Assembly: GCF_051903065.1 (NCBI RefSeq)
Contig: NZ_CP178438.1
Direction: 5' to 3' (one strand)
DNA: 64,000 nucleotides
Origin: Escherichia coli
Lineage (GTDB): Bacteria > Pseudomonadota > Gammaproteobacteria > Enterobacterales > Enterobacteriaceae
Shown here: piece by piece, positions 1-64,000 of the stretch
How positions within the stretch are numbered: position 1 is the stretch's first letter
Layout: the number at the start of each line of letters is the position of its first letter
Translations under genes and position numbers: made by a program
The notes under the pieces: generated by a model
Told to the model about the DNA's origin: nothing
Databases searched by the model: none
Seen by the model: only the letters and a program-made list of their open reading frames with translations

Positions 1-1
1 G

Positions 2-1111
2 TTGGAAGAGGCGCTATTACACAGCCAGAAACTGAAAGCGGTCGGGCAACTGACGGGCGGGCTGGCCCATGATTTTAATAATCTGCTGGCGGTGATTATT
101 GGCAGCCTGGAGCTGGTGAATCCGGACTCGCCAGACGCGCCGCGAATACAGCGGGCGCTGCAAGCTGCCGAACGTGGGGCGCTACTGACACAACGACTGC
201 TGGCGTTTTCCCGCAAGCAGTCCTTACATCCGCAAGCCGTTGAACTGAAAACATTGCTGGAAGAGTTAAGCGAATTAATGCGCCACTCCTTACCGGCAAC
301 GCTGGCGCTGGAGATTGAAGCGCAGTCTCCGGCGTGGCCCGCGTGGATTGACGTCAGCCAACTGGAAAATGCCATCATCAACCTGGTGATGAACGCCCGC
401 GATGCGATGGAAGGGCAGACGGGAATTATCAAAATTCGTACCTGGAATCAGCGCGTTACTCGCAGCAGTGGGCAGCGTCAGGACATGGTGGCACTGGAGG
501 TCATCGATCATGGCAGCGGTATGTCGCAGGCGGTGAAAAGCCAGGTATTTGAGCCATTCTTTACCACCAAACAGACGGGCAGCGGCAGCGGGCTGGGTTT
601 GTCGATGGTCTATGGTTTTGTGCGCCAGTCCGGTGGGCGCGTTGAAATTGAAAGCGCGCCGGGGCTGGGGACAACGGTCAGATTACAGCTTCCCCGCGCG
701 CTGACGGCGGCGAAAAACCTATCGCCAGCGGCAGTAGAACAGGCTTCTGTCAGCGGCGATAAACTGGTGTTAGTGCTGGAAGATGAAGCCGCGGTGCGCC
801 AGACCATCTGCGAACAGTTGCACCTGCTGGGCTATTTGACGCTGGAAGCAAGCAGCGGCGAACAGGCGCTGGATCTGCTGGCGGCATCAGCAGAAATCGA
901 TATTTTTATCAGCGATTTAATGCTCCCCGGCGGCATGAGCGGCGCAGAAGTGGTCAATGCGGCCCGCAAACTTTACCCGCACCTGACGCTGCTACTCATC
1001 AGCGGTCAGGATTTACGCCCCAGCCATAACCCCGCGCTGCCAGACGTGGCGCTGTTGCGCAAACCCTTTACCCGTGCGCAGTTGGCGCAGGCGCTGGGGC
1101 AAGAGAATTGA
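2..1111 (+). CDS. Hybrid sensor histidine kinase / response-regulator receiver protein, C-terminal portion (ORF runs to the window edge, so the N-terminal sensor part is probably missing)
   Basis: Translation has an H-box (LAHDFNNLL), N-box (NLVMNARDAM), G-boxes (DHGSGM, GSGSGLGLS) and a C-terminal receiver domain (LVLEDE ... ISDLMLPG ... LRKPF). Domain call is from motifs only. Confidence 0.8.
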   Translation: MEEALLHSQKLKAVGQLTGGLAHDFNNLLAVIIGSLELVNPDSPDAPRIQRALQAAERGALLTQRLLAFSRKQSLHPQAVELKTLLEELSELMRHSLPATLALEIEAQSPAWPAWIDVSQLENAIINLVMNARDAMEGQTGIIKIRTWNQRVTRSSGQRQDMVALEVIDHGSGMSQAVKSQVFEPFFTTKQTGSGSGLGLSMVYGFVRQSGGRVEIESAPGLGTTVRLQLPRALTAAKNLSPAAVEQASVSGDKLVLVLEDEAAVRQTICEQLHLLGYLTLEASSGEQALDLLAASAEIDIFISDLMLPGGMSGAEVVNAARKLYPHLTLLLISGQDLRPSHNPALPDVALLRKPFTRAQLAQALGQEN

Positions 1112-1179
1112 GAATCCTCCTCTACTCGTAACAGGCACCTTTGCCTACCTTGTATTAACTTTGTTGCGAGGCCGAGTTT

Positions 1180-1509
1180 ATGAAACGCCACTCCACGCTT
1201 TTTCTTTTCACCCTGCTCACGCTGACCACCGTACCGGCCCAGGCCGATATTATCGACGACACCATTGGCAATATTCAGCAGGCGATTAACGACGCTTATA
1301 ACCCTGACCGTGGGCGAGACTATGAAGATTCGCGCGACGATGGCTGGCAGCGTGAAGTGAGCGACGATCGGCGCAGACAATATGACGACCGCCGCCGCCA
1401 GTTTGAAGATCGCCGCAGGCAGCTGGACGATCGCCAACGTCAGCTTGATCAGGAGCGTCGGCAACTGGAGGATGAAGAGCGGAGAATGGAAGATGAGTAT
1501 GGGCGGTGA
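1180..1509 (+). CDS. yjdP: YjdP-like small secreted protein with signal peptide and Asp/Arg-rich tandem repeats
   Basis: 109 aa; N-terminal signal peptide ending in AQA; repeated D-R-R-R-Q motifs; position between the kinase gene and phnP matches yjdP. Confidence 0.75.
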   Translation: MKRHSTLFLFTLLTLTTVPAQADIIDDTIGNIQQAINDAYNPDRGRDYEDSRDDGWQREVSDDRRRQYDDRRRQFEDRRRQLDDRQRQLDQERRQLEDEERRMEDEYGR

Positions 1510-1514
1510 GGTAG

Positions 1515-1650
1515 GCTCGGGTGCTGGCATCGCCCCTCACCCTAACCCTCTCCCCAAAGGGGCGAGGGGACCGATGGTGCACGGGGTGATTTTCTCCCTC
1601 TCCCTGTGGGAGAGGGCCGGGATGAGGGCATCAGCGCGCACATTCTCCCC
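1515..1650. repeat. GC-rich tandem hairpin element (boxC-like) in the yjdP-phnP intergenic region
   Basis: Two adjacent imperfect palindromes (ccctctcccc..ggggcgaggg and ccctctccc..gggagaggg); a second copy of the 25-bp core is at 28975-29005. Confidence 0.5.
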
Positions 1651-1652
1651 CA

Positions 1653-2411
1653 TCACGCCACCCCAATCTCCATCCCATCAAACCCCGCCTCAAACCCTGA
1701 CGGCAGCGCGTTCTCCATCAGCCACGCATCAAACTGGTGGCTGATATGGGTCAGAATCACCCGTGGCGAGCGGATAACCTGATTCAGCGCAAGCACGGTA
1801 TTTAAATCACAGTGATTACGCGGTGCATCCTCGCGCGGCGGGTGGCTGCAATCAATCACCATTACCTGTAGCTGATTATTGTGTAAAAATTTCAGCGTTT
1901 TTTCCGGCAGGCCTGCGGTGTCAGACAGCCACGCCACCCGGCTGTGTGCCGTTTCCAGCAGATAACCGAAGGTCAGTTTTGAGTGGTTTAGCGGCAGCGG
2001 TGTCACCTGCAACCCCTGCAAATCGAACACCACAAACGGTTCCACCGTGTGGCTGAAATCAAGCAGGCCCGGATGTTTAAACAGATCGTCGCAGCCCTGT
2101 TCATCCGGCGGGCCGTAGACCGGGATCGAACCGCCCACGCCCCAGCGCAGCGGAAACAGTCCCTGAACGTGATCCATATGATAATGCGTCAGCAAAAACT
2201 GCTGGAACGATCCTGGCGACCAGCGATCGGTGAGATCGTGCAGCCCGGCGTCGATCAGGGTGACAGCCTCGTTAAACTTCACTACGCCGCTGCACGGCTG
2301 GCGGCGATACTGCGGCGAGCGTCGCGCTCGTGCGCAGGCCGCGCACTCGCAGCCCCATGCCGGAACGCCCTGTGCGCCGCCGGTGCCCGTGAGCGTGAGG
2401 GTCAGGCTCAT
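1653..2411 (-). CDS. phnP: Phosphonate metabolism phosphodiesterase PhnP (metallo-beta-lactamase fold)
   Basis: 252 aa; HYHMDH metal-binding motif; last gene of the phn operon by order. Confidence 0.93.
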
Positions 2412-2412
2412 G

Positions 2413-2847
2413 TTACAGCGCCTTGGTGAAGCGGAAATGGCTCTGCTCGTAGCCTTCGCGCAGATAGAAACGGTGCGCGTCGTGGCGCTTCACGTTGGTG
2501 GAAAGCTCGGTCATTTCGGCCCCGGCCTGGCGGGCTTCTTCTTCTGCCCACGCCAGTAACTTACTGCCGACGTTCAGACCGCGCGCCTGCGGCATCACCA
2601 CCAGCTCCTGAATTTCGCCGATCCAGTTGACATGATGCAGATGAAACTGCAAATGCAGGCCGATCATGCCAACAACTTCGCCATCCAGCAGCGCCAGATG
2701 GTAGCGCATGTTTGGGTCACGCAGGTTGGCGTTAAAGCCCACGCGAAACGCGTGATGGTCAAACTCCGCCTGTTTTAGCTCACAAATCAGCGCGTAAACC
2801 GCGTCGGTGTCGTACTGCGTGGCCGGGCGAAGCTCACAAGCAGGCAT
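2413..2847 (-). CDS. phnO: Aminoalkylphosphonate N-acetyltransferase PhnO
   Basis: 144 aa GNAT-type protein; operon position. Confidence 0.92.
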
Positions 2848-3391
2848 GGTGTTTCTCCTTCTGATGAATCAGCGTCAGCAGCGTGTCGACCGACTGGCGC
2901 AGGCTGCCGTCATTATTGAGCGTATGGCAATCCTGTGGAGTATAGCGGGCAGCGCGCGCCAGCCGGGCGTTAATTTCACTGGCGTTTTCACGACCACGGT
3001 TTTCCAGGCGCTGGCGCAGGATCTCCGGCGACACCTGTAAGCAGATGGGCAGCAGCGCCGATGCATAGCGTGCCCGCGCCTGCGGCAGATGGGCGCGTGA
3101 GCCGTTGACCAGCACGTCGAATCCGGCGTGCAGCCAGAGATCAATTTCCAGCCCGACGCCGTAATAGTAGCCGTTAGCATGCCAGCTTAACGCGAAGAGT
3201 TGCTGACCTGCACGGGCAAAAAACTCCTGCTCGCTCAGGGCGATATGGTTTTCACTTCCGGCGCTGGCATCGCGCGTGATGTAGCGATGCGCCACCAGTA
3301 ACTGAGTTTGTTCCCGCAGGCGGAGTTCCGCCAGCAGGCTATCTTTCCCGGAGCCGGACGGCCCCATTAACCAAATCAGTTTTCCCGTCAT
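2834..3391 (-). CDS. phnN: Ribose 1,5-bisphosphate phosphokinase PhnN
   Basis: 185 aa; P-loop GPSGSGKDS; overlaps phnO by 14 nt. Confidence 0.92.
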
Positions 3392-4527
3392 CAGAACACC
3401 CTTTTACCCTGACGCCAGACGTGGTCGATATGAATATGATTGCCCTTGCGATGCGCCAGCACCAGGTCGGCGCGTTTGCCCTCGCCAATCACCCCGCGAT
3501 CCTGGAGATTAAGCGCCTGCGCTGGATTTTTAGTCACCAGCTTCACCGCCTGCGGCAGCGTAAAGCGGTTGCTCTGGTCATCGGCGACGCGGAACGCCGC
3601 ATCCAGCAGGCTGGCGGGGTAGTAGTCGGAAGAGAGGATATCCAGCAGGCCAAGCTGCGCCAGTTCACTGGCCGCCACGTTGCCGGAGTGCGAACCGCCG
3701 CGCACAATATTCGGCGCGCCCATCAGCACGTTCATGCCATGCTTGCGCGAGGCTTCCGCCGCTTCGAACGTAGTGGGAAATTCGGCGATCACGCTGCCAA
3801 GCTGGTGGGATTCGGCAACATGGGCGTGGGTGGCGTCATCGTGGCTGGCGAGCGCAATGTGTCGCGCGCGGCACATTGCGGCGATGGATTCGCGATTTGG
3901 CTGCGACCAGCGTGCAGCAAGCGCCAGCTGTTCCTCTTCATACTGCTGCATCTGCGCGTCGGTGAGCGAGTATTTGCCCTGATAATATTCGCGATACTTC
4001 TCGCGGTTGGCGAACTGGCGCTGGCCCGGCGAGTGGTCCATCAGCGATACCAGCGTCACCGGCTCGCGCTGCACCAGTTTTTCAAACAGCGGCAGCGTGG
4101 TGTGGTGCGGCAGTTCGCAGCGCAGGTGCAGACGGTGCTCGGCGCGGTTGACGCCGCGTTTCTGCGTCTCTTCGATGGCGTTGATCATCTTCTCCAGATT
4201 CTCCAGCCGATCGCCGCCGTCGCGCACGTCGCCAATCGCCACGGCATCCAGTACGGTGGTGATGCCGCTCGCCACCATCAGCGCATCGTGGCTGCTCATC
4301 GCCGAGTGGGCGGGCCAGTCAACTTTCGGGCGCGGGGTGAAGAATTTATCCAGATTATCGGTATGCAGCTCAATCAGGCCCGGCAGCAGCCAGCCGCCTT
4401 CGCCGTCCATCGCCTCCGGCAGGCGGCTCTGGCTTTCGGCAAAGGCGCGGATTTCGCCGTCCTGCACCTCCAGTGAACCGCTTACCACCTCGTTTTCCAG
4501 CACCAATTTGACGTTATTGATAATCAT
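3391..4527 (-). CDS. phnM: C-P lyase pathway triphosphoribosyl-phosphonate diphosphohydrolase PhnM (amidohydrolase family)
   Basis: 378 aa; operon position. Confidence 0.92.
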
Positions 4528-5204
4528 GAAGAGGCTCCCATTGGGTGCAGGCGGTCGGCAACGTCATTACGTACGGCTTCGTCATGGAAGATGCCGACAA
4601 TGGCTGCGCCGCGGGCTTTGGCTTCGCGGATCAGTTCCACCACCGCGGCGCTGTTTTTGGCGTCCAGCGAGGCGGTAGGTTCGTCGAGCAGCAGAATGGG
4701 GTAGTCGACGATAAAGCCGCGGGCGATGTTGACGCGCTGCTGTTCGCCGCCGGAGAAGGTCGATGGTGCCAGGTGCCACAGGCGTTCCGGCACGTTCAGG
4801 CGGGTGAGCAGACGCGCGGCTTTAGCAGCGCAGGCTTCACGCGGTACGCCGGTATCGAGCAGCGGCTGCATTACTACTTCCAGCGCCGAAATGCGCGGGA
4901 TAACTCGCAGAAACTGGCTCACCCAGCCAACGGTGGTTTTGCGGATTTCCACCACTTTGCGCGCTGGCGCGGTGACCAGATCGACCCATTCGTCACCGTG
5001 TTTGATCTGGATTTGCCCTTCGTCGGGCAGATAGTTGGCGTACAGCGAGCGCAGCAGGGTTGATTTGCCGCTGCCGGAGTGGCCGTGGAGCACCACGCAT
5101 TCGCCCGCGTTGACGGTGAGTGAGGCGCGTTGTAAGACGGGCAGGCGCACGCCGTTTTGCTGATGCAGGATGAAGGTTTTACTGACGTTTTGTACGTTAA
5201 TCAT
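4524..5204 (-). CDS. phnL: C-P lyase ATP-binding subunit PhnL
   Basis: 226 aa from [11 protein letters not shown]; Walker [10 protein letters not shown]. The track ORF (432 aa) is an upstream in-frame extension through a REP element and was trimmed. Confidence 0.9.
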
Positions 5205-5224
5205 TTTTCGCCTCGTGGTTCGGG

Positions 5225-5310
<86 letters not shown>

Positions 5311-5314
5311 CGGC

Positions 5315-6073
5315 TCAATTCTGCAAAACCGATGACACCAGCAGCTGTGTATACGGATGATGCGGGTCGTCGAGCACGCGGTCGGTTAACCCACTCTCCA
5401 CCACTTGCCCCTGCTTCATCACCAGCAAACGGTCCGCCAGCAGGCGGGCGACGCCTAAATCGTGGGTGACAATCACCACCGCGAGGTTCAGCTCCACCAC
5501 CAGGCCGCGCAGCAGGTCGAGCAGGCGCGCCTGCACCGACACATCCAGCCCGCCGGTTGGCTCGTCCATAAATACCAGCTTCGGATGCGTCACCAGGTTG
5601 CGGGCAATCTGCAAACGCTGCTGCATGCCGCCGGAAAAGGTGGTCGGCAGGTCGTCGATCCGGTTGGCGGGAATTTCCACCTCTTCCAGCCACTTCTGCG
5701 CGGTGGCGCGAATATCGCCGTAATGACGTGCCCCGGTCGCCATCAGCCGCTCGCCGATATTGCCGCCTGCCGACACCTGGCGGCGCAGGCCGTCGAGCGG
5801 ATGCTGATGCACCACGCCCCATTCGGTGCGCAGCAGGCGACGGCGGTCGGCCTCGCTCATGCCATAGAGGGAACGGTTTTCATAGTGAATCTCCCCCTGC
5901 TGCGGCGTCAGACGCGCGGAAATTGATTTCAGCAGCGTGGTCTTCCCGGAGCCGGATTCCCCGACAATGCCCAGCACTTCCCCCGGCCATAAATCAAAAG
6001 AGACATCGCTAAAGCCTTTGCCCGGCGCGTAAAGGTGGGTCAGGTTATTGACCGAAAGTAACGGTTGATTCAT
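5315..6073 (-). CDS. phnK: C-P lyase ATP-binding subunit PhnK
   Basis: 252 aa from [11 protein letters not shown]; ABC ATPase motifs ([17 protein letters not shown]); start overlaps phnJ stop. Confidence 0.92.
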
Positions 6074-6915
6074 TGGCTTTTTGCCTCGCTCTGTTGGCGG
6101 CAATAATCGGTATCGGAGCAGACAAACATGCGGTTTCCGGCGTCATCCAGCACCACTTCATCAAGATAGCTGTGGGTCGATCCGCAGATGGCGCATGGCT
6201 CATCCCACTGCTGAACGGTGAACGGGTGATCGTCGAAATCGAGGCTTTCCACGCGGGTAAACGGCGGCACCGCATAGATGCGCTTCTCACGCCCGGCGCC
6301 GAACAGTTGCAGGGCGGGCATCATGTCCATTTTCGGGTTATCGAATTTCGGGATCGGCGACGGGTCCATTACGTAGCGCCCGTTCACCTTCACCGGATAG
6401 GCGTAGGTGGTGGCGATATGACCGAAGCGGGCGATATCTTCATACAGCTTCACCTGCATCACGCCGTACTCCTCCAGCGCGTGCATGGTGCGGGTTTCCG
6501 TTTCGCGCGGCTCGATAAAGCGCAGCGGTTCGGGGATCGGCACCTGGAAAATAATGATCTGATCTTCGGTCAGCGGCGTTTCGGGGATGCGGTGACGCGT
6601 CTGGATGACCGTTGCATCGTCCGTGCGCTCGGTGGTGTTTACCCCGGTCACGCGCTTAAAGAAGTTGCGAATCGACACGGCGTTGGTGGTGTCATCCGCG
6701 CCCTGGTCAATCACCTTCAGCACGTCGCTTACGCCAATCACGCTGGCGGTAAGCTGAATGCCGCCGGTTCCCCAGCCGTACGGCATTGGCATCTCGCGCC
6801 CGCCAAACGGCACCTGATAACCGGGGATTGCCACCGCTTTTAAGATGGCGCGGCGGATCATGCGTTTGGTCTGCTCGTCGAGGTAGGCAAAGTTGTAGCC
6901 GCTCAGATTAGCCAT
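6070..6915 (-). CDS. phnJ: Alpha-D-ribose 1-methylphosphonate 5-phosphate C-P lyase PhnJ
   Basis: 281 aa from MANLSGYNFAYLDEQTKR; C-terminal Cys cluster (CAICGSTHSYLDE). Confidence 0.93.
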   Translation of the reverse strand: MANLSGYNFAYLDEQTKRMIRRAILKAVAIPGYQVPFGGREMPMPYGWGTGGIQLTASVIGVSDVLKVIDQGADDTTNAVSIRNFFKRVTGVNTTERTDDATVIQTRHRIPETPLTEDQIIIFQVPIPEPLRFIEPRETETRTMHALEEYGVMQVKLYEDIARFGHIATTYAYPVKVNGRYVMDPSPIPKFDNPKMDMMPALQLFGAGREKRIYAVPPFTRVESLDFDDHPFTVQQWDEPCAICGSTHSYLDEVVLDDAGNRMFVCSDTDYCRQQSEAKSQ

Positions 6916-7972
6916 GGTTCTGCTCCTGTTGCAGACGTTTGAGTAGCTCCAGTTCGGCCTGGAAATCGACGTAGTGCGGGAGTTTGAGGTGCGAGACAAA
7001 GCCTGCGGCTTCGACGTTGTCGGCATGTGCCAGCACGAACTCTTCATCCTGCGCCGGGCCTGTCGCGTGCTCGCCGTACTCCGGGGCTTGCAGAGCGCGG
7101 TCGACCAGCGCCATCGCCATCGCTTTGCGCTCGCTCATGCCGAACACCAGCCCGTAGCCGCGCGTGAAGTGCGGAGATTCATCCGGTGGGTCGATAAAAC
7201 CGTTGACCATTTCACACTCAGTCATCAGCAGTTCGCCGACGTTCACCGCAAATCCCAGCTCTTCCGGCACAATCGACACGTCGATGTAACCACTGCGGAT
7301 TTCACCCGCGAACGGGTGATTGCGCCCGTAACCGCGTTGGGTGGAGTAGGCCAGCGCCAGCAAATAGCCTTCGTCGCCGCGCATCAACTGCTGCAAACGG
7401 GAAGAACGTGAGCAGGGGTAAACCGGCGGCGTGCGGGTGATGTCATCCGGGTGTGCGCCGCTATCCTCTTCAAACTTCGCCAGCCCCTGACGCGCCAGCA
7501 GGCTGAAAACGTGCGGCGACGGCTGTTGTTCGCTGTCGGCGGTGGTCAGCGTCGGCGCTTCGCCGTTTGCCAGCAGGGTGAAATCGAGCAGGCGATGGGT
7601 GTAGTCGTAGGTTGGGCCAAGCAACTGGCCGCCGGGAATATCTTTATAAACCGCTGAAATACGCCGTTCGAGACGCATCTCCGTGGTGTCGAGCGGCTCG
7701 CTTACCGCGAGCTTCGCCAGCGTGGTGCGGTAGGCGCGCAGCAGGAAAATTGCTTCGACGTTATCGCCGCTGGCCTGTTTCAGCGCCAGCGCAGCCAGTT
7801 CGCGGTCGGCAATGCCGCCTTCGGTCATCACGCGATCCACCGCAAGATTAAGCTGCTGTTCAATCTGGGCGACGCTCAGTTCAGGCAAATCAGTGTCGCC
7901 CCGGCGTCGGCTCTCTTGCAGGGCGTGGGCGGCGTCGATCGCCTTCTCGCCCCCTTTCACGGCAACGTACAT
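6908..7972 (-). CDS. phnI: C-P lyase core complex subunit PhnI
   Basis: 354 aa from [13 protein letters not shown]; overlaps phnJ start and phnH stop. Confidence 0.92.
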   Translation of the reverse strand: MYVAVKGGEKAIDAAHALQESRRRGDTDLPELSVAQIEQQLNLAVDRVMTEGGIADRELAALALKQASGDNVEAIFLLRAYRTTLAKLAVSEPLDTTEMRLERRISAVYKDIPGGQLLGPTYDYTHRLLDFTLLANGEAPTLTTADSEQQPSPHVFSLLARQGLAKFEEDSGAHPDDITRTPPVYPCSRSSRLQQLMRGDEGYLLALAYSTQRGYGRNHPFAGEIRSGYIDVSIVPEELGFAVNVGELLMTECEMVNGFIDPPDESPHFTRGYGLVFGMSERKAMAMALVDRALQAPEYGEHATGPAQDEEFVLAHADNVEAAGFVSHLKLPHYVDFQAELELLKRLQQEQNHG

Positions 7973-8556
7973 CAGCACACCTCCACATGAGTGGTTCGCG
8001 GAATAGCCAGCAGGCGCTCGCCGCAGGTCAGGATCAGGTCGATGCCGAGCGGGAACGGGTGCGGGCGCTCGGTGAGTTCGTGCAGAATGCACTCCGGCAG
8101 CTGCGGGGCGATCATTCGTTCTTCGGCAATGCCCGCGCCGGTGAGACGCAACATGCGCCCGCCGCTCAGGCTGGCGACCTGTAAAATCAGCGTTGCACCC
8201 GCTTCCGGCGCAACGGCGGTGCCGGTGGAAAGGGCGTTGAGCTGTTCGCTGGAAATCGCCTCATCCGTTACCGCGAAGGTCGCCTGTTCCGGCTGGCTGA
8301 CCAGCGGCGCGTTGGTATGAAAACGCAGGCTCTGGCTGACGATATCGTTACTTAATGGCGCGGAAAGCCACACCGGCGTGTCGTTATCGGCCAGCGTCAG
8401 CAGCACGCTGGTGGTGGCGATATTCAGCGGCTGCCAGCCGCGTTTGAGCTGATGCAGGGCGACAATCACGCCCGGCTCGCTCATGGCCTTTAACAGGCGA
8501 CGAAAACTGTGCTGGGCATCCTGCACAGGAAGAATAAAAGCGGTTTCCAGGGTCAT
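7972..8556 (-). CDS. phnH: C-P lyase core complex subunit PhnH
   Basis: 194 aa; operon order. Confidence 0.92.
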
Positions 8557-9005
8557 GCGTTGTCTCCGCGAACCATCGTAAAGAAGTCGACCCGGCTGGC
8601 GTTCACTTCGGCCTGGCGTGCGGCAATGCGTGCCATACGGTCAGCGTCCAGCGGGGCAATAAGGGTTTCTGATAAGTTTTGAAAATGGCGAGATTGCTGC
8701 ATCAACGCGTCAATCAGCGCGCAGCGTTCGGCGTGCTGTTTGTCGCGCCCCAGCACCCAGCTGTAGCCGAGGGTGCCGTCAGTCAGGCGTACGGCGGCGC
8801 GGGTGAGCGTGGCGTCGCCGGCAAAAAAGCGTTCGCCGGTGCCGCCCATCCGCGCCTGAATCTGCACCAGACCAGTTTCGGCAGTGCGGATCACTTCATA
8901 GTCGGCGGTGATGTTCAGCGCGTTCAGGCGGGCTGCCAGTTCAGCCGGTTGGCTGTGCGCCAGTACGGACATCCAGTGCTGGCGGGTCGCGGTATCTGCG
9001 TGCAT
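8553..9005 (-). CDS. phnG: C-P lyase core complex subunit PhnG
   Basis: 150 aa; operon order. Confidence 0.92.
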
Positions 9006-9731
9006 TCAGTGCTCCATAGTGAATTCAATCATGTCGGCGCGCGTCAGGCTGACGGAGTACTCCGCCGGGCTGCTTTCACCGTCACGGTGGTTAAGGGTGC
9101 GCACGCACAGCAGCGGCGACATATTCGGGATTTCAAGGCGCTGGCACTCTTTGGCCTGGGCGCGGCGGGCGCTGATCCGCGTCTGGCTGCGGCGCAGCGC
9201 AATCCCCGTTTGCTCGCGCAGAAAATCGTGCAGCGAGCCGCTGTCGAAGCGTTGCAGCGTCGGCCAGAGGGTGAGGTCCGCAAAGTAGTGGTCGATTAAA
9301 CAGAGCGCGATGCCGTTGACCCGGCGCAGGGTGCGCAGGTGGATAACGTTCACCCCCTCGGCGATACCCAGCGCATCCGCCACATGACCAGACGCCGGGC
9401 GCAGCACCGACAGCAGTTTTTCGCTGGTGGGATGGCTGCCCTGGTCCAGCAGGTTCTGGCTAAAACGCGCCTGGGCGTTGAGCGGGTAATCAAACGGGCG
9501 CATCAGCACCAGCACGCCGACGCCCTGACGGCGCTGTACCCAGCCTTTTTCCACCAGTTGGTCGATGGCGCGGCGCAGGGTGTGGCGATTTACCTCAAAG
9601 CGCGCCGCCAGCTGCTGCTCGGCGGGAAGATAGTCGCCGCAGCGGTAGTGTTGACGAAGCTCCTGCTCAAGTTTTGCGGCTATCTCCTGATAGCGTGTTG
9701 GGTAGCTGGTCGGATGTGTAGACAAGTGCAT
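9006..9731 (-). CDS. phnF: GntR-family transcriptional regulator PhnF
   Basis: 241 aa from MHLSTHPTSYPTRYQEIA; N-terminal winged HTH; track ORF extends 3 codons upstream. Confidence 0.9.
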   Translation of the reverse strand: MHLSTHPTSYPTRYQEIAAKLEQELRQHYRCGDYLPAEQQLAARFEVNRHTLRRAIDQLVEKGWVQRRQGVGVLVLMRPFDYPLNAQARFSQNLLDQGSHPTSEKLLSVLRPASGHVADALGIAEGVNVIHLRTLRRVNGIALCLIDHYFADLTLWPTLQRFDSGSLHDFLREQTGIALRRSQTRISARRAQAKECQRLEIPNMSPLLCVRTLNHRDGESSPAEYSVSLTRADMIEFTMEH

Positions 9732-9751
9732 AGCTATCAATGCCTCGCTAA

Positions 9752-10531
9752 TCAGATAAAGTGCTTACGCAACCGTTGAGAGAGGAAATCCAGCAGGCTG
9801 ACCGTGACGATAACCAGCACCATCAGGGCGCAGGTTTGCTGGAACTGGAAACCGCGAATCGCTTCCCACAGCGTGACGCCGATCCCGCCCGCGCCGACCA
9901 TGCCGACGACGGTCGCCGAGCGGACGTTGGATTCGAAGCGATAGAGGGAGTAGGAGATCAGCAGCGGCATCACCTGCGGCAGCACGCCGTAGAGGATCTC
10001 TTCGAGCTTGTTGGCACCGGTGGCGCGAATGCCCTCCACCGGGCCGGGTTCAATCGCTTCCACCGCTTCGGAAAGCAGTTTGGAGAGCACGCCGGTGGTG
10101 TGAATGAACAGCGCCAGCACGCCAGCGAACGGGCCGAGGCCGACGGCGACCACGAACAGCATGGCGAAGACCATTTCGTTAATGGCGCGGCAGGCGTCCA
10201 TCAGGCGGCGAACGGGCTGGTAAACCCACCACGGCACCAGGTTTTCGGCGCTCATCAGGCCGAAGGGGATGGAGAGAATCACCGCCAGCGCGGTGCCCCA
10301 GACGGCGATTTGCAGCGTGACGAGCATTTCGGTGAGGTAATCCTGCCACTGGCTGAAATCGGGCGGGAAGAAGTCGGCGGCGAAGGTCGCCATGTTGCCG
10401 CCGTCTTTGATCAGCGTGAGCGGGGCCATTTCCGCGCCCTGCCACGAGACGACCAACACGGCGAGTACAACGGCCCAGCTCAGAAGCGAGAACCAGCTGC
10501 GCTTGGGTGGGGCGATGGTGATGGTTTGCAT
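9752..10531 (-). CDS. phnE: Phosphonate ABC transporter permease PhnE, intact reading frame
   Basis: 259 aa from [17 protein letters not shown]; membrane-spanning ABC permease; no frameshift seen in this window. Confidence 0.88.
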
Positions 10532-10545
10532 GTTTGGCTCCGGTC

Positions 10546-10634
10546 TGTAGGCCGGATAAGGTGCTTGCACCGCATCCGGCATCAACGCCTGCACATTGTC
10601 GGATGCGACGCCGGGGCGTCTTATCCGACCTACG
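10546..10634. repeat. REP/BIME element (two inverted REP units) between phnE and phnD
   Basis: tgtaggccggataaggtgcttgcaccgcatccggca and gtcggatgcgacgccggggcgtcttatccgacctac read directly. Confidence 0.85.
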
Positions 10635-10636
10635 AT

Positions 10637-11653
10637 TTACTGCACCGCTTTACTCACCGAACTCATCGCGCTTAGCGCGTTGTTCAGGCGGTCCAGGTCA
10701 TCCAGCTGCGCCTGAATCTCGGTGGTTTTTGCCAGCTTGTCCTGCTCATTCAGTCCTTTATTGCTTTTCACGCCCTGCATCTCTTTAAACAGCGCGAGCT
10801 GGCGAATCGGCACCAGTTGCAGGTCGCTGGAGGCGCGGAACGGCGCCCAGCCCAGGCGTTCCAGCACCGCTTTCTCTTCCGGCGTTTTGCCGTAGTTCAT
10901 AAAGAAGTCGTAGATCTTGTCTTTGGTGGTTTCGGAAAGGTTTTTACGCCAGACGATCGGATCGCCTGGGATCAGCGGCGACTTCCAGATCACTTTCAGT
11001 TCTTTCAACTTCTCCGGCGCGGAGGTTTTCAGCTTGTCGAGGTTTTCGGTGTTGTTAGTGGCAACATCCACCTGCTTGTTGGCGACGGCCAGCGCGTTGG
11101 TTTCATGCCCGGCGTTGACGGTGCGCTTGAAGTCGCTGGCGGAGATATTGTTTTTGGCGAAGACGTAGTAGCCGGGGACGAGGAAGCCAGAGGTGGAGTT
11201 AGGATCGCCATTGCCGAAGGTGAGATCTTTCCGCCTGGCCAGCAGATCGTTCAGGTTGTTGATCGGGCTGTCTTTGTTGACGATCAACACGCTCCAGTAA
11301 CCCGGCGATCCATCCGCCGCGACCGTCTGGGCGAAGACCTGGCCGTTGGCGCGATCCACCGCTTCCATTGCCGACAGGTTGCCGTACCAGGCGATATCCA
11401 CTTTGTTGAAGCGCATTCCCTGGATAATGCCCGCGTAGTCCGGGGCAAAGAAGGCGTTGACCTTCACGCCCAGCTTCTTCTCCATATCCTGTAAAAACGG
11501 CGTCCATTGCGGTTTCAGGTTTTGCTGTGATTCCGTTGAAATAATGCCGAAATTCAGCGCCTTTTCCTGCTCTTCGGCGTGCGCCGGGCTAAACAGGGTG
11601 CTGAGGCTGAACATGCTGGTGAAGGCCAGCGAGGCAATTATCTTAGCGTTCAT
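10637..11653 (-). CDS. phnD: Phosphonate ABC transporter periplasmic binding protein PhnD
   Basis: 338 aa with N-terminal signal peptide; operon position. Confidence 0.93.
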   Translation of the reverse strand: MNAKIIASLAFTSMFSLSTLFSPAHAEEQEKALNFGIISTESQQNLKPQWTPFLQDMEKKLGVKVNAFFAPDYAGIIQGMRFNKVDIAWYGNLSAMEAVDRANGQVFAQTVAADGSPGYWSVLIVNKDSPINNLNDLLARRKDLTFGNGDPNSTSGFLVPGYYVFAKNNISASDFKRTVNAGHETNALAVANKQVDVATNNTENLDKLKTSAPEKLKELKVIWKSPLIPGDPIVWRKNLSETTKDKIYDFFMNYGKTPEEKAVLERLGWAPFRASSDLQLVPIRQLALFKEMQGVKSNKGLNEQDKLAKTTEIQAQLDDLDRLNNALSAMSSVSKAVQ

Positions 11654-11677
11654 TCGTTTTCCTCAATGATGGGGATG

Positions 11678-12466
11678 TCAGGCAGCTTTCGCGTTCTCTT
11701 CGACGCGGTTAATGCTGCGGTAGAGATGGTCAAAACGTTCGTTATCAAACTGTTGGCTACTACCGTCGTAGAAGACGTGTCCCTGACGCAGGGCGACGAT
11801 GCGTTCGCAGTAGCGCAGGGCGTAATCCACCTGATGCAGCGTGACGACCACGGTGATGCCGTCGTTCTGATTGATGTCGCGCAGGGTGTCCATCACGATG
11901 CGGGCGGATTCCGGGTCCAGCGAGGCGATCGGTTCGTCGGCCAGAATCACCTTCGCCTGCTGCATCAGCGCGCGGGCAATCGCCACACGCTGCTGCTGGC
12001 CGCCGGAGAGGGTGGAAACGCGCTGATGGGCAAAATGCACCATGCCAACGCGGGTCAGCGCCTGTAACGCGCGCTGTTTCTGCTCGCCGGTGAACCAGCT
12101 AAAACAGGTGCGCCAGAACGGCGTGCTGCCGAGCGCGCCAATCAGCACGTTCTCCAGTACGCTCAGGCGATTCACCAGGTTGAATTGTTGGAAGATGTAG
12201 CCGGTGTTGGCGCGGCTTTTGCGGATATCGCGGGCCAGACGGCCATTTTGCTGGACGGTACGGCCCAGCAGTTCGACGCGGCATTCTGGCTTTTTATCGC
12301 CGACAATCAGGCCGCTTAAGTGACGTAAAAGGGTGGATTTGCCGGAACCCGACGGCCCAAGCAGAGCCACCATTTCACCGTGATGAATGTTCAGATCAAC
12401 CGCATGCAGCGCCTGATGCTGATTGAAGGTTTTGCTCAGTTGTTCGACGCGGATAATCGTTTGCAT
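11678..12466 (-). CDS. phnC: Phosphonate ABC transporter ATP-binding protein PhnC
   Basis: 262 aa; Walker [10 protein letters not shown], signature LSGGQQQR; first gene of the operon. Confidence 0.93.
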
Positions 12467-12510
12467 GATGTAGCCTCCCTAAAAAAGTGGCTCCATCGTG
12501 GCGGATTATT

Positions 12511-12543
12511 GTGACGATTTGGTTAATTAAAAGTGACTAACAG
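12511..12543 (-). promoter_or_regulatory. Putative PhoB-binding Pho box of the phn promoter
   Basis: Minus-strand CTGTTAGTCACTTTTAATTAACCAAATCGTCAC about 45-75 bp upstream of the phnC ATG; CTGT-type 7-bp repeats typical of Pho boxes. Exact extent not verified. Confidence 0.55.
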
Positions 12544-12598
12544 ATGAAGAGTTAACGGGAATTCGATGACAGTGCGGGAGGGCGGGCCTCCCGGCGGA

Positions 12599-13042
12599 TT
12601 ATTGCGTTGGTTGTTGTTTGACGACATTAATCATCCACGGTACGCCAAATTTATCGGTGACTTTGCCAAAGCCATGCGCCCAGAAAGTTTCCTGCCAGGC
12701 CATTTCGATTTTTCCGTTAGCTGCAAGGTTATCAAACCAGCGTTTTCCTTCTTCGACCTGTTGCGAATCGAGCACCAGCGTAAAGCCGGAGTAGCTGGCT
12801 TTTCCTGACGGCATGGCATCGCTCATCATGATGTCGCTTCCGGCAATACGCACGTTGGCATGAGCGATGGCAGTATCGGGAAATTGCATTCCGGAAGGGC
12901 AGTTCTCGGCGCTGTCCTGCGCTGATTTTGGCATTTCGCCGAAGCTGATTTTATAGAGCAGTTCAGCGCCCAACGTACGTTGATAATAGGCAATCGCGTC
13001 GGAGCAGTTACCGGCAAAAGAGAGGTAGGGACTTAACGGCAT
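12599..13042 (-). CDS. yjdN: VOC/glyoxalase-fold protein YjdN (PhnB)
   Basis: 147 aa; position between phnC and yjdM. Confidence 0.85.
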   Translation of the reverse strand: MPLSPYLSFAGNCSDAIAYYQRTLGAELLYKISFGEMPKSAQDSAENCPSGMQFPDTAIAHANVRIAGSDIMMSDAMPSGKASYSGFTLVLDSQQVEEGKRWFDNLAANGKIEMAWQETFWAHGFGKVTDKFGVPWMINVVKQQPTQ

Positions 13043-13104
13043 GATGGTGACCTCAGTTAAGAGAAGCCAGTTAAGTGTAGTTCGAAATTTATACAGATGA
13101 GAGG

Positions 13105-13665
<561 letters not shown>

Positions 13666-13676
13666 TCACAATACAA

Positions 13677-14012
13677 TCAGTTCTTTTTCACAAACTCAGA
13701 TTTCAGTTTCATCGGACCAAAACCGTCGATTTTGCAATCGATGTTATGGTCGCCTTCAACCAGGCGGATATTTTTCACTTTGGTGCCAATTTTCAGCATC
13801 GAAGAGCTACCTTTCACCTTCAGATCTTTAATGATGGTAACGCTGTCGCCGTCAGCCAGCAGATTGCCGTTAGCATCTTTAACGATCAGCTCGTCGCTTT
13901 CCTGTGCAGGTTCTGCGTCGTTCCATTCGTAGGCACATTCCGGGCAGATGTACATGCCGTTATCTTCGTAAGTGTATTCGGAGTTGCATTTTGGGCAGTG
14001 TGGTAATGACAT
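13677..14012 (-). CDS. yjdM: Zinc-ribbon protein YjdM (PhnA)
   Basis: 111 aa from [30 protein letters not shown]; two CxxC pairs; track ORF is a 5-prime extension into the BIME array. Confidence 0.9.
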
Positions 14013-14414
14013 GTGGATTTCCTCAAAAGTCAGCAGGGCAAAAGCGCCAAAAAACGGCAGATTGCCGAAAAAGGCCGCAATTATACACAAAATCCCTGAG
14101 TTTGTCGGGGGTACTGCTGATTTTAGACGACGATCGTTTTCATTTGAAAGAAAACGCAAAAAGAAAATAATCTTTTTGCCTCCATTTATTATTTAAGATA
14201 AGGTTAATGCTCTACTTGTTCTTTTTTTTTATTCACATGATATTTTTATCTTTCTGACGTTTTAAACGTATCGGAAGATGTTATTTATTCTAATAAAAAA
14301 CAACACTCTAAATATAAAATTATTTCTTGCAGTAATTATAAAAGCCGAAAACAGAACTCAAAAACAATCTGGCTAAATAAAAGTAATAAAATTTGCTTTA
14401 AGGAAGAATTTTCT

Positions 14415-16643
14415 ATGTACACACAGACCCTGTATGAGTTAAGTCAGGAGGCTGAACGGCTGTTACAGCTTTCTCGCCAACAGTTGCAGTTACTGGAAAA
14501 AATGCCTCTCTCTGTACCCGGAGACGATGCGCCACAACTGGCTTTACCCTGGAGTCAGCCTAATATCGCCGAGCGTCACGCGATGCTGAATAATGAGTTG
14601 CGTAAAATTTCCCGACTGGAAATGGTGCTGGCGATTGTCGGTACCATGAAAGCAGGGAAATCAACCACCATTAATGCCATTGTTGGTACGGAGGTACTGC
14701 CTAATCGCAATCGCCCAATGACTGCGCTGCCGACGCTTATTCGCCATACGCCCGGGCAAAAAGAACCGGTACTGCATTTTTCACATGTCGCACCAATCGA
14801 TTGTTTAATTCAAAAATTACAACAGCGCCTGCGTGATTGCGATATTAAGCATCTGACCGATGTGCTGGAAATAGATAAAGATATGCGTGCGCTTATGCAG
14901 CGGATCGAAAATGGCGTCGCTTTCGAAAAATATTATCTGGGTGCCCAGCCTATTTTTCATTGTCTGAAAAGTTTGAATGATTTAGTGCGACTGGCGAAGG
15001 CGCTGGACGTCGATTTTCCTTTTTCTGCTTACGCCGCCATTGAGCATATTCCCGTGATTGAAGTGGAGTTTGTCCATCTGGCGGGGCTGGAGAGTTATCC
15101 CGGTCAGTTGACGTTACTGGATACCCCCGGGCCAAATGAAGCCGGGCAACCGCATCTGCAAAAAATGCTTAACCAGCAGCTGGCTCGCGCCTCGGCGGTA
15201 CTGGCGGTGCTGGATTATACGCAACTGAAATCGATCTCCGATGAAGAGGTCCGTGAGGCGATTTTGGCGGTGGGGCAATCGGTGCCGCTGTATGTGCTGG
15301 TCAATAAGTTCGATCAACAGGATCGTAACAGTGACGACGCCGACCAGGTGCGGGCACTGATTTCCGGGACGCTGATGAAAGGCTGTATTACGCCACAGCA
15401 GATATTTCCGGTGTCGTCGATGTGGGGCTACCTGGCAAATCGGGCGCGCCATGAGTTAGCCAACAACGATAAGTTACCAGCGCCAGAGCAACAACGCTGG
15501 GTGGAAGATTTTGCCCATGCCGCGCTCGGCAGGCGCTGGCGTCATGCCGATCTGGCGGACCTCGAACATATTCGTCATGCTGCCGATCAGTTGTGGGAAG
15601 ATTCGCTGTTCGCCCAGCCAATTCAGGCGCTGCTTCATGCCGCTTACGCTAACGCCTCGTTGTATGCTCTGCGATCTGCCGCGCATAAACTGTTGAATTA
15701 TGCGCAGCAGGCGCGGGAATACCTGGATTTTCGTGCGCACGGGTTAAACGTCGCTTGTGAACAATTGCGGCAAAATATCCACCAGATCGAAGAAAGTTTG
15801 CAGCTATTGCAACTCAATCAGGCGCAGGTGAGCGGCGAGATTAAACATGAAATCGAGCTGGCCCTGACCTCCGCCAACCTCTTTCTGCGTCAACAGCAAG
15901 ATGCGCTGAATGCGCAGTTAGCCGCCTTGTTTCAGGATGATTCGGAGCCGTTAAGCGAGATTCGTACCCGCTGTGAGACACTGTTACAGACGGCGCAGAA
16001 CACCATCAGTCGCGACTTTACGCTGCGTTTTGCCGAGCTTGAATCCACCCTTTGCCGGGTGTTAACCGATGTTATTCGCCCCATTGAGCAACAAGTCAAA
16101 ATGGAATTGAGCGAGTCAGGGTTTCGTCCTGGGTTTCATTTTCCTGTTTTTCACGGCGTAGTTCCCCACTTCAACACTCGTCAGCTGTTCAGTGAAGTCA
16201 TTTCGCGCCAGGAAGCAACGGACGAGCAGAGCACGCGTTTAGGCGTTGTGCGTGAGACTTTTTCGCGCTGGTTGAATCAGCCTGACTGGGGACGGGGAAA
16301 TGAGAAATCCCCGACAGAAACGGTTGATTACAGTGTGTTGCAACGAGCATTAAGCGCAGAAGTCGATCTTTATTGCCAACAAATGGCTAAAGTTCTGGCA
16401 GAGCAGGTCGATGAATCTGTTACGGCAGGCATGAATACTTTTTTCGCTGAGTTCGCTTCATGTTTGACGGAATTACAGACGCGTTTACGCGAAAGTCTGG
16501 CTCTGCGTCAACAAAATGAATCGGTGGTCAGGCTGATGCAACAGCAATTGCAGCAGACTGTGATGACTCACGGCTGGATTTACACCGACGCTCAGCTGTT
16601 ACGCGATGATATTCAAACACTTTTCACGGCAGAACGATATTGA
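14415..16643 (+). CDS. crfC: Dynamin-like GTPase CrfC (YjdA)
   Basis: 742 aa; GTPase P-loop GTMKAGKST; long coiled-coil-like C-terminal half. Confidence 0.9.
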   Translation: MYTQTLYELSQEAERLLQLSRQQLQLLEKMPLSVPGDDAPQLALPWSQPNIAERHAMLNNELRKISRLEMVLAIVGTMKAGKSTTINAIVGTEVLPNRNRPMTALPTLIRHTPGQKEPVLHFSHVAPIDCLIQKLQQRLRDCDIKHLTDVLEIDKDMRALMQRIENGVAFEKYYLGAQPIFHCLKSLNDLVRLAKALDVDFPFSAYAAIEHIPVIEVEFVHLAGLESYPGQLTLLDTPGPNEAGQPHLQKMLNQQLARASAVLAVLDYTQLKSISDEEVREAILAVGQSVPLYVLVNKFDQQDRNSDDADQVRALISGTLMKGCITPQQIFPVSSMWGYLANRARHELANNDKLPAPEQQRWVEDFAHAALGRRWRHADLADLEHIRHAADQLWEDSLFAQPIQALLHAAYANASLYALRSAAHKLLNYAQQAREYLDFRAHGLNVACEQLRQNIHQIEESLQLLQLNQAQVSGEIKHEIELALTSANLFLRQQQDALNAQLAALFQDDSEPLSEIRTRCETLLQTAQNTISRDFTLRFAELESTLCRVLTDVIRPIEQQVKMELSESGFRPGFHFPVFHGVVPHFNTRQLFSEVISRQEATDEQSTRLGVVRETFSRWLNQPDWGRGNEKSPTETVDYSVLQRALSAEVDLYCQQMAKVLAEQVDESVTAGMNTFFAEFASCLTELQTRLRESLALRQQNESVVRLMQQQLQQTVMTHGWIYTDAQLLRDDIQTLFTAERY

Positions 16644-17518
16644 CCAAGACGTTACTGGACGGCCCCGGTCGCGTGCTGGAGTCGGTTTATCCCCGCTTTT
16701 TAGTGGATCTGGCGCAGGGCGATGATGCCCGCCTTCCACAAGCCCATCAGCAGCAGTTTCGTGAACGACTGATGCAGGAACTTCTTGCGCGCGTGCAGCT
16801 TCAGACATGGACGAACGGCGGGATGTTAAATGCGCCGCTTAGTCTGCGTCTGACATTGGTGGAAAAACTGGCGTCGATGCTGGATCCCGGTCATCTGGCA
16901 CTGACGCAGATCGCGCAGCATCTGGCGCTGCTGCAAAAAATGGATCACCGCCAGCACTCTGCTTTCCCGGAGCTCCCCCAGCAAATTGCCGCCTTGTATG
17001 AGTGGTTTTCAGCCCGTTGTCGCTGGAAGGAAAAGGCGTTAACGCAACGAGGCCTACTGGTGCAGGCGGGTGAACAGAGCGAGCAAATTTTTACCCGCTG
17101 GCGTGCTGGGGCGTATAACGCCTGGTCGTTGCCTGGGCGCTGTTTTATCGTTCTCGAAGAGTTGCGTTGGGGGGCATTTGGCGATGCCTGTCGTCTGGGA
17201 AGCCCGCAAGCGGTGGCGTTGTTGCTGGGTGATTTGCGCGTGAAAGCGACACAACATCTGGCAGAGAGTATCAATGCGGCCCCGACCACGCGTCACTATT
17301 ACCATCAGTGGTTTGCCTCTTCGACCGTTCCGACGGGCGGGGATCATGCTGATTTTTTAAGTTGGCTGGGAAAGTGGACCACGGCAGATAAACAACCCGT
17401 TTGCTGGTCAGTGACCCAACGCTGGCAAACTGTCGCGCTGGGGATGCCACGACTCTGTTCAGCGCAGCGTCTGGCGGGGGCAATGCTCGAGGAAATCTTC
17501 TCTGTAAATTTGGTGTAA
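16640..17518 (+). CDS. yjcZ: YjcZ, partner protein encoded immediately downstream of crfC
   Basis: 292 aa; start overlaps crfC stop by 4 nt, suggesting translational coupling. Confidence 0.85.
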   Translation: MTKTLLDGPGRVLESVYPRFLVDLAQGDDARLPQAHQQQFRERLMQELLARVQLQTWTNGGMLNAPLSLRLTLVEKLASMLDPGHLALTQIAQHLALLQKMDHRQHSAFPELPQQIAALYEWFSARCRWKEKALTQRGLLVQAGEQSEQIFTRWRAGAYNAWSLPGRCFIVLEELRWGAFGDACRLGSPQAVALLLGDLRVKATQHLAESINAAPTTRHYYHQWFASSTVPTGGDHADFLSWLGKWTTADKQPVCWSVTQRWQTVALGMPRLCSAQRLAGAMLEEIFSVNLV

Positions 17519-17781
17519 ATAATCAGTTACATCAATGAGTCCTAAACGAAATCCATGTGTGAAGTTGATCACAAATTTAAACGCTGGTAGGGTAAAAAGG
17601 TCATTAACTGCCCAATTCAGGCGTCAACTGGTTTGATTGTACATTCCTTAACCGGAGGGTGTAAGCAAACCCGCTACGCTTGTTACAGAGATTGCATCCT
17701 GCAATTCCCGCTCCCCTTTTGCGGCCGTCGCGCTGATTTTTCTGGCGTTTGCGGAAATGGGCCAACTCTGCGAGGAAAGCT

Positions 17782-19284
17782 ATGCTGAAAAGGAAAAAAG
17801 TAAAACCAATTACCCTTCGTGATGTCACCATTATTGATGACGGTAAACTGCGGAAAGCCATTACCGCAGCATCACTGGGTAATGCAATGGAATGGTTCGA
17901 TTTTGGTGTTTATGGTTTTGTTGCTTACGCATTAGGTAAAGTTTTTTTCCCGGGGGCTGACCCCAGCGTGCAGATGGTTGCTGCACTTGCCACGTTCTCC
18001 GTTCCCTTTCTGATTCGACCGCTTGGCGGACTCTTCTTTGGTATGTTGGGCGATAAATATGGTCGCCAGAAGATCCTCGCTATCACTATTGTGATTATGT
18101 CGATCAGTACGTTCTGTATTGGCTTAATACCGTCCTACGACACGATTGGTATTTGGGCACCGATTCTGCTGTTGATCTGTAAGATGGCACAAGGTTTCTC
18201 GGTCGGCGGTGAATATACCGGGGCGTCGATATTTGTTGCGGAATACTCCCCTGACCGTAAACGTGGCTTTATGGGCAGCTGGCTGGACTTCGGTTCTATT
18301 GCCGGGTTTGTGCTGGGTGCGGGCGTGGTGGTGTTAATTTCGACCATTGTCGGCGAAGCGAACTTCCTCGACTGGGGCTGGCGTATTCCGTTCTTTATTG
18401 CTCTGCCGTTAGGGATTATCGGGCTTTACCTGCGCCATGCGCTGGAAGAAACTCCGGCGTTCCAGCAGCATGTTGATAAACTGGAACAGGGCGACCGCGA
18501 AGGTTTGCAGGATGGCCCGAAAGTCTCGTTTAAAGAGATTGCCACTAAATACTGGCGCAGCCTGTTGACATGTATTGGTCTGGTAATTGCCACCAACGTG
18601 ACTTACTACATGTTGCTGACCTATATGCCGAGTTATTTGTCGCATAACCTGCATTACTCCGAAGACCACGGGGTGCTGATTATTATCGCCATTATGATCG
18701 GTATGCTGTTTGTCCAGCCGGTGATGGGCTTGCTGAGTGACCGTTTTGGCCGTCGTCCGTTTGTGCTACTTGGTAGTGTTGCACTGTTTGTGTTGGCGAT
18801 CCCGGCGTTTATTCTGATTAACAGTAACGTCATCGGCCTGATTTTTGCCGGGTTACTGATGCTGGCGGTGATCCTTAACTGCTTTACGGGCGTTATGGCT
18901 TCTACCTTGCCAGCGATGTTCCCGACGCATATCCGTTACAGCGCGCTGGCGGCGGCATTTAATATTTCGGTGCTGGTTGCCGGTCTGACGCCAACATTGG
19001 CGGCCTGGCTGGTCGAAAGCTCGCAGAATCTGATGATGCCAGCCTATTACCTGATGGTAGTGGCGGTGGTTGGTTTAATCACCGGCGTAACCATGAAAGA
19101 GACGGCAAATCGTCCGTTGAAAGGTGCAACACCGGCGGCGTCAGATATACAGGAAGCGAAGGAAATTCTCGTCGAGCATTACGATAATATCGAGCAGAAA
19201 ATCGATGATATTGACCACGAGATTGCCGATTTGCAGGCGAAACGTACCCGCCTGGTGCAGCAACATCCGCGAATTGATGAATAA
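17782..19284 (+). CDS. proP: Proline/glycine betaine:H+ symporter ProP (MFS)
   Basis: 500 aa from MLKRKKVKPITLRDVTIIDDGK; MFS topology with C-terminal coiled-coil tail (IDDIDHEIADLQAKR). Confidence 0.93.
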   Translation: MLKRKKVKPITLRDVTIIDDGKLRKAITAASLGNAMEWFDFGVYGFVAYALGKVFFPGADPSVQMVAALATFSVPFLIRPLGGLFFGMLGDKYGRQKILAITIVIMSISTFCIGLIPSYDTIGIWAPILLLICKMAQGFSVGGEYTGASIFVAEYSPDRKRGFMGSWLDFGSIAGFVLGAGVVVLISTIVGEANFLDWGWRIPFFIALPLGIIGLYLRHALEETPAFQQHVDKLEQGDREGLQDGPKVSFKEIATKYWRSLLTCIGLVIATNVTYYMLLTYMPSYLSHNLHYSEDHGVLIIIAIMIGMLFVQPVMGLLSDRFGRRPFVLLGSVALFVLAIPAFILINSNVIGLIFAGLLMLAVILNCFTGVMASTLPAMFPTHIRYSALAAAFNISVLVAGLTPTLAAWLVESSQNLMMPAYYLMVVAVVGLITGVTMKETANRPLKGATPAASDIQEAKEILVEHYDNIEQKIDDIDHEIADLQAKRTRLVQQHPRIDE

Positions 19285-19337
19285 GCTGAAACGGATGGCC
19301 TGATGTGACGCTGTCTTATCAGACCAACAATTGAACT

Positions 19338-19354
19338 CTTAAGGTTCACTTAAT
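19338..19354 (+). promoter_or_regulatory. PmrA/BasR box upstream of pmrR
   Basis: CTTAAG-gttca-CTTAAT, an exact match to the YTTAAK-N5-YTTAAK direct-repeat consensus, about 45 bp upstream of the pmrR ATG. Confidence 0.7.
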
Positions 19355-19398
19355 CTCTGACGCGCATACTCTCCTCCAGGTTAACGGAGGAGAGTGCA

Positions 19399-19488
19399 AT
19401 GAAAAACCGTGTTTATGAAAGTTTAACTACCGTGTTCAGCGTGCTGGTGGTCAGCAGCTTTCTTTATATCTGGTTTGCCACGTACTGA
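19399..19488 (+). CDS. pmrR: Small membrane protein PmrR (29 aa)
   Basis: ATG preceded by GGAGG; MKNRVYESLTTVFSVLVVSSFLYIWFATY; below the ORF-track size cutoff; 3-prime end overlaps basS convergently. Confidence 0.8.
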   Translation: MKNRVYESLTTVFSVLVVSSFLYIWFATY

Positions 19489-20555
19489 TCTTTCTTCAGC
19501 CGTATCCAGGCGCGCGTGCCAGAAGTCTCTTGCCGGTTTTGCAGGAAAAACTGCCCGTGATGCAACTGTGTAATGCGGCTGACAATACTTAACCCCAGAC
19601 CAATCCCGCCATAACGGCTGTCCATTCGTACAAACGCTTTACTCAACTCCCCGCATTTACTCTCATCAATACCCGGTCCTTCATCTTCAACGGCCATGAC
19701 CGCTCCGTCATCTTCTTGCAGCTTAATCATAATGTTGCTGCCTTGCGGGCTGTAACGATGGGCGTTTTCTACCAGATTTCGCAATAACATCCGCAGCAGG
19801 GTTGCATCACCCTGAACGGTGATGTCGGCGGTGCTCTCTGGCAATAGCAGGGTTTGCTGTCGCTGGTCGAGCATGGTACTGAGTTCGTCATACGAGGGGA
19901 GAATGACATCTTCCAGCAGTTTTACATGTTGATAATTACCGGAAGAAAATGACTGTCCGGCACGCGCCAGTTGCAGCAGCTGGGAGACGCTCTCCATCAT
20001 CTGATCAAGCCGTGCCACTAACGGTGCTACATCAATGTGATGCGTTTTCGCCAGCAGTTCCAGATGCAAACGTACCCCCGCCAGTGGCGTTCGCAGTTCG
20101 TGCGCGACGTCAGCGGTAAACAACCTTTCGTTATCCAGCGTGCTGGTCAGGCGACTGACCAGATCGTTTAACGCCGAAACCACCGCTTCGATTTCGAGGG
20201 TGGCGCTGTGAATGGCAATGGGCGTTAAGTTGTCGGCGGTGCGCGCTTCCAGCTCTTTTTGCAGCTCCGCCAGCGGGCGGGTGATGCGGCGTACCGCCTG
20301 ATAGCAGATAAATAGCGTCAGGCTGACCATAAAGACGCCGGGGACAATCAGGCTGGCGACCGCCTCGCGGATCTCACGCATGATGTGGCGATCGTTGTTG
20401 CGATTGTCGCGTAGCGCCTGCTCAAACAGCTGAATCTGCTCGGTACTTTCATGCCATAGCCAGAAGACGCTGATCAGCTCAAACACCAACAAAATGGCCC
20501 CGATGGTCAATATCAGCCGTTGGCGCAGCGATATTGGTCGGCGCAGAAAACGCAT
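19464..20555 (-). CDS. basS: Sensor histidine kinase BasS (PmrB)
   Basis: 363 aa from the ATG at MRFLRRPISL; HAMP, H-box (DVAHELRTPL) and ATPase motifs; track ORF begins 3 codons earlier at a TTG. Confidence 0.9.
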   Translation of the reverse strand: MRFLRRPISLRQRLILTIGAILLVFELISVFWLWHESTEQIQLFEQALRDNRNNDRHIMREIREAVASLIVPGVFMVSLTLFICYQAVRRITRPLAELQKELEARTADNLTPIAIHSATLEIEAVVSALNDLVSRLTSTLDNERLFTADVAHELRTPLAGVRLHLELLAKTHHIDVAPLVARLDQMMESVSQLLQLARAGQSFSSGNYQHVKLLEDVILPSYDELSTMLDQRQQTLLLPESTADITVQGDATLLRMLLRNLVENAHRYSPQGSNIMIKLQEDDGAVMAVEDEGPGIDESKCGELSKAFVRMDSRYGGIGLGLSIVSRITQLHHGQFFLQNRQETSGTRAWIRLKKDQYVANQI

Positions 20556-20564
20556 CAGATTCAA

Positions 20565-21233
20565 TTAGTTTTCCTCATTCGCGACCAGCATATAGCCAAA
20601 GCCGCGCACGGTGCGGATACGGGCTTTGCCCACTTTGTCGCGCAGATTGTGGATATGCACTTCCAGGGTGTTGGTCGAGGGTTCATTGTCCCAGTTATAG
20701 ATGTCGTTGTAGAGAATTTCCCGATGCACCGGACTGCCTGCTTTGAGCATTAACCGTGACAGCAGAGCATATTCTTTGGGCGTCAGAATCAACTCTTCAC
20801 CGCCCATCCATACCTGACGCCGACCCATGTTCAGCGTCAGATTGCCAACAATCAGCTCACTTTCGCCCTGATTATTATGGCGTCGTAGCAGGGCGCGGAT
20901 ACGGGCATGTAACTCTTCCAGCGCAAAAGGCTTCACCAGATAGTCGTCGGCACCGACATCCAGCCCGGCGATTTTGTCGGTCAGCGTATCGCGAGCGGTG
21001 AGGATCAGTACCGGCAGGGTATATTTTTTCTGCCGGATACGGGCGAGAAAATGCAGTCCATCTTCGTCGGGTAACCCTAAATCCAGTACCACCAGGCTGT
21101 AATGACCTGCCTCAAGGCTTTGTTCCGCCATCCGCGCGGTTGTCACGCCATCGCACGCGTAGCCTTCGGTTTGCGCCGCCAGAATCAGTCCCTGCAATAA
21201 CAGCGTATCGTCTTCAACAATCAGAATTTTCAT
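20565..21233 (-). CDS. basR: Response regulator BasR (PmrA), OmpR family
   Basis: 222 aa; receiver domain plus winged-helix C-terminus. Confidence 0.93.
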
Positions 21234-22873
21234 TCACTCACTCTCCTGCAAGTTTGCAGAATATCATCCGCAGCCTGGTAATACTTCGTCTCAACGCCAG
21301 TTAATCCCAATAGCGTGGAGAATAAATTGTCTTGTGAATAGTGTTGCGTTTGCGCCTGTTTTTGCAGGCAGTTCTGGTCAACCTGATACCGTTTTTGATA
21401 ATCCTCCGACAGCCACAGCAGCATCGGCACCTGTTTTTGGCTATCCGGGGCGATGGCATAAGGCAGACCGTGCAGATAGATGCCATTTTCACCTAACGAT
21501 TCACCGTGGTCAGAAAGATAAACCAGGCTGGTGGTAAATTTATCCTGATGTTCTTTCAGCAGATTAATCGCTTTATCAACAATATAGTCGACGTAAACCA
21601 GCGTGTTGTCGTAAGTGTTCACCAGTTGCTCTTTGGTACAGGTCTGGATCTCATTGGTGTCGCAGGTTGGGGTAAATTTCCTGAACTGCGGCGGATAGCG
21701 GTTGTAATAGGTCGGACCGTGGCTGCCGATGGTGTGTAAGACAATCACGCCATCACCCTGCAGGTTATTGATGTACTCTTCCAGCCCGTGGAACAGCACT
21801 TCGTCATAGCATTCGCCGTTGATGCACTGACCAGGCAGATTCAGCGCGGTGACGTTCTGGTGAGGCACGCGGTCGCAGGCACCTTTACAGCCCCCATCGT
21901 TGTCATTCCACAGCACGTTGATGCCCGCTCGCTGAATGATATCCAGCACGCCTTCCTGGTGCTGTGCCAGCTCTTCTTTGTAATGCTCACGCGGCATATC
22001 CGAGAACATGCACGGTACTGAAACTGCCGTTGCCGTGCCGCAAGATGCGGTATTAGGGAAATAGACCACGTTATCTTTCGCCAACCGCGGGTTAGTTTCA
22101 CGCGGGTAGCCGTTGAGGGAGAAGTTCTCCGCCCGCGAGGTTTCGCCGACAATCAGGATGGTCAAATTTTTACGTTTTTCGTTCTGCATTAACGGGTTGC
22201 GGTGCGCGTCTTCACCAATTCGCACCAGCGGCAGATTTGCCAGTCGCTGATGGGAGTACCATGACCAGCTGGCAACAATGCTGTTAGAGGGGCTTAAGGA
22301 CTTCACCAGCTCTTTGTTGTTGCGGAACAACGAGGCGTAGTCTTTATAAAATAGTGCGGCGACCAGCAAAATCAGCAGTACAGAAACCAGAATATTGGCT
22401 CCACGGAAAAGAACACTGCGCAGACGCGAGGTGGCAGGTTTGATTTTTATCCAGCAGGCAATCAGCGCAGCAAGCACGCCGCTGAATCCCAGCGTTAATA
22501 ACATTTGCGGTGTCATCAACGCATAACTTTCTGCCGGAGTGGTATCAATAATATTGGCAATCATCGAGCGGTCGATGACGATGCCGTAAGTCATTATGAA
22601 ATATTGTGCAGCCGCGCCAACCAGAATAAACAGGCAGGCCAGCGGTCGATTAAGCCATAAGAAAGAGCTTAGTGTCAGGACAATATTAATCACGCTGAAG
22701 GCGACGACCGGCATCGACAAGAAAACCAGTACGTTATGCAGCGAGTCCAGCGGCAGCGCCTGCAACACCTGTTTAAAAAAGGCAATATTCAGGCAGATAG
22801 AGATATAAAAAGCGGCCAACAATAGCCAGGCGAGTAAATTCAAAGAGGGTCTTTTTAGTAGGCGCTTCAACAT
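21230..22873 (-). CDS. eptA: Lipid A phosphoethanolamine transferase EptA (PmrC)
   Basis: 547 aa from [14 protein letters not shown]; N-terminal membrane helices plus sulfatase-like domain; overlaps basR start. Confidence 0.92.
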
Positions 22874-22919
22874 CACGGTGTTTCCATCGAACAAAGTGCG
22901 CATATGCTCGCAAAGCAAA

Positions 22920-22952
22920 ATTAAGCCAACCTTAAGTTCTTAAGGTTGGCTT
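22920..22952 (-). promoter_or_regulatory. PmrA/BasR box for eptA inside a perfect 14-bp inverted repeat that may also act as the adiC terminator hairpin
   Basis: Minus strand reads CTTAAG-gttgg-CTTAAT about 47 bp upstream of the eptA ATG; plus strand shows aagccaaccttaag / cttaaggttggctt arms followed by a T-run. Confidence 0.65.
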
Positions 22953-22976
22953 TTATCTTTGCTGGATTAAGGGGAA

Positions 22977-24314
22977 TTAATCTTTGCTTATTGGTGCATC
23001 TAAGGGATACGGGTTTTTATGCAGCCGGTTGTAATTCAGCGCATACATGGCGGTGATGACCATCAGGGTGACAAATGACCACATAACCTCTTTCGCCCCG
23101 GACCCCACCACGGCCCAGATGCAGTAGAGGAAGGCAATGGTAGTAACTGCCAGATATGCCGGGCGTGCTTTACCAAAGTGACCGTGTCCGAGCAGCAGTA
23201 ACGCCGCACAGGTGTAAAGATATGGCACCAGTGTAAAGATGACCGACACGGAAGAAACCAGACCGAATTCTTTGGTCGCGTTTGGTGAAATGCTGCTGAG
23301 CTGGAAGATGGTCATCAAAATACCGACGATAATCAGCCCCGCCACTGGCGTACCCGCTTTATTTACACGGGCAAAAATCGGTGGGAACAGTCCGTCATCG
23401 GCAGCGGCTTTCGCCGTTTGACCCGCCAGCAATGTCCAGCCGCCCAGTGAACCTAAGCAACCCGCAGCTGCGCAGAAGGAAACAATAGCCCCGGCGGTGT
23501 CACCCAACGCCATCCGTGCGGCATCACCGAATGGCGAGGCAGAAACGCGCAGTGCGGCATTAGGGATCATCCCCATAATCGCGGTGGTGGAGAGCACATA
23601 GCAAACGGCGGCAATCAATACCCCACCAATGGTGGCTATAGGGACGTTGCGTTTCGGGTTTTTCACCACACCTGCGGCAACGGAGGCACTTTCCACACCG
23701 ATGAACGACCACAGCGTAACGTTAAGGGTACTTTGAATTGCACCGAAGGTGCCCAGGCCGCTGACGTTCCATGCCGCCATATAGGTTTCACCACGAAACC
23801 AGAACCAGCCAAATACGGCAATCCCGACGATGGGGATCAGCGCCAGCACGGTGGCAACGGCCTGCACACGGGTGATCATTTTCGGACCGACAATGTTCAG
23901 CAGGACGAAGATCCACAGCACCACGACGCAGGTGATGGTTAATACCAATGGATCTTTCAGAATCGGGAAGAAGTAACTTAAATATCCTACGCCAATGACC
24001 ACCATGGCGATATTGCCGATCCAGCAGGCCAGCCAGTAGAGGACGTTGGTTTGATAACCGAGAAACGGGCCAAAGCAGCGGCGGGCGTAAGCGTAAGAAC
24101 CACCAGGACTTGGGTCGAGGAACGACATTTTGGCGTATACCATCGAGAGCCCCAGCGCACCGATAATCGTCACCAACCATCCATAAATGGCAATCCCGCC
24201 AGTGGAGGCCAGGTTTGCAGGTAACAGAAAAACACCTGACCCCATAATATTCCCCGACACCATCAGGGTGACGGGGATTAAGCCCACTTTGTGAGCATCA
24301 GCATCCGAAGACAT
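22977..24314 (-). CDS. adiC: Arginine:agmatine antiporter AdiC
   Basis: 445 aa APC-family transporter. Confidence 0.93.
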
Positions 24315-24450
24315 AATTAAACTCCTGCGAAGGCGAGCTTCGTGACAATAAATTACGTCATATCATACGCCTGCATTCGATAGTTGAATTATTATCGACC
24401 GGGTTATCGCTGATGCCGTTATTAATATAGCTCTTCGTTAAGGTTAAAAA

Positions 24451-25212
24451 TCAGGCGACAGTGCGTTCTCTGTGCTGACTAACATAATGCAGCGGCGTCA
24501 TACCGTAGAAGTCTTTAAAGACAGAAATAAAGTACGACGTACTGTTGTAGCCGCAGGACTGTGATACCTGAGAGATATTTTTACCGTCCATCATTAATTC
24601 ATTTACGGCATAACGCATGCGGCAGGTGGTGATTATTTGGCTATAACTGGTGTTTTCGCTTTTCAGCTTTTTCTTTAACAGACTTGGGCTAAGACATAAA
24701 CAACTGGCTACCATACTAAGATTCCAGTCTTTGTGAATATCGCTTTCAATAATTTGATAAACGCTGTCACTTACACAATTACGTAACATATACATCATTA
24801 ATGAAAGGAATTTTTTACTGTCGAGAAAACGGGATAGCACCGTGAATAATAATGCGCGTGTTCGTTCCTTTTCTGACTCAGTTTCTGCGGGCATCATGCT
24901 GTGTTGCGCGGCAACGCGAAAGACGTCTGGTGTCAGGCATGGCAGGGTGAGGATGGGCGTAGCGCTACGTTGCCATACTGGTATTTGCGAGAGATCTTTA
25001 TTCAGAAACCGGAGGTAATCTTTGATGATGTCGTGACTAATATGAGCAACCAAAGTGTTGTTAAGAGAGGAGACGTCGATAATATTATTTTCACAATTTA
25101 ATAACGCCATATGGTTAGCTTTAAGGCTAATAGGTTCTTTCCCATTCACCCTTATCCAGACATCTTTTTCAGTCAATAAAACAATACAAGGTTGGTCGCT
25201 GCAAATCCTCAT
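24451..25212 (-). CDS. adiY: AraC-family transcriptional regulator AdiY
   Basis: 253 aa; C-terminal AraC-type HTH; AT-rich gene. Confidence 0.9.
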   Translation of the reverse strand: MRICSDQPCIVLLTEKDVWIRVNGKEPISLKANHMALLNCENNIIDVSSLNNTLVAHISHDIIKDYLRFLNKDLSQIPVWQRSATPILTLPCLTPDVFRVAAQHSMMPAETESEKERTRALLFTVLSRFLDSKKFLSLMMYMLRNCVSDSVYQIIESDIHKDWNLSMVASCLCLSPSLLKKKLKSENTSYSQIITTCRMRYAVNELMMDGKNISQVSQSCGYNSTSYFISVFKDFYGMTPLHYVSQHRERTVA

Positions 25213-25391
25213 ACATGTACTCCTGAGTGCGAATAAAAGACCAGTTCTCGCTAAAGCAAAGCGATACCGGGAAATGGTTATATAATTGTATGATGAATAT
25301 AAACATGCATAAAAATAACGAGTTTTACTAATATTACAAATTTTTATAAAAATTTCTCATGTACATATTTTTTTACAGGGTAAATAACAGG

Positions 25392-25420
25392 CAAAAAAAA
25401 GCGCGGGGTGGGGCCGCGCA
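25392..25420 (-). terminator. Intrinsic terminator downstream of adiA
   Basis: GC hairpin gcgcggggtggggccgcgc followed on the minus strand by a run of eight T. Confidence 0.7.
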
Positions 25421-25536
25421 AAAAGTATGACATTTTTGTTTGCAGCAATTTTTATGAAAACGTTGCCATACTCAAAAGGCCTAAGGCCAGGCGGCGTAAT
25501 GTTATTTAAACAATTACGCCTTCAGCGGAATAGTGG

Positions 25537-27804
25537 TTACGCTTTCACACACATAACGTGGTAAATACCGTCAATAATTTCAGTCCCTTCAGTTTCGTGT
25601 TCAAATCCAGGGAAATGATGGTCCCAGGATTGCAGCGAGCGTAAATAACTTACTTGCGGACTGTTTTTATCGCCGAAGTTTTCACCAGACAGCAGCATCG
25701 GGATTCCTGGCGGATACGGGATAACTGAGTTTGCCGCGATACGTCCTGGCAGATTTTCAATGGATACCAGTTCGACATTGTTGTCGACAATCGCGTTGTA
25801 CGCTTCACGCGGGGTGATTTCCGCCACCGGCAGGCCGGAATAGGCTTCGTTCAACCGTGCGCCAGGGTTGTGTTCTTTCAGCCAGGCAAACATGGTGTCA
25901 CCCAGATCGTGAATCCCCATGTTCGCATAAGTGTCAGGATATTGTTCAACAAGTTCCGGCATCACCTGCGCCAGCGGTGTGTTGGCGTCATAGTGGCGTT
26001 TGAAGGAGCAAAGGGTGTTAACCAGAGTCCCCCATTTCCCACGGGTTACGCCCATAGAGAACAGGAACATAATTTGGAAGTCAGTGGTGCGGGTAGGCAC
26101 AATGCCGTGGCGACCAAGCCAGGCAGTGACCAGCGCCGCCGGAACACCGGTTTCTTCCAGTTCACCATCTTCACCCATTCCCGGAGCAAGGATGCTGACT
26201 TTAATCGGGTCGAGCATACTCCAGTTATCCGGAATATCTTTGAAGCCGTGCCAGCTTTCGCCCGGATGCATTACCCAGCAGTCCTGAACGGTGGTCAACA
26301 GTTTGGTTGGCGCGTCAGCAAAGTCATAGGTTTTGCCGGTTTGTGGGTCGGTGACGACTTCTTTGTTCCACGGTTTGAAGAACCAGCTACCGTCAGCGGT
26401 GAACTCTTTATACAGCCGCGCCATCGCCTGACGGAAATCAACCGCTTCGTCGATCACTTCCTGCGTCAGTGACAGGCCACTGTTGCCGTCCATCATCGAC
26501 ACCGCCACGTCGTTGGATGCGCAGATGGCATACAGCGGGGAGGTGGTGGCATGCATCATGTAGGCCTGGTTGAAGCGGGAGAAGTTAATCGCCCCACGAC
26601 CTTCACGTACATGAATATAAGAGGCCTGTGACAGCGCATTCAGTAGTTTGTGGGTGGAGTGGGTGGCGAAAACGGTAGGACCGTTGTGATCGCCAGGTTC
26701 GCCGCGCATGGCATAGTGATCGGCATAGATCGGGTTGAAACGTGCATAGCCGTACCAGGCTTCGTCAAAGTGCAGACGATCGGAGGTTTTTTCCAGCAGA
26801 TCCTGCGCTTCTTTAGCGTTATAACACACGCCGTCATAGGTGCAGTTGGTCACCACGCAGTAAGACGGTTTTTGCCCGGCTTTGTCTTTAGTCAGCGGGC
26901 TTTCACTGATTTTCTTCTGCAAGGTTTCAGGTTGCATTTCCTGCGGATAGATTGGCCCGATAATGCCGTAGCGGTTGCGGCTTGGCACCATGTAGACCGG
27001 TTTCGCGCCTGTCAGCATCAAACCTTGTTCGATGGATTTATGGCAGTTACGGTCAACAACCACGACATCGTTATCGGTCATGCAAGCCTGCATGATGGTG
27101 CGGTTAGAGCCGGAAGTACCGACGACTACCGACCAGGAGCGATCGGCACCAAATACGCGTGCGGCATATTTTTCGCTTTCGCCAAATGCGCCAGTATGGT
27201 CAAGCAAAGAACCGAGGGAAGTTCGTTCGATGCCCATGTCGGTGCGGAACAGATTTTCACCATAGTAGTCATGGTAGAAACGTCCGGCGGGTGTTTTGGT
27301 AAAACCAACGCCGCCCTGGTGGCCTGGCGCTGCCCAGGAATATTCATGGATGTCGCTATATTTCATCAGCGCGCTGAACAGTGGCGGCAACAGCTGCTGG
27401 CGGTAGCGGGTCATCGCGGCAACGGCGCGTCCGGCGATAAAGTCGGCGGTATCTTCCAGAATCCAGGCGAATTCATCGACAAGCTCCAGCAGGTCGCGAT
27501 CCATTGCGGCGAGGGCTTTTTCCCGATCGCCCAACAGGAAGACCGGCACGTTTTGTTGGCGCTCATGAAGCTTACCGATCAATTGTCTGACGTTTTGATG
27601 TTCGTCCGGATGTTCCATTTGATAGCTGAACATCAGGCAGTCAATGGCTTCGTTTGAAGAGAGAATGGCAAAACCATCATCAAAGGAGGTGGATTTAATC
27701 ACGGTAACATTTTGCTGGTTTAAAGCATCTGCCAGACGCTCAACAGCGTTACCGACCCAGGTGTCTTGATGGAGAAACTCGCTTTCAACAATTAATACTT
27801 TCAT
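25537..27804 (-). CDS. adiA: Biodegradative arginine decarboxylase AdiA
   Basis: 755 aa from MKVLIVESEF (a second in-frame ATG lies one codon upstream); PLP-dependent decarboxylase. Confidence 0.93.
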   Translation of the reverse strand: MKVLIVESEFLHQDTWVGNAVERLADALNQQNVTVIKSTSFDDGFAILSSNEAIDCLMFSYQMEHPDEHQNVRQLIGKLHERQQNVPVFLLGDREKALAAMDRDLLELVDEFAWILEDTADFIAGRAVAAMTRYRQQLLPPLFSALMKYSDIHEYSWAAPGHQGGVGFTKTPAGRFYHDYYGENLFRTDMGIERTSLGSLLDHTGAFGESEKYAARVFGADRSWSVVVGTSGSNRTIMQACMTDNDVVVVDRNCHKSIEQGLMLTGAKPVYMVPSRNRYGIIGPIYPQEMQPETLQKKISESPLTKDKAGQKPSYCVVTNCTYDGVCYNAKEAQDLLEKTSDRLHFDEAWYGYARFNPIYADHYAMRGEPGDHNGPTVFATHSTHKLLNALSQASYIHVREGRGAINFSRFNQAYMMHATTSPLYAICASNDVAVSMMDGNSGLSLTQEVIDEAVDFRQAMARLYKEFTADGSWFFKPWNKEVVTDPQTGKTYDFADAPTKLLTTVQDCWVMHPGESWHGFKDIPDNWSMLDPIKVSILAPGMGEDGELEETGVPAALVTAWLGRHGIVPTRTTDFQIMFLFSMGVTRGKWGTLVNTLCSFKRHYDANTPLAQVMPELVEQYPDTYANMGIHDLGDTMFAWLKEHNPGARLNEAYSGLPVAEITPREAYNAIVDNNVELVSIENLPGRIAANSVIPYPPGIPMLLSGENFGDKNSPQVSYLRSLQSWDHHFPGFEHETEGTEIIDGIYHVMCVKA

Positions 27805-28002
27805 CATTGCTTACCCGGTTATGAAGGAATCTTCGTTGCGGGCAAGTATCTTCCGGCCTTTTCGGGCTGTAAAGCGCGTAAAAAACAAACATTTTTGAAA
27901 TATTTGTTTTTATAAACAATATGTTATGTGATTATTTTAAATTATTTTCACTGCTTATTATCGACGTCTAAACTATTTTTTGGGCTGATACTGATATCGT
28001 CT

Positions 28003-28911
28003 TTAGCCGGGAAACGTCTGGCGGCGCTGTTGGCTAAGTTTGCGGTATTGTTGCGGCGACATGCCGACATATTTGCCGAACGTGCTGTAAAAACGACTAC
28101 TTGAACGAAAGCCTGCCGTCAGGGCAATATCGAGAATACTTTTATCGGTATCGCTCAGTAACGCGCGAACGTGGTTGATGCGCATCGCGGTAATGTACTG
28201 TTTCATCGTCAATTGCATGACCCGCTGGAATATCCCCATTGCATAGTTGGCGTTAAGTTTGACGTGCTCAGCCACATCGTTGATGGTCAGCGCCTGATCA
28301 TAGTTTTCGGCAATAAAGCCCAGCATCTGGCTAACATAAAATTGCGCATGGCGCGAGACGCTGTTTTTGTGTGTGCGCGAGGTTTTATTGACCAGAATCG
28401 GTTCCCAGCCAGAGAGGCTAAATCGCTTGAGCATCAGGCCAATTTCATCAATGGCGAGCTGGCGAATTTGCTCATTCGGACTGTTTAATTCCTGCTGCCA
28501 GCGGCGTACTTCAAACGGGCTAAGTTGCTGTGTGGCAAGTGATTTGATCACCATGCCGTGAGTGACGTGGTTAATCAGGTCTTTATCCAGCGGCCAGGAG
28601 AGAAACAGATGCATCGGCAGATTAAAAATCGCCATGCTCTGACAGGTTCCGGTATCTGTTAGTTGGTGCGGTGTACAGGCCCAGAACAGCGTGATATGTC
28701 CCTGATTGATATTCACTTTTTCATTGTTGATCAGGTATTCCACATCGCCATCGAAAGGCACATTCACTTCGACCTGACCATGCCAGTGGCTGGTGGGCAT
28801 GATATGCGGTGCGCGAAACTCAATTTCCATCCGCTGGTATTCCGAATACAGCGACAGCGGGCTGCGGGTCTGTTTTTCGTCGCTGCTGCACATAAACGTA
28901 TCTGTATTCAT
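28003..28911 (-). CDS. melR: AraC-family melibiose operon activator MelR
   Basis: 302 aa; C-terminal AraC HTH; divergent from melA. Confidence 0.92.
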   Translation of the reverse strand: MNTDTFMCSSDEKQTRSPLSLYSEYQRMEIEFRAPHIMPTSHWHGQVEVNVPFDGDVEYLINNEKVNINQGHITLFWACTPHQLTDTGTCQSMAIFNLPMHLFLSWPLDKDLINHVTHGMVIKSLATQQLSPFEVRRWQQELNSPNEQIRQLAIDEIGLMLKRFSLSGWEPILVNKTSRTHKNSVSRHAQFYVSQMLGFIAENYDQALTINDVAEHVKLNANYAMGIFQRVMQLTMKQYITAMRINHVRALLSDTDKSILDIALTAGFRSSSRFYSTFGKYVGMSPQQYRKLSQQRRQTFPG

Positions 28912-28974
28912 GGATGGCTCTCTTTCCTGGAATATCAGAATTATGGCAGGAGTGAGGGAGGATGACTGCGAGTG

Positions 28975-29005
28975 GGAGCACGGTTTTCACCCTCTTCCCA
29001 GAGGG
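28975..29005. repeat. Second copy of the GC-rich hairpin motif (ccctcttcccagaggggcgagggga)
   Basis: Shares a core of about 25 bp with the element at 1515-1650. Confidence 0.5.
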
Positions 29006-29061
29006 GCGAGGGGAGTGTCCGAGCATCATGAGGCCGAAAACTCTGCTTTTCAGGTAAATTA

Positions 29062-29115
29062 TTCCCATAAACTCAGATTTACTGCTGCTTCACGCAGGAT
29101 CTGAGTTTATGGGAA
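29062..29115. promoter_or_regulatory. Perfect 17-bp inverted repeat in the melAB promoter region, consistent with a pair of MelR operator sites
   Basis: ttcccataaactcagat ... atctgagtttatgggaa, arm centres about 38 bp apart, 80-130 bp upstream of the melA ATG. Confidence 0.55.
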
Positions 29116-29193
29116 TGCTCAACCTGGAAGCCGGAGGTTTTCTGCAGATTCGCCTGCCATGATGAAGTTATTCAAGCAAGCCAGGAGATCTGC

Positions 29194-30549
29194 ATGATGT
29201 CTGCACCCAAAATTACATTTATCGGCGCTGGTTCGACGATTTTCGTTAAAAATATTCTTGGTGATGTGTTCCATCGCGAGGCGCTGAAAACGGCGCATAT
29301 TGCCCTGATGGACATTGACCCCACCCGCCTGGAAGAGTCGCATATTGTGGTGCGTAAGCTGATGGATTCAGCAGGGGCCAGCGGCAAAATCACCTGCCAC
29401 ACCCAACAGAAAGAAGCCTTAGAGGATGCCGATTTTGTCGTGGTGGCATTTCAGATTGGCGGTTATGAACCTTGCACGGTGACTGATTTCGAGGTCTGTA
29501 AGCGGCATGGTCTGGAACAAACCATTGCCGATACGTTGGGGCCGGGCGGTATTATGCGCGCGCTACGTACCATTCCGCACCTGTGGCAAATTTGCGAGGA
29601 CATGACGGAAGTCTGCCCCGATGCCACCATGCTCAACTACGTTAACCCAATGGCGATGAATACCTGGGCGATGTATGCCCGCTATCCGCATATCAAACAG
29701 GTAGGGCTGTGCCATTCGGTGCAGGGAACGGCGGAAGAGCTGGCGCGTGACCTCAATATCGACCCGGCTACGCTGCGTTACCGTTGCGCAGGTATCAACC
29801 ATATGGCGTTTTACCTGGAGCTGGAGCGCAAAACCGCCGACGGCAGTTACGTGAATCTCTACCCGGAACTGCTGGCGACTTATGAAGCAGGGCAGGCACC
29901 GAAGCCGAATATTCACGGCAATACTCGCTGCCAGAATATTGTGCGCTATGAAATGTTCAAAAAGCTGGGCTACTTCGTCACGGAATCGTCAGAACATTTT
30001 GCTGAGTACACACCGTGGTTTATTAAGCCAGGTCGTGAGGATTTGATTGAGCGTTATAAAGTACCGCTGGATGAGTACCCGAAACGCTGCGTCGAGCAGC
30101 TGGCGAACTGGCATAAAGAGCTGGAGGAGTATAAGAACGCCTCCCGGATTGATATTAAACCGTCACGGGAATATGCCAGCACAATCATGAACGCTATCTG
30201 GACTGGCGAGCCGAGTGTGATTTACGGCAACGTCCGTAACGATGGTTTGATTGATAACCTGCCACAAGGATGTTGCGTGGAAGTAGCCTGTCTGGTTGAT
30301 GCTAATGGCATTCAGCCGACCAAAGTCGGTACGCTACCTTCGCATCTGGCCGCCCTGATGCAAACCAACATCAACGTACAGACGCTGCTGACCGAAGCTA
30401 TTCTTACGGAAAATCGCGACCGTGTTTACCACGCCGCGATGATGGACCCGCATACTGCCGCCGTGCTGGGCATTGACGAAATATATGCTCTTGTTGACGA
30501 CCTGATTGCCGCCCACGGCGACTGGCTACCAGGCTGGTTGCACCGTTAA
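29194..30549 (+). CDS. melA: Alpha-galactosidase MelA (NAD/Mn-dependent, GH4)
   Basis: 451 aa; N-terminal Rossmann motif FIGAGSTIF. Confidence 0.93.
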   Translation: MMSAPKITFIGAGSTIFVKNILGDVFHREALKTAHIALMDIDPTRLEESHIVVRKLMDSAGASGKITCHTQQKEALEDADFVVVAFQIGGYEPCTVTDFEVCKRHGLEQTIADTLGPGGIMRALRTIPHLWQICEDMTEVCPDATMLNYVNPMAMNTWAMYARYPHIKQVGLCHSVQGTAEELARDLNIDPATLRYRCAGINHMAFYLELERKTADGSYVNLYPELLATYEAGQAPKPNIHGNTRCQNIVRYEMFKKLGYFVTESSEHFAEYTPWFIKPGREDLIERYKVPLDEYPKRCVEQLANWHKELEEYKNASRIDIKPSREYASTIMNAIWTGEPSVIYGNVRNDGLIDNLPQGCCVEVACLVDANGIQPTKVGTLPSHLAALMQTNINVQTLLTEAILTENRDRVYHAAMMDPHTAAVLGIDEIYALVDDLIAAHGDWLPGWLHR

Positions 30550-30651
30550 AACGCGACTAAACGCTACTGCGCCGGGGGATTTATTCCGGCGCACACCTCT
30601 GACGATACCAATAACAGAAGGCGGGCGTTGGTAACAGCGACCCGATACCCT

Positions 30652-32073
30652 ATGAGCATTTCAATGACTACAAAACTCAGTTATGGATTTGGAGCGTTCG
30701 GGAAGGATTTTGCGATCGGCATTGTGTATATGTACCTCATGTATTACTACACCGATGTCGTCGGGCTGTCTGTGGGTTTGGTCGGTACTTTGTTTCTGGT
30801 GGCGAGGATCTGGGATGCTATTAACGATCCGATTATGGGATGGATTGTAAATGCTACGCGATCGCGATGGGGTAAGTTCAAACCCTGGATCCTGATCGGT
30901 ACGTTGGCAAACTCTGTAATCTTATTTCTCCTCTTTAGTGCGCATCTGTTTGAAGGTACTACTCAGATTGTCTTTGTTTGCGTGACCTACATCCTCTGGG
31001 GCATGACTTACACCATTATGGATATTCCCTTCTGGTCGCTGGTTCCAACCATCACGCTCGATAAACGTGAGCGTGAACAACTGGTTCCTTATCCGCGTTT
31101 TTTTGCCAGTCTGGCGGGCTTTGTTACGGCAGGTGTGACGCTACCATTTGTTAATTATGTCGGCGGTGGCGATCGGGGATTTGGCTTTCAGATGTTCACA
31201 CTGGTACTGATCGCCTTTTTTATTGTTTCAACCATCATCACTCTGCGCAATGTGCATGAAGTCTTTTCGTCAGACAATCAACCGTCTGCTGAAGGAAGCC
31301 ATCTGACACTTAAAGCCATCGTTGCGCTTATTTATAAAAACGATCAGCTTTCATGCCTCTTGGGTATGGCTCTTGCTTATAATGTAGCCAGCAATATTAT
31401 TACCGGCTTTGCTATCTATTATTTCTCATATGTTATCGGTGATGCGGATTTATTCCCCTATTATCTGTCGTATGCGGGAGCTGCTAACCTGGTGACGTTA
31501 GTATTCTTCCCACGCTTAGTTAAATCATTATCCCGACGCATTTTATGGGCCGGAGCATCTATTCTTCCGGTGTTAAGCTGTGGTGTTCTCCTGTTAATGG
31601 CATTAATGAGCTATCACAACGTCGTCCTCATTGTGATTGCGGGTATCTTGCTGAATGTGGGAACGGCGCTTTTCTGGGTATTACAGGTCATCATGGTGGC
31701 AGATACCGTTGATTACGGTGAATATAAACTGCACGTACGCTGTGAAAGCATCGCTTACTCCGTGCAGACTATGGTGGTGAAGGGCGGTTCAGCCTTTGCG
31801 GCTTTTTTCATTGCGGTTGTGTTAGGGATGATTGGCTATGTACCGAATGTTGAACAGTCTACGCAAGCCCTATTAGGTATGCAGTTTATTATGATTGCTC
31901 TACCGACTCTGTTTTTCATGGTAACGCTGATTCTCTACTTCCGTTTCTATCGCCTCAATGGCGACACGCTGCGCAGGATCCAGATTCATCTGCTGGATAA
32001 ATATCGCAAAGTACCGCCCGAGCCTGTTCATGCTGATATTCCGGTCGGTGCAGTGAGTGATGTGAAAGCCTGA
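30652..32073 (+). CDS. melB: Melibiose:cation symporter MelB
   Basis: 473 aa from [20 protein letters not shown]; track ORF starts 8 codons upstream. Confidence 0.92.
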
Positions 32074-32096
32074 CGTGGACAATAGCTAACGAAAAT

Positions 32097-32123
32097 GGCC
32101 TGATGTGATATGTTTATCAGGCC
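32097..32123 (+). terminator. Hairpin downstream of melB (possible terminator or degenerate REP)
   Basis: ggcctgat..atcaggcc stem; no clean U-tract. Confidence 0.4.
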
Positions 32124-32156
32124 ACGTCTTAATGTAATGCTTTGGATTTGCAAATT

Positions 32157-32198
32157 TTGTAGACCGGATAAGGAATTCACGCCGCATCCGGCATCAAC
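32157..32198. repeat. REP element between melB and yjdF
   Basis: tgtagaccggataaggaattcacgccgcatccggca read directly. Confidence 0.8.
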
Positions 32199-32211
32199 AA
32201 AGTGCACGTTG

Positions 32212-32841
32212 TTATCCGGTTATCAAGCCAAAGCGCCGTAGCTGACGGCAATGAAAGCGAGCGAGGAATATCACCGTGGTTAATGCGCCAAGCAGCGCGC
32301 AGAACATATCGGATTGCGTGTCCCACTGGTCGCCCTGGGTGCCGAGAAAATCATCCGCTCCCTGACCCATTGCCAGCGCCGCCCACCACTCGATTAATTC
32401 ATACATCGCGCTTATCGCCAGCGCCACGCAACAGACCAGAAACGCCACCATTTTACGTCCGCGAACGTACATCCCGCGCACAAGGATCTCACGTGCCACC
32501 AGTGCAGGCACCAGCCCCTGGAAAAAATGCCCCAGCTTGTCATACGGATTACGGCTCAACTTCAGCCATTCCTGCACCTCAAAACCAACGGGGACTTTCG
32601 CGTAGGTGTATTGTCCGCCGACCATCAGGATGATGGCGTGAAAGAAAATGAGCGTATAAAGCAGCGGCGTTAACGGATAACGTTTCGCGGTGGCAAGGAG
32701 TAGCGGCACGACAATAATCACCGGTGTCACTTCCATCAGCCAGGTGAGTTTGTCATGGGCCGAAATGCCGGTATAAATCAGGATTAACGTTAGCGCCAGT
32801 GCGCCGGTGTTAAGAATTAACGGCTTGAGTGTGCGGGTCAT
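32212..32841 (-). CDS. yjdF: Inner membrane protein YjdF
   Basis: 209 aa, multiple hydrophobic helices. Confidence 0.85.
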   Translation of the reverse strand: MTRTLKPLILNTGALALTLILIYTGISAHDKLTWLMEVTPVIIVVPLLLATAKRYPLTPLLYTLIFFHAIILMVGGQYTYAKVPVGFEVQEWLKLSRNPYDKLGHFFQGLVPALVAREILVRGMYVRGRKMVAFLVCCVALAISAMYELIEWWAALAMGQGADDFLGTQGDQWDTQSDMFCALLGALTTVIFLARFHCRQLRRFGLITG

Positions 32842-32963
32842 GGTGAGTTCGCAAGTCAGGGAAAATACTGACTATTCACCAGCAAGCGTGAAATTACAAT
32901 CGCAAAAGAGGTGGCCCAGGGGGATCACCTGGCAGCATGCTGCCAGGCGCTGGGCCGAAGAGG

Positions 32964-34610
32964 TTACTTAGTGCAGTTCGCGCACTGTTTGTTGACGATT
33001 TGCTGGAAGAAGTCGTTACCTTTGTCATCGACCAGGATAAACGCCGGGAAATCTTCTACTTCGATTTTCCAGATAGCTTCCATACCCAGCTCCGGATAAG
33101 CGACGCATTCCAGATGCTTGATGCTCTGCTGCGCCAGTACCGCCGCCGGACCGCCGATGCTACCGAGGTAGAAGCCGCCGTGTTTATGACACGCGTCGGT
33201 AACCTGCTGACTGCGGTTACCTTTCGCTAGCATGATCATGCTGCCGCCGTGGGATTGCAGCAGATCCACGTAGGAGTCCATACGACCTGCGGTGGTTGGG
33301 CCAAGTGAACCTGATGGATAACCGGCAGGGGTTTTCGCCGGACCCGCGTAGTAGATCGGGTGATCTTTGATGTACTGCGGAAGTTCTTTACCGGCGTCAA
33401 TCAGCTCTTTCAGCTTGGCGTGTGCAATATCTCGGCCCACGATAATGGTGCCGGTGAGCGACAAACGGGTGGATACCGGATATTGCGAAAGCTGGGCGAG
33501 GATCTCTTTCATCGGGCGGTTAAGGTCGACCTTCACCGCTTCGCCTTCACCGGCCTGGCGCAGTTCTTGTGGAATGTACTGACCTGGATTGTGTTCCAGT
33601 TTTTCGATCCAGATACCTTCGCGGTTGATTTTCGCTTTAATGTTACGGTCAGCGGAGCAGGAGACGCCCATGCCTACCGGGCAGGATGCGCCGTGACGTG
33701 GCAGACGGATAACGCGAATGTCGTGCGCGAAGTATTTACCGCCAAACTGCGCGCCAAGACCGAGTTTCTGGGCCTCTTCCAGCAGTTCCTGTTCCAGCTG
33801 GACATCGCGGAACGCCTGACCATGTTCGTTCCCTTCCGTCGGCAGTTCATCGTAATAGTGAGCGCTTGCTAACTTGACGGTTTTCAGGTTGGTTTCCGCA
33901 GACGTACCGCCAATCACAAACGCGATATGGTACGGCGGGCAGGCTGCAGTACCGAGGGTACGCATTTTCTCGACGAGGAAGTTTTTCAGTTTGCCGGGAG
34001 TCAGCAGGGCTTTGGTTTCCTGGTAGAGATAGGTTTTGTTGGCAGAGCCGCCGCCTTTCGCAACGCAAAGGAATTTGTACTCATCGCCATCTACCGCGTA
34101 CAGGTCGATTTGTGCAGGCAGGTTAGTGCCGGTGTTGACCTCTTTGTACATGTCCAGCGCCGCGTTTTGCGAGTAGCGCAGGTTATCCTCGATATAGGTG
34201 TTATAGACGCCTTTCGACAGCGCTTCTTCATCACCGCCACCGGTCCACACGCGCTGGCCTTTTTTACCGACGATGATCGCGGTGCCGGTATCCTGGCAGG
34301 TCGGCAGCACGCCTTTGGCGGCGATTTCGGAGTTTCTTAAGAATTGCAGTGCCACGTACTTGTCGTTTTCGCTGGCTTCTGGATCGTGAAGAATAGCCGC
34401 AACCTGTTTCTGGTGTGCCGGACGGAGCATGAAAGAAGCGTCGTGAAAGGCTTGCTGCGCCAGCAGGGTCAGGGCTTCTGGTTCCACTTTCAGGATGGTT
34501 TCGCCGTCGAAGTCGGCAACGCTAACGTAATCGGAAGTGAGTAGATAGTATTCGGTATTGTCTTTCCCCATCGGGAAAGGTGCCTGGTAGATAAAGGGTT
34601 TGTTTGACAT
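32964..34610 (-). CDS. fumB: Class I (Fe-S) fumarate hydratase FumB
   Basis: 548 aa; downstream of dcuB on the same strand. Confidence 0.93.
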
Positions 34611-34687
34611 AGCTTCCAGCCTGTAACTCTGTATTTGTTATTCGAAAATGGCGTGCCGCGTAGTCACGGGCGGCACGCAAAGTGCAT

Positions 34688-36028
34688 TTATAAGAACCCG
34701 TACATCGCGGCGAAGATCCAGCCGAAGACGCACGATACGCTCACACCAATCAACCCCGGCAGAATAAAGCTGTGGTTGATGACGAAGCGACCGATGTGGG
34801 TGGTGCCGGAACGGTCAAACTGAATCGCTGCCAGATCGCTCGGATAAGTCGGCAGGATGTAATAACCGTAGCAAGCCGGTGCTGAAGCCACGATGTATGC
34901 CGGATCAACGCCGATCGCCAGCGCGACCGGAACAATCGCCGCCAGCGCCGCAGCCTGAGAGTTTACAAACTTGGAAACCAGCAGCAGAACAATGGCATAG
35001 GCCCACGGATACTCTTTCACCATTTCACCCAGTACGCCCTGAATTTCAGACATATGCGCACCGAACATGGTTTCTGCCATCCATGCGATACCGTACACCG
35101 CCACGATGGCGATCATACCGGAACGGAAGACTTCGTTTTTTGAGATAGACGCGGGATTGGTTTTGGTCAGGATAATAATCAGCGCCCCGGTCAGCAGCAT
35201 AAACATCTGAATAACCAGTACCATCGACAGCGGTTTGCCGCCGAAGGATGGACGCAGGTCCGAATCAGCACCAAGAAGTGCGACTACAGCGATTGCCCCG
35301 AGGAAAATCCACATTGCCAGCCAGTTGCTTTTCGGCAGTTTTTTATCGAGCAGCGTCGCGGTATCACCGTAAACATACTCACGGTTTTCCGGTACTGAGA
35401 TGAATTTCTGGAACTCTTCGTCTTTATCCAGATCTTTACCGCGGAACCAGCTGAAGATACCGATCGCCAGGATACCGATTAACGTCGATGGAATGGTGAT
35501 TGCCAGCAGGTCGAGGAACTCAAGATGGCGACCATCAAAGGTGACATTACCCAGCATTGCAACCAGAGACACGACCGCAACCGACACCGGACTGGCGATA
35601 ATCCCCATCTGTGCACCGATAGAACTTGCCGCCATCGGACGTTCCGGACGGATGTTGTTCTTAATGGCGACGTCGTAGATGATCGGCAGAATGGTGTAAA
35701 CCACATGACCCGTACCGCAAAGAATGGTCAGTGTACAGGTCACAAACGGCGCGACAATTGAGACATATTTCGGGTTGCGGCGCAGCAGCTTCTCGGCAAT
35801 TTGCAGCATGACATCAAGACCGCCCGAAGCTTGCAAGGTCGCCGATGCCGCCACCACCGCAATGATAACCAGCATGACATCAACCGGTGGTTTACCTGGC
35901 TGAAGGTGGAAGACGAAGACCAGAATGACCAGACCGATACCGCCTAATAAACCCAGCGCGATACCACCCTTTCTGGCACCATAAAACAGACATATCAGTA
36001 TTATGATAAGTTGGATAGTAAATAACAT
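34688..36028 (-). CDS. dcuB: Anaerobic C4-dicarboxylate antiporter DcuB
   Basis: 446 aa polytopic membrane protein. Confidence 0.93.
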
Positions 36029-36598
36029 GTGTGAACCCTCGCGATAATCCTATTTAAATTTTTGCTGAATAGATCACAGTCACGTTCTGTTTTGTATGAA
36101 CTGTTTTCAGAGCCTGACTAAATATCCGTTTGGTCGTTACCGGCTTTAGCAAATACCTCACAGTGAATATTGGCTGATTAAAGCAGCGGCAAATTTATGC
36201 ACTGTGATAAGCGGCTTTTTCAGAGAGAAAGACTCTCTGGCGATGGGTTTATAGTTTGTACTGCGCAGATGTTAATGTTTTGTTTGCTGTTATCTTATTG
36301 ATATTTATCGGTCTATTTTTTGTTCTCAGGGCAGATATCATTAGGTTTATAGATTAATCTGATCTACCCATTTGTGGGTAAAAATACACATAATGCGGGT
36401 GACATAATAGTTAATTAACTTTTGTTAGCGTTTTGAAATTAAAAACACCGTTCACCGGAAGAGATATTAATTTTTAGCGATGATGGAGGGATAATTATAT
36501 TTGATCTGGCACAAGTTTTACTGATGAAGGATGTAACTTGTGCCAGGGGTATTTTGCATTACGGTAATAATTATTACTTACAGATAACCAGCGATCCG
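36029..36598 (-). promoter_or_regulatory. Long AT-rich dcuB control region
   Basis: About 570 bp with no convincing ORF; contains an FNR-like TTGAT-N4-ATC half-site pair near 36298-36310. Confidence 0.45.
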
Positions 36599-37318
36599 TT
36601 ATTGGCAATATTGTTTCAGTAGTGAGTAGTGTTCTGCCTGAATACGGTAACGGTAAACCGGACGCCCCGTGACGCCATAATGGATACTGGTGAACAAGAT
36701 GTGGCAGTTGACCAGCCAGATGAGGTATTTACGGCAGGAAACACGCGAGATGTTAACCTCGTTAGCCAGCTCGTCGGTTGAAAACTCATAGTCCTGATGC
36801 GCGTCAATCCACTGGCACAGCGTGCGTAACGTCTGCGGCGTTAAGCCTTTTGGCAAGCGACGAGGATCCTGCTCGTTGGAGCTGCTGCCGTGGATTAACT
36901 GATCAAGCTCGGCCTGGTCATAATACTGATGTTTTTCCAGCGCCATTTTCTTTTGCCGCCAGCCGGTGAGCGCCTCTTCAAAGCGGGAAGCCTGGAAGGG
37001 TTTGATCAGGTAATCCACGACACCGTAATGCAGCGAATCTTTAATGGTTGCCGCATCGGCTGCGGAGGAGATGACAATCACATCACTTTTGCAACGCGCG
37101 TTATGCAGGACAGGCAGTAAATCGAGCCCGTTCTCTTTTTGCATATAGATATCGAGCAATATCAGGTCGATAGGCGTATCGCTATTGAAGATAATCTCTT
37201 TGGCTTTCTCCAGCGTCGAGGCTGTTCCACAGCATTGAAAGCCTGGGATTTGTGCTACGTATCGGCGATTCAGCTCCGCGACCATTGCGTCGTCATCGAT
37301 AATTAATACATTGATCAT
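36599..37318 (-). CDS. dcuR: Response regulator DcuR
   Basis: 239 aa; receiver domain plus C-terminal HTH. Confidence 0.93.
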   Translation of the reverse strand: MINVLIIDDDAMVAELNRRYVAQIPGFQCCGTASTLEKAKEIIFNSDTPIDLILLDIYMQKENGLDLLPVLHNARCKSDVIVISSAADAATIKDSLHYGVVDYLIKPFQASRFEEALTGWRQKKMALEKHQYYDQAELDQLIHGSSSNEQDPRRLPKGLTPQTLRTLCQWIDAHQDYEFSTDELANEVNISRVSCRKYLIWLVNCHILFTSIHYGVTGRPVYRYRIQAEHYSLLKQYCQ

Positions 37319-38946
37319 CTGTTCGACCTCTCCCCGTCCCAGGGTATCTGGACAAAAAATTGTGTGAAAATCCCGGGTTCCGATTCCACGGCGATGCTGC
37401 CGCCGAGATTTTCTACCTGTTGTTTGACAAGTGCTAAACCGACGCCTCGCTCGCTTCCTTTTGTCGAGACACCTTTGTCAAAAATGTGATCGATTTTGTC
37501 GGGTGCGATCCCCGGTCCATCATCGTTAACTTCGCAGTGCAGCCAGCCGTGACGGTAGTGCAATGTTACGCTAATTTCGCCACCGGGTTCCGGCCCTAAT
37601 GCTTCCAGCGCGTTTTCTATCAGATTTCCCAATGTGGTAATCAGCGTCGCGACCTGGTCCTCACTGCCGCTGTCTGGCAGCTGGCTTTCACTGTTTAAAA
37701 TCAGCGTATGGCCTAAATCGGTCGCGCGGTTAATCTTGCTGATTAAAAAACCAGCGATAACCGGAGATTTGATCTTACCCAGCAGAGAGCCAATCTCTTC
37801 CTGATAGTTATTGGCTGTTTTGAGAATGTAATCTTCCAACTGCTTATAACTCTTCAGATGCAATAATCCGAGAATCACATGCAATTTATTCATAAATTCG
37901 TGGGATCGTTCACGAAGTGCATCAGCATAGTTGACCAGACCGTCGAGTCGCTGCATCAGTTTACGAACTTCAGTTTTGTCCCTGAAGGTTGAAATGGCAC
38001 CGATGATAACGCCATTACTGCGCACCGGAACGGTGTTGATCAGTAATAGCCGATCTTTAATCGTAATCTCTTCGTCGCGGCGCGGCGTACCGTCGCGTAA
38101 CACTTCCGAGACATCTACCACCTGTGACCATGAGTGGCTGAGCGTCGACAGTTTCTCATCGTCCTGCGACTTACGGTAATTCAGCAATTCTTGTGCGGCA
38201 TCGTTGATCAGCGTGACCTCGCCGCGATCGTCCACGGCAACGACGCCTTCTTTGATAGACTGCAACATGGCCTGGCGTTGCTCAAACAGCGTGGAGATTT
38301 CGTAGGGTTCCAGGCCGAAAAGGATTTTTTTCAGTACTTTAACCAGAATGCAGGTGCCAATCAGTCCGACCAGCATGCCAAATAATACTGACCAGATAAT
38401 GCTCCAGCGACTGTCATTGATCTGTTGGGTCACGCGGCTTAACTCAAGGCCGATCGCCACCACGCCAATTTGTTTATGATTTTCATCGTAGATGGGGGTA
38501 AATACGCGTAAAGCCTGCGCCAGAAAACCGCGATTGATAGCGACATTTTCTTCGCCATTCAGCGCTTTAAGGATGTCATCACCTTTAAATGGCTGACCAA
38601 TACGCTGGGCTTCAGGATGCGAGTAGCGAAGACTTTGCATATCGGTAACGACAATAAACAGCAGATCGTTGCGTTTGCGCACGGCTTCCGCGATGGCCTG
38701 GATGCCGCTCTCCTGCGGTTTTTTCTGCAAGCCCTGACGGATTTCCGGCGAGTCGGCGAGAGTACGCGCCACTGCCAGTGCCTTGTTGGCTAGCCCGTCT
38801 CGCGTCATATCACTGATTTGCGAGAAGTAAATCAGATGCACCACCAATAGCACCGAGAACAGTACTGCGCTGACCATTAAGATCACAGTGGTACTCAATT
38901 TCATCGGACGTTTGCGTAACATGCGGTAGGGCAATGAATGTCTCAT
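37315..38946 (-). CDS. dcuS: C4-dicarboxylate sensor histidine kinase DcuS
   Basis: 543 aa; two membrane helices flanking a periplasmic domain, PAS and kinase domains; overlaps dcuR start by 4 nt. Confidence 0.93.
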   Translation of the reverse strand: MRHSLPYRMLRKRPMKLSTTVILMVSAVLFSVLLVVHLIYFSQISDMTRDGLANKALAVARTLADSPEIRQGLQKKPQESGIQAIAEAVRKRNDLLFIVVTDMQSLRYSHPEAQRIGQPFKGDDILKALNGEENVAINRGFLAQALRVFTPIYDENHKQIGVVAIGLELSRVTQQINDSRWSIIWSVLFGMLVGLIGTCILVKVLKKILFGLEPYEISTLFEQRQAMLQSIKEGVVAVDDRGEVTLINDAAQELLNYRKSQDDEKLSTLSHSWSQVVDVSEVLRDGTPRRDEEITIKDRLLLINTVPVRSNGVIIGAISTFRDKTEVRKLMQRLDGLVNYADALRERSHEFMNKLHVILGLLHLKSYKQLEDYILKTANNYQEEIGSLLGKIKSPVIAGFLISKINRATDLGHTLILNSESQLPDSGSEDQVATLITTLGNLIENALEALGPEPGGEISVTLHYRHGWLHCEVNDDGPGIAPDKIDHIFDKGVSTKGSERGVGLALVKQQVENLGGSIAVESEPGIFTQFFVQIPWDGERSNR

Positions 38947-39126
38947 CAGCTTCCTTGTGTGACAAATTTCTTAAGCATTATCTCTGATGAGGCGGGTAAT
39001 TCAAAGGGAGTAAGAATGATTGGCTATATAGGGGAAGAGACTCTGGCAACGGAAACTGCCAGTGCTGTATGAAGATTCCAGGGCTATGCTTATAGTGAAA
39101 ACCATACTGATGAGAGAGGGAAGGTC

Positions 39127-39357
39127 ATGGATCAGGCGCTACTGGACGGGGGTTATCGCTGTTATACCGGCGAAAAGATCGATGTCTATTTCAACACTGC
39201 GATATGCCAGCATTCTGGCAATTGCGTACGTGGCAACGGCAAGTTATTTAATCTCAAACGAAAGCCGTGGATCATGCCGGATGAAGTCGACGTTGCCACT
39301 GTGGTGAAAGTGATTGATACGTGCCCGAGCGGCGCGCTGAAATACCGTCATAAATAA
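39127..39357 (+). CDS. yjdI: Small Cys-containing protein YjdI
   Basis: 76 aa; Cys residues spaced like a metal or Fe-S site (CYTG, CQHSGNC, CPSG). Confidence 0.8.
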
Positions 39358-39368
39358 GCGAGGGTAAA

Positions 39369-39641
39369 ATGGAAATACGCGAAGGCCACAATAAATTTTA
39401 CATTAATGACGAACAAGGCAAGCAAATCGCTGAAATTGTCTTTGTGCCGACCGGAGAGAATTTAGCGATTATCGAACATACCGATGTCGATGAAAGCCTG
39501 AAAGGGCAAGGGATTGGTAAACAGCTGGTTGCGAAAGTCGTGGAAAAAATGCGTCGGGAAAAACGAAAAATTATCCCATTATGTCCATTTGCGAAACACG
39601 AATTTGATAAAACGCGGGAGTATGATGATATTCGCAGTTGA
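39369..39641 (+). CDS. yjdJ: GNAT-like small acetyltransferase YjdJ
   Basis: 90 aa; GQGIGKQLV acetyl-CoA binding motif. Confidence 0.8.
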
Positions 39642-39867
39642 TGGAAGAGTACAGATTCACGATATTTTTCATGCTCTCCGCGGAGTGATGCAGGAGAGCA
39701 TCTGAAGGGTAGGGGGATGCACAAAGAATGGGCAGAGAGAGCGTTTTTTTGTCCCAAGTCATCCCCTTTACTGAGCAAAAAAAAGAATATCTCCTATATG
39801 AGAATCATCAATCGGGGTTAATAAGTTTTGCGTCCCCAGAGCGTTTAATATTGATAGGAGTCATATT

Positions 39868-40164
39868 ATGGAAGGTAAAAACAAGTTCAATACTTATGTT
39901 GTTTCTTTTGATTATCCATCATCTTATTCCTCAGTGTTCTTAAGGTTAAGATCATTGATGTATGATATGAATTTCTCCTCTATCGTGGCTGATGAATATG
40001 GGATACCACGACAATTGAATGAAAACTCCTTCGCAATAACGACATCATTAGCCGCAAGTGAAATCGAAGATTTAATCAGGCTTAAATGCTTAGACTTACC
40101 GGATATTGATTTTGACCTCAACATTATGAAAGTTGATGACTATTTCCGTCAGTTTTACAAATAG
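39868..40164 (+). CDS. ghoS: Type V antitoxin GhoS (endoribonuclease specific for ghoT mRNA)
   Basis: 98 aa, MEGKNKFNTYVVSFDYPSSYSSVFLRL; immediately upstream of ghoT. Confidence 0.88.
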   Translation: MEGKNKFNTYVVSFDYPSSYSSVFLRLRSLMYDMNFSSIVADEYGIPRQLNENSFAITTSLAASEIEDLIRLKCLDLPDIDFDLNIMKVDDYFRQFYK

Positions 40165-40191
40165 CCAGGAAGGATAAGAAGAACATAAAAA

Positions 40192-40365
40192 ATGGCACTA
40201 TTCTCTAAAATATTAATTTTTTATGTGATTGGTGTGAACATATCCTTTGTCATTATCTGGTTTATCTCACATGAGAAAACACATATTCGTTTACTTAGTG
40301 CATTCCTGGTAGGAATAACCTGGCCAATGAGTCTGCCTGTGGCATTACTTTTTTCTCTCTTTTAG
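40192..40365 (+). CDS. ghoT: Small membrane-lytic toxin GhoT (57 aa)
   Basis: MALFSKILIFYVIGVNISFVIIWFISHEKTHIRLLSAFLVGITWPMSLPVALLFSLF; two hydrophobic helices; below the ORF-track cutoff. Confidence 0.85.
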   Translation: MALFSKILIFYVIGVNISFVIIWFISHEKTHIRLLSAFLVGITWPMSLPVALLFSLF

Positions 40366-40440
40366 GAGCTGTAGTTGAGTGGACCCGCTGGTTATCGTGA
40401 AACGAAGCGTCTCTCCTCAAAACTGGATTTGCGGAACGAT

Positions 40441-40470
40441 GAACGAAGCAGTCGCCTGACTGCTTCGTTC
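40441..40470. terminator. Hairpin between convergent ghoT and lysU
   Basis: 13-bp stem gaacgaagcagtc / gactgcttcgttc with a 4-nt loop; no strong U-tract. Confidence 0.45.
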
Positions 40471-40483
40471 ACTAAAGTGAAAT

Positions 40484-42001
40484 TTATTTCTGTGGGCGCA
40501 TCGCCGGGAAGAGAATAACGTCGCGAATAGTATGACTGTTTGTAAACAGCATAATCATTCGGTCTATACCAATACCCAGACCAGCGGTTGGCGGCAGACC
40601 ATATTCCAGCGCAGTCACGTAATCTTCGTCATAGAACATGGCTTCGTCGTCACCTGCAGCTTTAGCGTTAACCTGTTCCTGGAAACGTTCAGCCTGATCT
40701 TCTGCGTCGTTTAATTCGCTAAAACCATTACCGATTTCACGACCACCGATGAAGAATTCAAAACGGTCGGTGATTTCCGGGTTAACATCATTACGGCGCG
40801 CCAGCGGTGACACTTCTGCCGGATATTCCGTAATAAAGGTTGGCTGAATCAGATGTGCTTCTGCCACTTCATCAAAGATCTCCGTGACAATACGTCCCAG
40901 CCCCCAGCTTTTCTCTACCGTAATTCCGATAGATTCAGCTAATGCTTTAGCAGCATCAAAATTATCCAGGTCGGCCATATCGGTTTCTGGACGATATTTT
41001 TTGATTGCTTCGCGCATGGTGAGTTTTTCAAACGGTTTGCCGAAATCAAACACATGCTCGCCATAAGTGACTTTAGTGGTACCCAGAACCTCTTGTGCCA
41101 GGGTGCGGAACAGTGACTCTGTCAGTTCAATCAAATCGTGGTAATCCGCATACGCCATGTAGAGTTCCATCATTGTGAACTCAGGATTATGGCGAACAGA
41201 AATACCTTCATTACGGAAGTTACGGTTGATTTCGAATACCCGTTCAAAACCGCCTACAACCAGACGTTTCAGATACAGCTCCGGCGCGATACGCAGATAC
41301 ATATCTAAATCCAGAGCATTATGATGGGTAATAAACGGGCGAGCAGATGCCCCACCTGGAATTACCTGCATCATCGGGGTTTCTACTTCCATAAAGCCGC
41401 GCGCGACCATGAACTGACGGATAGCGGCCAGAATTTTTGAACGGACAACAAACGTTTGACGGGATTTATCGTTAGCGATGAGGTCCAGATAACGTTGACG
41501 ATAACGGACTTCCTGATCCTGCAGACCATGGAATTTATCTGGTAAAGGACGTAGTGCTTTTGTCAGCAGGCGCAACTCAGTACAGTGAATGGAAAGCTCA
41601 CCCGTTTGCGTCTTAAACAGCGTACCGCGGGCACCGATAATGTCACCCAGATCCCATTTTTTAAACTGATCGTTATAAACACCTTCTGGCAGGCTATCTC
41701 GTGCGACGTACAGTTGAATACGGCCACCGACATCCTGCAACGTTACAAAGGAGGCTTTCCCCATGATACGACGGGTCATCATTCGGCCAGCAACCGAGAC
41801 TTCAATGTTTAAGGATTCCAGTTCCTGGTTATCCTTCGCATCAAACTCTTCGTGCAACTGGTCAGAGGTATGGTCGCGGCGAAAATCATTGGGAAACGCC
41901 ACACCTTGCTGACGTAGTGCCGCCAGTTTTTCGCGGCGATTTCTCAGTTCATCGTTAAAATCAATAGCCTCATTGGCTCCCCGTGTTTCTTGTTCAGACA
42001 T
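40484..42001 (-). CDS. lysU: Lysine--tRNA ligase, inducible form LysU
   Basis: 505 aa from [30 protein letters not shown]; class II aaRS motifs; track ORF begins at an upstream TTG. Confidence 0.92.
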
Positions 42002-42237
42002 TTTGGTTCCTCTAAATCCAGCTTTCAATTTAGCGTAGATAAAGAGACAGATCGGTACACTGTATTATCTGCCTCGACTATTAGTAACTCAGTTTATCTT
42101 ATCGAAACTAACGCTTACCTCAAGTTGATATCACTAATAAATAACCATCAAAATGGTTTAAATGACTTATTAATATCGATTTTCTAGTGTTATAAACTGA
42201 AAGTTAATTTATTCATAACTAATTGTTTTTACGACAG

Positions 42238-43695
42238 TTAATCGTTGCTCTCCTGTATCATATTCGTCGGCGTGCTAAACAGGAAACGGGTAGCAAAGGC
42301 CAATACGACGATGATCGCGACACAAGCCAACGTCCACTCTCCCATCTGAGAAAAGAATCGCTGGTAAGCTGCAATTGCCATACCGCTAATTTGCGACTCT
42401 GTCGTCTGCTGTGCTACTACGCCTGCCAGCCAGTTGGCGACCGCGCCTGTTGCCAGCATATAAATCCCGGTTAATACGCCAGACATTTTCAGACGCGTGA
42501 TTTGCGCAATCGCCACCGGGTCAATAAAGAGTTCGGCAAAGCCCATTAGCGCCAGCCCGGATACCATCACGCCCATTGACGCTTGACCGTCAGCTGCTGC
42601 ATGTCGGGCATCAAATGCCAGCAACATAAAGCCACAAGCCATCAGCAGTAAGCCAAAGGCAAACTTCAGCCAGACGCGCAATGTTGAGTTGCCGTGGCTT
42701 TCTGGCGACGCCAGCCAGGCCAGAACAACCCCAGCGAGCATCACCGCAATTGCATTCACCGACTGGAATAGTGCTGTAGGTACTTCAATATTGAATGCCT
42801 GACGATTCACAAAGCGATCGATAAACAAGCTGATGGTACTGCCGCCCTGTTGTGCCAGTACCCAGAACAATGTCCCGACAAACATCAACAATACAATTTG
42901 CCAAAGAGCACGGCGGTGTTCGGGGAATTTGATCATCATGCGGGCAATGATTTGTGCGGCAATGAGGCAAACGATCGCCAGCAAATATCCGGACCAGTCG
43001 TTCTCCAGCAGCAGGGTAAAAAATACTGGGGCTAAACAGAGCATCACCACTAACCAGCTCCATACCGGTAAGGCAAATTTGACGCTAGTGAGCGCTTTTT
43101 TATCCATACTACGCGTGGACTGGAAATGACGATGACCGCTTAAGAAAATCAACAAACCGATAAACATGCCGCCACCCGCAAGGGCAAAGCCAACATGCCA
43201 TCCATACCACTGAGCAGCCAGGCCGCAGGCGATTGGGGCGGCGATAGAACCGATATTGCCCGCAGCATACAGCAGCGAAAAACCGCCATCACGTCGATGA
43301 TCGTTCTCGTCGTAGAGCTCGCCAAGCAAACAGCTGATGTTTGATTTGAATAAACCGTAGCCACAAATAATGATTGCCAGCGCCAGATACAGGCTAAAGG
43401 TTGAATTTGTATCAATGCCCAGCACCACATGGCCAAGGGTCATTAACAGCGCGCCGGCAATCACTGCAGTGCGGTTGCCGAGCAGGCGGTCGGCAAGCCA
43501 GCCGCCGAGAATAGGGGTAACGTAAACCAGAGAAGCATATGCGCTGAACAGGCTGATGGCATGGTTATCATCAAAACCAAGCTGATGGGTGAGATAGAGA
43601 ATGAGTAAGGCACGCATGCCGTAAAAACTGAAGTACTCCCAGATTTGGATCGCCACGATATAGTATATCGCGCGCGGCTGTGAGGGTGTTTTCAT
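42238..43695 (-). CDS. dtpC: Dipeptide/tripeptide:H+ symporter DtpC (YjdL), POT family
   Basis: 485 aa. Confidence 0.9.
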
Positions 43696-43711
43696 GTGTT
43701 CTCCTTATGAG

Positions 43712-43740
43712 CAAAAAAGGGAAGTGGCAAGCCACTTCCC
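43712..43740 (-). terminator. Intrinsic terminator of the cadBA operon
   Basis: Hairpin gggaagtggcaagccacttccc followed on the minus strand by six T, just downstream of the cadA stop. Confidence 0.7.
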
Positions 43741-43753
43741 TTGTACGAGCTAA

Positions 43754-45901
43754 TTATTTTTTGCTTTCTTCTTTCAATACCTTAACGGTATAGCGGCCAT
43801 CAGCCTGACGGTATGCACCGTGAATATCGGTTTCAAAGCCCGGATAGTGAGCGCCGATTTCACACAGCATCTGCAGGAACTCCAGAACCGGGCGGCTTTC
43901 TTCGGTGATCATTTCACCCGGCATTACCAGAGGAACTCCCGGCGGATATGGAAGGATCATATTGGCGTTAATACGACCTACCATTTCGTCGAGGTAAACT
44001 TCTTCGGTCATACCGTGCAGCTCTTTCTGGAACGCAGCATACGGAGTCATTACCATTGTCGGCAGCACTTCAAATGCGCGATACATCAGATCCGGCAGAT
44101 TGTGGTGAACAATCAGTTTGTGGATATTCTGAGCCAGTTCCTGAATACGCATGTTTTCATAGAATTCAGGATCTTCACGATACAGAGACGGCAGCATGTT
44201 TTTCACACGCAGGTTCAGGTCGAACGCACGTTTGAAGTCAGTCAGAGCACGCAGCAGGCTCAGTGCTTTGGTCTTATCGATACCGATGCTGAACAGGAAC
44301 AGCAGGTTATACGGACCGGTTTTCTCAACAACGATGCCATGTTCGTCGAGGTATTTCGCCACGATGCTGGCCGGAATACCAAAGTCGCTCATGGTGCCGT
44401 CTTTTTCCATCCCCGGAGTCAGCAGGGTGACTTTGATCGGGTCAAGATACATGTGCTCGTTATCGATGTTTTTGAAGCCGTGCCAGGTGCTGTCAGAACG
44501 CAGCGGCCAGCATTCAGTCGTATCGATATGATCCGGCTGCCATACATCAAAGAACCAGCCATCAGATTCCGTTCTCAGACGTTTGATCTCTTTACGGAAT
44601 TTGATCGCACGTTCAATGGAACCGTTGATCAGACGCTTACCAGCATTACCTTTCATCATCGCCGCAGCGGTTTCAGTGGACGCCACGATACCGTAGTGCG
44701 GAGAAGTGGTGGTGTGCATCATGTAGGCTTCGTTAAAGGTTTCTTCGTTTACGTCACCTTTAACGTGGATCATGGAAGCCTGAGAGAACGCCGCCAGCAG
44801 TTTGTGAGTAGACTGGGTTTCGTAAATCACTTTCCCTTCTACACGGCCACCGCTCATACCGCATTTACCTTCGTAAATCGGTGAGAAGTTGGTGTAAGGC
44901 ACCCACGCGGAGTCAAAGTGGATGGATTTCACATCCAGTGTTTTCTTGATGAAGTCGGTGTTGTACAGCAGACCATCATAGGTAGAGTTGGTAATTACAG
45001 CATGTACCGGCCAGGTTGCGTTTGGTGTTTCTTTCACGCGCTTAGCAATGGTAGCGTGCTGGAATTCACTCTGTGGGATACCACCAAGAATACCGTAAGC
45101 GTTACGGGTCGGGCGGAAATAGATTGGCGTAACATCGCTCATCATCATCAGGTGGGTCAGCGATTTATGGCAGTTACGGTCAATCAGAATGGTGCTGCCT
45201 GCCGGAGCAGAGTACATACCAACAATTTTGTTCGCAGTGGAAGTACCGTTGGTCACCATGTAGCTGCGGTCTGCGTTAAAGACGCGAGCGATATACTGTT
45301 CTGCTTCTTTGTGTGGACCACTGTGATCCAGCAGAGAACCCAGTTCAGATACTGAAATGGAAATATCAGATTTCATGGTATTCGGACCAAAGAAATCATA
45401 GAACAGGCTACCTACCGGGCTTTTCTGGAATGCAGTACCGCCCATGTGACCAGGAGTACAGAAAGTATATTTACCTTCACGAACATATTTAAACAGTGCT
45501 TTAGTCAGCGGAGGCAGAATAGTGTTGATATATTCGTCAGTGGTCTGCTTGATCTTGTTAGCAATATCTTCAGCAGCACCTAGCGCATATTCAAAGAAGC
45601 TAATCTGTAAACGCAGGTCATTCAGGCTTACATCGAGAGTGGAATACGTATTAGCGAACGCGTACAACGGCAGGTTCTCGTTCATTTTGCTAATTTCTTC
45701 GCACAGCTCGAGATTATATTTATCCCAGTCAAAAATAACGCCGCACAGACGCGCATTGTTTTCGATCAGTTTTAATAAGTCGTCACGGTCGTTCGGGTAA
45801 ACAATCTGGAAGTTCAGACGTTCAAGCGCGCGATGAAGTTCACGGATGGGTTCTTCTTTAAAATAAACCCCCATGTGATTCAATATTGCAATAACGTTCA
45901 T
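43754..45901 (-). CDS. cadA: Inducible lysine decarboxylase CadA
   Basis: 715 aa from MNVIAILNHMGVYFKEEP; paralogous in sequence to AdiA at 25537-27804. Confidence 0.93.
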   Translation of the reverse strand: MNVIAILNHMGVYFKEEPIRELHRALERLNFQIVYPNDRDDLLKLIENNARLCGVIFDWDKYNLELCEEISKMNENLPLYAFANTYSTLDVSLNDLRLQISFFEYALGAAEDIANKIKQTTDEYINTILPPLTKALFKYVREGKYTFCTPGHMGGTAFQKSPVGSLFYDFFGPNTMKSDISISVSELGSLLDHSGPHKEAEQYIARVFNADRSYMVTNGTSTANKIVGMYSAPAGSTILIDRNCHKSLTHLMMMSDVTPIYFRPTRNAYGILGGIPQSEFQHATIAKRVKETPNATWPVHAVITNSTYDGLLYNTDFIKKTLDVKSIHFDSAWVPYTNFSPIYEGKCGMSGGRVEGKVIYETQSTHKLLAAFSQASMIHVKGDVNEETFNEAYMMHTTTSPHYGIVASTETAAAMMKGNAGKRLINGSIERAIKFRKEIKRLRTESDGWFFDVWQPDHIDTTECWPLRSDSTWHGFKNIDNEHMYLDPIKVTLLTPGMEKDGTMSDFGIPASIVAKYLDEHGIVVEKTGPYNLLFLFSIGIDKTKALSLLRALTDFKRAFDLNLRVKNMLPSLYREDPEFYENMRIQELAQNIHKLIVHHNLPDLMYRAFEVLPTMVMTPYAAFQKELHGMTEEVYLDEMVGRINANMILPYPPGVPLVMPGEMITEESRPVLEFLQMLCEIGAHYPGFETDIHGAYRQADGRYTVKVLKEESKK

Positions 45902-45980
45902 AGTCATATCTCCAGGTAAAAAAGGCCCCTCCCAACACATGGGACAAAATGAAAGGAGGAGCCTCGGAAAATACTTTTAA

Positions 45981-47315
45981 TTAATGTGCGTTAGACGCGG
46001 TGTGGTTATCCATTGAGTGGCTCTGGCGCTCGTGCATTTTGCGAGCATAGAACATCAGGATAATCAGGCTGACGATGAAGGTACCTGCCAGCTCGAAGGA
46101 GCTTGCGCCCATCAGCGCGATGAAGCAGAACACGCAACCCAGTACAGAGCAGATCAGGCTGACAAAGTTGCGGATGTTAACGCCTTCAAAACGAATCAGG
46201 TCAACGCAAGAGTAGAAGTACGGCAGCATAGTCAGCAGTACTGCGATACCGGTCAGTTCACCGAACAGGTCAGATGCTTTACCACCGGCAGAGTTCATCA
46301 GAGTGATGAGGATCATCAGGGCAGTCATTTTCACTGCAGCCAGCAGCAGACCTTTTTTCGGAATACCGTTGCTGTCGACTTCACCATAAACTTTCGGGAA
46401 GTTACCGTCGTTAGCGGCACGTACACCTGCCTGGCCTACCAACATCATCCAGGAGCCCAGAGAAGTCAGGCACGCAAAGGCGGTGAATGCAGAAACCAGC
46501 GGCGCAGCCCAGTTACCGAGGATAGTTGAAGCACTGATTGCAAACGGAGCACCGGAGGCCGCCATTACAGAAGACGGATACATACCGGAAAGCACCTGAG
46601 TCGCAGCGATATAAACAATACCTGCTAAACCAGTACCCAGCATGGTTGCCAGCGGAACGGTACGTTTCGGGTTTTTAACCATACCAGTACTTACAGCTGC
46701 GGATTCAACACCCACGAAGGCCCACAGGCAGAGCAGAATACTTTTAATGATCGCATGACCATCAGTGGTATCCGCAGTATTCCAGTTAGCTGCATAAGTT
46801 GCCGCATCAAACCAATGCCAGCCAACAATAGCAGTCATCACCACAGGAATAAGAACCAGCACCAGACCAATAGTGGTTAAACGGCTTACCCAGGTACCGC
46901 CGAGCATATTTACAAAGGTAAATACCCAGACGATAGCAATACAGGCGATACCCGCCGGAACAGGATCATTTAATACTGGGAAGAAGGTGGAAAGATAAGA
47001 TACAGCGGTAATACCAATCGCCAGGTTACCAATCCAGTTAGCATGGTAATAAAGAACACCTGTCTGAAAACCAAATGCAGGAGAAATTTCTCCGGCATAA
47101 GCAATTGGGCCACCTTGTTGCGGGTTTTTTGTTGCCAGTCGGGCATATACATACGCCAGCGACATTGCACCAATAATAGAGATAATCCAACCCCAGATAG
47201 CAATACCACCGATACTTGCTAGGTTCGCAGGTAATAATGCAATACCGCTCCCCATCATATTACCGGCAACAACACCGGTACAGGCAAATAGCCCGATCTT
47301 CTTGGCAGAACTCAT
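45981..47315 (-). CDS. cadB: Lysine:cadaverine antiporter CadB
   Basis: 444 aa APC-family transporter, paralogous to AdiC. Confidence 0.93.
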   Translation of the reverse strand: MSSAKKIGLFACTGVVAGNMMGSGIALLPANLASIGGIAIWGWIISIIGAMSLAYVYARLATKNPQQGGPIAYAGEISPAFGFQTGVLYYHANWIGNLAIGITAVSYLSTFFPVLNDPVPAGIACIAIVWVFTFVNMLGGTWVSRLTTIGLVLVLIPVVMTAIVGWHWFDAATYAANWNTADTTDGHAIIKSILLCLWAFVGVESAAVSTGMVKNPKRTVPLATMLGTGLAGIVYIAATQVLSGMYPSSVMAASGAPFAISASTILGNWAAPLVSAFTAFACLTSLGSWMMLVGQAGVRAANDGNFPKVYGEVDSNGIPKKGLLLAAVKMTALMILITLMNSAGGKASDLFGELTGIAVLLTMLPYFYSCVDLIRFEGVNIRNFVSLICSVLGCVFCFIALMGASSFELAGTFIVSLIILMFYARKMHERQSHSMDNHTASNAH

Positions 47316-47680
47316 GCTCTTCTCCTAATTTCATTTTTGAATTTGGAGTCCGGGTCATGATGTATAACTATTTCCTGACCAGACCAAACTGGCGCTAAGA
47401 TTACTCACGAAAAAAGGATTAATCCTAAAGATTAGGTGAAATAACACAAAAGTTTCTGTAAGTGAGAACTTGAGGTTTTTTATTAACACATCAGGATCGC
47501 AAGTTGATATCATGAAAAGATAAACATTCAATGTTTACAATAGATTGCGTGACGTCTTCTGGTTAAATTTATGTAATAAAAATTATGCGGCAAATAAATT
47601 GCCGCAACATATTATACCAACAGGAACATACAAAAACTCAACAACAAATATTCCCGAGCATGAATCAACCCGGGGGTTAC
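47316..47680 (-). promoter_or_regulatory. cadBA promoter / CadC operator region
   Basis: AT-rich 365-bp gap between the cadC stop and cadB start; individual sites not resolved. Confidence 0.5.
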
Positions 47681-49219
47681 TTATTCTGAAGCGAGAAATT
47701 TGTCGAGATAAGGTACAACATAAGGAACAGAAGTCTGGAATATACCATTTTCAATCCAGTAAAGGGTGTTTGCCCCTGGGCGTAAATTAAAGGCGGTGAG
47801 ATATGCATCAGCCGCTTCCCGGTTCATCCCCTTCATTTCATAAACCTTGCCAAGCAATACATAATTTAGCCAGGACATTTCAAGATCAATGCCAGTATTT
47901 ATCGCCTGGTAAGACTCATCTGTTTTACCTTTTACCAGAGCACTGATCGCTTTTATTTGATATATAATGGACAGGTTATTCAATTCCGGTAGTGTAACAA
48001 TGTTATCTATTTCTGTGTTCAGTGCTGCTAATTGTTTTTCATCTAAAGGATGTTGAGAATAGCGCACGATATCAACTAATGCTTTTTCTGCTCTCGCGTA
48101 GGTAAATTCTGGGGATGATTGAACAATCTCACCTAATAATTCACTGGCACGGTTCAATGATTTATCATCGCCATGCAGTAAATAATCATGTGCCTGATAA
48201 AAATTAGTTAATAACGCACCACGATGAGGCAAAATTTGCTGGAGCGTCTCCTGCATTCGTTGTGGCCACGGTTGGTTTAACGCTTTTGATAAACTCTCCA
48301 GTAAATCATTTTGAATCGCCAGCTGATTACCGTTAGTGATGACATAACGTTTATCCAGCATGGTTGAACCATCTGCATTGTCTACCAATTTTATCGACAT
48401 AAAGCATTGTTGAGCACGGTATTGGCGCTGATTAACAAACGCAATAGATAATGTTTTACCGGAACTGCTCGGTTCATCAATGTTGTAGTTGATTTTGTCA
48501 TGCACCATAAAGGTGGAGAAGGTGTTAAGTGATGTCGCCACCAAATCACCCACGCCTATCGCGTAAGAGAGCTGATACGGGGAACTCCAGCTGTTACAAC
48601 TTTTATTTACCATATTAATGTCAATATCGCGTGGATTGAGCAAAATACGCGATTTGCTCATCGGAAGACGTGTATCAAGACTTGAAAACGCTACCAGTGC
48701 TACACAGATACCTAAGGACAACAGGAAAAAAAACCATACCCAAAAGGTAGTGAATCGTTTGCTTTTAACTGGGGATTGTTCAGGTGGCGTTGCAGTGTTT
48801 TGAATGTTAAGACTGTGGGAGGGAGAATCTGTGGCAGGAACCGCCTCTGGTATAGGGGGAGGCGAAGATAGCATTATTTCCTCTCCCTCTTCTTCGCTGT
48901 ACCAGATAACCGGCACCATTAATTTATAGCCGCGCTTTGGTACAGTAGCGATATAGACAGGACTATCTTCATCATTATCTTTTAATGACTTACGTAGTTC
49001 TGAGATACTCTGCGTCACAACGTGATTGGTGACAATACTTCTCTTCCAGACATTATCGATAAGTTCATCCCTGCTAAGTACTTCGCCACTGTGTTGAGCA
49101 AAGAAAACCAGAAGGTCGATTAATCTCGGCTCAAGGGTAAGTTGACGCCCATTGCGGCTAATTTGGTTTATGGACGGAGTAACAAGCCATTCGCCAACGC
49201 GAACTACAGGTTGTTGCAT
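47681..49219 (-). CDS. cadC: ToxR-like membrane-bound transcriptional activator CadC
   Basis: 512 aa; N-terminal winged HTH, one membrane helix (FWVWFFFLLSLGICVALVAF), periplasmic sensor domain. Confidence 0.92.
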   Translation of the reverse strand: MQQPVVRVGEWLVTPSINQISRNGRQLTLEPRLIDLLVFFAQHSGEVLSRDELIDNVWKRSIVTNHVVTQSISELRKSLKDNDEDSPVYIATVPKRGYKLMVPVIWYSEEEGEEIMLSSPPPIPEAVPATDSPSHSLNIQNTATPPEQSPVKSKRFTTFWVWFFFLLSLGICVALVAFSSLDTRLPMSKSRILLNPRDIDINMVNKSCNSWSSPYQLSYAIGVGDLVATSLNTFSTFMVHDKINYNIDEPSSSGKTLSIAFVNQRQYRAQQCFMSIKLVDNADGSTMLDKRYVITNGNQLAIQNDLLESLSKALNQPWPQRMQETLQQILPHRGALLTNFYQAHDYLLHGDDKSLNRASELLGEIVQSSPEFTYARAEKALVDIVRYSQHPLDEKQLAALNTEIDNIVTLPELNNLSIIYQIKAISALVKGKTDESYQAINTGIDLEMSWLNYVLLGKVYEMKGMNREAADAYLTAFNLRPGANTLYWIENGIFQTSVPYVVPYLDKFLASE

Positions 49220-49794
49220 AATAGAAACTCATTCGAAAAGGGAATGATGCAATGATAATTGCCACAACCTATTTTTACCATCTATAGATGGGTTTATTTA
49301 CATATTATTGGTGAATGCAAGACGTTATTTTTACCAGCCATAAACTTCTTGATTACATGGTATTAAGAAAGGATTTTACTGAGAACCAGAAGTAATATTC
49401 CTTACCATCAAAATTCATCATCTTTGCCAAAGAAAAATGTTCAGAAAATAATCCATGGAAAATTGTCCGGAGCGCTTACTATTTTAATGGATTGTTAGTC
49501 TTTGCATGAGCAAGCGGACTGATACATTTCTCTTTGTTCTCATTCAGAAAATCTCATCAGTCGCCGTTCAGACCGGTGTTGTGCTTTATGGATGCGTTAC
49601 GCTCCTGATGACGTCATTTGACGTTCAACAGCATCACGGGGTCGCACGACATTTCACGTCAGTTAGTGCTATCGCTCAGGAACAAATTTTCCCGAATTGG
49701 GATATGCCCGCAAATTGCTGGTGATGTGGGGAGAATCTGGTTGAGTTCGGTAGAATTGATTTGGCGGCAGAACGCTTAAATCGTGGCGTCCTGA

Positions 49795-49828
49795 AACGAA
49801 AAACGGACCTCCGTGGAGGTCCGTTTAT
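49795..49828 (-). terminator. Intrinsic terminator downstream of pheU
   Basis: Hairpin aaacggacctccgtggaggtccgttt with U-rich tail on the minus strand. Confidence 0.65.
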
Positions 49829-49835
49829 ATGAATT

Positions 49836-49911
49836 TGGTGCCCGGACTCGGAATCGAACCAAGGACACGGGGATTTTCAATCCCCTGCTCTACCGACTGA
49901 GCTATCCGGGC
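49836..49911 (-). tRNA. pheU: tRNA-Phe (anticodon GAA)
   Basis: Minus strand reads GCCCGGATAGCTCAGTCGGTAGAGCAGGGGATTGAAAATCCCCGTGTCCTTGGTTCGATTCCGAGTCCGGGCACCA, 76 nt with encoded CCA. Confidence 0.97.
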
Positions 49912-50017
49912 AACGGGGCGCATTAAACCGTAATCTGCACATCTCGTCAACCTAATTTCAGTAAAAGCGATTCAACTGCTTAAGATTGCGGCAAATCGCT
50001 TCTTTTCTGTGTTTCTG

Positions 50018-50593
50018 TCAGGTCAATGCGCCACCCTGGCGGCAGCGGGCGAAGCGCAGGATATCTTCCGCCAGCCGATGTGCAGTGTCGACATCCGCCT
50101 GGCTACGATTCACCAGCATTCGGCTTAAACAGCCTTCCAGCACCAGTTCCATCTGCTTTGCTACCATCGCCGGATCGTCAACTTCCAGCGTGGTTAACAG
50201 TTCGTGGGTGAAATCGTAGGCCGCGCTTTTTTGCTGATCGGCTAGTTGATGAATAGGGTGGCCAGGATCGGGATAAAACGTACAGGCAGCGATAAATAGA
50301 CAGCCCGGATAGCGGTTGTTTTTAACGCACTCCGATAACGCCTGATAACGTGCCAGCAGCTTTTGTTCGGCGGTTTGCGTTTCGTCCAGCATCAGCTGAC
50401 GACGCCAGACATCTATCTGTTGGCTAAGATAACGCAGCGCATCGTAGAGGATTGCCTCTTTGTCTGGCCAGAAGCGGCGCAGCTCGTCCAGTGGATAATC
50501 CACACGTTCAGCAACCATCTCCAGCGTGGTGTTGGCAATCCCTTGTAATTCTAATAATTTCAGGGCTTCTCCCAGTACATCTTCACGTTGCAC
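50018..50593 (-). CDS. yjdC: TetR-family transcriptional regulator YjdC
   Basis: 191 aa if started at the GTG giving (M)[30 protein letters not shown]; N-terminal TetR HTH; start uncertain. Confidence 0.8.
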
Positions 50594-50629
50594 GCTATTT
50601 TCCTCCGTCTTTCCCACTGCAAGTGTCGT

Positions 50630-52327
50630 TCACGGTTGGCGATCGCGCAAATGTGCGCTGAAGGTTTCAGCATCCATAAAGCCCGTGACGCGTGCTTGTG
50701 GATGCTCCTGGCCTTGTCCGTCAAAAAAGAGAATTGTCGGTAGGCCAAGGACATTAAGATGCTTTAACAGCGCCACATCTTGTGCGTCGTTGGCCGTGAC
50801 GTTGGCCTGAAGTAAGACCGTGTCTGCTAACGCTTTTTGCACCTGCGGGTCGCTGAAGGTGTATTTCTCAAACTCTTTACAAGCGACGCACCAGTCGGCA
50901 TAAAGATCTAACATCACCGGTTTGCCTTTGGCTTCAACGAGCGCCTGATTTAACTCATCTACCGTTTTGATTTGTGTAAAGTTGAGATGCGTCTGAGTTT
51001 GCGCGGTATGCGTCGCACCAAATGCCCAATCCTGAAGTGGGCGCACGCTAACCAATGCCGCTGCAAGCAGGATTATTTGCACCACGCGCATCCAGCCGCG
51101 TTTGGCCTGTAGGCTGGTGATAAAGGCCCAGCCAAAGAATGCGACACCCAGCGCCGACCACAAGCGTAATCCCCATATATCACCAATCACTCGCTCCAGC
51201 AGGAAGACCGGCAGTGCGAGGATCACAAAACCAAACGCGGTTTTGACTTGTTCCATCCACGGGCCGCTTTTCGGCAGCAAGCGGTTACCAAAGACGGTAA
51301 TTAGCATCAGCGGCAGGCCCATGCCCAACGCATAGAGATAAAGCGTGCCGCCGCCCAGCCACATGTTCCCGCTTTGGGCGATATACAGCAGAATCGCGCT
51401 AAGCGGTGCGGTGGTGCATGGTGAACAGATCAGTCCGGCAATCGCCCCCATAATAAACACTCCGCCGGGTGAGCCGCCCTGTTGGCGATTGCTCATCAGC
51501 GTGAGGCGCGTTTGCAGCGAAGAGGGGAGTTGCAGGGTAAACAAGCCAAACATTGACATCGCCAGCAAGGTAAAGATGATGGCGAGGCCAATGAGCACGT
51601 ATGGGTGCTGTAGCGCCGCCTGGAACTGTAACCCTGCGGCGGCAACCACCAGACCCAGCGCCGTGTAGGTCAGCGCCATCCCCTGCACATAAATAAAGGT
51701 CAGCAACAATGCTCTGGCAGTGGAGAGCCGCTGTTTACCGCCCAGCACGATGCCAGAAATCAGTGGGTACATTGGCAGCACGCATGGCGTAAAGGCGATA
51801 CCAATACCGATCAACAACGCCCAGAGCGCGGAAAAGGGCAATTGCGCGGTGTACTGCTCTTGCTGCGAAACAGACACAGGCTGTGACGCTGCGTTGTTGG
51901 CGACCACTTCGCTTAACGGAACGGTTTTGGTTTCTGGCGGATAACAGAAACCGGCATCAGCACAGCCCTGGTAGGTGACAGTTAACGTCGCTCCCGCACT
52001 CGCCTGGTTGATGGTTACGGGAAGCGTCAGCCGATCGCGGTAAATCTCGCTTTTGCCGTAAAACTCATCTTCATGCCAGACGCCTTGCGGCAGCTGCACG
52101 TCGGCAATTTTCGCGTGTTCCGGCGTAATGCGGATCTGTTTACGGTAGAGGTAGTAACCGTCTTTGATCTGCCAGGTCAGATTAAGGTCATGTTGGTTTT
52201 GCTGAAAATCAAAAGCAAAGGCTTGATCCGCGGGGACAAATTGTGAACGTCCCGGCGCGTCGAATAATCCGGCAAAAACGGAAGTGCTGCAAAGTAGCAG
52301 GATCAGCGTAAAGATGCGTTGAGCCAT
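50630..52327 (-). CDS. dsbD: Thiol:disulfide interchange protein DsbD (DipZ)
   Basis: 565 aa from [19 protein letters not shown]; C-terminal thioredoxin-like CVAC motif. Confidence 0.92.
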
Positions 52328-52641
52328 GAGAGGTAATCTGTGTCTCCGTGTGTAACAGGTAAAACCAGAAGTTCCGGGGTTTGATATGGATGATGAGACT
52401 TCAGGCATTCCAGCAGTGCCTGCTGGTGAGATACGGTAGTTTTTAAAATCATCTGCACTTCGTATTCTTGCTCCAGCTTACCTTCCCAGTAATAGAGAGA
52501 GGTAGCGCCGGGGATCAAGGTCGCGCAGGCCGCCAGTTTTTCCGCCAGCACTTTGGCGGCTAAATCCTGGGCTGTCGCTTCATCCGGTGCGGTACATAGC
52601 ACCACGACAGACGCGGTATTCGAACTTTTTTCATCAAGCAT
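52303..52641 (-). CDS. cutA: Divalent-cation tolerance protein CutA
   Basis: 112 aa from [22 protein letters not shown]; 3-prime end overlaps the dsbD start by 25 nt. Confidence 0.9.
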
Positions 52642-52756
52642 AAACACCTCGCAAGAACAGATGGAACCGCAAGAGAGAGGTCACTATACAACGGACGGGG
52701 GAAGGATGTTAGTCGGCGGGAAAGAAAGCGGGGCGTGAACGCCCCGCGATTGGTCA

Positions 52757-54058
52757 TTACAGCATGAAGCTACCCAGCACGAAGCCGAAGCAAACGGCCA
52801 GGGCAACACCCAGAGTACCCGGGATGAAGAACGGATGGTTGAAGACGAATTTACCGATACGGGTAGTACCCGTGTCATCCATCTGTACCGCAGCAACCAG
52901 CGTCGGGTAGGTCGGCAGAATGAACAGACCAGACACCGCAGCGAAAGAAGCAACAGCGGTCAGCGGAGAAACGTTCAGTGCCAGAGCCATCGGCATCAGT
53001 GCTTTTGCGGTTGCAGCCTGAGAGTACAGCAGAGCAGAAGCAAAGAAGAAGATGACGGCCAGCAGCCACGGATGACCCTGAATCACTTCACCAGCGGTAT
53101 CTTTGATCCAGTCGATGTTGTTGGAAACGAAAGTATCGCCCAGCCACGCAACACCCAGGATACAAATACAGGCGCTCATACCTGCTTTGAAGGTACTGGA
53201 GTTGAGGATGTTGTCGGTATCGACTTTACAGATAACGGTGGTCAGAGTTGCAACGCTGAGCATGATGATCAGGATTGCGTTGGTGGTGTTCATCAGCGGT
53301 TTTTCAACCAGACCCATGCTTGGGCTGTTGATGATTGCATAGATAACCACGCCAACTACGCCCAGCAGGAACAGCCAGACGGACGTTTTTGCACCGGATT
53401 TGATTTCAATCTGCTTTTCACCGCGCAGTTCAACCAGGCCCTCTTCCAGACGCTTGCGATAAATCGGATCGTCAGAGAGTTTGGAGTTGAACAGCATAGT
53501 GACCAGGAAGGACATCACCAGAACCGCCAGCAGGGTGGACGGGATGACCACGGAGAGCAGATGGAGGTAGCTGATGCCATGACCTTCCATCACGGAAGAC
53601 ATGTAAACCACTGCCGCTGAGATTGGCGATGCGGTGATCGCAATCTGCGCGGATACCACTGCAGTAGACAGCGGACGGCAAGGTTTAACGCCTTGTTCCT
53701 TCGCAACTTCAGCGATAACTGGCAGTGTCGCCAGAGAGATGTTGCCAGTACCAGCAAAGATTGTCAGGAAATAGGTCACGATCGGTGCGAGGATCGTGAT
53801 GTATTTCGGGTTACGGCGCAGCAGCTTTTCTGTCTGATGAACCAGATAGTCCAGACCGCCAGCAACCTGCATGGCAGAAATAGCGGCGATAACCGCCATG
53901 ATAATGGAAATGACATCGAACGGGATGTTACCGGGTTTAACGCCAATAGCGGCAAGAACCAGCACCCCCAATCCGCCTGCAAAACCAATACCTATTCCCC
54001 CCAATCTGGCGCCCAAGAAGATCGCCAGCAAAACTATGATGAGTTCTACAACTAGCAT
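52757..54058 (-). CDS. dcuA: C4-dicarboxylate transporter DcuA
   Basis: 433 aa; paralogous to DcuB at 34688-36028. Confidence 0.93.
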   Translation of the reverse strand: MLVVELIIVLLAIFLGARLGGIGIGFAGGLGVLVLAAIGVKPGNIPFDVISIIMAVIAAISAMQVAGGLDYLVHQTEKLLRRNPKYITILAPIVTYFLTIFAGTGNISLATLPVIAEVAKEQGVKPCRPLSTAVVSAQIAITASPISAAVVYMSSVMEGHGISYLHLLSVVIPSTLLAVLVMSFLVTMLFNSKLSDDPIYRKRLEEGLVELRGEKQIEIKSGAKTSVWLFLLGVVGVVIYAIINSPSMGLVEKPLMNTTNAILIIMLSVATLTTVICKVDTDNILNSSTFKAGMSACICILGVAWLGDTFVSNNIDWIKDTAGEVIQGHPWLLAVIFFFASALLYSQAATAKALMPMALALNVSPLTAVASFAAVSGLFILPTYPTLVAAVQMDDTGTTRIGKFVFNHPFFIPGTLGVALAVCFGFVLGSFML

Positions 54059-54122
54059 ATTAGCCTTCCTTGTTTTTTAACAAGTTGATATTAGATTGTT
54101 ATTTTTAAGTTACTGCTCACAA

Positions 54123-54158
54123 GAAAAAAGGCACGTCATCTGACGTGCCTTTTTTATT
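54123..54158. terminator. Bidirectional intrinsic terminator between aspA and dcuA
   Basis: Hairpin aggcacgtca..tgacgtgcct flanked by an A-run on one side and a T-run on the other. Confidence 0.75.
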
Positions 54159-54175
54159 TGTACTACCCTGTACGA

Positions 54176-55612
54176 TTACTGTTCGCTTTCATCAGTATAG
54201 CGTTTTGCTTTGTAAGCCGGGTGCATCAGATTCTGTACGGAGAAAATATCGTCAAGTTCCGCTTCAGTCAACAGACCGCGTTCCAGAACGACTTCACGTA
54301 CACTCTTACCGGTTTCGGCACAGATTTTACCCACGATGTCACCGTTGTGGTGACCGATGAACGGGTTCAGGTAAGTAACGATACCGATAGAGTTGTAAAC
54401 GTAACCTTCGCACACTTCTTTGTTAGCAGTGATGCCGTTAATGCATTTTTCCAGCAGGTTGTAGCAAGCGTTGGTCAGAATGTGAACGGATTCGAACATG
54501 GCCTGGCCAATGACCGGCTCCATAACGTTCAACTGCAGCTGACCTGCTTCTGCTGCCATGGTAACAGTGGTGTCGTTACCGATGACTTTGAAGCATACCT
54601 GGTTAACCACTTCCGGAACAACCGGGTTTACTTTAGCTGGCATGATGGAAGAGCCCGCCTGCAGTTCCGGCAGGTTGATCTCGTTCAGGCCGGCACGTGG
54701 ACCAGAAGAGAGCAAGCGCAGGTCGTTACAGATTTTGGACATCTTCACAGCCAGGCGTTTCAGCGCGCCGTGAACCATAACATAAGCGCCGCAGTCTGAG
54801 GTCGCTTCGATCAGGTCTTCAGCCGGTACGCATGGGAAGCCAGTGACTTCAGCCAGTTTTTTCACTGCCAGCGGAGAGTACTCTTTCGGCGTGTTCAGAC
54901 CAGTACCGATTGCTGTTGCGCCAAGGTTAACTTCCAGCAGCAGTTCAGCGGTACGTTGGATGTTTTTCACTTCTTCTTTCAGCAGGATGCTGAAAGCGCG
55001 GAATTCCTGACCGAGGGTCATCGGTACTGCGTCCTGCAGCTGGGTACGACCCATTTTCAGGATGTCCTGGAATTCGACAGCTTTACGTTCAAAGCCTTCA
55101 CGCAGTTGGTTAATCGCATCTACCAGCTTAATCAGGGAAGAGTAAACTGCGATACGGAAACCGGTCGGGTAGGCGTCGTTAGTGGACTGACATTTGTTAA
55201 CATGGTCGTTCGGGTTCAGGTACTGATATTCACCTTTCTGGTGACCCATCAGTTCCAGACCGATATTGGCCAGCACTTCGTTGGTGTTCATGTTTACGGA
55301 AGTACCTGCGCCGCCCTGGTAGACGTCTACCGGGAACTGATCCATGCATTTTCCGTTGTTCAGGACTTCATCACATGCGGCAATGATGGCATTCGCTACA
55401 CTTTTAGGAATGGTTTGCAGCTCTTTGTTTGCCATAGCTGCGGCTTTTTTAACCATTACCATACCGCGAACAAATTCAGGAATATCACTGATTTTGTTGT
55501 TGCTGATATAGAAGTTTTCAATCGCTCTCAGAGTGTGAACACCATAGTAGGCATCAGCTGGAACTTCCCTGGTACCCAACAGATCTTCTTCGATACGAAT
55601 GTTGTTTGACAT
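54176..55612 (-). CDS. aspA: Aspartate ammonia-lyase AspA
   Basis: 478 aa from [30 protein letters not shown]; fumarase/aspartase signature [10 protein letters not shown]. Confidence 0.93.
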
Positions 55613-55948
55613 GTGAACCTTCTTTTTCAAGCTGCCAATGATTTGCTTTAAACACACAGAATATATGTGGTTTCGAATGTTTTTCGACCGACGATTATCC
55701 CCTGCATCGACCGAATACCCGAGATCATATGCTGCTTGAGGATTTCTACCGTAATCTGGATCACTTTAAGTGTCGGTTTTTACCCCTTAATTATTAATTT
55801 GTGAAATAGATCACCGCTTTGGGATTACTACCAAAAATAGTTGCGCAAATATCTTGAAATTTTGCTAATGACCACAATATAAGCTGAACGCGATTCGCAA
55901 CCCATTCAGGTAGCCGGGTTTAACCGGCTGCTATTACAGGAGAAACCT

Positions 55949-56425
55949 TTGCGCTGGTTACCTTTTATTGCCATTTTCCTTTATGTCTATATTGAGATTT
56001 CAATCTTTATTCAGGTTGCCCATGTATTGGGGGTATTGCTGACTCTCGTGCTGGTTATATTTACGTCAGTTATCGGTATGTCACTGGTACGTAACCAGGG
56101 CTTTAAGAATTTCGTGCTGATGCAGCAAAAAATGGCGGCGGGTGAAAACCCAGCGGCGGAGATGATTAAAAGTGTTTCGCTGATCATTGCCGGTTTGCTG
56201 CTTTTATTACCGGGCTTTTTCACCGACTTCCTCGGTCTTCTGCTTTTATTGCCGCCGGTGCAAAAGCATCTGACAGTGAAGTTGATGCCGCATTTGCGCT
56301 TTTCTCGCATGCCAGGCGGCGGTTTTAGCGCCGGGACCGGTGGCGGTAATACTTTTGATGGTGAGTACCAGCGAAAGGATGATGACCGCGACCGCCTTGA
56401 TCATAAAGACGATCGCCAGGATTAA
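55949..56425 (+). CDS. fxsA: Inner membrane protein FxsA
   Basis: 158 aa; two hydrophobic segments and a charged Asp/Arg-rich C-terminal tail. Confidence 0.88.
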   Translation: MRWLPFIAIFLYVYIEISIFIQVAHVLGVLLTLVLVIFTSVIGMSLVRNQGFKNFVLMQQKMAAGENPAAEMIKSVSLIIAGLLLLLPGFFTDFLGLLLLLPPVQKHLTVKLMPHLRFSRMPGGGFSAGTGGGNTFDGEYQRKDDDRDRLDHKDDRQD

Positions 56426-56440
56426 TGTCGAAACGCCGGA

Positions 56441-57697
56441 TTATGTGGTTATGCCATTTTCCGGCGTTTTTCGTTTTGGCAGAAACAGCCATAACCCCGC
56501 CAGCATGATCAGCGCATAGAGACTTTTCCAGCCGACCATTGTCAGTAACAGAACGCATAACAGCCCGCCAACCACCGCCAGTAGTCGATAACGTCCTTGC
56601 AATAATTTACAGCCTGCCAGCATGCATAACAGATAAATCATAATAAAGATGCCATTGGCATAAATAATAAGAGCGTCCAGATTGATCTCTAAAGCATGAA
56701 TCACCAAAGTGCTCACCACGCAGCAGCCGAGCACCGCATTGAGGGCATTATTCGGGATATGGCGAGAAGAGAGGCGTGCCAGGTAGTGGTCAGGATTATG
56801 TTGCGCCTGCGACCAGACCAGGCGGGCGAAGCTCTGTATATAAATGTTGAGACTGGCAAAGCAGGCCAGATAGCCAATCACGCAGGCAATCCATAACGCT
56901 CCTACACCGAACAACTGCACTACAATTTTTGGAAGCGATGCTGCCGCCGCCATTTGTTCACCATAGGCGTCGAAGTGTAAGACGACTACCGTACAGCCCC
57001 AGTAGACTAATCCTGCCAGCAGCAGACCAATCATCAAAGCACGAGGAAAATCACGTTCTGGATTTTTAAATTCCGAGGCAAGATGGGCAAATGCTTCAAG
57101 ACCGACAAAACACCAGAACATCACTGATAATGCAGCAAATAACCCGGTAAGTTCGATATTTCCTGGCGCAGGGAAGGGGATATTCGCAGGTTTGATATCG
57201 CCCGCCCACCAGATAGCGACAATCAGCGCGACGATAAGTCCGGCAATAACTGTTTGTAGATTTGCACTGGAACTGGCACCGCGAGTACCGATATACCACA
57301 CCAACGCCAGCGTACCGAGTTCTGCCAACAACAGTTGCCAGCTATGCCAGCCAAACATTGCCTGGCCGAATCCGGCAGCAATTTGTAGCGCGGCAGGCAA
57401 ACCCACGGGAATGACCGATAAAAACAGCCAGCCGGTGACTCGCTCAAGCCGCGAACCAAACGCCATACCGACGAAGTGCGCGACGCCGCCTGCACTGGGA
57501 TAGTGGCGACCCAGAATCGCAAACACAATCGCAATCGGGAACACTAAGATAATCAAAACGGGCCACGCCCACAGGCTGTTATTGCCCGCTACCAGCGCAG
57601 CTAACGCAGGAACGGCAAACACGCCAGTGCCTAATAATGACGTCGATAGCAGGCCAATGCCCTGGGCCAGCCCCAGTTCTTGTTTGAGTCCACTCAT
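56441..57697 (-). CDS. yjeH: APC-family amino-acid exporter YjeH
   Basis: 418 aa from MSGLKQELGLAQGIGLLSTSLLGTGVF; track ORF begins 20 codons upstream. Confidence 0.88.
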   Translation of the reverse strand: MSGLKQELGLAQGIGLLSTSLLGTGVFAVPALAALVAGNNSLWAWPVLIILVFPIAIVFAILGRHYPSAGGVAHFVGMAFGSRLERVTGWLFLSVIPVGLPAALQIAAGFGQAMFGWHSWQLLLAELGTLALVWYIGTRGASSSANLQTVIAGLIVALIVAIWWAGDIKPANIPFPAPGNIELTGLFAALSVMFWCFVGLEAFAHLASEFKNPERDFPRALMIGLLLAGLVYWGCTVVVLHFDAYGEQMAAAASLPKIVVQLFGVGALWIACVIGYLACFASLNIYIQSFARLVWSQAQHNPDHYLARLSSRHIPNNALNAVLGCCVVSTLVIHALEINLDALIIYANGIFIMIYLLCMLAGCKLLQGRYRLLAVVGGLLCVLLLTMVGWKSLYALIMLAGLWLFLPKRKTPENGITT

Positions 57698-57859
57698 GGG
57701 TTGATGTCCGATTGCGCCCAAATTTTGGGCAACTGCGTAGATTTTCGATGGTAGCACAATCAGATTCGCTTATGACGGCGATGAAGAAATTGCGATGAAA
57801 TGTGAGGTGAATCAGGGTTTTCACCCGATTTTGTGCTGATCAGAATTTTTTTTCTTTTT

Positions 57860-57895
57860 CCCCCTTGAAGGGGCGAAGCCTCATCCCCATTTCTC
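57860..57895 (+). promoter_or_regulatory. Sigma-32 heat-shock promoter of groESL
   Basis: -35 CCCCCTTGAA and -10 CCCCATTTC with appropriate spacing, about 80 bp upstream of groES. Confidence 0.8.
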
Positions 57896-57921
57896 TGGTC
57901 ACCAGCCGGGAAACCACGTAA

Positions 57922-58266
<345 letters not shown>

Positions 58267-58297
58267 TCCTCGCACGACACTGAACATACGAATTTAA

Positions 58298-59956
<1,659 letters not shown>

Positions 59957-59985
59957 TTGCCCTGCACCTCGCAGAAATAAACAAA

Positions 59986-60019
59986 CCCCCGGGCAGAAAT
60001 GTCTGGGGGTTTTTCTTTT
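59986..60019 (+). terminator. Intrinsic terminator of groESL
   Basis: Hairpin cccccgggcagaaatgtctggggg followed by tttttctttt. Confidence 0.85.
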
Positions 60020-60093
60020 GGTCATCTTTCTAGTATAAGATTCAGACACGGACGACGCGAGTGGCGTCCAGCTCATTGATTATGGGGAATAAC

Positions 60094-60447
60094 ATGCACG
60101 TAAAATACTTAGCAGGGATTGTCGGTGCCGCGCTACTGATGGCGGGTTGTAGCTCCAGCAACGAATTGAGTGCTGCCGGTCAGAGTGTACGCATTGTGGA
60201 CGAGCAGCCAGGCGCAGAGTGCCAGCTGATTGGTACTGCGACAGGTAAGCAAAGCAACTGGCTTTCCGGGCAACACGGAGAAGAGGGCGGTTCTATGCGC
60301 GGCGCAGCAAACGATCTGCGCAACCAGGCAGCTGCAATGGGCGGTAACGTGATTTATGGCATCAGTAGCCCGTCGCAGGGAATGTTGTCCAGTTTTGTCC
60401 CGACGGATAGCCAGATTATCGGCCAGGTATATAAGTGCCCGAACTGA
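60094..60447 (+). CDS. yjeI: Predicted lipoprotein YjeI
   Basis: 117 aa from MHVKYLAGIVGAALLMAGCSSS (lipobox LMAGC). Confidence 0.85.
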   Translation: MHVKYLAGIVGAALLMAGCSSSNELSAAGQSVRIVDEQPGAECQLIGTATGKQSNWLSGQHGEEGGSMRGAANDLRNQAAAMGGNVIYGISSPSQGMLSSFVPTDSQIIGQVYKCPN

Positions 60448-60471
60448 TGTGATGGTGACAAACGTATAATT

Positions 60472-60571
<100 letters not shown>

Positions 60572-60639
60572 TGACCAACGATCACGTTATCAGTCATTTC
60601 AGGCTGGATGGCTCCAGCCTCGCATTAGCAAAGATGAGA

Positions 60640-61509
60640 TTATTTCGCCTGTGGTGCAGTTTTGCTGGTGGATTGAACACGTAAGTGATGCAGCGCGCGT
60701 AAGCATTGATCCTGGGTTAGCGGTTGGGCGTTATTCGCCGCTACGGTGCGAACATAGACCTGACATGGCACACCCGCGAGTTTTTTCAGTCGTGGGCTGA
60801 AATCAAGCATTCGGCGAGTGATCGCCTCTATTTCTTTACCCGGCGTTGCTTCACGCGTTTTCACCACTGCGCCGCTAAATTGTTCTTTGCCACTTTCATC
60901 TTTAAAGCGGTAAAGCACCGCCAGATAATGGTCGAACAAGTTATGTTTCCATTCCGGTTGGGAATAGGTGTCATATTCCAGATTGCCATTTTCCTGGCAG
61001 TCAACATCATATAACGGCAGGAAATCTAATAGTGAGGTAATACGTAATGCCAGTTCACGCATTTCCGCATTATTAATTGCATGAATGATTGCTCGCGCCA
61101 GCATTTCAATCTGCAACTCATTGACGACTAACTCACATTTGCTACCGTCATGTAGCGTTAATACGAAGGTAAGATTTTCGCCTTGATTATCGGTAAGTTC
61201 CAGCGTGTTAACCCGACGATTAATATCGGCATTTTTAAGCTCATCAACCAGAATTTCTGGGATGTTTTCTGCCATTTTCTTAATGACTTTATCGCGAGCT
61301 TGCTCATACTGAAGGCGTGCAGCAGCATCCAGTTTATGCTTTTGATGCAGACGACTTTCCAGCGCAATCAGCAGGTCGCGCAGTTCCATGACAGACATAA
61401 AGAACAACGATTCTTTATTACGGAGTTCTTTAATTTTCAGCGCCAGTGCAATGAAATTATTACTCTTGCGAATAACACCGGTATTAACACCCTTGATGCT
61501 TATGGCCAT
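60640..61509 (-). CDS. yjeJ: Protein of unknown function YjeJ
   Basis: 289 aa; gene and its upstream region are visibly AT-rich relative to neighbours (by eye). Confidence 0.8.
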   Translation of the reverse strand: MAISIKGVNTGVIRKSNNFIALALKIKELRNKESLFFMSVMELRDLLIALESRLHQKHKLDAAARLQYEQARDKVIKKMAENIPEILVDELKNADINRRVNTLELTDNQGENLTFVLTLHDGSKCELVVNELQIEMLARAIIHAINNAEMRELALRITSLLDFLPLYDVDCQENGNLEYDTYSQPEWKHNLFDHYLAVLYRFKDESGKEQFSGAVVKTREATPGKEIEAITRRMLDFSPRLKKLAGVPCQVYVRTVAANNAQPLTQDQCLRALHHLRVQSTSKTAPQAK

Positions 61510-61743
61510 GTAGGTTCTCCCTAACCATTTCTCAATTAAATAATTAATTTTAATTTATAAGCCAGATAAATGGGCTTGGTAGTAATAGTTGTTAAAATAA
61601 CATAAATAGCCGTACTCACTCTATATAAACAGAAAAGAAAGGTTAATTATTGGTGTTGGTTATATAAAGAGTAACAACAGCAATGTATATGAATAATTAA
61701 AGGTTATGCAACGGGCAAAGATTAAACTTCCCTGTTTAATCAG

Positions 61744-62772
61744 TTACTGCTGGCGTAGCTGGAGATCCAGCGGCGTTTTGCTGGGTTCGCCGCCAATTTC
61801 TCGCGCCAGTTTCGGCACCAGATATCCCGACACCAGTGTCAGCAACTCACGCATAATCTGCCGTGCTTCGTCATCACTCACCATAAAATGCGCCGCGCCC
61901 TGTACTTTATCGAGCACATGCAGGTAATACGGCATCACGCCTGCATCGAACAACGCATTACTCAGGTTTGCCAGCGTTTGTGCGTTATCGTTCACACCAC
62001 GTAACAGAACGCTCTGGTTCAGCAAAGTAACGCCCGCCCGGCGCAACTTAGCCATCGCCTGACGGAATGTTTCATCTATCTCATTGGCATGGTTGATGTG
62101 ATTCACCAGCAAGATTTGCAGCGTAGAATGTGAAAAGCGTTCAACCAGCGCATCTGTGATGCGTGCCGGGATCACAATCGGCAGACGACTGTGAATCCGC
62201 AGACGTTTGATATGCGGGATGGCTTCCAGTTGTGTGAGCAACCAGTCCAGCTCGTGATCTTTCGCCATCAGCGGATCGCCGCCGGAGAAAATCATCTCGT
62301 CCAGTTCCGGATGCGCAGCAACATACTCAAGTGCAGTTTGCCAGTTACGCTTGTTGCCCTGATTTTCGGCATAAGGGAAGTGGCGACGGAAGCAATAACG
62401 GCAATTTACCGCGCAGCCGCCTTTGACCAGCAAAAGCGCCCGGTTGTGGTATTTATGCAACAAACCAGGCACTACGCTGTGCTGTTCTTCCAGCGGGTCG
62501 GTGGAGAATCCGGGCGCGATGGCAAACTCATCTTGCGAGGTAAGTACCTGACGCAAAAGCGGATCGTCCGGATTGCCTTTCTCCATGCGATCGATAAATG
62601 AGCGGGGCACACGCAGGGCAAACAGCTTTTTGGCGTTGCGTCCGGCCAACAGTTTTTTGTCCGCGTCTATATTCAAAAGACGCAGAAGTTCATCAGGATC
62701 GGTCACAACATCGGCAAGTTGCGTTAACCAATCTTCTCTGGATGGGGTATTTAGGGTTACAATATGCGCCAT
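61744..62772 (-). CDS. epmB: EF-P beta-lysylation enzyme EpmB (lysine 2,3-aminomutase-like, radical SAM)
   Basis: 342 aa; radical-SAM Cys cluster CAVNCRYCFRR; divergent from efp. Confidence 0.92.
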   Translation of the reverse strand: MAHIVTLNTPSREDWLTQLADVVTDPDELLRLLNIDADKKLLAGRNAKKLFALRVPRSFIDRMEKGNPDDPLLRQVLTSQDEFAIAPGFSTDPLEEQHSVVPGLLHKYHNRALLLVKGGCAVNCRYCFRRHFPYAENQGNKRNWQTALEYVAAHPELDEMIFSGGDPLMAKDHELDWLLTQLEAIPHIKRLRIHSRLPIVIPARITDALVERFSHSTLQILLVNHINHANEIDETFRQAMAKLRRAGVTLLNQSVLLRGVNDNAQTLANLSNALFDAGVMPYYLHVLDKVQGAAHFMVSDDEARQIMRELLTLVSGYLVPKLAREIGGEPSKTPLDLQLRQQ

Positions 62773-62813
62773 TTTGTGGCTTAGCTACCAATTAACAAAT
62801 TTCAGAGGGCCTT

Positions 62814-63380
62814 ATGGCAACGTACTATAGCAACGATTTTCGTGCTGGTCTTAAAATCATGTTAGACGGCGAACCTTACGCGGTTGAAGCGAGTGAATTC
62901 GTAAAACCGGGTAAAGGCCAGGCATTTGCTCGCGTTAAACTGCGTCGTCTGCTGACCGGTACTCGCGTAGAAAAAACCTTCAAATCTACTGATTCCGCTG
63001 AAGGCGCTGATGTTGTCGATATGAACCTGACTTACCTGTACAACGACGGTGAGTTCTGGCACTTCATGAACAACGAAACTTTCGAGCAGCTGTCTGCTGA
63101 CGCAAAAGCAATTGGCGACAACGCTAAATGGCTGCTGGATCAGGCAGAGTGTATCGTAACTCTGTGGAATGGTCAGCCGATCTCCGTTACTCCGCCGAAC
63201 TTCGTTGAACTGGAAATCGTTGATACCGATCCGGGCCTGAAAGGTGATACCGCAGGTACTGGCGGCAAACCGGCTACCCTGTCTACTGGCGCTGTGGTTA
63301 AAGTTCCGCTGTTCGTACAAATCGGCGAAGTCATCAAAGTGGATACCCGCTCTGGTGAATACGTCTCTCGCGTGAAGTAA
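62814..63380 (+). CDS. efp: Translation elongation factor P
   Basis: 188 aa, [42 protein letters not shown] (modified Lys in the KPGKG loop). Confidence 0.96.
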
Positions 63381-63431
63381 TGCGGTTGTGGTGCGGCCTG
63401 CAGGCTGCACCATCACTTATTCAGGTCAGAG

Positions 63432-63557
63432 ATGATGAAACGCCTTATCGTTCTTGTTTTGCTTGCCAGCACGTTGCTCACGGGCTGTAACACCGCTCGC
63501 GGTTTCGGCGAAGACATCAAACATCTCGGCAACTCCATCTCCCGCGCTGCCAGCTAA
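63432..63557 (+). CDS. ecnA: Entericidin A lipoprotein (antidote)
   Basis: 41 aa, [41 protein letters not shown]; lipobox LTGC; below track cutoff. Confidence 0.85.
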
Positions 63558-63667
63558 TTTTTCTTCTCTTCCGAAAAATCATCAGATTTCCATCATTTTT
63601 GGCGATGTTGTCTATTATTAATTTGCTATAGGCAAACATAAATAACATTACCTAAAAGGAAGACGTT

Positions 63668-63814
63668 ATGGTGAAGAAGACAATTGCAGCGATCTTTTCT
63701 GTTCTGGTGCTTTCAACAGTATTAACTGCCTGCAACACCACGCGTGGCGTTGGTGAAGACATTTCTGATGGCGGTAACGCGATTTCTGGTGCAGCAACGA
63801 AAGCGCAGCAATAA
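63668..63814 (+). CDS. ecnB: Entericidin B lipoprotein (bacteriolytic toxin)
   Basis: 48 aa, [48 protein letters not shown]; paralogous to ecnA. Confidence 0.85.
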
Positions 63815-63821
63815 GCAATAA

Positions 63822-63858
63822 CGGTACGACAGCTGTGTCGTGCCGTTTGTTTTTTCTG
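63822..63858 (+). terminator. Intrinsic terminator downstream of ecnB
   Basis: Hairpin cggtacgacagctgtgtcgtgccg followed by tttgttttttctg. Confidence 0.8.
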
Positions 63859-63924
63859 CGATAGTCACAAAGGTAATAGTTGAAATTCCCCTGCCACCTG
63901 GCAAAATATCCGTTCAACCATCAG

Positions 63925-63975
63925 CTTTGCAGGACGACCTGCAAACGCGTCTTTTCACCGGGGACGGCCCCAATT
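63925..63975 (+). promoter_or_regulatory. Guanidine-II (mini-ykkC) riboswitch upstream of gdx
   Basis: Two short GC hairpins with ACGR tetraloops, GCAGG-ACGA-CCTGC (63929-63942) and GGGG-ACGG-CCCC (63960-63971), 17-nt linker, then GGAG and an ATG at 63990. Confidence 0.65.
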
Positions 63976-63989
63976 CTCCGGAGCCTGAT

Positions 63990-64000
63990 ATGTCCTGGAT
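63990..64000 (+). CDS. gdx: First codons (MSW...) of the guanidinium exporter gene gdx (sugE), cut by the window end
   Basis: ATG TCC TGG at the expected distance after ecnB and the riboswitch; only 11 nt present. Confidence 0.5.

Follow-up and report, generated by a model that had tools for sequence, protein, structure and literature searches.

The palindrome between adiC and eptA of Escherichia coli: a BasR box in the eptA promoter and a candidate hairpin at the adiC 3' end

The genes adiC and eptA of Escherichia coli are co-directional neighbors, and the spacer between them contains a perfect palindrome of 30 bp. The locus raises the question of whether this palindrome is part of the eptA promoter, a signal at the end of the adiC transcript, or both.

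The palindrome and its surroundings

The window analyzed here is the whole stretch of 64,000 nt (64 kb) of DNA, which comes from the E. coli chromosome. Its minus strand carries the genes adiA-adiY-adiC-eptA-basR-basS in this order, and proP and pmrR are located on the plus strand. The 501 bp around the site are found in 5412 of 5426 complete E. coli genomes, where they are annotated as adiC and eptA. The eptA-basRS genes lead to the phosphoethanolamine modification of lipid A and to chromosomal polymyxin/colistin resistance, and adiC is part of an acid-resistance system that is induced in conditions overlapping with those of eptA-basRS. Induction of eptA by BasSR is documented (PMC8151780). 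The eptA stop codon and the basR start codon overlap by 4 nt (window 21230-21233), which is the usual sign of translational coupling within eptA-basRS.

The elements of the site, and the comparator in front of pmrR, are as follows.

22977-24314, minus strand: the adiC gene
22977-22979, minus strand: adiC stop codon TAA (read 22979 to 22977), 24 nt upstream of the hairpin
22923-22952: perfect palindrome with 14-nt arms and a 2-nt center; when folded, a 13-bp stem with a 4-nt loop
22945-22952, minus strand: outer part of the arm that is 5' in the adiC transcript, AAGCCAAC; it can pair with the box spacer and the first bases of half-site 2
22939-22944, minus strand: third hexamer CTTAAG (H0), 8 bp upstream of half-site 1
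22920-22936, minus strand: PmrA/BasR box CTTAAG-gttgg-CTTAAT (half-site 1, 22936 to 22931; spacer, 22930 to 22926; half-site 2, 22925 to 22920)
22910-22922, minus strand: U-rich tail after the stem, AAUUUUGCUUUGC in RNA, at about 4335627-4335639 in MG1655; it also separates the box from the -10 element
22904-22912, minus strand: extended -10-like element TGc-GAGCAT, 10 nt downstream of the box, read from the sequence and thus predicted rather than mapped
22897 (+/-2 nt), minus strand: predicted eptA transcription start, placed from the position of the -10 element
22871-22873, minus strand: eptA start codon ATG (first base 22873), 46 nt downstream of the box
19338-19354, plus strand: PmrA box of pmrR, CTTAAGGTTCACTTAAT, the comparator, which has no upstream TTAA partner

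The perfect 14-bp inverted repeat that had been noticed in the original prediction was confirmed by an inverted-repeat search. The two arms (22923-22936 and 22939-22952), each of 14 nt, are 100% complementary and stand 2 nt apart. The palindrome is among the three longest close perfect inverted repeats of the window; arms of 14 nt appeared in none of 40 dinucleotide shuffles of the window, and arms of 12 nt in one of the 40. Of the 5412 complete E. coli genomes with this region, 5386 contain the exact 30-mer. It is thus invariant in 99.5% of them, whereas the flanking 501 bp are at 90-95% identity in 981 genomes. The 5386 genomes contain a median of one and a maximum of two copies, and a REP or other mobile repeat was ruled out as the identity of the palindrome because the 30-mer is single-copy per genome. 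The best hits of an Rfam search with the palindrome region reached 19-23 bits against gathering thresholds of 50-80, and no family was found.

Part of the symmetry is a by-product of the hexamers. CTTAAG is self-complementary and two CTTAAG hexamers lie side by side, which accounts for about 6 bp of it. The non-trivial portion is the outer 8 bp (AAGCCAAC/GTTGGCTT). Another perfect palindrome with 14-nt arms (TGAACGAAGCAGTC-N4-GACTGCTTCGTTCA), as long as the one between adiC and eptA, is located at 40440-40471. It has no T tract and lies 13 nt downstream of a minus-strand open reading frame of 514 amino acids (40484-42028).

The BasR box and the eptA promoter

The PmrA consensus is a direct repeat, (C/T)TTAA(G/T)-N5-(C/T)TTAA(G/T) (PMC10729948, PMC3973317). 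In PmrA promoters, pmrCAB included, the box replaces or overlaps the -35 element (PMC10570014), and yjdB/pmrC is a validated target of the PmrA regulon (PMC1525208). The box of eptA, CTTAAGGTTGGCTTAAT, read from 22936 to 22920 on the minus strand, is comprised of the 3' arm of the hairpin and three further nucleotides; these last three bases (AAT, 22922-22920) fall outside the palindrome. The pattern YTTAAK-N5-YTTAAK is matched twice in the 64 kb, by the eptA box and by the pmrR box, against 0.12 matches expected by chance. The box is followed after 10 nt by a -10-like hexamer at both genes, GAGCAT (22909 to 22904) at eptA and CATACT (19365-19370) at pmrR, and in both hexamers the second base is A and the sixth is T. 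The triplet TGc (window 22910-22912) directly before GAGCAT forms an extended -10 motif, and pmrR has no TGn at this position. The distance between the box and the ATG had been thought equal for the two genes. This is nearly right, as it is the spacing from box to -10 hexamer that is exactly 10 nt in both, but the end of the box is 46 nt from the ATG in eptA and 44 nt in pmrR.

The minus-strand CTTAAG-gttgg-CTTAAT had also been identified as a PmrA box, and this identification stands: the sequence fits the consensus, is in the right place relative to the -10-like element, has a pmrR-like architecture and recurs in the promoters of eptA orthologues. This reading is well supported, and it concerns a box that was known before. 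The site can be assigned with high confidence as the BasR-dependent promoter of eptA, and in E. coli BasR would be expected to bind at 22936 to 22920. Since the eptA mRNA is predicted to start near 22897, it would not contain the hairpin.

A second perfect palindrome, with 10-nt arms (ACTCTCCTCC-N8-GGAGGAGAGT, window 19368-19395), is situated beside the PmrA box of pmrR; a palindrome is thus found next to a PmrA box at both ends of eptA-basRS. The -10-like hexamer of pmrR is overlapped by this palindrome, which also extends over the Shine-Dalgarno sequence of the gene. Seen from the minus strand, about 70 nt separate it from the basS stop codon upstream, and it lacks a U tract. Just after proP (window 19297-19325) is the sequence ggcctgatgtgacgctgtcttatcagacc, which, going by the REP consensus, we take to be REP-like. 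In BL21, sequence on the 3' side of pmrB is reported to be important for resistance to polymyxin (PMC8004244).

Sixty eptA loci were fetched for comparison, and the box was anchored in about 50 of them. Promoter alignment counts refer to 36 unique Enterobacteriaceae eptA promoter architectures. The box is 61-67 nt upstream of the eptA ATG in the approximately 50 anchored Enterobacterales loci, 63 nt in most. Half-site 1, the GTTG and half-site 2 are nearly invariant in the 36 architectures and are recognizable in Pantoea and Tatumella. A hexamer nAnnAT is conserved at the -10-like position in the same 36 architectures, and it is preceded by TGn in 25 of them. The conserved region also includes a third hexamer. 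The TTAA core of H0 is present in 35 of the 36 architectures, whatever the upstream gene, adiC-less loci included, and further upstream than this TTAA there is no conservation across the set. The eptA promoters of Pantoea and Tatumella lack the H0 TTAA. When compared with YTTAAK, H0 fits in 28 of the 36 architectures if read in the inverted orientation, on the opposite strand, and in 13 if read directly.

Only Escherichia, Salmonella and most Citrobacter have adiC directly upstream of eptA. Its place is taken, in the same direction, by a gene of the CofD family in Klebsiella, Kluyvera, Raoultella and their relatives, and by a DUF2238 gene in Intestinirhabdus. Because the TTAA is kept with eptA even where adiC is not upstream, the inner part of the palindrome can be allotted to the eptA promoter; judged by the alignment, it is promoter architecture and not just the complement that makes a hairpin. 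H0 may be a third, inverted half-site for BasR or an alpha-CTD/UP-like contact. The conserved third hexamer is new relative to the literature searched for this report. The palindrome was also considered as an element of adiC alone, and this was rejected: extended arms and the TTAA core occur with CofD-family and DUF2238 genes upstream.

In several Kluyvera loci (L032-L035, L040, L050 and L058) no more than 58-77 nt lie between the end of the CofD-family gene and the eptA ATG. The stop codon of the CofD-family gene there abuts or overlaps the region of H0 and the box, with no hairpin between, which implies read-through into eptA or other means of ending the transcript. Three loci of the set are probably due to contamination or mislabelling. 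One (L025) is labelled Chryseobacterium sp., yet is a CofD-eptA locus of the Enterobacteriaceae type. The other two (L060 and L061) are contigs of 230-250 nt in Comamonadaceae and Methylobacterium assemblies with a translated match 100% identical to E. coli EptA.

The hairpin downstream of adiC and its outer arm

The 30-nt RNA hairpin alone has a folding energy of -17.8 kcal/mol, and the minus-strand RNA of 81 nt one of -28.4 kcal/mol (z = -5.8). A stable stem-loop thus begins 24 nt past the stop codon of a co-directional gene. The stem is AT-rich, with G-C pairs in 5 of its 13 positions. A simple terminator scan, with the rule of 5 T in 8, flags the hairpin on both strands, and any termination would be expected to place the adiC 3' ends within 22910-22922. 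The adiC sense has no uninterrupted U-rich tract right 3' of the stem, as AA interrupts the U tract; by register, the tail reads UUAAUUUUG or AAUUUUGC. A score of the d'Aubenton-Carafa type was computed with modern energies. In the adiC sense nT was 1.3-2.8 and the score ranged, by register, from -9.5 at best to -35.6. The plus-strand version of the hairpin scored +12.9, and three canonical terminators of the window (54124-54155, 49801-49826 and 43717-43742) scored +29 to +44. No entry for adiC or eptA, and no mapped 3' end or transcription start of the locus, was found in the supplements of PMC7815308 and PMC6131387, and a literature search found no paper discussing the overlap of a BasR box with a terminator-like palindrome.

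The original prediction took this strong hairpin to be the terminator of adiC. That claim survives in a weakened form. The hairpin is indeed strong and close behind the stop codon, and its non-box arm is apparently constrained, but its U tract is broken, its score is low even in the best register and the stem is lost in Salmonella. A sub-canonical terminator or a 3'-end hairpin of adiC is plausible from these features.

The AGCCAA of the outer arm does not vary among the loci of Escherichia, C. amalonaticus, C. youngae, C. werkmanii and C. sedlakii. The spacer directly 5' of the AGCCAA is unalignable between genera, and in the alignment of the Escherichia and Citrobacter loci the conservation of the outer arm ends where pairing ends. 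These features suggest that the non-box outer arm is under constraint. In Salmonella and in the C. freundii group the outer arm is decayed; both keep the adiC-eptA order, with a stem that is essentially unpaired. All 12 adiC-linked loci with a short spacer (98-120 nt) have a stem of -14.5 to -21.4 kcal/mol. The 15 adiC-linked loci with an inserted GC-rich or REP-like hairpin, and hence a spacer of 131-147 nt, have stems of -2.3 to -18.0 kcal/mol, with a mean of -9.1 kcal/mol. The nominal P of 5e-5 for the relation between spacer length and stem strength in these 27 loci ignores phylogeny, and they represent perhaps 8-9 independent lineages. The inserted hairpins (-16 to -31 kcal/mol) are found in L007 and L008 of Salmonella, in L011-L015 and L052-L054 of the C. 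freundii group, and in L014, L018 and L019. None of them has a U tract, and in the lineages that carry them the eptA palindrome has decayed in part or completely. The inserted hairpins, which seem to stand in for that of the palindrome, fit the role of a 3' stabilizer at least as well as termination.

Three Citrobacter genomes (L013, L015 and L053) show a two-sided change from C-G to A-U that restores pairing: they have A in the 5' arm together with CTTAAT in the box, which becomes CTTAATGTTGG. The covariation analysis found 88% of the cells paired, the same as in the shuffled control, with a two-sided change at one pair, U.G or G.U wobbles in 12 cells and a frozen box arm. The statistics equal those of the shuffled controls because the box arm cannot vary. 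Extended arms are also found with other upstream genes (L022 and L025). A complete mirrored PmrA box on the plus strand was considered and discarded: the mirrored second half-site varies freely (CTTTTA, CTTATG, CTATTA, CTGAGC and others) and no suitable -10 element follows it.

The reading favored here, to which we assign a probability of about 0.5, is that the upstream arm was extended in Escherichia and Citrobacter and that the hairpin would be a leaky terminator and/or a protected 3' end of the adiC transcript at about 22914-22918. The palindrome could instead be architecture of the eptA promoter only, that is, a third inverted BasR half-site or an alpha-CTD/UP-like contact with its flanks. 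The hairpin would then be incidental, and the adiC transcript would end elsewhere in a Rho-dependent manner or read through. The near-universal TTAA of the upstream arm speaks for this, as it is kept in Klebsiella, Kluyvera and Raoultella with a CofD-family gene upstream, where the hairpin is just -1.5 to -10 kcal/mol. So do the prevalence of the inverted YTTAAK reading, the extended arms of L022 and L025, which travel with eptA and not with adiC, and the poor terminator score in the adiC sense. It leaves unexplained, however, why AGCCAA(C), which is exactly complementary to the box spacer, never varies in Escherichia and Citrobacter when the mirrored second half-site is not conserved, and why the outer arm has decayed mainly where another hairpin was inserted. 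Nor does a reading of the sequence reveal a second -10-like element that would suit a divergent promoter. A promoter role without any role in RNA is therefore considered possible but somewhat unlikely.

The complementarity of the arms might also be kept up by mutation. Quasi-palindrome correction is an established mutational mechanism, and template-switch repair could copy the constrained box arm into the other one, in which case the palindrome itself would be functionless. In favor of this, the box arm is next to invariant and is tracked by the other arm, the lone two-sided change in the three Citrobacter genomes could equally be a templated correction, and the covariation carries no signal of selection. 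Against this, the process would need to have acted repeatedly over the Escherichia-Citrobacter divergence, and it gives no reason why decay tracks the inserted hairpins; stable uncorrected mismatches, C to A, are moreover found in Salmonella, the C. freundii group and C. amalonaticus S646. We consider such an origin improbable. Still less probable, to the point of being very unlikely, is that the palindrome is a plus-strand terminator for antisense transcription from inside eptA toward adiC, or a bidirectional one. The plus-strand tail, UUUUAUCUUUG, is the better of the two, in keeping with the positive score, but no plus-strand gene or promoter-like site feeds the palindrome, the tail varies even within Escherichia (GGCTTATGCG in L002 and L020), and the U.G wobbles of four Citrobacter genomes would become A.C mismatches.

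A working model and known systems

A model for the favored reading may be outlined as follows. Phosphorylated BasR would bind the direct repeat CTTAAG-N5-CTTAAT (22936 to 22920) in duplex DNA. The repeat would replace the -35 element 10 nt upstream of TGc-GAGCAT, and the eptA mRNA would start near 22897. The third, probably inverted, TTAA hexamer (22944 to 22939) would be a conserved part of the promoter and may provide an extra contact for BasR or alpha-CTD. In Escherichia and part of Citrobacter the upstream arm would have been extended (AAGCCAAC) and would thereby pair with the spacer of the box. RNA arriving from acid-induced adiC would fold into the 13-bp hairpin, followed by UUAAUUUUG, and the adiC transcript would be terminated intrinsically, with some leakage, and/or be left with a 3' end that resists exonucleases; this end, at about 22914-22918, would fall within the eptA promoter.

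It had been proposed that a single element both insulates adiC and recruits BasR. The recruitment half agrees with the box reading. The insulation would be partial at best, because an end at about 22914-22918 lies between the box and the -10 element and the adiC polymerases would still cross the BasR site. Bound BasR could itself hinder the adiC polymerases. The adiC gene has its own promoter, strongly induced below pH 5.8 when growth is microaerobic (PMC12826058), and mild acid is a signal for PmrB (PMC1804205), so that transcription of adiC and of eptA would coincide.

A more speculative and rather improbable extension is that the palindrome couples arginine-dependent acid resistance and lipid A modification to each other in both directions. 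Phosphorylated BasR, sitting on the box and on the inverted H0, would block the path of the adiC polymerases or enhance their termination. Heavy adiC transcription, or a cruciform extruded by supercoiling, would in turn strip BasR from the DNA and gate the autoregulation of eptA-basRS. If such coupling exists, one 30-bp element would be read as a protein site, as an RNA hairpin and possibly as a DNA hairpin. If the hairpin sets the leakage of adiC transcription into eptA-basRS, or if H0 tunes BasR autoregulation, the site would add a small, testable layer to a clinically relevant circuit. The RNA role, if true, would make a tidy case of one sequence with an RNA-level and a DNA-level signal; if not, the site is an ordinary, already known activator site with incidental symmetry.

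The site shares with PmrA/BasR promoters (pbgP/arnB, ugd, pmrCAB and pmrR) the two YTTAAK direct repeats, 5 bp apart, which replace the -35 element, and the weak -10 element. The eptA locus is the E. coli orthologue of Salmonella pmrCAB, and its architecture and 10-nt spacing are as at the pmrR of the window. Unlike other PmrA/BasR promoters, that of eptA carries one more TTAA, 8 bp further upstream, and in Escherichia and part of Citrobacter half-site 1 and the spacer have their full complement there, which makes the palindrome perfect. The E. coli arnB sequence quoted in PMC10729948 bears merely a weak resemblance to the third hexamer (ATTAG), and pmrR here is without a partner.

The palindrome resembles intrinsic terminators, bidirectional ones included, in that it forms a stem with a 4-nt loop a short way past a stop codon and is bordered by A-rich sequence on the 5' side and U-rich sequence on the 3' side. 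It differs from them in its long, AT-rich stem, in the AA that breaks the adiC-sense U tract and in a score below those of the three canonical terminators of the window. As with REP/BIME 3' stabilizers, a hairpin stands at the 3' end of a gene, has no good U tract and could block 3' exonucleases. A REP-like GC-rich hairpin fills the same spacer in Salmonella and the C. freundii group, where the palindrome is decayed. Unlike REP/BIME elements, the palindrome is single-copy and AT-rich and has no REP consensus. OmpR-family regulators with inverted repeats exist, an example being the CusR/HprR box, and H0 and half-site 1 likewise form an inverted pair of the same hexamer. In contrast to that type, PmrA is structurally documented in head-to-tail arrangement on direct repeats (PMC10570014), and a BasR contact with H0 is putative. 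With respect to all of these systems, a box embedded in a palindrome, together with a third hexamer and possibly a role in RNA, amounts to a modest refinement of known kinds rather than a new type of element.

Follow-up and report, generated by a model that had tools for sequence, protein, structure and literature searches.

The dcuR–dcuB gap of Escherichia coli raises the question of what 570 bp of DNA between two genes are for, and whether they conceal a gene of their own in addition to regulator binding sites. We addressed this question in a stretch of 64,000 nucleotides of chromosomal DNA (hereafter, the window; contig NZ_CP178438.1), in which positions 36029–36598 on the minus strand form the complete gap from the dcuR stop codon to the dcuB start codon according to open reading frames and RefSeq annotation. 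A sequence-only reading had described a 570-bp AT-rich non-coding stretch upstream of dcuB, and this description is borne out by the open reading frames, by RefSeq, which places no feature inside the gap either in K-12 or in a strain that is 100% identical over it, and by a G+C content of 0.32–0.40 compared to ~0.52 in the flanking genes. The genes around the gap, whose identity is supported directly or by published data, are arranged as follows.

32964–34610, minus strand: fumB
34688–36028, minus strand: dcuB, start codon at 36028–36026
36029–36598, minus strand: dcuR–dcuB intergenic region, 570 bp, proposed dcuB-fumB promoter region and 5′ leader
36599–37318, minus strand: dcuR
37315–38946, minus strand: dcuS

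We propose, with a probability of about 0.9, that the gap is where transcription of the E. coli dcuB-fumB operon is controlled and its 5′ leader encoded, a region already known. As well as being the main C4-dicarboxylate transporter under anaerobic conditions, DcuB acts as a co-sensor of DcuS and as a gut colonization factor. According to the proposed scheme, dcuB would be transcribed mainly from position 36375 (minus strand) by a promoter that has a TATTTT −10 hexamer and lacks a −35 element; phosphorylated DcuR would activate this promoter from a near-invariant AT-rich block at −72 to −27, FNR would activate it from an unusually distant site at −132.5, and NarL would repress it at a 7-2-7 site lying over the start point, so that the dcuB mRNA would begin with a 347-nt leader. 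The general expectation of the sequence-only reading, that the region integrates anaerobic and C4-dicarboxylate signals, was right, with FNR responding to oxygen, DcuR to C4-dicarboxylates and NarL to nitrate. Rather than a single start next to the dcuB ATG and an absence of conserved elements, the region has its main start 347 nt upstream of dcuB and several conserved blocks.

Of 5426 complete E. coli genomes, 5414 matched an 851-bp query around the gap, one of them with 100% identity. Relative to K-12 MG1655 the 570 bp carry two substitutions (36457 and 36337) and no indels, so published K-12 positions transfer exactly (window = U00096.3 − 4,312,716; U00096.3 = U00096.2 + 1977). The K-12 dcuB-fumB promoter region (EcoCyc/RegulonDB; Golby 1998, Abo-Amer 2004, Janausch 2004, Myers 2013) is thus the same locus, with no substantive difference: its FNR site, sigma70 peak and derived start map straight onto the window. 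What is new relative to the curated K-12 region is a map of conservation across genera, the reading of a gut-adaptive SNP as a −10 up-mutation, and a leader hairpin with a candidate anti-Shine-Dalgarno (anti-SD) element.

Conservation of the gap across genera

We scanned species-representative genomes with DcuB and recovered 80 loci, among which dcuR lay directly upstream of dcuB in five genera only, with gaps of the following lengths.

Escherichia: 570 bp
Salmonella: 717–729 bp
Citrobacter: 552–754 bp
Trabulsiella: about 630 bp
Intestinirhabdus: 910 bp

In an alignment of 25 of these gaps, we took as conserved those blocks in which the 20 sequences from outside Escherichia are at least 85% identical to E. 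coli. The blocks, numbered from the derived transcription start, are listed below; the remainder of the leader is just 35–41% identical to E. coli.

−197 to −190: AATTATTA, palindrome core
−132 to −125: AGATCAAA, right half of the FNR site
−72 to −57 and −55 to −39: TGTTTTTAATTTCAAA and CGCTAACAAAAGTTAAT, DcuR block
−15 to −4: TGTGTATTTTTA, which holds the −10 hexamer
+129 to +137: CCCATCGCC, leader block
+332 to +341: TCGCGAGGGT, Shine-Dalgarno block

None of the blocks was found upstream of dcuB where dcuR is not adjacent (Klebsiella, Raoultella, Proteus, Serratia, Pectobacterium and others), and these genera therefore could not extend the comparison.

The block farthest upstream is the core, conserved across genera, of a perfect palindrome that is possibly a protein-binding site or an element of the dcuR 3′ UTR. 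A second inverted repeat nearby, a predicted hairpin (ΔG −18.6 kcal/mol, z −5.8), is absent outside Escherichia and shares, through its 3′ arm, sequence with the left half of the FNR site described below.

36564–36577, minus strand: perfect palindrome GTAATAATTATTAC, at about −202 to −189
36506–36546, minus strand: hairpin with 12-bp arms CUGGCACAAGUU and AACUUGUGCCAG, dcuR 3′ UTR, Escherichia only

Promoter and regulator sites

Published in vivo work supports FNR occupancy at this locus: dcuB-fumB is one of the operons that Myers et al. (2013; PMC3688515) found to be directly activated by FNR, with one site at −132.5; their FNR ChIP-seq peak is centered at 4,347,259 (U00096.2), which is window position 36520, and their scored bound site, TTGATCTGGCACAA at 4,347,240 (U00096.2), corresponds to 36501–36514. 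We found an 8/10 match to the FNR consensus that coincides with this peak and scored site.

36501–36514, minus strand: FNR site bound in vivo, TTGTGCCAGATCAA on the minus strand and TTGATCTGGCACAA on the plus strand, center 36507.5, at −132.5

The site is kept as TTG(T/C)G-N4-ATCAA in 24 of the 25 species, and it lies 124–128 bp from the −10 block across species, although the DNA between them diverges. Class II FNR promoters such as narG, frdA and dmsA, in which FNR sits at −41.5, share with dcuB an FNR-type inverted repeat, anaerobic activation and raised sigma70 occupancy; of the 23 directly activated promoters whose start is known, 19 were reported to have sites at −41.5 ± 4 (PMC3688515). 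No FNR-like match lies near −41.5 (about window 36416) at dcuB, which thus departs from class II geometry; in contrast to those promoters, its site is at −132.5 and a response-regulator site stands between FNR and the core promoter. Papers on ArcA and other FNR ChIP-exo papers do not mention dcuB in their main texts.

With the FNR site reported at −132.5, transcription would start at 36375 (36507.5 − 132.5 = 36375), a coordinate derived from a relative position and not from primary 5′-end data. The −10 hexamer that goes with this start lies within the invariant block TGTGTATTTTTA, and sigma70 ChIP signal peaks at about 4,347,120 (about window 36381), rising there about five-fold, from 58.9 under aerobic to 290.6 under anaerobic conditions (PMC3688515).

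36375, minus strand: derived transcription start of dcuB
36381–36386, minus strand: −10 hexamer TATTTT of the main DcuR-dependent promoter

The −35 position reads TATTAT, a 1/6 match, and this lack of a −35 element explains why a simple sigma70 scan found nothing here. A promoter of this kind fits the activator-dependent type.

Further support for this promoter comes from published experimental evolution in the mouse gut, in which the dcuB/dcuR gap was a recurrent adaptive target (PMC5094792). An adaptive A→T reported there at −354 falls on window position 36382 and changes the coding strand from TATTTT to TATTAT; it is a −10 up-mutation, closer to the TATAAT consensus. Two of the adaptive insertions reported in the same study are of IS2. 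The insertion at −359 (window 36387) abuts the −10 hexamer on its upstream side, where IS2 hybrid promoters classically arise, and the insertion at −338 (window 36366) is within the NarL-type site described below, with dcuB expression raised anaerobically in clone 22YFP, which carries it (PMC5094792). An adaptive IS5 insertion falls in the leader, at about window 36146 (PMC5094792). Together, the adaptive mutations indicate that the promoter at 36375 is the one that matters in vivo.

Upstream of the −10 hexamer, a 46-bp AT-rich block takes in the place expected for a −35 element. It is near-invariant over the 25 species and contains four sense-strand WWYWAA repeats, at 36444, 36437, 36426 and 36416.

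36402–36447, minus strand: putative DcuR-binding block TGTTTTTAATTTCAAAACGCTAACAAAAGTTAATTAACTATTATG, −72 to −27, 46 bp

The DcuR motif is reportedly a set of tandem (T/A)(A/T)(T/C)(A/T)AA repeats, described together with a new DcuR-responsive dcuB promoter, and the DcuR site is said to lie 27 bp upstream of the dcuB +1, as against 94 bp for dctA and 86 bp for frdA. The position of the block agrees with that site, 27 bp from +1, which we take to be the same element; its exact edges are those we infer from the alignment position. The other DcuR promoters (dctA, frdA) and CitB-family sites likewise have an AT-rich, WWYWAA-like array upstream of a −35-less promoter, but the dcuB site, going by the reported distances, is much nearer to +1 than those of dctA and frdA.

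The start point itself is overlapped by a predicted NarL site.

36365–36380, minus strand: predicted NarL 7-2-7-type site TACCCAC-AA-ATGGGTA, −5 to +11, one mismatch to TACYYMTNNAKRRGTA

In 20 of the 25 species it shows 0–2 mismatches to TACYYMT-NN-AKRRGTA, with a perfect match in one Citrobacter, although the pattern as such occurs in the window at a frequency not above chance (3 matches versus 2.6 expected). Nitrate-responsive NarL reportedly represses dcuB. A NarL-type site over the start would block RNA polymerase and so fits this reported repression, and judging from its sequence and position 36365–36380 is likely the site of nitrate repression, with NarL presumed to bind at this element specifically.

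Dependence of dcuB on CRP was reported earlier. No CRP site of the form TGTGA-N6-TCACA with at most two mismatches occurs in 36029–36598; the best candidate, a weak CRP-like sequence, has three mismatches in E. coli and one or two in several other genera. A proximal dcuB 5′ end (P1), near the ATG, is said to have been seen by primer extension, and a DcuR site has reportedly been placed at −359 to −400. Combining the latter numbering with the DcuR block mapped here puts P1 at approximately 36043–36047. The candidate −10 hexamer of P1, TAAATA, is not conserved outside Escherichia.

36063–36078, minus strand: weak CRP-like sequence TGTGATCTATTCAGCA
36043–36047, minus strand: presumed proximal 5′ end P1, approximate

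The sequence-only reading had pointed to a different FNR-like half-site pair, near 36298–36310. The sequence TTGATATTTATCGG is indeed present at 36298–36311, but taking it for the FNR site was wrong: the bound site is at 36501–36514, and the noted one is 215 bp from the ChIP peak and confined to Escherichia.

36298–36311, minus strand: FNR-like site, CCGATAAATATCAA on the minus strand, +65 to +78, inside the leader

We considered whether this sequence could be a second, functional FNR site, for example one acting on the proximal P1 promoter or serving as a roadblock. It fits 8 of 10 consensus positions, and a 9/10 version, CTGATAAATATCAA, occurs in two Escherichia relatives. Matches as good as this arise at chance frequency, however: TTGATNNNNATCAA with at most two mismatches has 50 matches in the window against 31.6 expected from shuffles, about one per 1.3–2 kb. 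An 8/10 match at 36298–36311 is therefore at chance level and alone is not evidence of a site. The sequence lacks conservation beyond Escherichia, Myers et al. (2013; PMC3688515) give a single FNR site for dcuB-fumB with its peak center 215 bp away, and a location ~257 bp upstream of the presumed P1 is no activating position. A functional FNR site here is very unlikely in our view, and the sequence is probably not functional. In one strain a 4.86-kb phage fragment is inserted at 36298–36311.

A structured leader with a candidate anti-SD element

Under the proposed reading of the gap as promoter region plus leader, transcripts from 36375 would carry 347 nt ahead of dcuB, and presumed equivalent leaders in related genera measure about 311–575 nt. 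Outside the two blocks listed above, the leader is conserved in length class and not in sequence; it contains a stem-loop.

36029–36375, minus strand: proposed 5′ leader of the dcuB-fumB mRNA, 347 nt, MFE z-score −2.37
36239–36247, minus strand: candidate anti-SD element CCCATCGCC, +129 to +137, invariant
36221–36239, minus strand: stem-loop CAGAGAG-UCUUU-CUCUCUG, 7 bp, +137 to +155, ΔG −10.6 kcal/mol, z −3.7
36035–36044, minus strand: invariant block TCGCGAGGGT with the Shine-Dalgarno sequence GAGGG

The stem-loop shows covariation. Five of its seven pairs change on both sides with pairing kept (21 distinct sequences); 91% of its alignment cells are paired, compared to 84% in column shuffles, with none of 500 shuffles reaching the observed value, and sliding the 3′ partners by 1–3 columns lowers pairing to 33–65%. 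The invariant sequence CCCAUCGCC lies directly 5′ of the stem-loop. Both the covarying hairpin and the candidate anti-SD element appear to be undescribed.

A tentative function for these elements is translational control, in which CCCAUCGC at +129 would pair across ~190 nt with GCGAGGG and mask the ribosome-binding site. The covarying hairpin would then stack on the long-range helix between the anti-SD and the Shine-Dalgarno (SD) sequence, and this helix would be opened either by processing to the short P1 form or by the FNR-induced sRNA FnrS. In addition to the covariation of the stem-loop, this model draws on the mutual complementarity (with one bulged A) of the two most conserved leader blocks, whose pairing as CCCAUCGC:GCGAGGG is predicted by the E. 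coli MFE fold as well as by a 15-species RNAalifold consensus. Among all 9-mers of the leader, CCCAUCGC ranks first as a partner of the SD block in E. coli and in 8 of 10 other species. The pairing has an ensemble probability of 0.77–1.0 in 14 of 17 species despite diverged spacers, and the distance from the anti-SD block to the ATG is fairly constant (204–219 nt in most species).

Several controls weaken this case. The long-range helix has no covariation behind it because the anti-SD and SD blocks are both invariant, and composition-matched shuffles of the anti-SD block gave p = 0.07. When the flanks were shuffled, anti-SD:SD pairing was still at least 0.77 in 53% of trials, and when the anti-SD was scrambled the SD was still 0.80 paired. 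Moreover, the predicted pairing disappears in two Citrobacter lineages that have GCCATCGCC or GCCATCACC, although their SD is unchanged. On balance we regard translational control through this pairing as possible but the less probable outcome.

The part assigned to FnrS is more doubtful still. The FnrS loop, GCGAUGGG, and the anti-SD element are perfectly complementary over 8 nt. In K-12 this loop, which belongs to stem-loop 1, has the sequence AAGCGAUG and then GG; it is highly conserved in Rfam RF01796, and its match to CCCAUCGC takes in the A left bulged when the element pairs with the SD. Calculated duplex energies favor FnrS (anti-SD:FnrS −13.9 versus anti-SD:SD −11.9 kcal/mol). However, an 8-nt match to this 9-nt block has a chance expectation of about 0.0035 for one sRNA and about 0.35 over roughly 100 sRNAs, and in a search for experimental support of leader or sRNA regulation we found no interaction between dcuB and an sRNA in Hfq CLASH supplements and no dcuB entries in 3′-end mapping and Cappable-seq supplements. 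A global duplex of FnrS and the leader was rejected, as it required unrealistic full-length pairing and was equaled by 39 of 300 shuffles; only the local 8-bp complementarity was retained. A complete translational switch, in which an anti-SD element beside a clamp hairpin masks the ribosome-binding site and the FnrS loop GCGAUGGG could release it, thus seems to us unlikely.

If such a switch operated, FNR would act on the main anaerobic fumarate transporter at two levels, transcription and translation, in a feed-forward loop, and if the leader elements are real, dcuB would also be under post-transcriptional control. The candidate arrangement resembles the sRNA-opened leaders of rpoS (DsrA/RprA/ArcZ) and iscR (OxyS), in which an upstream segment pairs with the ribosome-binding site (PMC11572966). 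In contrast to those leaders, the dcuB partners are ~190 nt apart, and the likeness rests on predicted pairing.

Small genes and RNA elements in the gap

The sequence-only reading had further suggested a hidden small ORF or sRNA, which small-ORF conservation, terminator and Rfam checks did not support. The gap is long and AT-rich and contains mechanical ORFs of 10–37 aa on both strands, as would suit a separate small protein gene or sRNA gene. When we compared the 23 ORFs of at least 10 aa (both strands) with 24 related sequences, none was intact beyond a handful of non-Escherichia sequences, several were broken even within Escherichia, and none of the 23 had a Shine-Dalgarno sequence. A consensus scan of the gap returned neither promoter-like nor terminator-like sites. 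An Rfam search with E-values up to 10 gave only noise, its best score (24.7 bits, for an unrelated plastid family) falling short of the gathering score of 78, and no covariance model of a known cis-regulatory RNA (riboswitch, attenuator or thermometer) matched. RefSeq lists sRNAs and small proteins elsewhere in K-12 and none in the gap. A separate gene in the gap is thus extremely improbable, and we retain the reading of the region as the dcuB-fumB control region and leader.

SdhX, which we also considered, acts on fumB via the dcuB–fumB spacer, outside 36029–36598. The gap had also been called the longest non-coding stretch of the window, a rank that belongs instead to the yjdM–yjdN gap at 13043–13677 (~634 bp), which is a REP325/naRNA4 repeat array with five Rfam matches above the gathering score.

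Inverted repeats between dcuR and dcuB

Two inverted repeats lie in the dcuR-proximal part of the dcuR-dcuB gap (window 36029-36598):

36564-36577, minus strand: perfect 14-bp palindrome GTAATAATTATTAC, just downstream of dcuR
36506-36546, minus strand: perfect 12-bp inverted repeat, hairpin-forming (-18.6 kcal/mol, z -5.8)

The palindrome is located at about -195 relative to the dcuB start site, and its core, AATTATTA, is kept across genera. The hairpin, which lies about 50 nt downstream of the dcuR stop codon, is confined to Escherichia; the left half of the FNR site falls in its 3' arm. Because it lacks a U-tract, we rejected its reading as a canonical terminator. A possible role is stabilisation of the dcuSR mRNA at its 3' end.

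Additional sequence in the dcuB leader

Two kinds of additional leader sequence were found in other genomes:

about 330-420 bp upstream of dcuB in comparison loci L008-L019, L023 and L029: additional leader segment of about 150-180 bp
1138-6006 of locus L003 (NZ_CP107128.1), insertion point at window 36299-36304: inserted fragment in E. coli strain S7

The first, found in Salmonella and the Citrobacter freundii group, has no counterpart in the window, where the equivalent place would lie between 36316 and 36332. It carries a near-perfect CRP-type palindrome (e.g., cGTGATAATGATCACa) and an inverted repeat, GTAGCA...TGCTAC. The Escherichia gap lacks both this segment and any good CRP site.

The 4.86-kb insert of strain S7, present in one of 5426 genomes, is a fragment, incomplete at either end, that carries lambdoid tail and head-joining genes, with TGATAT at both junctions. 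It falls exactly within the FNR-like sequence (36298-36311) picked out by the sequence-only reading, and it separates dcuB from its main promoter.

Other regions of the window

The dcuB gap had been described as the longest non-coding stretch, but it is exceeded in length by the yjdM-yjdN gap (13043-13677, about 634 bp), which is made up of a REP325 array:

within 13043-13677, minus strand: five full-length naRNA4 (RF02564) matches, 86-111 bits, ~100 bp spacing

Beyond yjdJ (39816 onward), the strain whose sequence across dcuB matches the window exactly (L002) departs from it, with an IS1 and an integrated island, while ghoST-lysS-cadBA comes next in the window, as in K-12.

Follow-up and report, generated by a model that had tools for sequence, protein, structure and literature searches.

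Genes at the locus

The window, by which we mean the whole 64,000-nucleotide stretch of Escherichia coli DNA that was analysed, contains four short genes in a row on the plus strand. The first, yjdI (39127–39357), encodes a 76-aa Fe–S protein of the Fer4_19 family, and opens the yjdI–yjdJ pair; yjdJ (39369–39641) begins 11 nt past the yjdI stop codon and encodes a 90-aa mini-GNAT of the Acetyltransf_CG family. Next come ghoS (39868–40164), for a 98-aa endoribonuclease antitoxin, and ghoT (40192–40365), for a 57-aa, two-helix inner-membrane toxin. On one side the block is flanked by dcuS (37315–38946, minus strand), divergent from yjdI, and on the other by lysU (40484–42001, minus strand; named lysS by PGAP), which specifies the inducible lysyl-tRNA synthetase and is convergent with ghoT. 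Farther 3′ of ghoT, past lysU, lie dtpC, cadA, cadB and cadC, in that order, and beyond cadC, 9.5 kb from ghoST, is tRNA-Phe (49836–49911). This arrangement—dcuS, yjdI–yjdJ–ghoS–ghoT, lysU–dtpC–cadABC—is that of the ordinary E. coli chromosome.

A preliminary description of this DNA had recognized the four ORFs, had named ghoS–ghoT as a type V toxin–antitoxin (TA) pair that looked AT-rich, and had characterized the upstream genes as encoding a 76-aa Cys-containing protein and a 90-aa GNAT-like acetyltransferase. All of this holds. The ORF list and the raw sequence agree on the coordinates and the strand, and all four proteins score well past the curated Pfam cut-offs: YjdI with PF06902 (Fer4_19; 103.8 bits), YjdJ with PF14542 (Acetyltransf_CG; 87 bits), GhoS with PF11080 (ferredoxin-like RNase fold; 135 bits; E = 9e-40) and GhoT with PF10753 (90.4 bits). 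YjdI has four cysteines, at positions 12, 27, 33 and 66. GhoS matches the solved structure PDB 2LLZ (‘yjdK’; E = 5.8e-61) and YjdJ matches PDB 5I0C, and for this reason we regard the four ORFs as real genes rather than chance ones. RefSeq gives the same four gene names in E. coli strain 23CRST027, which is 100% identical over the 1.6-kb query, and that query finds a match in 5414 of 5426 complete E. coli genomes. The GC content is 0.340 for ghoS and 0.345 for ghoT, compared with 0.494 for yjdI, 0.414 for yjdJ, 0.476 for lysU and 0.514 for the window; the low-GC block spans roughly 39780 to 40300. An Rfam scan of 38700–40700 at E ≤ 1 gave no match, and hence no known sRNA or riboswitch in the yjdJ–ghoS junction, and PADLOC matched none of YjdI, YjdJ, GhoS and GhoT.

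The GhoS/GhoT toxin–antitoxin system

GhoS/GhoT is the founding type V TA system. In E. coli K-12, where the two proteins are also called YjdK and YjdO (Wang et al. 2012, via PMC4010927, PMC3827094 and PMC4344625), GhoS is an endoribonuclease with ghoT mRNA as its specific target, and it neutralizes the toxin by cleaving this message, with no binding between the GhoS and GhoT proteins (PMC3827094; PMC12282077; PMC4010927). GhoT, a membrane protein with two helices, causes membrane damage and a fall in ATP and in the proton-motive force (PMC3827094; PMC12282077). A second RNase, MqsR, degrades the 5′ part of the ghoST transcript, which encodes GhoS, and ghoT becomes enriched (PMC4010927; PMC11783221).

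The pair in the window occupies the same locus as its K-12 counterpart and has the same lengths, the same antitoxin-first bicistronic order, GCU trinucleotides in ghoS only, and F38 in GhoT; it differs only by the GhoS allele, T88K. With respect to the common E. coli sequence, too, the difference is T88K (98% identity to that allele), and no difference in function would be expected from it. The locus is, then, the known GhoS/GhoT system itself, which RefSeq annotates and earlier papers describe, and its recovery here is the re-identification of a textbook TA system.

By analogy with K-12, the system would operate as follows. ghoS and ghoT would be transcribed as one mRNA, and GhoS protein would cut the ghoT part of it, leaving the toxin untranslated. 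Under stress, MqsR would cut at GCU sites, of which there are three in ghoS and none in ghoT, so enriching the ghoT message; GhoT would then enter the inner membrane, and the proton-motive force and ATP would collapse, arresting growth. That GhoS is an RNase, that MqsR controls the transcript and that GhoT harms the membrane are points carried over from published work on the almost identical K-12 genes; the present analysis itself established what the genes are, how they are arranged, their composition, the uneven share of GCU sites, and their distribution and synteny. The asymmetry is consistent with the MqsR model rather than proof of it, because the lack of GCU in ghoT has a probability of 0.11 on composition alone, which is not significant.

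Other features of the two genes fit the same pattern. The ghoS stop codon ends at 40164 and the ghoT start is at 40192, with a spacer of 27 nt in between. A separate ribosome-binding site (RBS) precedes each gene, that of ghoS being AGGAG, 8 nt upstream. GhoT has a GRAVY of 1.50, with a charged loop (residues 27–33) between two hydrophobic segments. Both F38 and I21 are present in it; in K-12 GhoT, the substitution F38R abolishes toxicity (PMC4344625). An 11-nt perfect inverted repeat at the ghoT start codon was considered as a translation-occluding hairpin and rejected: it does not appear in the MFE fold (z = −0.32), and among relatives its 5′ arm changes with no matching change in the other arm. 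A second inverted repeat, at 40440–40471, is a perfect one of 14 bp with a 4-nt loop, and is situated where ghoT and lysU converge, between their 3′ ends. Its region folds better than shuffles (z = −3.01), and it is likely to be a transcript-end hairpin shared by the two genes.

Two other kinds of toxin resemble GhoT. OrtT (YdcX), an orphan toxin of E. coli, likewise belongs to PF10753, has 57 aa and two transmembrane helices, and acts by membrane damage and ATP depletion (PMC4344625). OrtT, however, lacks a GhoS partner, and GhoS does not neutralize it (PMC4344625), whereas ghoT in the window has ghoS directly upstream; no copy of OrtT occurs in the 64-kb window. The toxins of type I systems (e.g. 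Hok and TisB) are also small, hydrophobic inner-membrane peptides that dissipate the membrane potential (PMC3827094), but their antitoxins are antisense RNAs, whereas GhoS is a protein, an RNase that acts on the toxin mRNA.

Distribution of the two pairs

In the preliminary description, the proximity of a small GNAT to a TA pair had raised the question of whether the GNAT and its partner belong, with ghoS–ghoT, to a larger stress module. The distribution of the genes argues against this from both directions. In the forward test, relatives of YjdJ were collected at one genome per species (80 loci), and DcuS, YjdI, YjdJ, GhoS, GhoT and LysU were mapped onto them. The full order dcuS–yjdI–yjdJ–ghoS–ghoT–lysU was found only in E. 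coli, E. whittamii and two further Escherichia species; among the ~50 loci outside Escherichia, yjdI–yjdJ is conserved and not one has a match to GhoS or GhoT within 4 kb of the pair. In the reverse test, we looked at what surrounds GhoS in 12 further clusters, at 25–83% identity, with the help of tblastn tables, and YjdI and YjdJ are near the GhoS homolog in none of the 12.

The limits of homology also fall between the pairs. In E. albertii and E69, similarity to the window runs as far as the yjdJ stop codon (39641–39644) and breaks off there, with no ghoST 3′ of yjdJ. ghoST copies in foreign contexts (loci L004, L005, L006 and L007) begin to match at 39845, which is 23 nt before the ghoS ATG, and in L004 and L005 the homology ends at 40394. 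A ghoST cassette is thereby delimited (39845–40394, plus strand) that consists of the RBS, ghoS, the 27-nt spacer, ghoT, and 29 nt 3′ of ghoT; the inverted repeat at 40440–40471 is outside it. The segment between the two breakpoints (39642–39844, plus strand) is not common to ghoST cassettes in other contexts. E69 also illustrates how the pairs part company: there, the block from ghoS to cadC, between yjdJ and tRNA-Phe, is replaced by an Eco29kI restriction–modification pair, and yjdIJ stays behind, while ghoST is lost along with lysU–dtpC–cadABC. Base composition separates the pairs as well (0.34 GC for ghoST vs 0.41–0.49 for yjdIJ).

Our preferred reading is that these are two independent two-gene units that lie side by side in E. 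coli and its nearest sister lineages alone, ghoST being a canonical type V TA cassette, and we consider this very probable. As originally flagged, the locus changes little, and the suggested tie to the GNAT fails.

The GhoS family has a very restricted distribution. An indexed search returned 47 clusters, and at E ≤ 1e-3 there were 36 matches among 1.84 billion representatives, many being E. coli GhoS fragments; the only organisms named for the matches are Escherichia, Salmonella and Pluralibacter. The cassette has the deviant composition (GC 0.34 vs 0.51) and the patchy, narrow distribution (absent 3′ of yjdJ in E. albertii and E69) by which islets are recognized. There are no direct repeats in 39560–40560, and no integrase or transposase gene adjoins ghoST in the window. 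Composition and distribution point to a horizontal origin of ghoST, and the lack of repeats and mobility genes counts against it; in this view the AT-rich cassette would have entered between lysU and the stop codon of yjdJ, a site prone to recombination.

Neighbours of GhoS homologs

If yjdIJ is not the usual company of GhoS, other genes may be. A decarboxylase–antiporter operon (of the cadBA or the speF/potE type) and/or lysU sits directly beside GhoS in 8 of the 12 clusters, or in 9 of the 12 when a LysU-like remnant is included, and lysU is the neighbour that GhoS homologs keep most often. In the eight, such an operon, lysU or cadC is within 25–300 nt and on the same strand.

The contexts vary with distance from the E. 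coli protein. At 83% GhoS identity, in E. coli M056 (L006), a speF-like gene, a cadA copy and a potE-like gene precede ghoS and ghoT, which are convergent with lysU. GhoT and LysU of this locus are 100% and 99% identical, respectively, to those of the window, so that a recombination joint lies inside the cassette. At 76% (L004 and L005), the order is speF-like, potE-like, a gap of 301 nt, ghoS and ghoT, and then cadB-like and cadA-like genes. At 60%, in E. coli O74:H8 (L089), speF-like and potE-like genes are followed by ghoS and a remnant of ghoT, and then by eamA on the opposite strand. At 54%, in Salmonella (L091), a cadC gene is present and lysU is followed after 55 nt by ghoT, and this after 32 nt by ghoS.

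Among the more distant homologs, one from Pluralibacter (L093; GhoS 31%) has the order speF, potE, 89 nt, ghoT, 25 nt, ghoS and eamA. In L099 and L100, from Enterobacteriaceae (GhoS 29%), cadC, cadB and cadA are followed by ghoT (after 129 nt), ghoS (after 47 nt) and a lysU-like gene (after 78 nt). Two Salmonella loci (L096 and L101; GhoS 31–33%) have a permease gene, a cadA-like gene, ghoS and a lysU-like gene, and no detectable ghoT. L094 (GhoS 27%) has ghoS, a LysU-like remnant and eamA. Neither a decarboxylase nor a lysU neighbour is present in L098, which is in a pgm/seqA region, or in L103 and L104, which are beside DUF481 and fructosamine-kinase genes. Gene order itself differs across the family: the toxin comes first in the distant homologs, and the antitoxin first in the E. 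coli clade.

These contexts allow another explanation of the locus, namely that inducible decarboxylase/antiporter loci (cadBA and speF–potE) and lysU have the GhoS/GhoT family as an accessory, connected with acid and pH homeostasis or stabilizing the loci against deletion. We rate this as possible, though somewhat unlikely. Besides the frequency of such neighbours, it is favoured by the occurrence of both cad-type and speF/potE-type contexts, which are interleaved on the GhoS tree, by the compact cadC–cadB–cadA–ghoT–ghoS–lysU order of L099 and L100, and by the window, where lysU–dtpC–cadABC lies immediately downstream and is the very block that E69 has lost together with ghoST. The tree is a weak one, however, built on ~98 aa at ~30% identity, and the 12 clusters sampled are not phylogenetically independent, so that inherited synteny or hitch-hiking within a small set of related genera could account for the pattern. 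Three divergent clusters are without such a neighbour, and the convergent orientation of ghoST and lysU in E. coli means that the two are not co-transcribed. In a literature search, ghoT and lysU came up together in no paper, co-mentions of ghoS and cadA were irrelevant, and no expression or phenotype data were found; we found no paper that reports the link.

Stated in full, the proposal is that GhoS/GhoT recurs as an accessory of cadBA–lysU and speF–potE loci in Enterobacteriaceae, rather than being free-floating, and that its place beside yjdIJ in E. coli, inverted and antitoxin-first, is derived; we put this forward tentatively. Were it true, a toxin that collapses the proton-motive force would be tied physiologically to acid and pH homeostasis, or would act to stabilize deletion-prone loci. 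What GhoT/GhoS does physiologically is still a matter of debate, and a link that proved reproducible could be of modest value, in that it would provide conditions for testing this (acid, lysine or ornithine induction, and CadC control). The association is the sole lead from this locus that we think worth carrying forward.

The yjdJ–ghoS junction

Under the preferred reading of two independent units, the gap of 226 nt that separates yjdJ from ghoS is a boundary. The contrary view is that yjdI–yjdJ–ghoS–ghoT is a single co-regulated stress module in which the GNAT, with its Fe–S partner, modulates the TA pair by, for example, acetylation or redox sensing. Several properties of the junction are compatible with such a module. 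All four genes are on the same strand, and a consensus scan of the gap detected no canonical intrinsic terminator and no strong consensus promoter, the counts being no different from those in shuffles, so that the scan favours neither view. There is a 9-bp hairpin (39671–39679 paired with 39693–39701) that has no U-tract, and the gap as a whole folds moderately better than shuffles (z = −2.06). A consensus-like promoter, TTGATA-17-GATATT, is located at 39604–39632, inside the 3′ end of yjdJ. The yjdJ–ghoS junction, moreover, is intact in 5314 of 5426 E. coli genomes (97.9%), and, given this, the common strand and the lack of a canonical terminator, read-through from yjdIJ into ghoST is possible.

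Conservation within the species does not discriminate between the two views. The ghoT–lysU junction is intact in 5262 of the same 5426 genomes, so that both junctions are ~97–98% intact. The 1.6-kb block is interrupted in 14% of E. coli genomes, which carry a ~15-kb TagB/TagC autotransporter island (PMC6592367). The island is flanked by duplicated 3′-yjdI–yjdJ, and a full copy of yjdJ still abuts ghoS. The retention of this copy is again what a module would predict. In ~11% of E. coli genomes, on the other hand, the intact yjdI and its promoter are ~15 kb away from ghoST. Two microarray studies name yjdI and yjdJ together as induced, and not yjdK or yjdO, which is weak evidence against co-regulation of the four. 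A lysine-acetyltransferase screen included YjdJ in its set of overexpressed GNATs, and YjdJ is absent from the four enzymes reported there. Added to the conservation of yjdIJ without ghoST outside Escherichia, the lack of yjdIJ at every other GhoS cluster, and breakpoints and a shift in GC that fall exactly between the pairs, these observations make a four-gene module very improbable. We infer that yjdIJ and ghoST are independent at the level of transcription, too, and the ghoST promoter is presumably in the junction segment or in the 3′ end of yjdJ.

The yjdI–yjdJ pair

The upstream genes appear to form a unit in their own right. They are adjacent in 56 enterobacterial loci, ~50 of them outside Escherichia, where YjdI and YjdJ are 77–89% identical to those of the window. 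The genera include Citrobacter, Enterobacter, Lelliottia, Raoultella, Kluyvera, Kosakonia, Trabulsiella, Silvania, Pluralibacter and others. Across the 56 loci the gap between the yjdI stop codon and the yjdJ ATG is 8–16 nt, and mostly 10–11 nt, with a single locus at 36 nt; such spacing looks operon-like. Judged by its sequence conservation, yjdI–yjdJ is evidently an old, vertically inherited enterobacterial pair, separate from the TA system. The negative result with respect to a module is useful in this sense: it marks yjdI–yjdJ as an ancient pair of its own, to be studied separately.

YjdJ itself has weak, sub-threshold similarity to ordinary acetyltransferases, and the GNAT-toxin models of NCBIfam do not match it. 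The comparison with toxins arises because the type II systems AtaT, TacT and KacT likewise have a GNAT-fold protein encoded beside a small partner gene. In the AtaT/TacT families, the toxins are full-length GNATs and the antitoxins are DNA-binding proteins. The yjdI–yjdJ pair has neither a full-length GNAT toxin nor an adjacent DNA-binding antitoxin: YjdJ is half the size of those toxins, and family, size and partner together rule it out as an AtaT/TacT-like toxin. That yjdI–yjdJ is nevertheless a GNAT-type TA pair, making the locus two TA systems in tandem, is extremely unlikely, the likeness of a small GNAT gene tightly paired with a small upstream gene being only superficial, for YjdJ is a 90-aa PF14542 protein that matches no NCBIfam toxin model and nothing in PADLOC, its partner is an Fe–S protein (PF06902), and the pair is conserved vertically across many genera, unlike mobile TA loci, with relatives that occur together in Bacteroidota as a metabolic pair might.

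YjdI is reported to have been characterized spectroscopically (bioRxiv 10.1101/2024.04.03.587993). As to the Bacteroidota, a YjdI-like ORF lies within ~1 kb of a YjdJ-like gene in several loci, and this co-occurrence suggests that the two have a metabolic role in common.

Genomic neighbourhood of the GhoS family

GhoS-family genes are directly adjoined by cadBA-type or speF/potE-type decarboxylase-antiporter operons, by lysU, or by both, in 8-9 of the 12 clusters sampled. Such neighbours occur at the homologous loci L004, L006, L089, L091, L093, L096 and L099-L101, and in the window itself, where the lysU-dtpC-cadABC stretch occupies 40484-49219. At L099 and L100 the genes lie on a single strand in the order cadC-cadB-cadA-ghoT-ghoS-lysU. 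Our literature search found no report of a link between the GhoS family and decarboxylase-antiporter operons or lysU.

The order of the two genes is not constant. In more distant homologs (Salmonella, Pluralibacter and other Enterobacteriaceae) ghoT precedes ghoS (e.g. L091, 4789-5288; L093, 4805-5300; L100, 3679-4193), the reverse of the order in E. coli. This toxin-first arrangement bears on the MqsR differential-decay model, because the model requires ghoS to be the 5' part of the transcript. In Salmonella enterica, genes for GhoS-like proteins of 90-93 aa (31-33% identity) are flanked on one side by a cadA-like gene, encoding a decarboxylase, and on the other by a lysU-like gene (L096, 5001-5273; L101, 3879-4160). 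No ghoT was detectable at either of these loci, and the ghoS-like genes there are possibly orphan antitoxin/RNase genes.

Divergence, recombination and replacement

The locus of E. coli M056 (L006, 6001-8093) encodes a GhoS only 83% identical to that of the window, but a GhoT that is 100% identical and a LysU that is 99% identical. This contrast places a recombination joint within the ghoS-ghoT cassette, with a decarboxylase island coming in from the ghoS side. In some E. coli strains there is an additional, divergent ghoS of 60% identity (L089 and L090; protein cluster of P0048), one cluster member being present on 209 contigs. This second ghoS follows speF/potE-like genes and is accompanied by the transporter gene eamA and a truncated ghoT. 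At residue 88 the GhoS of the window (39868-40164; WP_095716590.1) carries Lys in place of the Thr of the common E. coli allele; Lys is also found there in the 60%-identity paralog.

In E. coli E69 (CP089930.1; L012 and L066) two copies of yjdJ, the second frameshifted, enclose a SPATE autotransporter island. Past the second copy, an Eco29kI restriction enzyme and a C5 methylase stand in place of the whole ghoS-ghoT-lysU-dtpC-cadABC block as far as tRNA-Phe (39645-49833 in the window).

Flanking genes and other elements

YjdI-like (Fer4_19) ORFs lie ~1 kb or less from YjdJ-like GNAT genes at five Bacteroidota loci (L071, L073, L075, L077 and L080), and in Enterobacteriaceae the two genes are 10-11 nt apart. 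This proximity and close spacing suggest that the Fe-S protein and the mini-GNAT form a functional pair.

Between the convergent 3' ends of ghoT and lysU is an inverted repeat whose 14-bp arms match perfectly around a 4-nt loop (40440-40471). It has no clear U-tract on either strand, and is probably a transcript-end structure common to both genes.

Elsewhere in the window, Rfam naRNA4 (CssrE) has six matches (10550-10630 and 13176-13659), five of which form a minus-strand tandem array with ~100-nt spacing—a REP/BIME-type repeat cluster. Rfam also matches the sRNA STnc630 (19330-19495; 181.8 bits) and, close to the window end, a Guanidine-II (mini-ykkC) riboswitch aptamer (63926-63972).

Follow-up and report, generated by a model that had tools for sequence, protein, structure and literature searches.

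When an element integrates at a tRNA gene, the 3' end of that gene is rebuilt, and all sequence distal to it is element DNA. Decayed P4-type integrases exist beside tRNA genes of Escherichia coli K-12, such as intB at leuX in KpLE2, and in cases of this type the integrase has been inactivated next to its tRNA attachment site, locking in the remains of the element. The intB-type cases keep recognisable cargo and boundaries, whereas no right boundary is detectable at the relic beside the tRNA gene pheU that is described in this article.

A piece of this relic already carries a name. Within the spacer between cadC and pheU, K-12 is annotated with the pseudogene yjdQ (b4654; K-12 4362191..4362353, minus strand), which is presumably what EcoGene and EcoCyc describe as a P4-like integrase remnant; the K-12 record shown holds no product text, and no paper on yjdQ was found in the searchable literature. 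The feature is thus already known as a K-12 pseudogene and is an ordinary annotated genomic fossil. The relic and yjdQ of E. coli K-12 MG1655 are the same feature, with the difference that the annotation covers a 163-bp C-terminal piece, whereas the relic extends over ~470 bp, from the tRNA to about position 49367 of the DNA analysed here. The present work adds the full extent of the relic (leader, start codon, deletion junction and 3' flank), its probable age within the genus, and the apparent island derivation of the pheU terminator.

An intact counterpart, the pheV/pheU integrase (WP_001218852), is represented by the paralogous pheV locus of isolate L2_E1649 (L006), which was reached by a distant DNA search and served as the reference for the alignments. 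It resembles the relic in position, orientation, leader and terminator beside tRNA-Phe; compared with it, the relic is without codons ~8-357, which comprise the arm-binding and core-binding domains together with the greater part of the catalytic domain.

The study followed up a reading of the DNA from its letters alone (hereafter the sequence-only reading), in which Phe-tRNA genes had been called classic sites of island insertion. The literature on pheU agrees, with yjdC-pheU-cadC being a standard PAI/LEE site (PMC7686366; bioRxiv 10.1101/549998), and with the islands of pheU and pheV having one common integrase type (PMC7686366). In the tandem arrays that PAIs and LEE form at pheU/pheV, modern islands are inserted between the tRNA and the relic, with a repeat of 22-23 nt from the tRNA end as their boundary, whereas the DNA analysed here has nothing inserted next to the tRNA and retains the oldest layer alone.

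Layout of the locus

The window, that is, the whole stretch of E. coli DNA that was analysed (64 kb, contig NZ_CP178438.1), contains the region cadBA-cadC / pheU / dicD (yjdC) / dsbD. A single tRNA, tRNA-Phe(GAA), was found by ARAGORN, with its 3' end pointing into the cadC-pheU spacer (49220-49835, 616 bp), and the corresponding K-12 interval is equal in length and 98.9% identical. An Rfam scan of 48800-50300 (E<=1) returned the tRNA alone, plus two chance eukaryotic matches. The tRNA-Phe gene, cadC, the 616-bp spacer, the terminator hairpin and a 72-aa open reading frame (ORF) all lie where the sequence-only reading had put them, and it was also right that no island is present from the tRNA to cadC. 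The features are as follows.

50018..50617, minus strand: dicD ORF (ORF list)
49836..49911, minus strand: tRNA-Phe(GAA), pheU (ARAGORN; Rfam tRNA 68.3 bits)
49836-49858: attB core used by pheU/pheV islands, the 3'-terminal ~23 nt of the tRNA
49790..49835, minus strand: tRNA trailer and predicted rho-independent terminator, island-type (terminator scan and fold)
49679..49835, minus strand: leader from the tRNA to the integrase start (putative attL-side island arm and one-time integrase promoter region)
49652..49679, minus strand: integrase ribosome-binding region, start codon and first ~7 codons (MALTDAK; local alignment)
49641..49651, minus strand: junction of the ~1.05-kb internal deletion (alignment to the intact gene)
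49479..49640, minus strand: last 63 codons and stop of a P4-type integrase, degenerate; K-12 yjdQ (b4654)
49506..49724, plus strand: 72-aa ORF, probably spurious, antisense to the integrase relic
49367..49478, minus strand: 3' flank of the integrase gene (putative island backbone)
49286..49366, strand not assigned: 81 bp confined to the Escherichia lineages that carry the relic
49220..49285, minus strand: cadC-proximal 66 nt that travel with the cad block
47681..49219, minus strand: cadC, 512 aa (ORF list)

Anatomy and family of the integrase relic

At the pheV locus, the intact 420-aa integrase begins 197 nt past the 3' end of an identical tRNA-Phe. The pheU tRNA together with the 157 nt downstream (49835..49679) aligns with the pheV tRNA and leader at 89% over 245 columns (E 3e-94), and the leader by itself is 91% identical to the pheV leader at aligned positions. 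Local alignment brings out the start region of the integrase, which reads CTGAGCGATAGCACTAACTGACGTGAAA in the window and CTGAACTATGGCACTGACTGACGCAAAA in the intact pheV gene; the matching stretch is 49679..49652, where the window has CGATAGCACTAACTGACG against CTATGGCACTGACTGACG in the intact gene. The start codon has changed from ATG to ATA at 49672..49670, and the ATG is kept in E. whittamii, Escherichia sp. E1V33 and strain SCPM-O-B-8794 (hereafter E1V33 and SCPM).

Positions ~294-1345 of the intact gene are unmatched in the window, which corresponds to a deletion of ~1,050 nt, or roughly codons 8-357. The 3' piece that follows (49640..49479) aligns with the intact gene by blastn (E 1e-35) with 85% nucleotide identity at aligned positions, and tblastn recovers it in two frames, RDAVERQMTSSGA*RIHKAQHRSERRLM / DFLNENKEKCISPLAHAKTNNPLK, covering residues 359-391 and 397-420 of the intact pheV integrase. 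This piece has been damaged by two deletions, of 16 and 14 nt, by the insertion of 1 nt and by an in-frame stop, and in E. coli and E1V33 the 16-nt deletion has removed the GVRAAY codons with the RAAY tyrosine motif. The match to the pheV island extends ~112 nt beyond the integrase stop (49478..49367).

As judged from these alignments, what remains in about three quarters of the spacer (~470 of its 616 bp) is the left end of an ancient P4-type island in collapsed form. The sequence-only reading had reported no integrase here, a statement that does not survive: the 5' and 3' ends of the gene, its leader and its 3' flank align across that length, and yjdQ is annotated within it. The same reading had allowed that a spacer with no similarity to any integrase or att sequence would speak against an old integration, and the similarity to an integrase is clear.

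With regard to the family, the intact L006 integrase contains Arm-DNA-bind_3, Phage_int_M and Phage_integrase domains and aligns with phage P4 Int over 97% of its length at 54.9% identity; the designation P4-type rests on this test of the intact parent gene, not of the relic itself. The relic is homologous to P4-family integrases through its alignments to the pheV integrase. Of the three-domain architecture, ~7 N-terminal and 63 C-terminal codons are left, and the catalytic tyrosine motif RAAYIH is gone. The placement is adjacent to the tRNA and in the same orientation, with the relic start codon 164 nt from the tRNA 3' end against 197 nt in the intact locus, a difference due to leader deletions in the relic. 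Since codons ~8-357 and the tyrosine motif are lost and the start codon is mutated, the relic is a pseudogene incapable of encoding a recombinase. Pfam scans of the translated relic fragments and of a repaired, ancestor-like peptide gave no match, because the fragments are too short and degenerate, and at the protein level it is pairwise alignment to close relatives that argues for the relic.

The integrase remnant is also recognised by automatic annotation, as PGAP places a 'tyrosine-type recombinase/integrase; frameshifted; missing N-terminus' at 49479..49638 (minus strand) in all E. coli records inspected, close to the K-12 yjdQ interval, which corresponds to window 49476..49638. At least 80% of the spacer is present in 5,218 of the 5,426 complete E. 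coli genomes, and among the matches listed for these genomes, most rows likewise carry a PGAP integrase pseudogene.

Trailer and terminator of pheU

Directly after the tRNA lies a hairpin with a stem at 49826..49801 (minus strand) of 11 bp followed by a T-run, with a folding energy of -19.4 kcal/mol and z = -3.9 (terminator scan and fold). Loci of other genera without this hairpin number 56, including Enterobacter, Kosakonia, Citrobacter, Klebsiella and S. enterica diarizonae, and have a different trailer, mostly of one type conserved in both sequence and hairpin (CTATTTAAAGAACCCAGCC..GGCTGGGTTTTT / CTATTTAAAGAACCCAGCC..GGCTGGGTTTTTGCTTTT). The trailer of the window, AATTCATAT.AACGGACCTCC-ACGG-GGAGGTCCGTTTTT, is confined to loci with a P4-type integrase (L010, L012, L054, L066, L083 and L086, the last with a 55-codon remnant), to the Escherichia relic loci and to L014.

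Because island-free loci of other genera bear a different, native trailer, the pheU terminator is read as probable island DNA and not as the native trailer of the tRNA, and an island-type trailer fits the established mechanism of integration. It follows from this mechanism that the native trailer should sit at the far end of the old element. A native-type trailer or terminator, which would mark the ancient attR, was sought in the 64-kb window, and chance matches of 13-18 nt were all that was found.

Several other loci show trailers of note. At L014 (C. amalonaticus), the island-type trailer hairpin is present and no integrase was detected, and at L086 (R. planticola), the hairpin is accompanied by ~55 N-terminal integrase codons; independent integrase relics seem to exist at tRNA-Phe in other genera too. 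In E. coli 14EC047 (L002), a 45-bp copy of the island-type trailer (6001-6045, equivalent to window 49791-49835) is located between the right end of an island (DUF4942) and a very large TcdA/TcdB-type glycosyltransferase gene, and looks like a seam of tandem islands. The tRNA-Phe of E. coli E69 (L011, CP089930.1) has a third kind of trailer (AAATTTATAACCCTCGCTCCGGCGGGGG...), and neither cad genes nor the relic occur in the 9.8 kb downstream of it.

Distribution and decay within Escherichia

A DicD scan with one genome per species yielded 80 loci. The full mosaic with an identical large-deletion junction is present in E. whittamii (L007), E1V33 (L008) and SCPM (L009), the last of which, titled E. 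coli, is a divergent lineage whose CadC is 91.6% identical; the junction is common to five Escherichia sequences, K-12 among them. E. coli and E1V33 have lost 23 nt of the leader and the 16 nt with the tyrosine motif, as well as 10 nt close to the junction, SCPM has lost 28 nt at another place, and E. whittamii is missing 13 nt from the 3' flank. Because the junction is common to E. coli, E. whittamii, E1V33 and SCPM, the large deletion probably arose once, ahead of the split of these lineages. In E. albertii (L012), a similar leader is followed by ~40 degenerate N-terminal codons and then by unrelated DNA, with the contig stopping after 680 nt, and given this different remnant, one event for the whole genus is not established. 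The 81 bp at 49286..49366 are 83-94% conserved among the Escherichia lineages with the relic and matched neither the pheV island nor the sequence ahead of cadC in E. fergusonii, Raoultella or Trabulsiella.

The four-fold sites of cadC, with identities of 84.0% (E1V33), 82.5% (E. whittamii) and 79.2% (SCPM), were used as a neutral yardstick for the spacer. The relic segments show 63-94% identity between lineages and numerous indels, and the 3' flank (49367..49478) has a near-neutral substitution level together with indels across Escherichia. The trailer and terminator (46 nt) are 93.5-97.8% identical across Escherichia, and the cadC-proximal 66 nt are 97% identical in each of three Escherichia comparisons. 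By this measure, the relic appears to be decaying at a roughly neutral rate and to encode nothing, with visible constraint in the 46 nt of the terminator and the 66 nt before cadC only; both of these segments may well be functional.

The cadC upstream region and the cad block

The 66 nt upstream of cadC are 90% identical to those of E. fergusonii, where homology ends 66 nt before the ATG, and in Raoultella the identity is 76% over ~55 nt, where homology ends as well; in both organisms cadC sits in other neighbourhoods. The segment 49220-49285 probably holds the cadC core promoter and 5' UTR. A mapped transcription start of cadC was not found in the searchable literature, where the papers retrieved on the cadC promoter deal with biosensors or plasmids.

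Among the loci compared, cadC directly follows this tRNA in Escherichia only, and its place after the tRNA is taken by yjdF and/or proP in Enterobacter, Kosakonia and Phytobacter. The genes cadC-cadB-cadA-dtpC-lysU (window 40484-49285) are conserved as a unit at four further loci (L087, L088, L089 and L090). The contexts of the block vary, with dgcT and pgaA as neighbours in E. fergusonii, a location elsewhere in Raoultella and an arrangement without lysU in Trabulsiella, and at none of these loci is it beside tRNA-Phe. In the window, the block's own upstream sequence starts ~80 bp after the homology to the integrase 3' flank stops, and cadC is AT-rich (GC 0.37-0.44).

The acid-stress unit cadC-cadB-cadA-dtpC-lysU could have come to this locus in the ancestor of Escherichia as cargo carried by the old P4-type island of pheU, to be fixed when the integrase underwent its internal deletion. 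This proposal is tentative and, on balance, rather unlikely: neither a right end nor a displaced native trailer was found in the 64-kb window, and the layout would be explained equally if a deletion had joined the relic to native DNA that was already there. A search of the literature on cadBA in connection with horizontal transfer, lysU and tRNA found nothing.

Other variation around the block was observed. The GC content falls to 0.36-0.39 at 39500-40400, between lysU and dcuS, in what we take to be the ghoST / yjdJ / yjdI area of K-12; this would be a candidate for an old element boundary, and no att trace was found in it. In E. coli TOK-001 (L003, 1519-4057), IS1 stands in place of cadC, cadB and the 5' end of cadA, and the spacer match begins at query position 203, apparently a case in which the cad regulator and antiporter have been lost in association with an IS. 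On the other side of the tRNA, E. whittamii (L007, 10644..12659) has a 671-aa ORF between dicD and tRNA-Phe, with no counterpart in the E. coli gap of ~106 bp; extra DNA between dicD and the tRNA is also present in E1V33 (L008) and amounts to ~1.5 kb in many Enterobacter and Kosakonia loci.

The relic DNA may further have been co-opted as regulatory sequence of cadC, which would be an addition to its origin as a fossil and not an alternative to it. As only 66 nt upstream travel with cadC in other genera, any control from further upstream in E. coli would have to work through relic DNA, and genomic SELEX has given a weak (4.0-fold) in-vitro peak of RpoH holoenzyme in the cadC<pheU spacer, at the old K-12 v2 coordinate 4360430 (PMC5493296), which by our own conversion corresponds to about window 49692, in the old integrase leader. 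The relic segments, however, evolve near the neutral rate and gain indels, a consensus scan found no minus-strand promoter, and the RpoH peak is weak and was obtained in vitro only, so that we regard such co-option as improbable.

Present use of the pheU site

A second copy of the tRNA 3' end was found neither in the spacer nor in the 64-kb window (<=3 mismatches in 25 nt; <=6 in 23 nt). The distal direct repeat of a tRNA-linked island is accordingly absent within the window, as the sequence-only reading had stated, and the search for a duplicated 3' tRNA fragment in the spacer, which it had proposed, came back empty. Of 5,426 complete E. coli genomes, 3,786 (~70%) match without a break a query that runs from the dicD side across the tRNA into the spacer, a slight overcount, as at least one occupied genome clears the 80% threshold. 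Among the matches listed, most of the non-contiguous genomes stop at query position 559, that is, at the end of the spacer plus the 23-nt tRNA-end repeat.

Strain 33F4 illustrates the occupied state. Its spacer is 100% identical to that of the window and is followed by a 22-nt copy of the tRNA 3' end (TGGTGCC-GGACTCGGAATCGAA), beyond which lies an island of >100 kb; more than 99 kb of its DNA were traced toward the tRNA without reaching it. The content of this island includes DUF4942, CbtA/YeeU, Ag43, iol genes and many IS elements, and when 49 kb of it were compared with the window by blastn, no match was obtained outside the spacer. In the loci of other genera, a positive control for a repeat followed by a native trailer was uninformative, the 10-kb flanks being shorter than the islands. 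Because the 33F4 repeat and island adjoin the spacer, the attB is intact, and modern islands enter on the tRNA side of the relic, forming a tandem with it.

A virgin attB would have native sequence straight after the tRNA and no mobile element before the conserved flanking gene. In the window, the tRNA itself is intact and the island-type hairpin follows it directly, and no mobile element lies before the flanking gene. The term 'empty site', as first applied to this locus, thus holds in that no modern island is present and fails in that the site is not pristine, the integrase pseudogene and the island-type trailer and terminator being in place. The comparison with island-bearing strains recommended at that stage gave a similarly divided answer, with the 33F4 island between the tRNA and the spacer and the relic present there too.

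Origin of the spacer

Taken together, it is very probable that the spacer is the fossil of a P4-type island that integrated at pheU and was later internally deleted and decayed. In an ancestor that E. coli shares with its sister lineages in Escherichia, an island with a P4-type integrase would have entered the 3' end of the tRNA-Phe gene pheU, rebuilding the tRNA 3' end and bringing its own downstream sequence, including the terminator that would now serve pheU. One internal deletion of ~1.05 kb would then have taken nearly all of the integrase gene, leaving on one side the leader and the start codon with 7 codons and on the other the final 63 codons and ~110 bp of the 3' flank, and the rest of the element may have been lost or turned into fixed chromosome. 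Since then, the relic would have decayed and the tRNA 3' end would have remained a working attB. A single ancestral integration and this order of events are what we infer from the shared anatomy. It is the left end, and that end only, that points to integration at pheU, and the ancient right boundary may have been deleted or may lie outside the 64-kb window.

The relic might instead have been copied to pheU from the pheV paralogue, or from an incoming island, through homologous recombination or gene conversion. The two tRNA genes are identical in sequence and their islands share an integrase type, and the leader is as similar to modern pheV (91%) as to the orthologous Escherichia leaders (86-91%), which would fit occasional exchange. 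Such copying is nevertheless very unlikely as the source of the relic: the junction and the 3' flank are common to divergent Escherichia lineages at one locus, the integrase 3' remnant is merely 85% identical to the modern gene, and conversion would need to copy a gene that was already deleted. The idea that repeated gene conversion kept the leader 'fresher' than the integrase remnant was also considered and dropped, the gap-free identities being similar (91% and 85%).

A further reading takes the 72-aa plus-strand ORF for a real small-protein gene that arose de novo on the relic. It is unbroken in E. coli, K-12 included, and in E1V33, and a sigma-70-like site (TTGCCA-17-AATAAT, 10 of 12) lies upstream at 49424-49452 (plus strand), pointing to the tRNA and antisense to the relic. 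Promoter-like sites, however, are not above the level of shuffled sequences (1 found against a mean of 1.7), no obvious Shine-Dalgarno sequence is seen by eye ahead of the ATG, and K-12 annotation is without the ORF. Outside E. coli and E1V33, the frame is not intact: in E. whittamii and SCPM, a length change that is not a multiple of 3, frameshifts and stops interrupt it, and by the conserved-frame standard for small-protein genes it fails. The ORF overlaps, in antisense, the integrase 3' codons, the deletion junction, the integrase 5' end and part of the leader, and is most plausibly an accident of the antisense strand, not a gene, the probability that it encodes a protein being slight. Its lack of recognisable features, remarked upon in the sequence-only reading, is confirmed by the absence of any Pfam match and is explained by this antisense position; the further suggestion of an ancient integration remnant was sound for the spacer, which holds one, and misplaced for the ORF, which lies on the opposite strand.

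A pristine, never-occupied attB, that is, native intergenic DNA with a terminator and a chance ORF, would agree with the lack of an intact integrase, direct repeat or island between the tRNA and cadC and with the relic-only layout as the majority configuration of E. coli, and is practically untenable given the alignments, in which both ends of the integrase gene are present together with the leader and the 3' flank, the pseudogene annotations in K-12 and by PGAP, and the missing native trailer of other genera.

Implications

If the spacer is the fossil of a P4-type island, the practical consequences are modest and concern mainly the use of yjdC-pheU-cadC as the "empty site" reference for PAI/LEE typing. 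The DNA downstream of the tRNA would itself be old island, ~90% identical to modern left arms, and this similarity may mislead boundary calls, PCR or assembly logic. For the cell, pheU would rely on a terminator supplied by a mobile element, and the cad block would own only 66 nt upstream of cadC, which limits where a native promoter can lie. Should the cargo reading of the cad block prove true, a textbook acid-resistance system would be an example of a domesticated island.

Follow-up and report, generated by a model that had tools for sequence, protein, structure and literature searches.

Escherichia coli yjeJ, an AT-rich gene that appears to be old and vertically inherited, belongs to a protein family found at the end of double-glycine peptide export cassettes

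Between the groSL-yjeI and epmB-efp genes of Escherichia coli lies yjeJ (b4145), a K-12 y-gene without a function, a phenotype, or informative homology. An earlier note on this DNA had described the gene and its upstream region as markedly AT-rich and had taken this as a hallmark of horizontally acquired, H-NS-silenced DNA. The locus thus raises the question of whether yjeJ is a foreign islet or a long-standing resident, and of what its protein might do. The window, the whole stretch of 64,000 nucleotides that was analysed, has the gene order phn-proP-bas-adi-mel-dcuB-cad-pheU-dsbD-aspA-groSL-yjeI-yjeJ-epmB-efp-ecnAB and is a segment of the E. coli chromosome. The coordinates previously given for the gene were correct, and the 289-amino-acid open reading frame was confirmed. 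The features of the locus are as follows.

60640-61509, minus strand: yjeJ coding sequence, ATG start, 289 amino acids (open reading frame, RefSeq annotation, and Pfam PF15922)
61510-61743, minus strand: 234-bp epmB-yjeJ spacer with the yjeJ promoter and 5' leader (composition, RpoD SELEX peak, and cross-genus conserved blocks)
61618-61646, minus strand: published "constitutive" sigma-70 promoter TTAACC-17-TAGAGT (sequence from PMC3946193, located in the window)
61591-61605, minus strand: conserved block TTATGTTATTTTAAC, about 85 to 100 nt upstream of the yjeJ start codon
61513-61526, minus strand: conserved ribosome-binding block GGTTAGGGAGAACC, with the Shine-Dalgarno sequence GGGAG between complementary GGTT/AACC
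60601-60620, minus strand: 8-bp GC-rich hairpin AGGCTGGA-GCCA-TCCAGCCT, 20 nt past the yjeJ stop codon, with no T-run

The AT-richness of the gene and its upstream region relative to their flanks is genuine. The GC content was 44.8% in the yjeJ coding sequence (GC1, 0.579; GC2, 0.324; GC3, 0.441) and 29.1% in the spacer, compared with 51.4% for the window. Among the 51 annotated window genes of at least 300 nt, yjeJ ranked third lowest in GC, with only adiY (41.5%) and cadC (41.8%) below it, and it was lowest in GC2 and second lowest in GC3, with z-scores of about -1.7 to -1.85. GC3 was uniformly low along the gene (0.43, 0.43, and 0.48 in successive thirds; 0.44 overall versus a window median of 0.605). 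Third codon positions account for about two thirds of the GC deficit, and amino acid composition accounts for about one third. The spacer had the lowest GC content of the 31 window spacers of at least 100 bp (mean, 44.8%; standard deviation, 10) and fell in the lowest 0.3% of all 234-bp windows. Three further window spacers have GC contents of 30 to 31%, so the yjeJ spacer is extreme for this window without being unique as a promoter region. The coding sequence is a real but moderate compositional outlier, and the spacer is a strong one. Codon adaptation, which the earlier note had named as a check on its reading, went against that reading. With the local highly expressed set as the reference, the codon adaptation index of yjeJ (0.487) was ordinary and similar to those of epmB (0.471) and yjeI (0.485).

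Phylogenetic distribution had been named as another check, and what it revealed was broad vertical conservation. yjeJ was present as a single copy in 5425 of 5426 complete E. coli genomes, with a median identity of about 99%, and was no more diverse than epmB (about 98% identity) within the species. Scanning a single genome for each species yielded about 43 yjeJ loci in 12 named genera (Escherichia, Citrobacter, Pseudocitrobacter, Kluyvera, Salmonella, Superficieibacter, Trabulsiella, Intestinirhabdus, Yokenella, Kosakonia, Phytobacter, and Pluralibacter), and a further genus, Atlantibacter, was found separately. All of the informative loci had the order efp(-) epmB(+) yjeJ(+) yjeI(-) groL(-) groS(-). 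The identity of YjeJ to the E. coli protein was 93 to 97% in other Escherichia, 66 to 75% in most Citrobacter, 57 to 62% in Salmonella and Kluyvera, and 40 to 47% in Kosakonia, Phytobacter, Pluralibacter, and a divergent Citrobacter group; the proteins flanking YjeJ were 86 to 99% identical across the same loci. YjeJ diverges 3 to 5 times as fast as EpmB, the pairwise divergences of the two proteins are correlated (Pearson r = 0.74), and their nearest neighbours match at shallow depth. The dN/dS ratio of yjeJ within Escherichia was 0.03 to 0.06, which indicates that the protein is under purifying selection. These comparisons show that yjeJ is a vertically inherited, old core gene rather than a recent island. 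The claim of horizontal acquisition was thus only partly borne out. The near-universal presence, the synteny, and the congruence with EpmB contradict a recent island, whereas a background in a mobile, low-GC gene family is supported by the cassettes and Serratia plasmids described below.

Several details of the locus vary among genera. Salmonella yjeJ looks decayed: in S. diarizonae its start codon is ATA and codon 97 is a stop, and in S. arizonae the match is truncated. The epmB-yjeI interval has also received unrelated insertions, seen as gaps of 2 to 3 kb in C. youngae, Kluyvera sichuanensis, Kosakonia, and Phytobacter. Xenologous replacement was considered for the Citrobacter strains NCU1 and Awk4, whose YjeJ is only about 41% identical, and was rejected because EpmB is also 8 to 10% diverged in these strains and the nearest neighbours agree for both proteins. 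The dS of yjeJ against other Escherichia species was about twice that of its neighbours, with no excess diversity within E. coli.

Published genomic SELEX and proteome data gave no support for the proposal that yjeJ is silenced by H-NS. In genomic SELEX (in vitro; PMC3946193), the spacer between yjeJ and epmB was listed with a "constitutive" promoter recognized by RpoD alone and had no mark for H-NS, and the YjeJ protein has been quantified in the proteome of LB-grown K-12 (PMC9508795). yjeJ has also been cited as Nac-regulated (PMC7417836). The spacer contains blocks that are conserved across genera. TTATGTTATTTTAAC is kept in Escherichia, Citrobacter, Kluyvera, Trabulsiella, Yokenella, and Phytobacter, unlike the spacer around it, and GGTTAGGGAGAACC is nearly invariant across 14 genera. 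The spacer is, therefore, not anonymous AT-rich DNA. TTATGTTATTTTAAC is possibly an extended -10 element (TGnTATTTT), and the small GGTT/AACC palindrome around the Shine-Dalgarno sequence may have regulatory meaning. The published TTAACC-17-TAGAGT promoter is conserved within Escherichia only and scored under the cut-off in a consensus promoter scan; the conserved TGTTATTTT element is an alternative candidate for the yjeJ promoter.

The view that yjeJ and its spacer form a recently acquired, H-NS-silenced foreign islet draws on the low GC content of the coding sequence, the very low GC content of the spacer, and the occurrence of family members on plasmids and in low-GC cassettes. It also draws on the approximately 900 bp with less than 45% GC, comparable to two H-NS targets of the same window, cadC and adiY. 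The H-NS-silenced cadC/cadBA and adiY regions do resemble yjeJ in having an AT-rich coding sequence preceded by a very AT-rich spacer of comparable length. However, the cadB-cadC and adiA-melR spacers were marked for H-NS by genomic SELEX (PMC3946193), whereas the yjeJ spacer was unmarked and the gene is universal, syntenic core. Also opposed to the islet are the universality of yjeJ in E. coli, its syntenic position in at least 13 other genera with a phylogeny congruent with that of EpmB, its ordinary codon adaptation, the RpoD-alone promoter without an H-NS site, the detection of the protein in LB, and the upstream regulatory blocks conserved across genera. No integrase, tRNA, or IS element was seen at the yjeJ borders, where a check of open reading frames and annotation identified no integrase or IS open reading frames, and the spacer 3' of yjeJ contains only REP units. 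Recent acquisition is refuted by these observations, and the islet as a whole is highly improbable. The compositional oddity taken alone is minor, and the label "H-NS-silenced foreign DNA" would mislead for a gene that is core, syntenic, and detected as protein in LB.

The GC content of yjeJ was below that of epmB in 32 of 33 genomes, with a mean gap of 7.3 points, which identifies low GC as a long-standing trait of the family across the lineage; in some genera (Kluyvera and Pluralibacter) the GC3 of yjeJ equals or exceeds that of epmB. The AT-richness of yjeJ is a trait of the gene family and not the scar of a recent transfer. In E. coli it probably reflects ancient membership of a mobile, low-GC gene pool.

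More distant relatives provide a context that the E. coli locus lacks. An exhaustive HMMER search recovered only 97 cluster representatives, with identities down to 24%; about 30 were full-length sequences. Their genomic contexts fell into three groups: orphan copies between epmB and yjeI, cassette-linked copies, and copies borne on Serratia plasmids. The Serratia plasmids (18 to 57 kb) carry homologues with 24 to 26% identity, and five of the six were typed as MOBP-mobilizable. On these plasmids yjeJ neighbours genes for SprT-like, phosphoribosyltransferase, tyrosine recombinase, H-NS/Hha, and topoisomerase IA backbone proteins; no peptide or exporter genes were found nearby. Orphan-type and cassette-type YjeJ proteins formed separate clades in a distance tree, with about 30% identity between them, and given this divergence they may differ in function.

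The cassette-linked copies define the typical setting of the family, which is the terminal position in a low-GC cassette for the export of double-glycine peptides. In nine distinct clusters at 50% identity (K. pneumoniae [two strains], Budvicia, GCA_036409475.1, Entomohabitans, and five metagenomic contigs), the YjeJ gene starts 3 to 30 bp after the gene for an ABC exporter with a C39 peptidase domain (PCAT). The cassette order is fimbrial genes, one to three peptide genes, a gene for an HlyD-type membrane fusion protein (MFP), the PCAT gene, and YjeJ last; the fimbrial genes upstream of the peptides are of the chaperone-usher type and are present in six loci. The peptides have about 100 to 120 amino acids, with Gly-rich glycine-zipper cores and double-glycine leaders of the form MKxLxVxEMxxISGG/GA (for example, MKQLTVFEMEAISGG followed by YSWDFSS). 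They had only subthreshold matches to the Bacteriocin_IIc, MccV, and glycine-zipper families. For the exporter and the MFP, the matches were to families of bacteriocin and type I secretion. A small membrane protein open reading frame, the candidate for a classical immunity gene, was sought in the Klebsiella and Budvicia cassettes, and none was present.

The location of the cassettes also connects them with the E. coli gene. In Klebsiella (K. pneumoniae) and Entomohabitans the cassette lies between epmB and yjeI, the site of the lone yjeJ in E. coli, and on contig ERR3449135 it adjoins yjeI-groL. In Budvicia and GCA_036409475.1 the cassette lies at other sites, away from the groEL locus, which demonstrates that the linkage of PCAT and YjeJ is independent of the locus. 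GCA_036409475.1 has two YjeJ genes with only a gene for a GerE-family regulator between them; one is cassette linked, and the other is of the E. coli type and beside yjeI. In Klebsiella and Entomohabitans the cassette is a low-GC island (MFP, 0.38; PCAT, 0.43 to 0.46; YjeJ, 0.41 to 0.47; compared with 0.55 to 0.59 for yjeI/groL). Across cassettes the median pairwise identity was 78% for PCAT, 71% for MFP, 46% for the peptide, 31% for the fimbrial adhesin, and 30% for YjeJ. The gradient from PCAT and MFP through the peptide to YjeJ is a rate pattern typical of toxin/immunity pairs. Precursor, PCAT, and MFP genes accompany the relatives in nine clusters, whereas the E. coli gene stands alone. 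A tblastn search for relics of the peptide, MFP, PCAT, GerE, winged helix-turn-helix, and fimbrial genes in the window and at all orphan-type loci detected none, and the loss of a cassette in the E. coli lineage is therefore something that we infer. The searchable literature yielded no report of YjeJ in a microcin context, of PF15922, or of linkage between YjeJ and PCAT, MFP, or peptide genes.

The protein itself offers few clues from known families. The earlier remark that the product has no recognizable motif was fair, in that the sole family match is to the Pfam family YjeJ-like (PF15922; E = 4e-174; 578 bits versus a gathering cut-off of 27; residues 1 to 283 of 283), an uncharacterized family without an assigned function. 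All 23 diverse homologues matched PF15922, and scans of YjeJ and 22 homologues against NCBIfam, PADLOC, and PHROGs returned nothing meaningful. An AlphaFold2 model built with the 23 diverse homologues (pLDDT, 93; pTM, 0.88) has three modules, each consisting of a beta-sheet plus helix. The maximum Kyte-Doolittle score over 19 residues was 1.23, within a family range of 0.8 to 1.8, and E. coli YjeJ is predicted to be a soluble, globular protein with no transmembrane helix. No match to the model at E <= 0.001 was found by Foldseek in the PDB and BFVD, and a profile search of PDB sequences with YjeJ also gave no match.

The best fold match of the model, which was not significant in Foldseek, is a nucleic-acid-binding fold. 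YjeJ might therefore be supposed to be a PUR/Whirly (PC4-like) single-stranded nucleic acid binder, acting as a regulator or a DNA/RNA-handling factor and inherited from plasmids. However, the proteins of this type (Pur-alpha 3k44, StWhy2, and MRP1/2) have no sequence relationship to YjeJ, and their modules have four strands, whereas those of YjeJ have three strands, with three modules in one chain. At E <= 10, the Pfam profiles PUR, Whirly, and PC4 matched none of the 23 homologues, and hhalign gave no signal of an internal repeat among the three structural modules. Most family members are acidic, with a pI of 5 to 6, which is a weak argument against binding of single-stranded nucleic acids. 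The lack of a sequence-profile link, the lack of an internal repeat, and the acidity of the members together argue against membership of the PUR/Whirly group. From the model, the PUR/Whirly-like fold is best described as a resemblance and not as membership, and a nucleic-acid-binding role for YjeJ is rather improbable.

The best explanation for these observations, to which we assign a probability of roughly 40%, is that yjeJ is an old core gene, related to the hypervariable YjeJ gene of the cassettes, and that YjeJ proteins are immunity-like partners of the exported peptides. YjeJ would be the cognate cytoplasmic partner of the peptides and would most likely serve as a self-protection (immunity-like) factor. 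E. coli and its close relatives have a stand-alone paralogous lineage (clade A) without the cassette; its transcription is driven by a weak promoter of the AT-rich spacer that depends on RpoD. In E. coli, yjeJ would be a retained orphan gene, giving protection from the peptides of neighbours such as Klebsiella. An immunity-like role would explain the universal stand-alone copies without a cassette as well as the two nearby copies in one genome. We infer this role, and the orphan protection with it, whereas the composition, conservation, synteny, cassette linkage, rate pattern, and confidently modelled fold are observations. Like immunity and orphan immunity genes, the YjeJ gene is the most variable component of its cassette, has stand-alone copies in genomes that lack a toxin, and was once found as a pair; the paired genes around the GerE gene resemble orphan-immunity arrays.

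The closest known systems are the class II microcin clusters, such as that for microcin V, with a precursor, an immunity protein, the MFP CvaA, and the PCAT CvaB. The cassettes of the relatives share with them Gly-rich double-glycine peptides, a C39 ABC exporter, and an HlyD-type MFP. Microcin systems have a conserved exporter with a variable payload and partner (PMC9746304), and the YjeJ cassettes follow the same pattern. The cassettes differ from class II microcin clusters in having no small membrane immunity gene, in having a soluble YjeJ of 274 to 294 amino acids after PCAT, and in having fimbrial genes upstream in six loci; their peptides are putative microcins. E. coli differs further in having yjeJ only. 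Class II microcins act from the periplasm, which is an objection to protection by a cytoplasmic YjeJ. Further points against the immunity-like reading are the lack of cassette relics at the orphan loci, the low identity (about 30%) between the orphan and cassette-linked clades, the Serratia plasmid homologues without peptide or exporter neighbours, and a best fold match to nucleic acid binders. Moreover, YjeJ shares none of the features of validated class II microcin immunity proteins, which have 51 to 216 amino acids, are embedded in the membrane through transmembrane helices, and are encoded adjacent to the peptide gene (PMC9746304, PMC12219008). The YjeJ family proteins are longer (274 to 294 amino acids), have no transmembrane segment, and are encoded at the distal end of the operon, with the MFP and PCAT genes lying between the YjeJ and peptide genes. 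Pipelines for microcin discovery limit immunity candidates to proteins of at most 250 amino acids, or of at most 216 amino acids with transmembrane helices, that adjoin the peptide gene (PMC9746304, PMC12219008), and so they would have missed YjeJ. The broader proposal, that YjeJ proteins are an unrecognized class of large soluble immunity factors for widespread glycine-zipper peptides that leave the cell through a conserved PCAT/MFP pair, encoded beside fimbrial operons in Klebsiella and other Enterobacterales, is more doubtful. E. coli yjeJ would then be an orphan immunity gene that guards against such peptides from gut neighbours.

It is also conceivable that yjeJ is an ordinary resident, a weakly expressed, fast-evolving gene of Enterobacteriaceae whose cassette neighbours are coincidental insertions at a permissive site. 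Its low GC content would then stem from a composition rich in Leu, Lys, Asn, Ile, and Glu, together with relaxed selection at synonymous sites. This would fit with a GC2 that is the lowest in the window and with the third of the GC deficit that falls at nonsynonymous positions. It would also fit with a codon adaptation index like those of the neighbouring genes, with the GC3 values at or above those of epmB in Kluyvera and Pluralibacter, and with the acceptance of unrelated insertions of 2 to 3 kb in the epmB-yjeI interval of several genera. However, chance insertion does not explain why PCAT and YjeJ genes are adjacent, 3 to 30 bp apart, in nine clusters, including clusters away from the groEL locus, and a GC3 of 0.44 is far under the window median of 0.605. 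We therefore consider the reading of yjeJ as an ordinary resident unlikely. As a further alternative, YjeJ might be a cytoplasmic export chaperone or regulator of the aggregation-prone glycine-zipper prepeptides, with no role in immunity and with the E. coli copy redeployed to another client. E. coli, Citrobacter, and Kluyvera lack the cassette and would offer a pure export chaperone no client, yet purifying selection maintains the gene in them; such a role appears decidedly improbable.

The cassette context offers the first testable role for yjeJ. The context of the relatives ties the YjeJ family to secretion cassettes for double-glycine peptides that are apparently chromosomal fixtures in Klebsiella. 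If YjeJ protects against these peptides or handles them as their partner, microcin immunity would no longer be defined by small membrane proteins alone, and some clusters in which current pipelines find no immunity gene would be explained. It would also suggest that E. coli has a standing defence against Klebsiella-type peptides in the gut.

One further feature of the locus concerns the end of the yjeJ transcript. The hairpin downstream of the stop codon was not called in a terminator scan. RNAfold of a 50-nt stretch that holds it gave a minimum free energy of -16.8 kcal/mol, with the stem present in the structure, and the hairpin is a candidate transcript-end structure.

Comparison of the interval between epmB and groL across genera suggests that it is a recurrent integration spot because insertions of 2 to 3 kb were found at the epmB-yjeJ, yjeJ-yjeI, and yjeI-groL junctions in C. 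youngae, Kluyvera sichuanensis, Kosakonia, and Phytobacter. In the coordinates of the respective yjeJ-homologue loci, the insertions around yjeJ and yjeI are as follows:
L013, 4031-6000 and 7306-10435
L029, 6804-9415
L037, L039 and L048, 6856-8992

In Salmonella, yjeJ appears to be decaying (loci L027, 6001-6861, and L043, 6225-6833; hits H35 and H37). The start codon of the S. diarizonae gene is replaced by ATA and there is an in-frame stop at codon 97, the S. arizonae match begins only at about residue 75, and in S. enterica records two hypothetical proteins are annotated beneath the yjeJ match.

Relatives of yjeJ are found in a conserved low-GC block in which a chaperone-usher fimbrial operon is directly joined to genes for double-glycine peptide, MFP, PCAT (a C39-peptidase ABC exporter), and YjeJ (L052, 449-6864; L057, 1-6849; L058, 1-8606; L061, 1-7849; L062; and L064). 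The double-glycine peptides of the block have in common the C-terminal motif (D/N)G(T/S/K)F(V/R)xW. Ca. 115 bp upstream of their YjeJ homologue, and on its strand, Serratia MOBP plasmids encode a conserved 101-aa Trp/Phe-rich protein:
L049, 6567-6872
L050, 6563-6868
L056, 5560-5865
No family match was found for this protein, and it is not a double-glycine peptide.

Directly 3' of the epmB stop, a BIME of about 160 bp with two REPs, flanked by duplicated CAGCAGTAACTGATTAAACAGGGAAGTT, is inserted in K-12 MG1655 and in L007, a divergent Escherichia genome whose deposited name is E. coli strain E69 (window 61700-61743 versus 4236-4629 of the K-12 locus, L053). Neither E. albertii nor the window strain has this element, and its absence explains why the epmB-yjeJ spacer is 234 bp in the window versus 394 bp in K-12. 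Between the convergent yjeI and yjeJ are two inverted, BIME-like REP units, whose Rfam naRNA4 match is sub-threshold:
60448-60639, yjeI-yjeJ spacer
60487-60501, 60536-60550 and 60557-60570, REP arms
These units account for the approximately 25 places per E. coli genome that were matched by a 1.5-kb query.

Besides yjeJ, the low-GC patches of the window are as follows:
14013-14414, yjdM-crfC spacer, 31% GC
24451-25212, adiY, 41.5% GC
39868-40365, ghoST (ghoS/ghoT), 34% GC
47681-49219, cadC, 41.8% GC
The GC content of yjeJ is higher than that of cadC or adiY. The cadB-cadC and adiA-melR spacers, which adjoin cadC and adiY, respectively, were marked as H-NS bound in genomic SELEX (PMC3946193).

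In two other genomes, a 38.7-kb island is present at the counterpart of a tRNA gene of the window:
49836-49911, minus strand, tRNA-Phe pheU (site region 49830-49911)
These are 23CRST027 and 23CRST031, the two genomes with 100% identity to the window on either side of pheU. The island, which is absent from the window, contains an integrase, tia, a pEtN transferase, an autotransporter, YeeU/CbtA, ParDE, and many IS fragments. The 29-bp overlap at the island junction is consistent with an att repeat.

Genomic SELEX of minor sigma factors placed an intragenic holoenzyme-binding peak, reported in the heat-shock sigma section, within yjeJ (60640-61509, about K-12 coordinate 4371850; PMC5493296).

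Follow-up and report, generated by a model that had tools for sequence, protein, structure and literature searches.

We identified positions 63926–63972 on the plus strand of the window (the whole 64,000-nucleotide stretch of E. coli DNA analyzed here), together with the Shine-Dalgarno (SD) sequence that follows, as the guanidine-II riboswitch of the E. coli gdx (sugE) mRNA, where it lies in the 5′ leader; we assign this reading a probability of about 0.97. An Rfam 15 scan of the whole 64-kb window yielded a match to RF01068 (Guanidine-II, mini-ykkC) at exactly these coordinates with 49.3 bits and E = 9.5e-7 (E = 4.5e-9 in a local scan), and the match spans the full model, from position 1 to position 48 of 48. 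The preliminary description of this DNA had proposed a guanidine-II architecture and had named a sub-threshold covariance-model score as grounds for abandoning it; the score obtained exceeds the family gathering score of 32, and therefore the proposal was not overturned on that ground and its guanidine-II interpretation is supported. Family membership is thus a direct result of the present analysis. Guanidine-II riboswitches have been defined by ACGR loops, two G-C pairs, a linker of 7–40 nt and translational ON switching (Reiss and Strobel, PMC5558903), and they reside in the 5′ leaders of genes for Gdx/SugE exporters or guanidine carboxylases, which was the setting against which the window was compared. 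Both hairpins of the element carry an ACGR tetraloop, the 14-nt linker lies inside the class range (it is 9–34 nt long across 117 related loci among the matches listed), and the element is positioned ahead of a Gdx/SugE exporter gene with the SD just 3′ of the second hairpin. The same Rfam scan gave no match in the window to guanidine-I (ykkC), guanidine-III or guanidine-IV. Matches to sucC, RT-17 and CRISPR-DR20 in the region (16.8–16.9 bits, E = 0.4–0.9) were far under threshold and were set aside as chance hits.

The element is composed of two hairpins, P1 and P2, which are joined by the linker and followed by a spacer and the SD, all on the plus strand. The Rfam alignment, the predicted folds and covariation place P1 at 63926–63945, with an 8-bp stem formed by a 5′ strand TTTGCAGG (63926–63933) and a 3′ strand CCTGCAAA (63938–63945), a pair also given as UUUGCAGG/CCUGCAAA, and an ACGA tetraloop at 63934–63937. 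This hairpin was seen in all folds with a pair probability of 0.95–1.0, and it can be extended across a C bulge by the pairs G63924–C63948 and C63925–G63947. P2 (63960–63971), likewise placed by the Rfam alignment, has a 4-bp stem made entirely of G-C pairs, GGGG (63960–63963) with CCCC (63968–63971), and an ACGG tetraloop at 63964–63967; the folding energy of the isolated hairpin is −7.1 kcal/mol. Two conserved G-C pairs close each tetraloop, within GGACGACC at 63932–63939 and GGACGGCC at 63962–63969. The two-hairpin observation itself is confirmed, since two short GC-clamped stem-loops with ACGA and ACGG loops, as noted in the preliminary description, can be read directly from the sequence. 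The linker CGCGTCTTTTCACC (also given as CGCGUCUUUUCACC) occupies 63946–63959 and is 14 nt long by the Rfam alignment and by the RNA fold, in which three U-A pairs extend P1; Schamber et al. count it as 13 nt (PMC9300104), and the published models assign a putative anti-SD to it (PMC9300104, PMC9094411). The 17-nt linker first reported holds if P1 is limited to its inner five G+C-rich pairs (GCAGG/CCTGC), which were the only ones counted at the time, but with the full 8-bp P1 the figure becomes 14 nt. The spacer AATTCTCC (also given as AAUUCUCC), read from the sequence at 63972–63979, separates P2 from the SD by 8 nt, precisely the distance of about 8 nt originally estimated. The SD itself is GGAG at 63980–63983, located 6 nt upstream of the start codon; Fig. 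1 of PMC13064478 gives it the same label, and GGAG(CC) is kept among enterobacterial orthologs.

The gene controlled by this leader starts at 63990 (ATG TCC TGG AT..., 63990–64000, plus strand; placed by annotation and profile matches), and its ORF is cut at the window end (64000). In full it is 318 nt long and encodes 105 amino acids, and the complete protein matches PF00893 and the NCBIfam SugE equivalog NF008512, the latter at 193.5 bits. Together with the K-12 MG1655 annotation of this gene as gdx, ‘guanidinium exporter’, the equivalog match bears out the earlier naming of the truncated gene as gdx. We take its product to be a guanidinium/H+ antiporter of the small-multidrug-resistance family. 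The window is part of the E. coli chromosome: several complete genomes of the species match its last kilobase with 100% identity, and the locus is found in 5425 of 5426 complete genomes, with the gene order epmB, efp, ecnA, ecnB, sugE, blc, ampC in the RefSeq annotation. No riboswitch feature is annotated here in the two RefSeq records examined, in agreement with the earlier remark that such an RNA feature escapes gene-centred annotation. Upstream, the ecnB CDS ends just 5′ of an intrinsic-terminator-like hairpin with a T-run at 63820–63855 on the plus strand (a 12-pair stem at 63820–63847 followed by TGTTTTTT), which is the end of the upstream transcription unit and lies outside the riboswitch. 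Between this hairpin and P1, a putative sigma-70 promoter of gdx was recognized at 63880–63907 on the plus strand by consensus match only (TTGAAA, 16 nt, TG-CAAAAT); it has 9 of 12 consensus matches with a TG ahead of the −10 element, and judging from its position it would begin the gdx transcript approximately 10–15 nt 5′ of P1. An alignment with the Citrobacter-type plasmid copy of the gene described below showed that the −35 hexamer and much of the promoter region are preserved there.

In 5157 E. coli records the 101-nt leader shows an identity of 99% or more, and P1 and P2 are the same in all E. coli and plasmid copies aligned, giving no covariation signal within these. Given this lack of stem variation, diverse bacteria were scanned with one genome per species, using a pattern that fixed the loop cores only, GGACGACC-N12-40-GGGGACGGCCCC. 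The scan returned at least 120 loci, of which 117 were usable among the matches listed, and in 85 of these 117 a SugE-like ORF follows closely on the same strand. In the same 117 loci among the matches listed, 4.43 of the six outer P1 pairs, which lie outside the pattern, can form, as compared with 1.99–2.50 when the strands were slid and 2.57 ± 0.11 when they were permuted. The formal covariation set, drawn from 80 SugE-associated loci among the matches listed, comprised 67 distinct P1 sequences, and the test covers P1, P2 being set by the search pattern. The results showed that, in these 67 stems, 84.0% of P1 cells hold standard pairs (58.3% in shuffled and 31–50% in slid controls) and that double-sided changes number 162 against 56 expected, the observed values being matched by none of 500 shuffles. 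The outermost two P1 pairs are the least preserved, with 46% and 63% of cells paired; all eight pairs form in E. coli. The unconstrained outer P1 stem thus covaries strongly in these sequences. The idea that the leader contains two G+C-rich hairpins that arose by chance and have no function could draw on the small size of the element and on an energy z-score of just −1.7 for the region, but we consider its probability negligible given the Rfam E-value, the single occurrence of the bare pattern GGACGRCC-N10-40-GGACGRCC in the window where 0.01 were expected (100 shuffles), the stem covariation and gene association across phyla, and the ligand binding already in print (PMC9300104).

The E. coli gdx guanidine-II riboswitch is already known and is a published model example of its class, since direct studies of this very aptamer have been published. 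Schamber et al. applied NMR and SAXS to a 49-nt E. coli sugE aptamer, Gdn49, which they partition into P1 (23 nt), linker (13 nt) and P2 (13 nt) and whose P1 is the counterpart of P1 in the window (PMC9300104); their numbering, in which A14 and G44 are the fourth loop bases, maps onto window positions 63924–63972, G44 being 63967. They found that two extra G-C pairs form in a guanidinium-dependent manner, that the stronger site is the ACGA loop of P1, that the ACGG loop binds the ligand poorly in the isolated P2 hairpin, and that Gdn49 is prone to dimerise in vitro (PMC9300104). A 47-mer was examined by smFRET in the work of Fuks et al., whose article cites 5NDI, a further counterpart of the window P1, as the crystal structure of an E. 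coli P1 homodimer (PMC9094411). A guanidinium-dependent loop-loop (kissing) interaction and a proposed translational control have been described for the E. coli leader (PMC9300104, PMC9094411, PMC5558903, PMC13064478), and the class as a whole is regarded as a translational ON switch (PMC5558903, PMC12186494). In addition, Kojima and Ito reported that the loss of 20 bp (−30 to −11 of gdx) in strain ZX-1 accompanied constitutive gdx expression, and that Cs+ resistance was enhanced by guanidinium, which they attributed to riboswitch induction (PMC13064478). The ZX-1 deletion corresponds to window positions 63960–63979, i.e., P2 plus the spacer.

Compared with the K-12 representative of the E. 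coli sugE/gdx element, the window is alike in all defining features, including an SD placed 8 nt past P2 and ahead of gdx, and both hairpins are identical to those of K-12 and of the 5NDI, NMR/SAXS and smFRET constructs. The two versions differ in one linker base outside the conserved nucleotides: the window has G63949, whereas C is the base in K-12 and in most E. coli. Rfam scores the window at 49.3 bits and the K-12 version at 50.4; in a spread sample, just about one-fifth of genomes carry an exact match to the window. The guanidine-II riboswitch of Pseudomonas aeruginosa, for which a P2 crystal structure is available (PMC5558903), shares the class, the SugE-like gene type and the proposed translational ON logic with the E. 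coli element, whereas the partners proposed for its SD are the linker and the 5′ strand of P1 (PMC5558903), to which the SD of E. coli has weak complementarity. Guanidine-I (ykkC), -III and -IV have the ligand in common with guanidine-II and overlap with it in their regulons (Gdx exporters, guanidine carboxylase), but their folds are larger and unrelated, guanidine-I and -IV acting on transcription and guanidine-III having a pseudoknot (PMC12186494).

In the switching mechanism proposed for this leader, one guanidinium ion would be bound by each ACGR tetraloop, and the C and G of both loops would then pair mutually to give a head-to-head kissing loop between P1 and P2. Kissing would lock P2, and the resulting leader shape would leave the SD and the start codon free, such that a build-up of guanidine would lead to more translation of the exporter. 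Ligand binding and loop-loop pairing in vitro are established in print for the E. coli aptamer, which is one linker base away from the window; what masks the ribosome-binding site when the ligand is absent we infer from published schemes and from folding. Membership in the family is uncontested, and the weak points are limited to this mechanism. The OFF-state schemes in print differ, with pairing between linker and SD in one (PMC9300104, PMC9094411) and occlusion of the SD by the two hairpins in another (Fig. 7 of PMC13064478). Leader folding was modeled with a nearest-neighbour model and five different 3′ ends. With ends up to +36, the predicted accessibility of the SD was approximately 0.25–0.28, and it was alike in the unconstrained leader, in the leader with both hairpins enforced, and after the ZX-1 deletion or the deletion of strain 167 described below; a switch was not reproduced by this modeling. 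Once at least 60 nt of the ORF were included, the SD was predicted to pair with ORF nucleotides 64019–64024 in every state. Across the 80 SugE-associated loci, enforcing P1 and P2 raised the predicted accessibility of positions −15 to −4 from 0.38 to 0.43, a small shift (up in 41 of 80 loci; Wilcoxon p = 0.007) that is too weak to support a mechanism.

These folds point to a variant of the same riboswitch in which P2 itself, instead of the linker, would mask the ribosome-binding site, and kissing would trap P2 and free the SD and AUG; we hold this as a tentative possibility. The predicted pairs run from G63961–C63965 to GUCCU at 63992–63996 (the G of AUG and codon 2), in a helix that excludes the P2 hairpin, from G63966–C63968 to GCC at 63983–63985, and from CC at 63970–63971 to the GG of the SD at 63980–63981. 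When the leader is folded as far as +36 of the ORF, the minimum-free-energy structure contains this alternative helix and retains P1. The duplex of P2 with the SD/AUG region is predicted at −12.4 kcal/mol, as compared with −7.1 for P2 folded as a hairpin and −3.5 for the linker with the SD, and in the short leader model P2 forms with a probability of 0.08 in the apo state. The same helix is predicted in most enterobacterial orthologs shown (Citrobacter, the plasmid copy in Providencia, Pseudescherichia, Superficieibacter and others), and across the 80 loci the 3′ strand of P2 is the top predicted partner class of the ribosome-binding region, with a summed probability of 1.81 versus 1.20 for the linker. 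Moreover, these nucleotides are lost in both the ZX-1 (63960–63979) and the strain 167 (63947–63975) deletions, and ZX-1 is constitutive even though its linker is complete (PMC13064478). However, the support for masking by P2 is prediction only, and the predicted SD accessibility equals that of the state with P1 and P2 formed, because another local hairpin forms. Other pairings prevail in longer transcripts, P2 stays folded in the apo model of two orthologs (L014 and L123), and a natural change in the P2 loop, G63967C in UPEC-455U, is not compensated at 63984. The partners, i.e., the SD and the Met-Ser-Trp codons, are also constrained for other reasons, and P2 was preset by the search pattern. 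The fuller claim, that in E. coli as well as in related enterobacteria the ribosome-binding site is masked not by the linker but by the strand and loop of P2 (63961–63971), through the GG/GCC of the SD region and GUCCU, seems to us rather doubtful on these models. If true, masking by P2 would account for constitutive expression after deletions that remove P2 and for the broad preservation of ATGTCCTGG at the gdx start, and it would predict that plasmid copies without P1 are locked off.

The published alternative, in which part of the linker (63946–63959) would pair with the SD until P1 and P2, docking in response to the ligand, draw the linker away, we likewise consider doubtful for E. coli. 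It has been proposed for this aptamer (PMC9300104, PMC9094411), it has a structure-based analogue in P. aeruginosa (PMC5558903), and some linker pairing with the ribosome-binding region is predicted in the 80 loci (the value of 1.20 given above). Against it, the best duplex of the E. coli linker with the SD reaches just −3.5 kcal/mol, the linker was unused in folding when the SD was restricted to upstream partners other than P2, and expression in ZX-1 is constitutive despite a complete linker (PMC13064478), with the caveat that this deletion abuts the linker on the SD and would thereby prevent fold-back. A different kind of control, with P1 and the following CGCGUCUUUU acting as an intrinsic terminator or attenuator of transcription, was suggested by a simple terminator scan, which flags 63926–63945 plus a T-rich stretch (63926–63955, P1 and then CGCGTCTTTT). 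The T-run, however, is short and interrupted, with CGCG between it and the stem, and P1 is stable in all predicted states (0.95–1.0) and therefore could not switch as a terminator. Published accounts treat the class as translational (PMC5558903, PMC12186494), and the linkers of relatives range from 9 to 34 nt among the matches listed, the few inspected sharing no U-tract. A switchable terminator at P1 is thus very unlikely and was rejected on account of the interrupted T-run, the constant P1 and the translational nature of the class.

As a separate observation, the gdx start ATGTCCTGG (window 63990–63998) shows nucleotide-level conservation across many distant taxa, including Pseudomonas, Burkholderia and Enterobacterales (loci L007–L126), and the GUCC in it is complementary to the GGAC in the 5′ half of both hairpins. 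This preservation may reflect a regulatory pairing, or it may merely reflect Met-Ser-Trp and codon bias.

Natural variants of the leader were found on chromosomes as well as plasmids. Coverage of the leader falls below 80% in about 6 of the 5421 genomes with a match. E. coli strain 167, a urine isolate (NZ_CM132950.1; locus L004, 2547–2562), carries a natural 29-nt deletion equivalent to window positions 63947–63975, which takes out the linker and P2 so that P1 directly adjoins CUCCGGAG; an Rfam scan of this leader gave no guanidine-II match. The deletion resembles that of the laboratory strain ZX-1, which is constitutive for gdx. In UPEC-455U/190220 (locus L005, 227–273), the P2 loop is ACGC and not ACGG (window 63967), which departs from the ACGR consensus, and the spacer carries a C-to-T change (window 63976); this leader still scores 41.9 bits. 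A Citrobacter-type gdx/sugE located beside blaCMY-2 on conjugative plasmids (e.g., the IncC plasmid pAPEC1990_61) has P1 and P2 identical to those of the window, the same SD and start context and an Rfam score of 47.2 bits, but its overall identity is approximately 78%, its linker is 1 nt shorter, and its spacer and upstream sequence have diverged. The intact Citrobacter-type aptamer is present in about 602 plasmid records. In 64 plasmid records the blaCMY-2-blc-sugE mobile segment ends within the P1 loop, such that plasmid backbone takes the place of the 5′ half of P1 and P2 alone remains; in one of these, the IncI plasmid pSTM709 (locus L003, 1441–1560), the annotation moves the start of the sugE CDS upstream (435 nt).

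The identification made here labels a regulatory RNA that carries no annotation in the two RefSeq records examined and adds no new biology. Its modest added value lies in the deletion in a clinical isolate, the 64 resistance plasmids with a halved P1 and a testable alternative for the OFF state. These by-products bear on gdx-mediated tolerance to guanidinium-type biocides, which could be inducible, constitutive or silent depending on the strain.

Other RNA features were encountered elsewhere in the window. The enterobacterial sRNA family STnc630 has a full-length match at 19330–19495 on the plus strand (181.8 bits), and a tRNA-Phe (GAA) gene lies at 49836–49911 on the minus strand. Six matches to naRNA4 (CssrE) were found at 13176–13659 on the minus strand and 10550–10630 on the plus strand; five of them form a tandem array with a spacing of approximately 100 nt, which looks like a REP/BIME-type repeat cluster.
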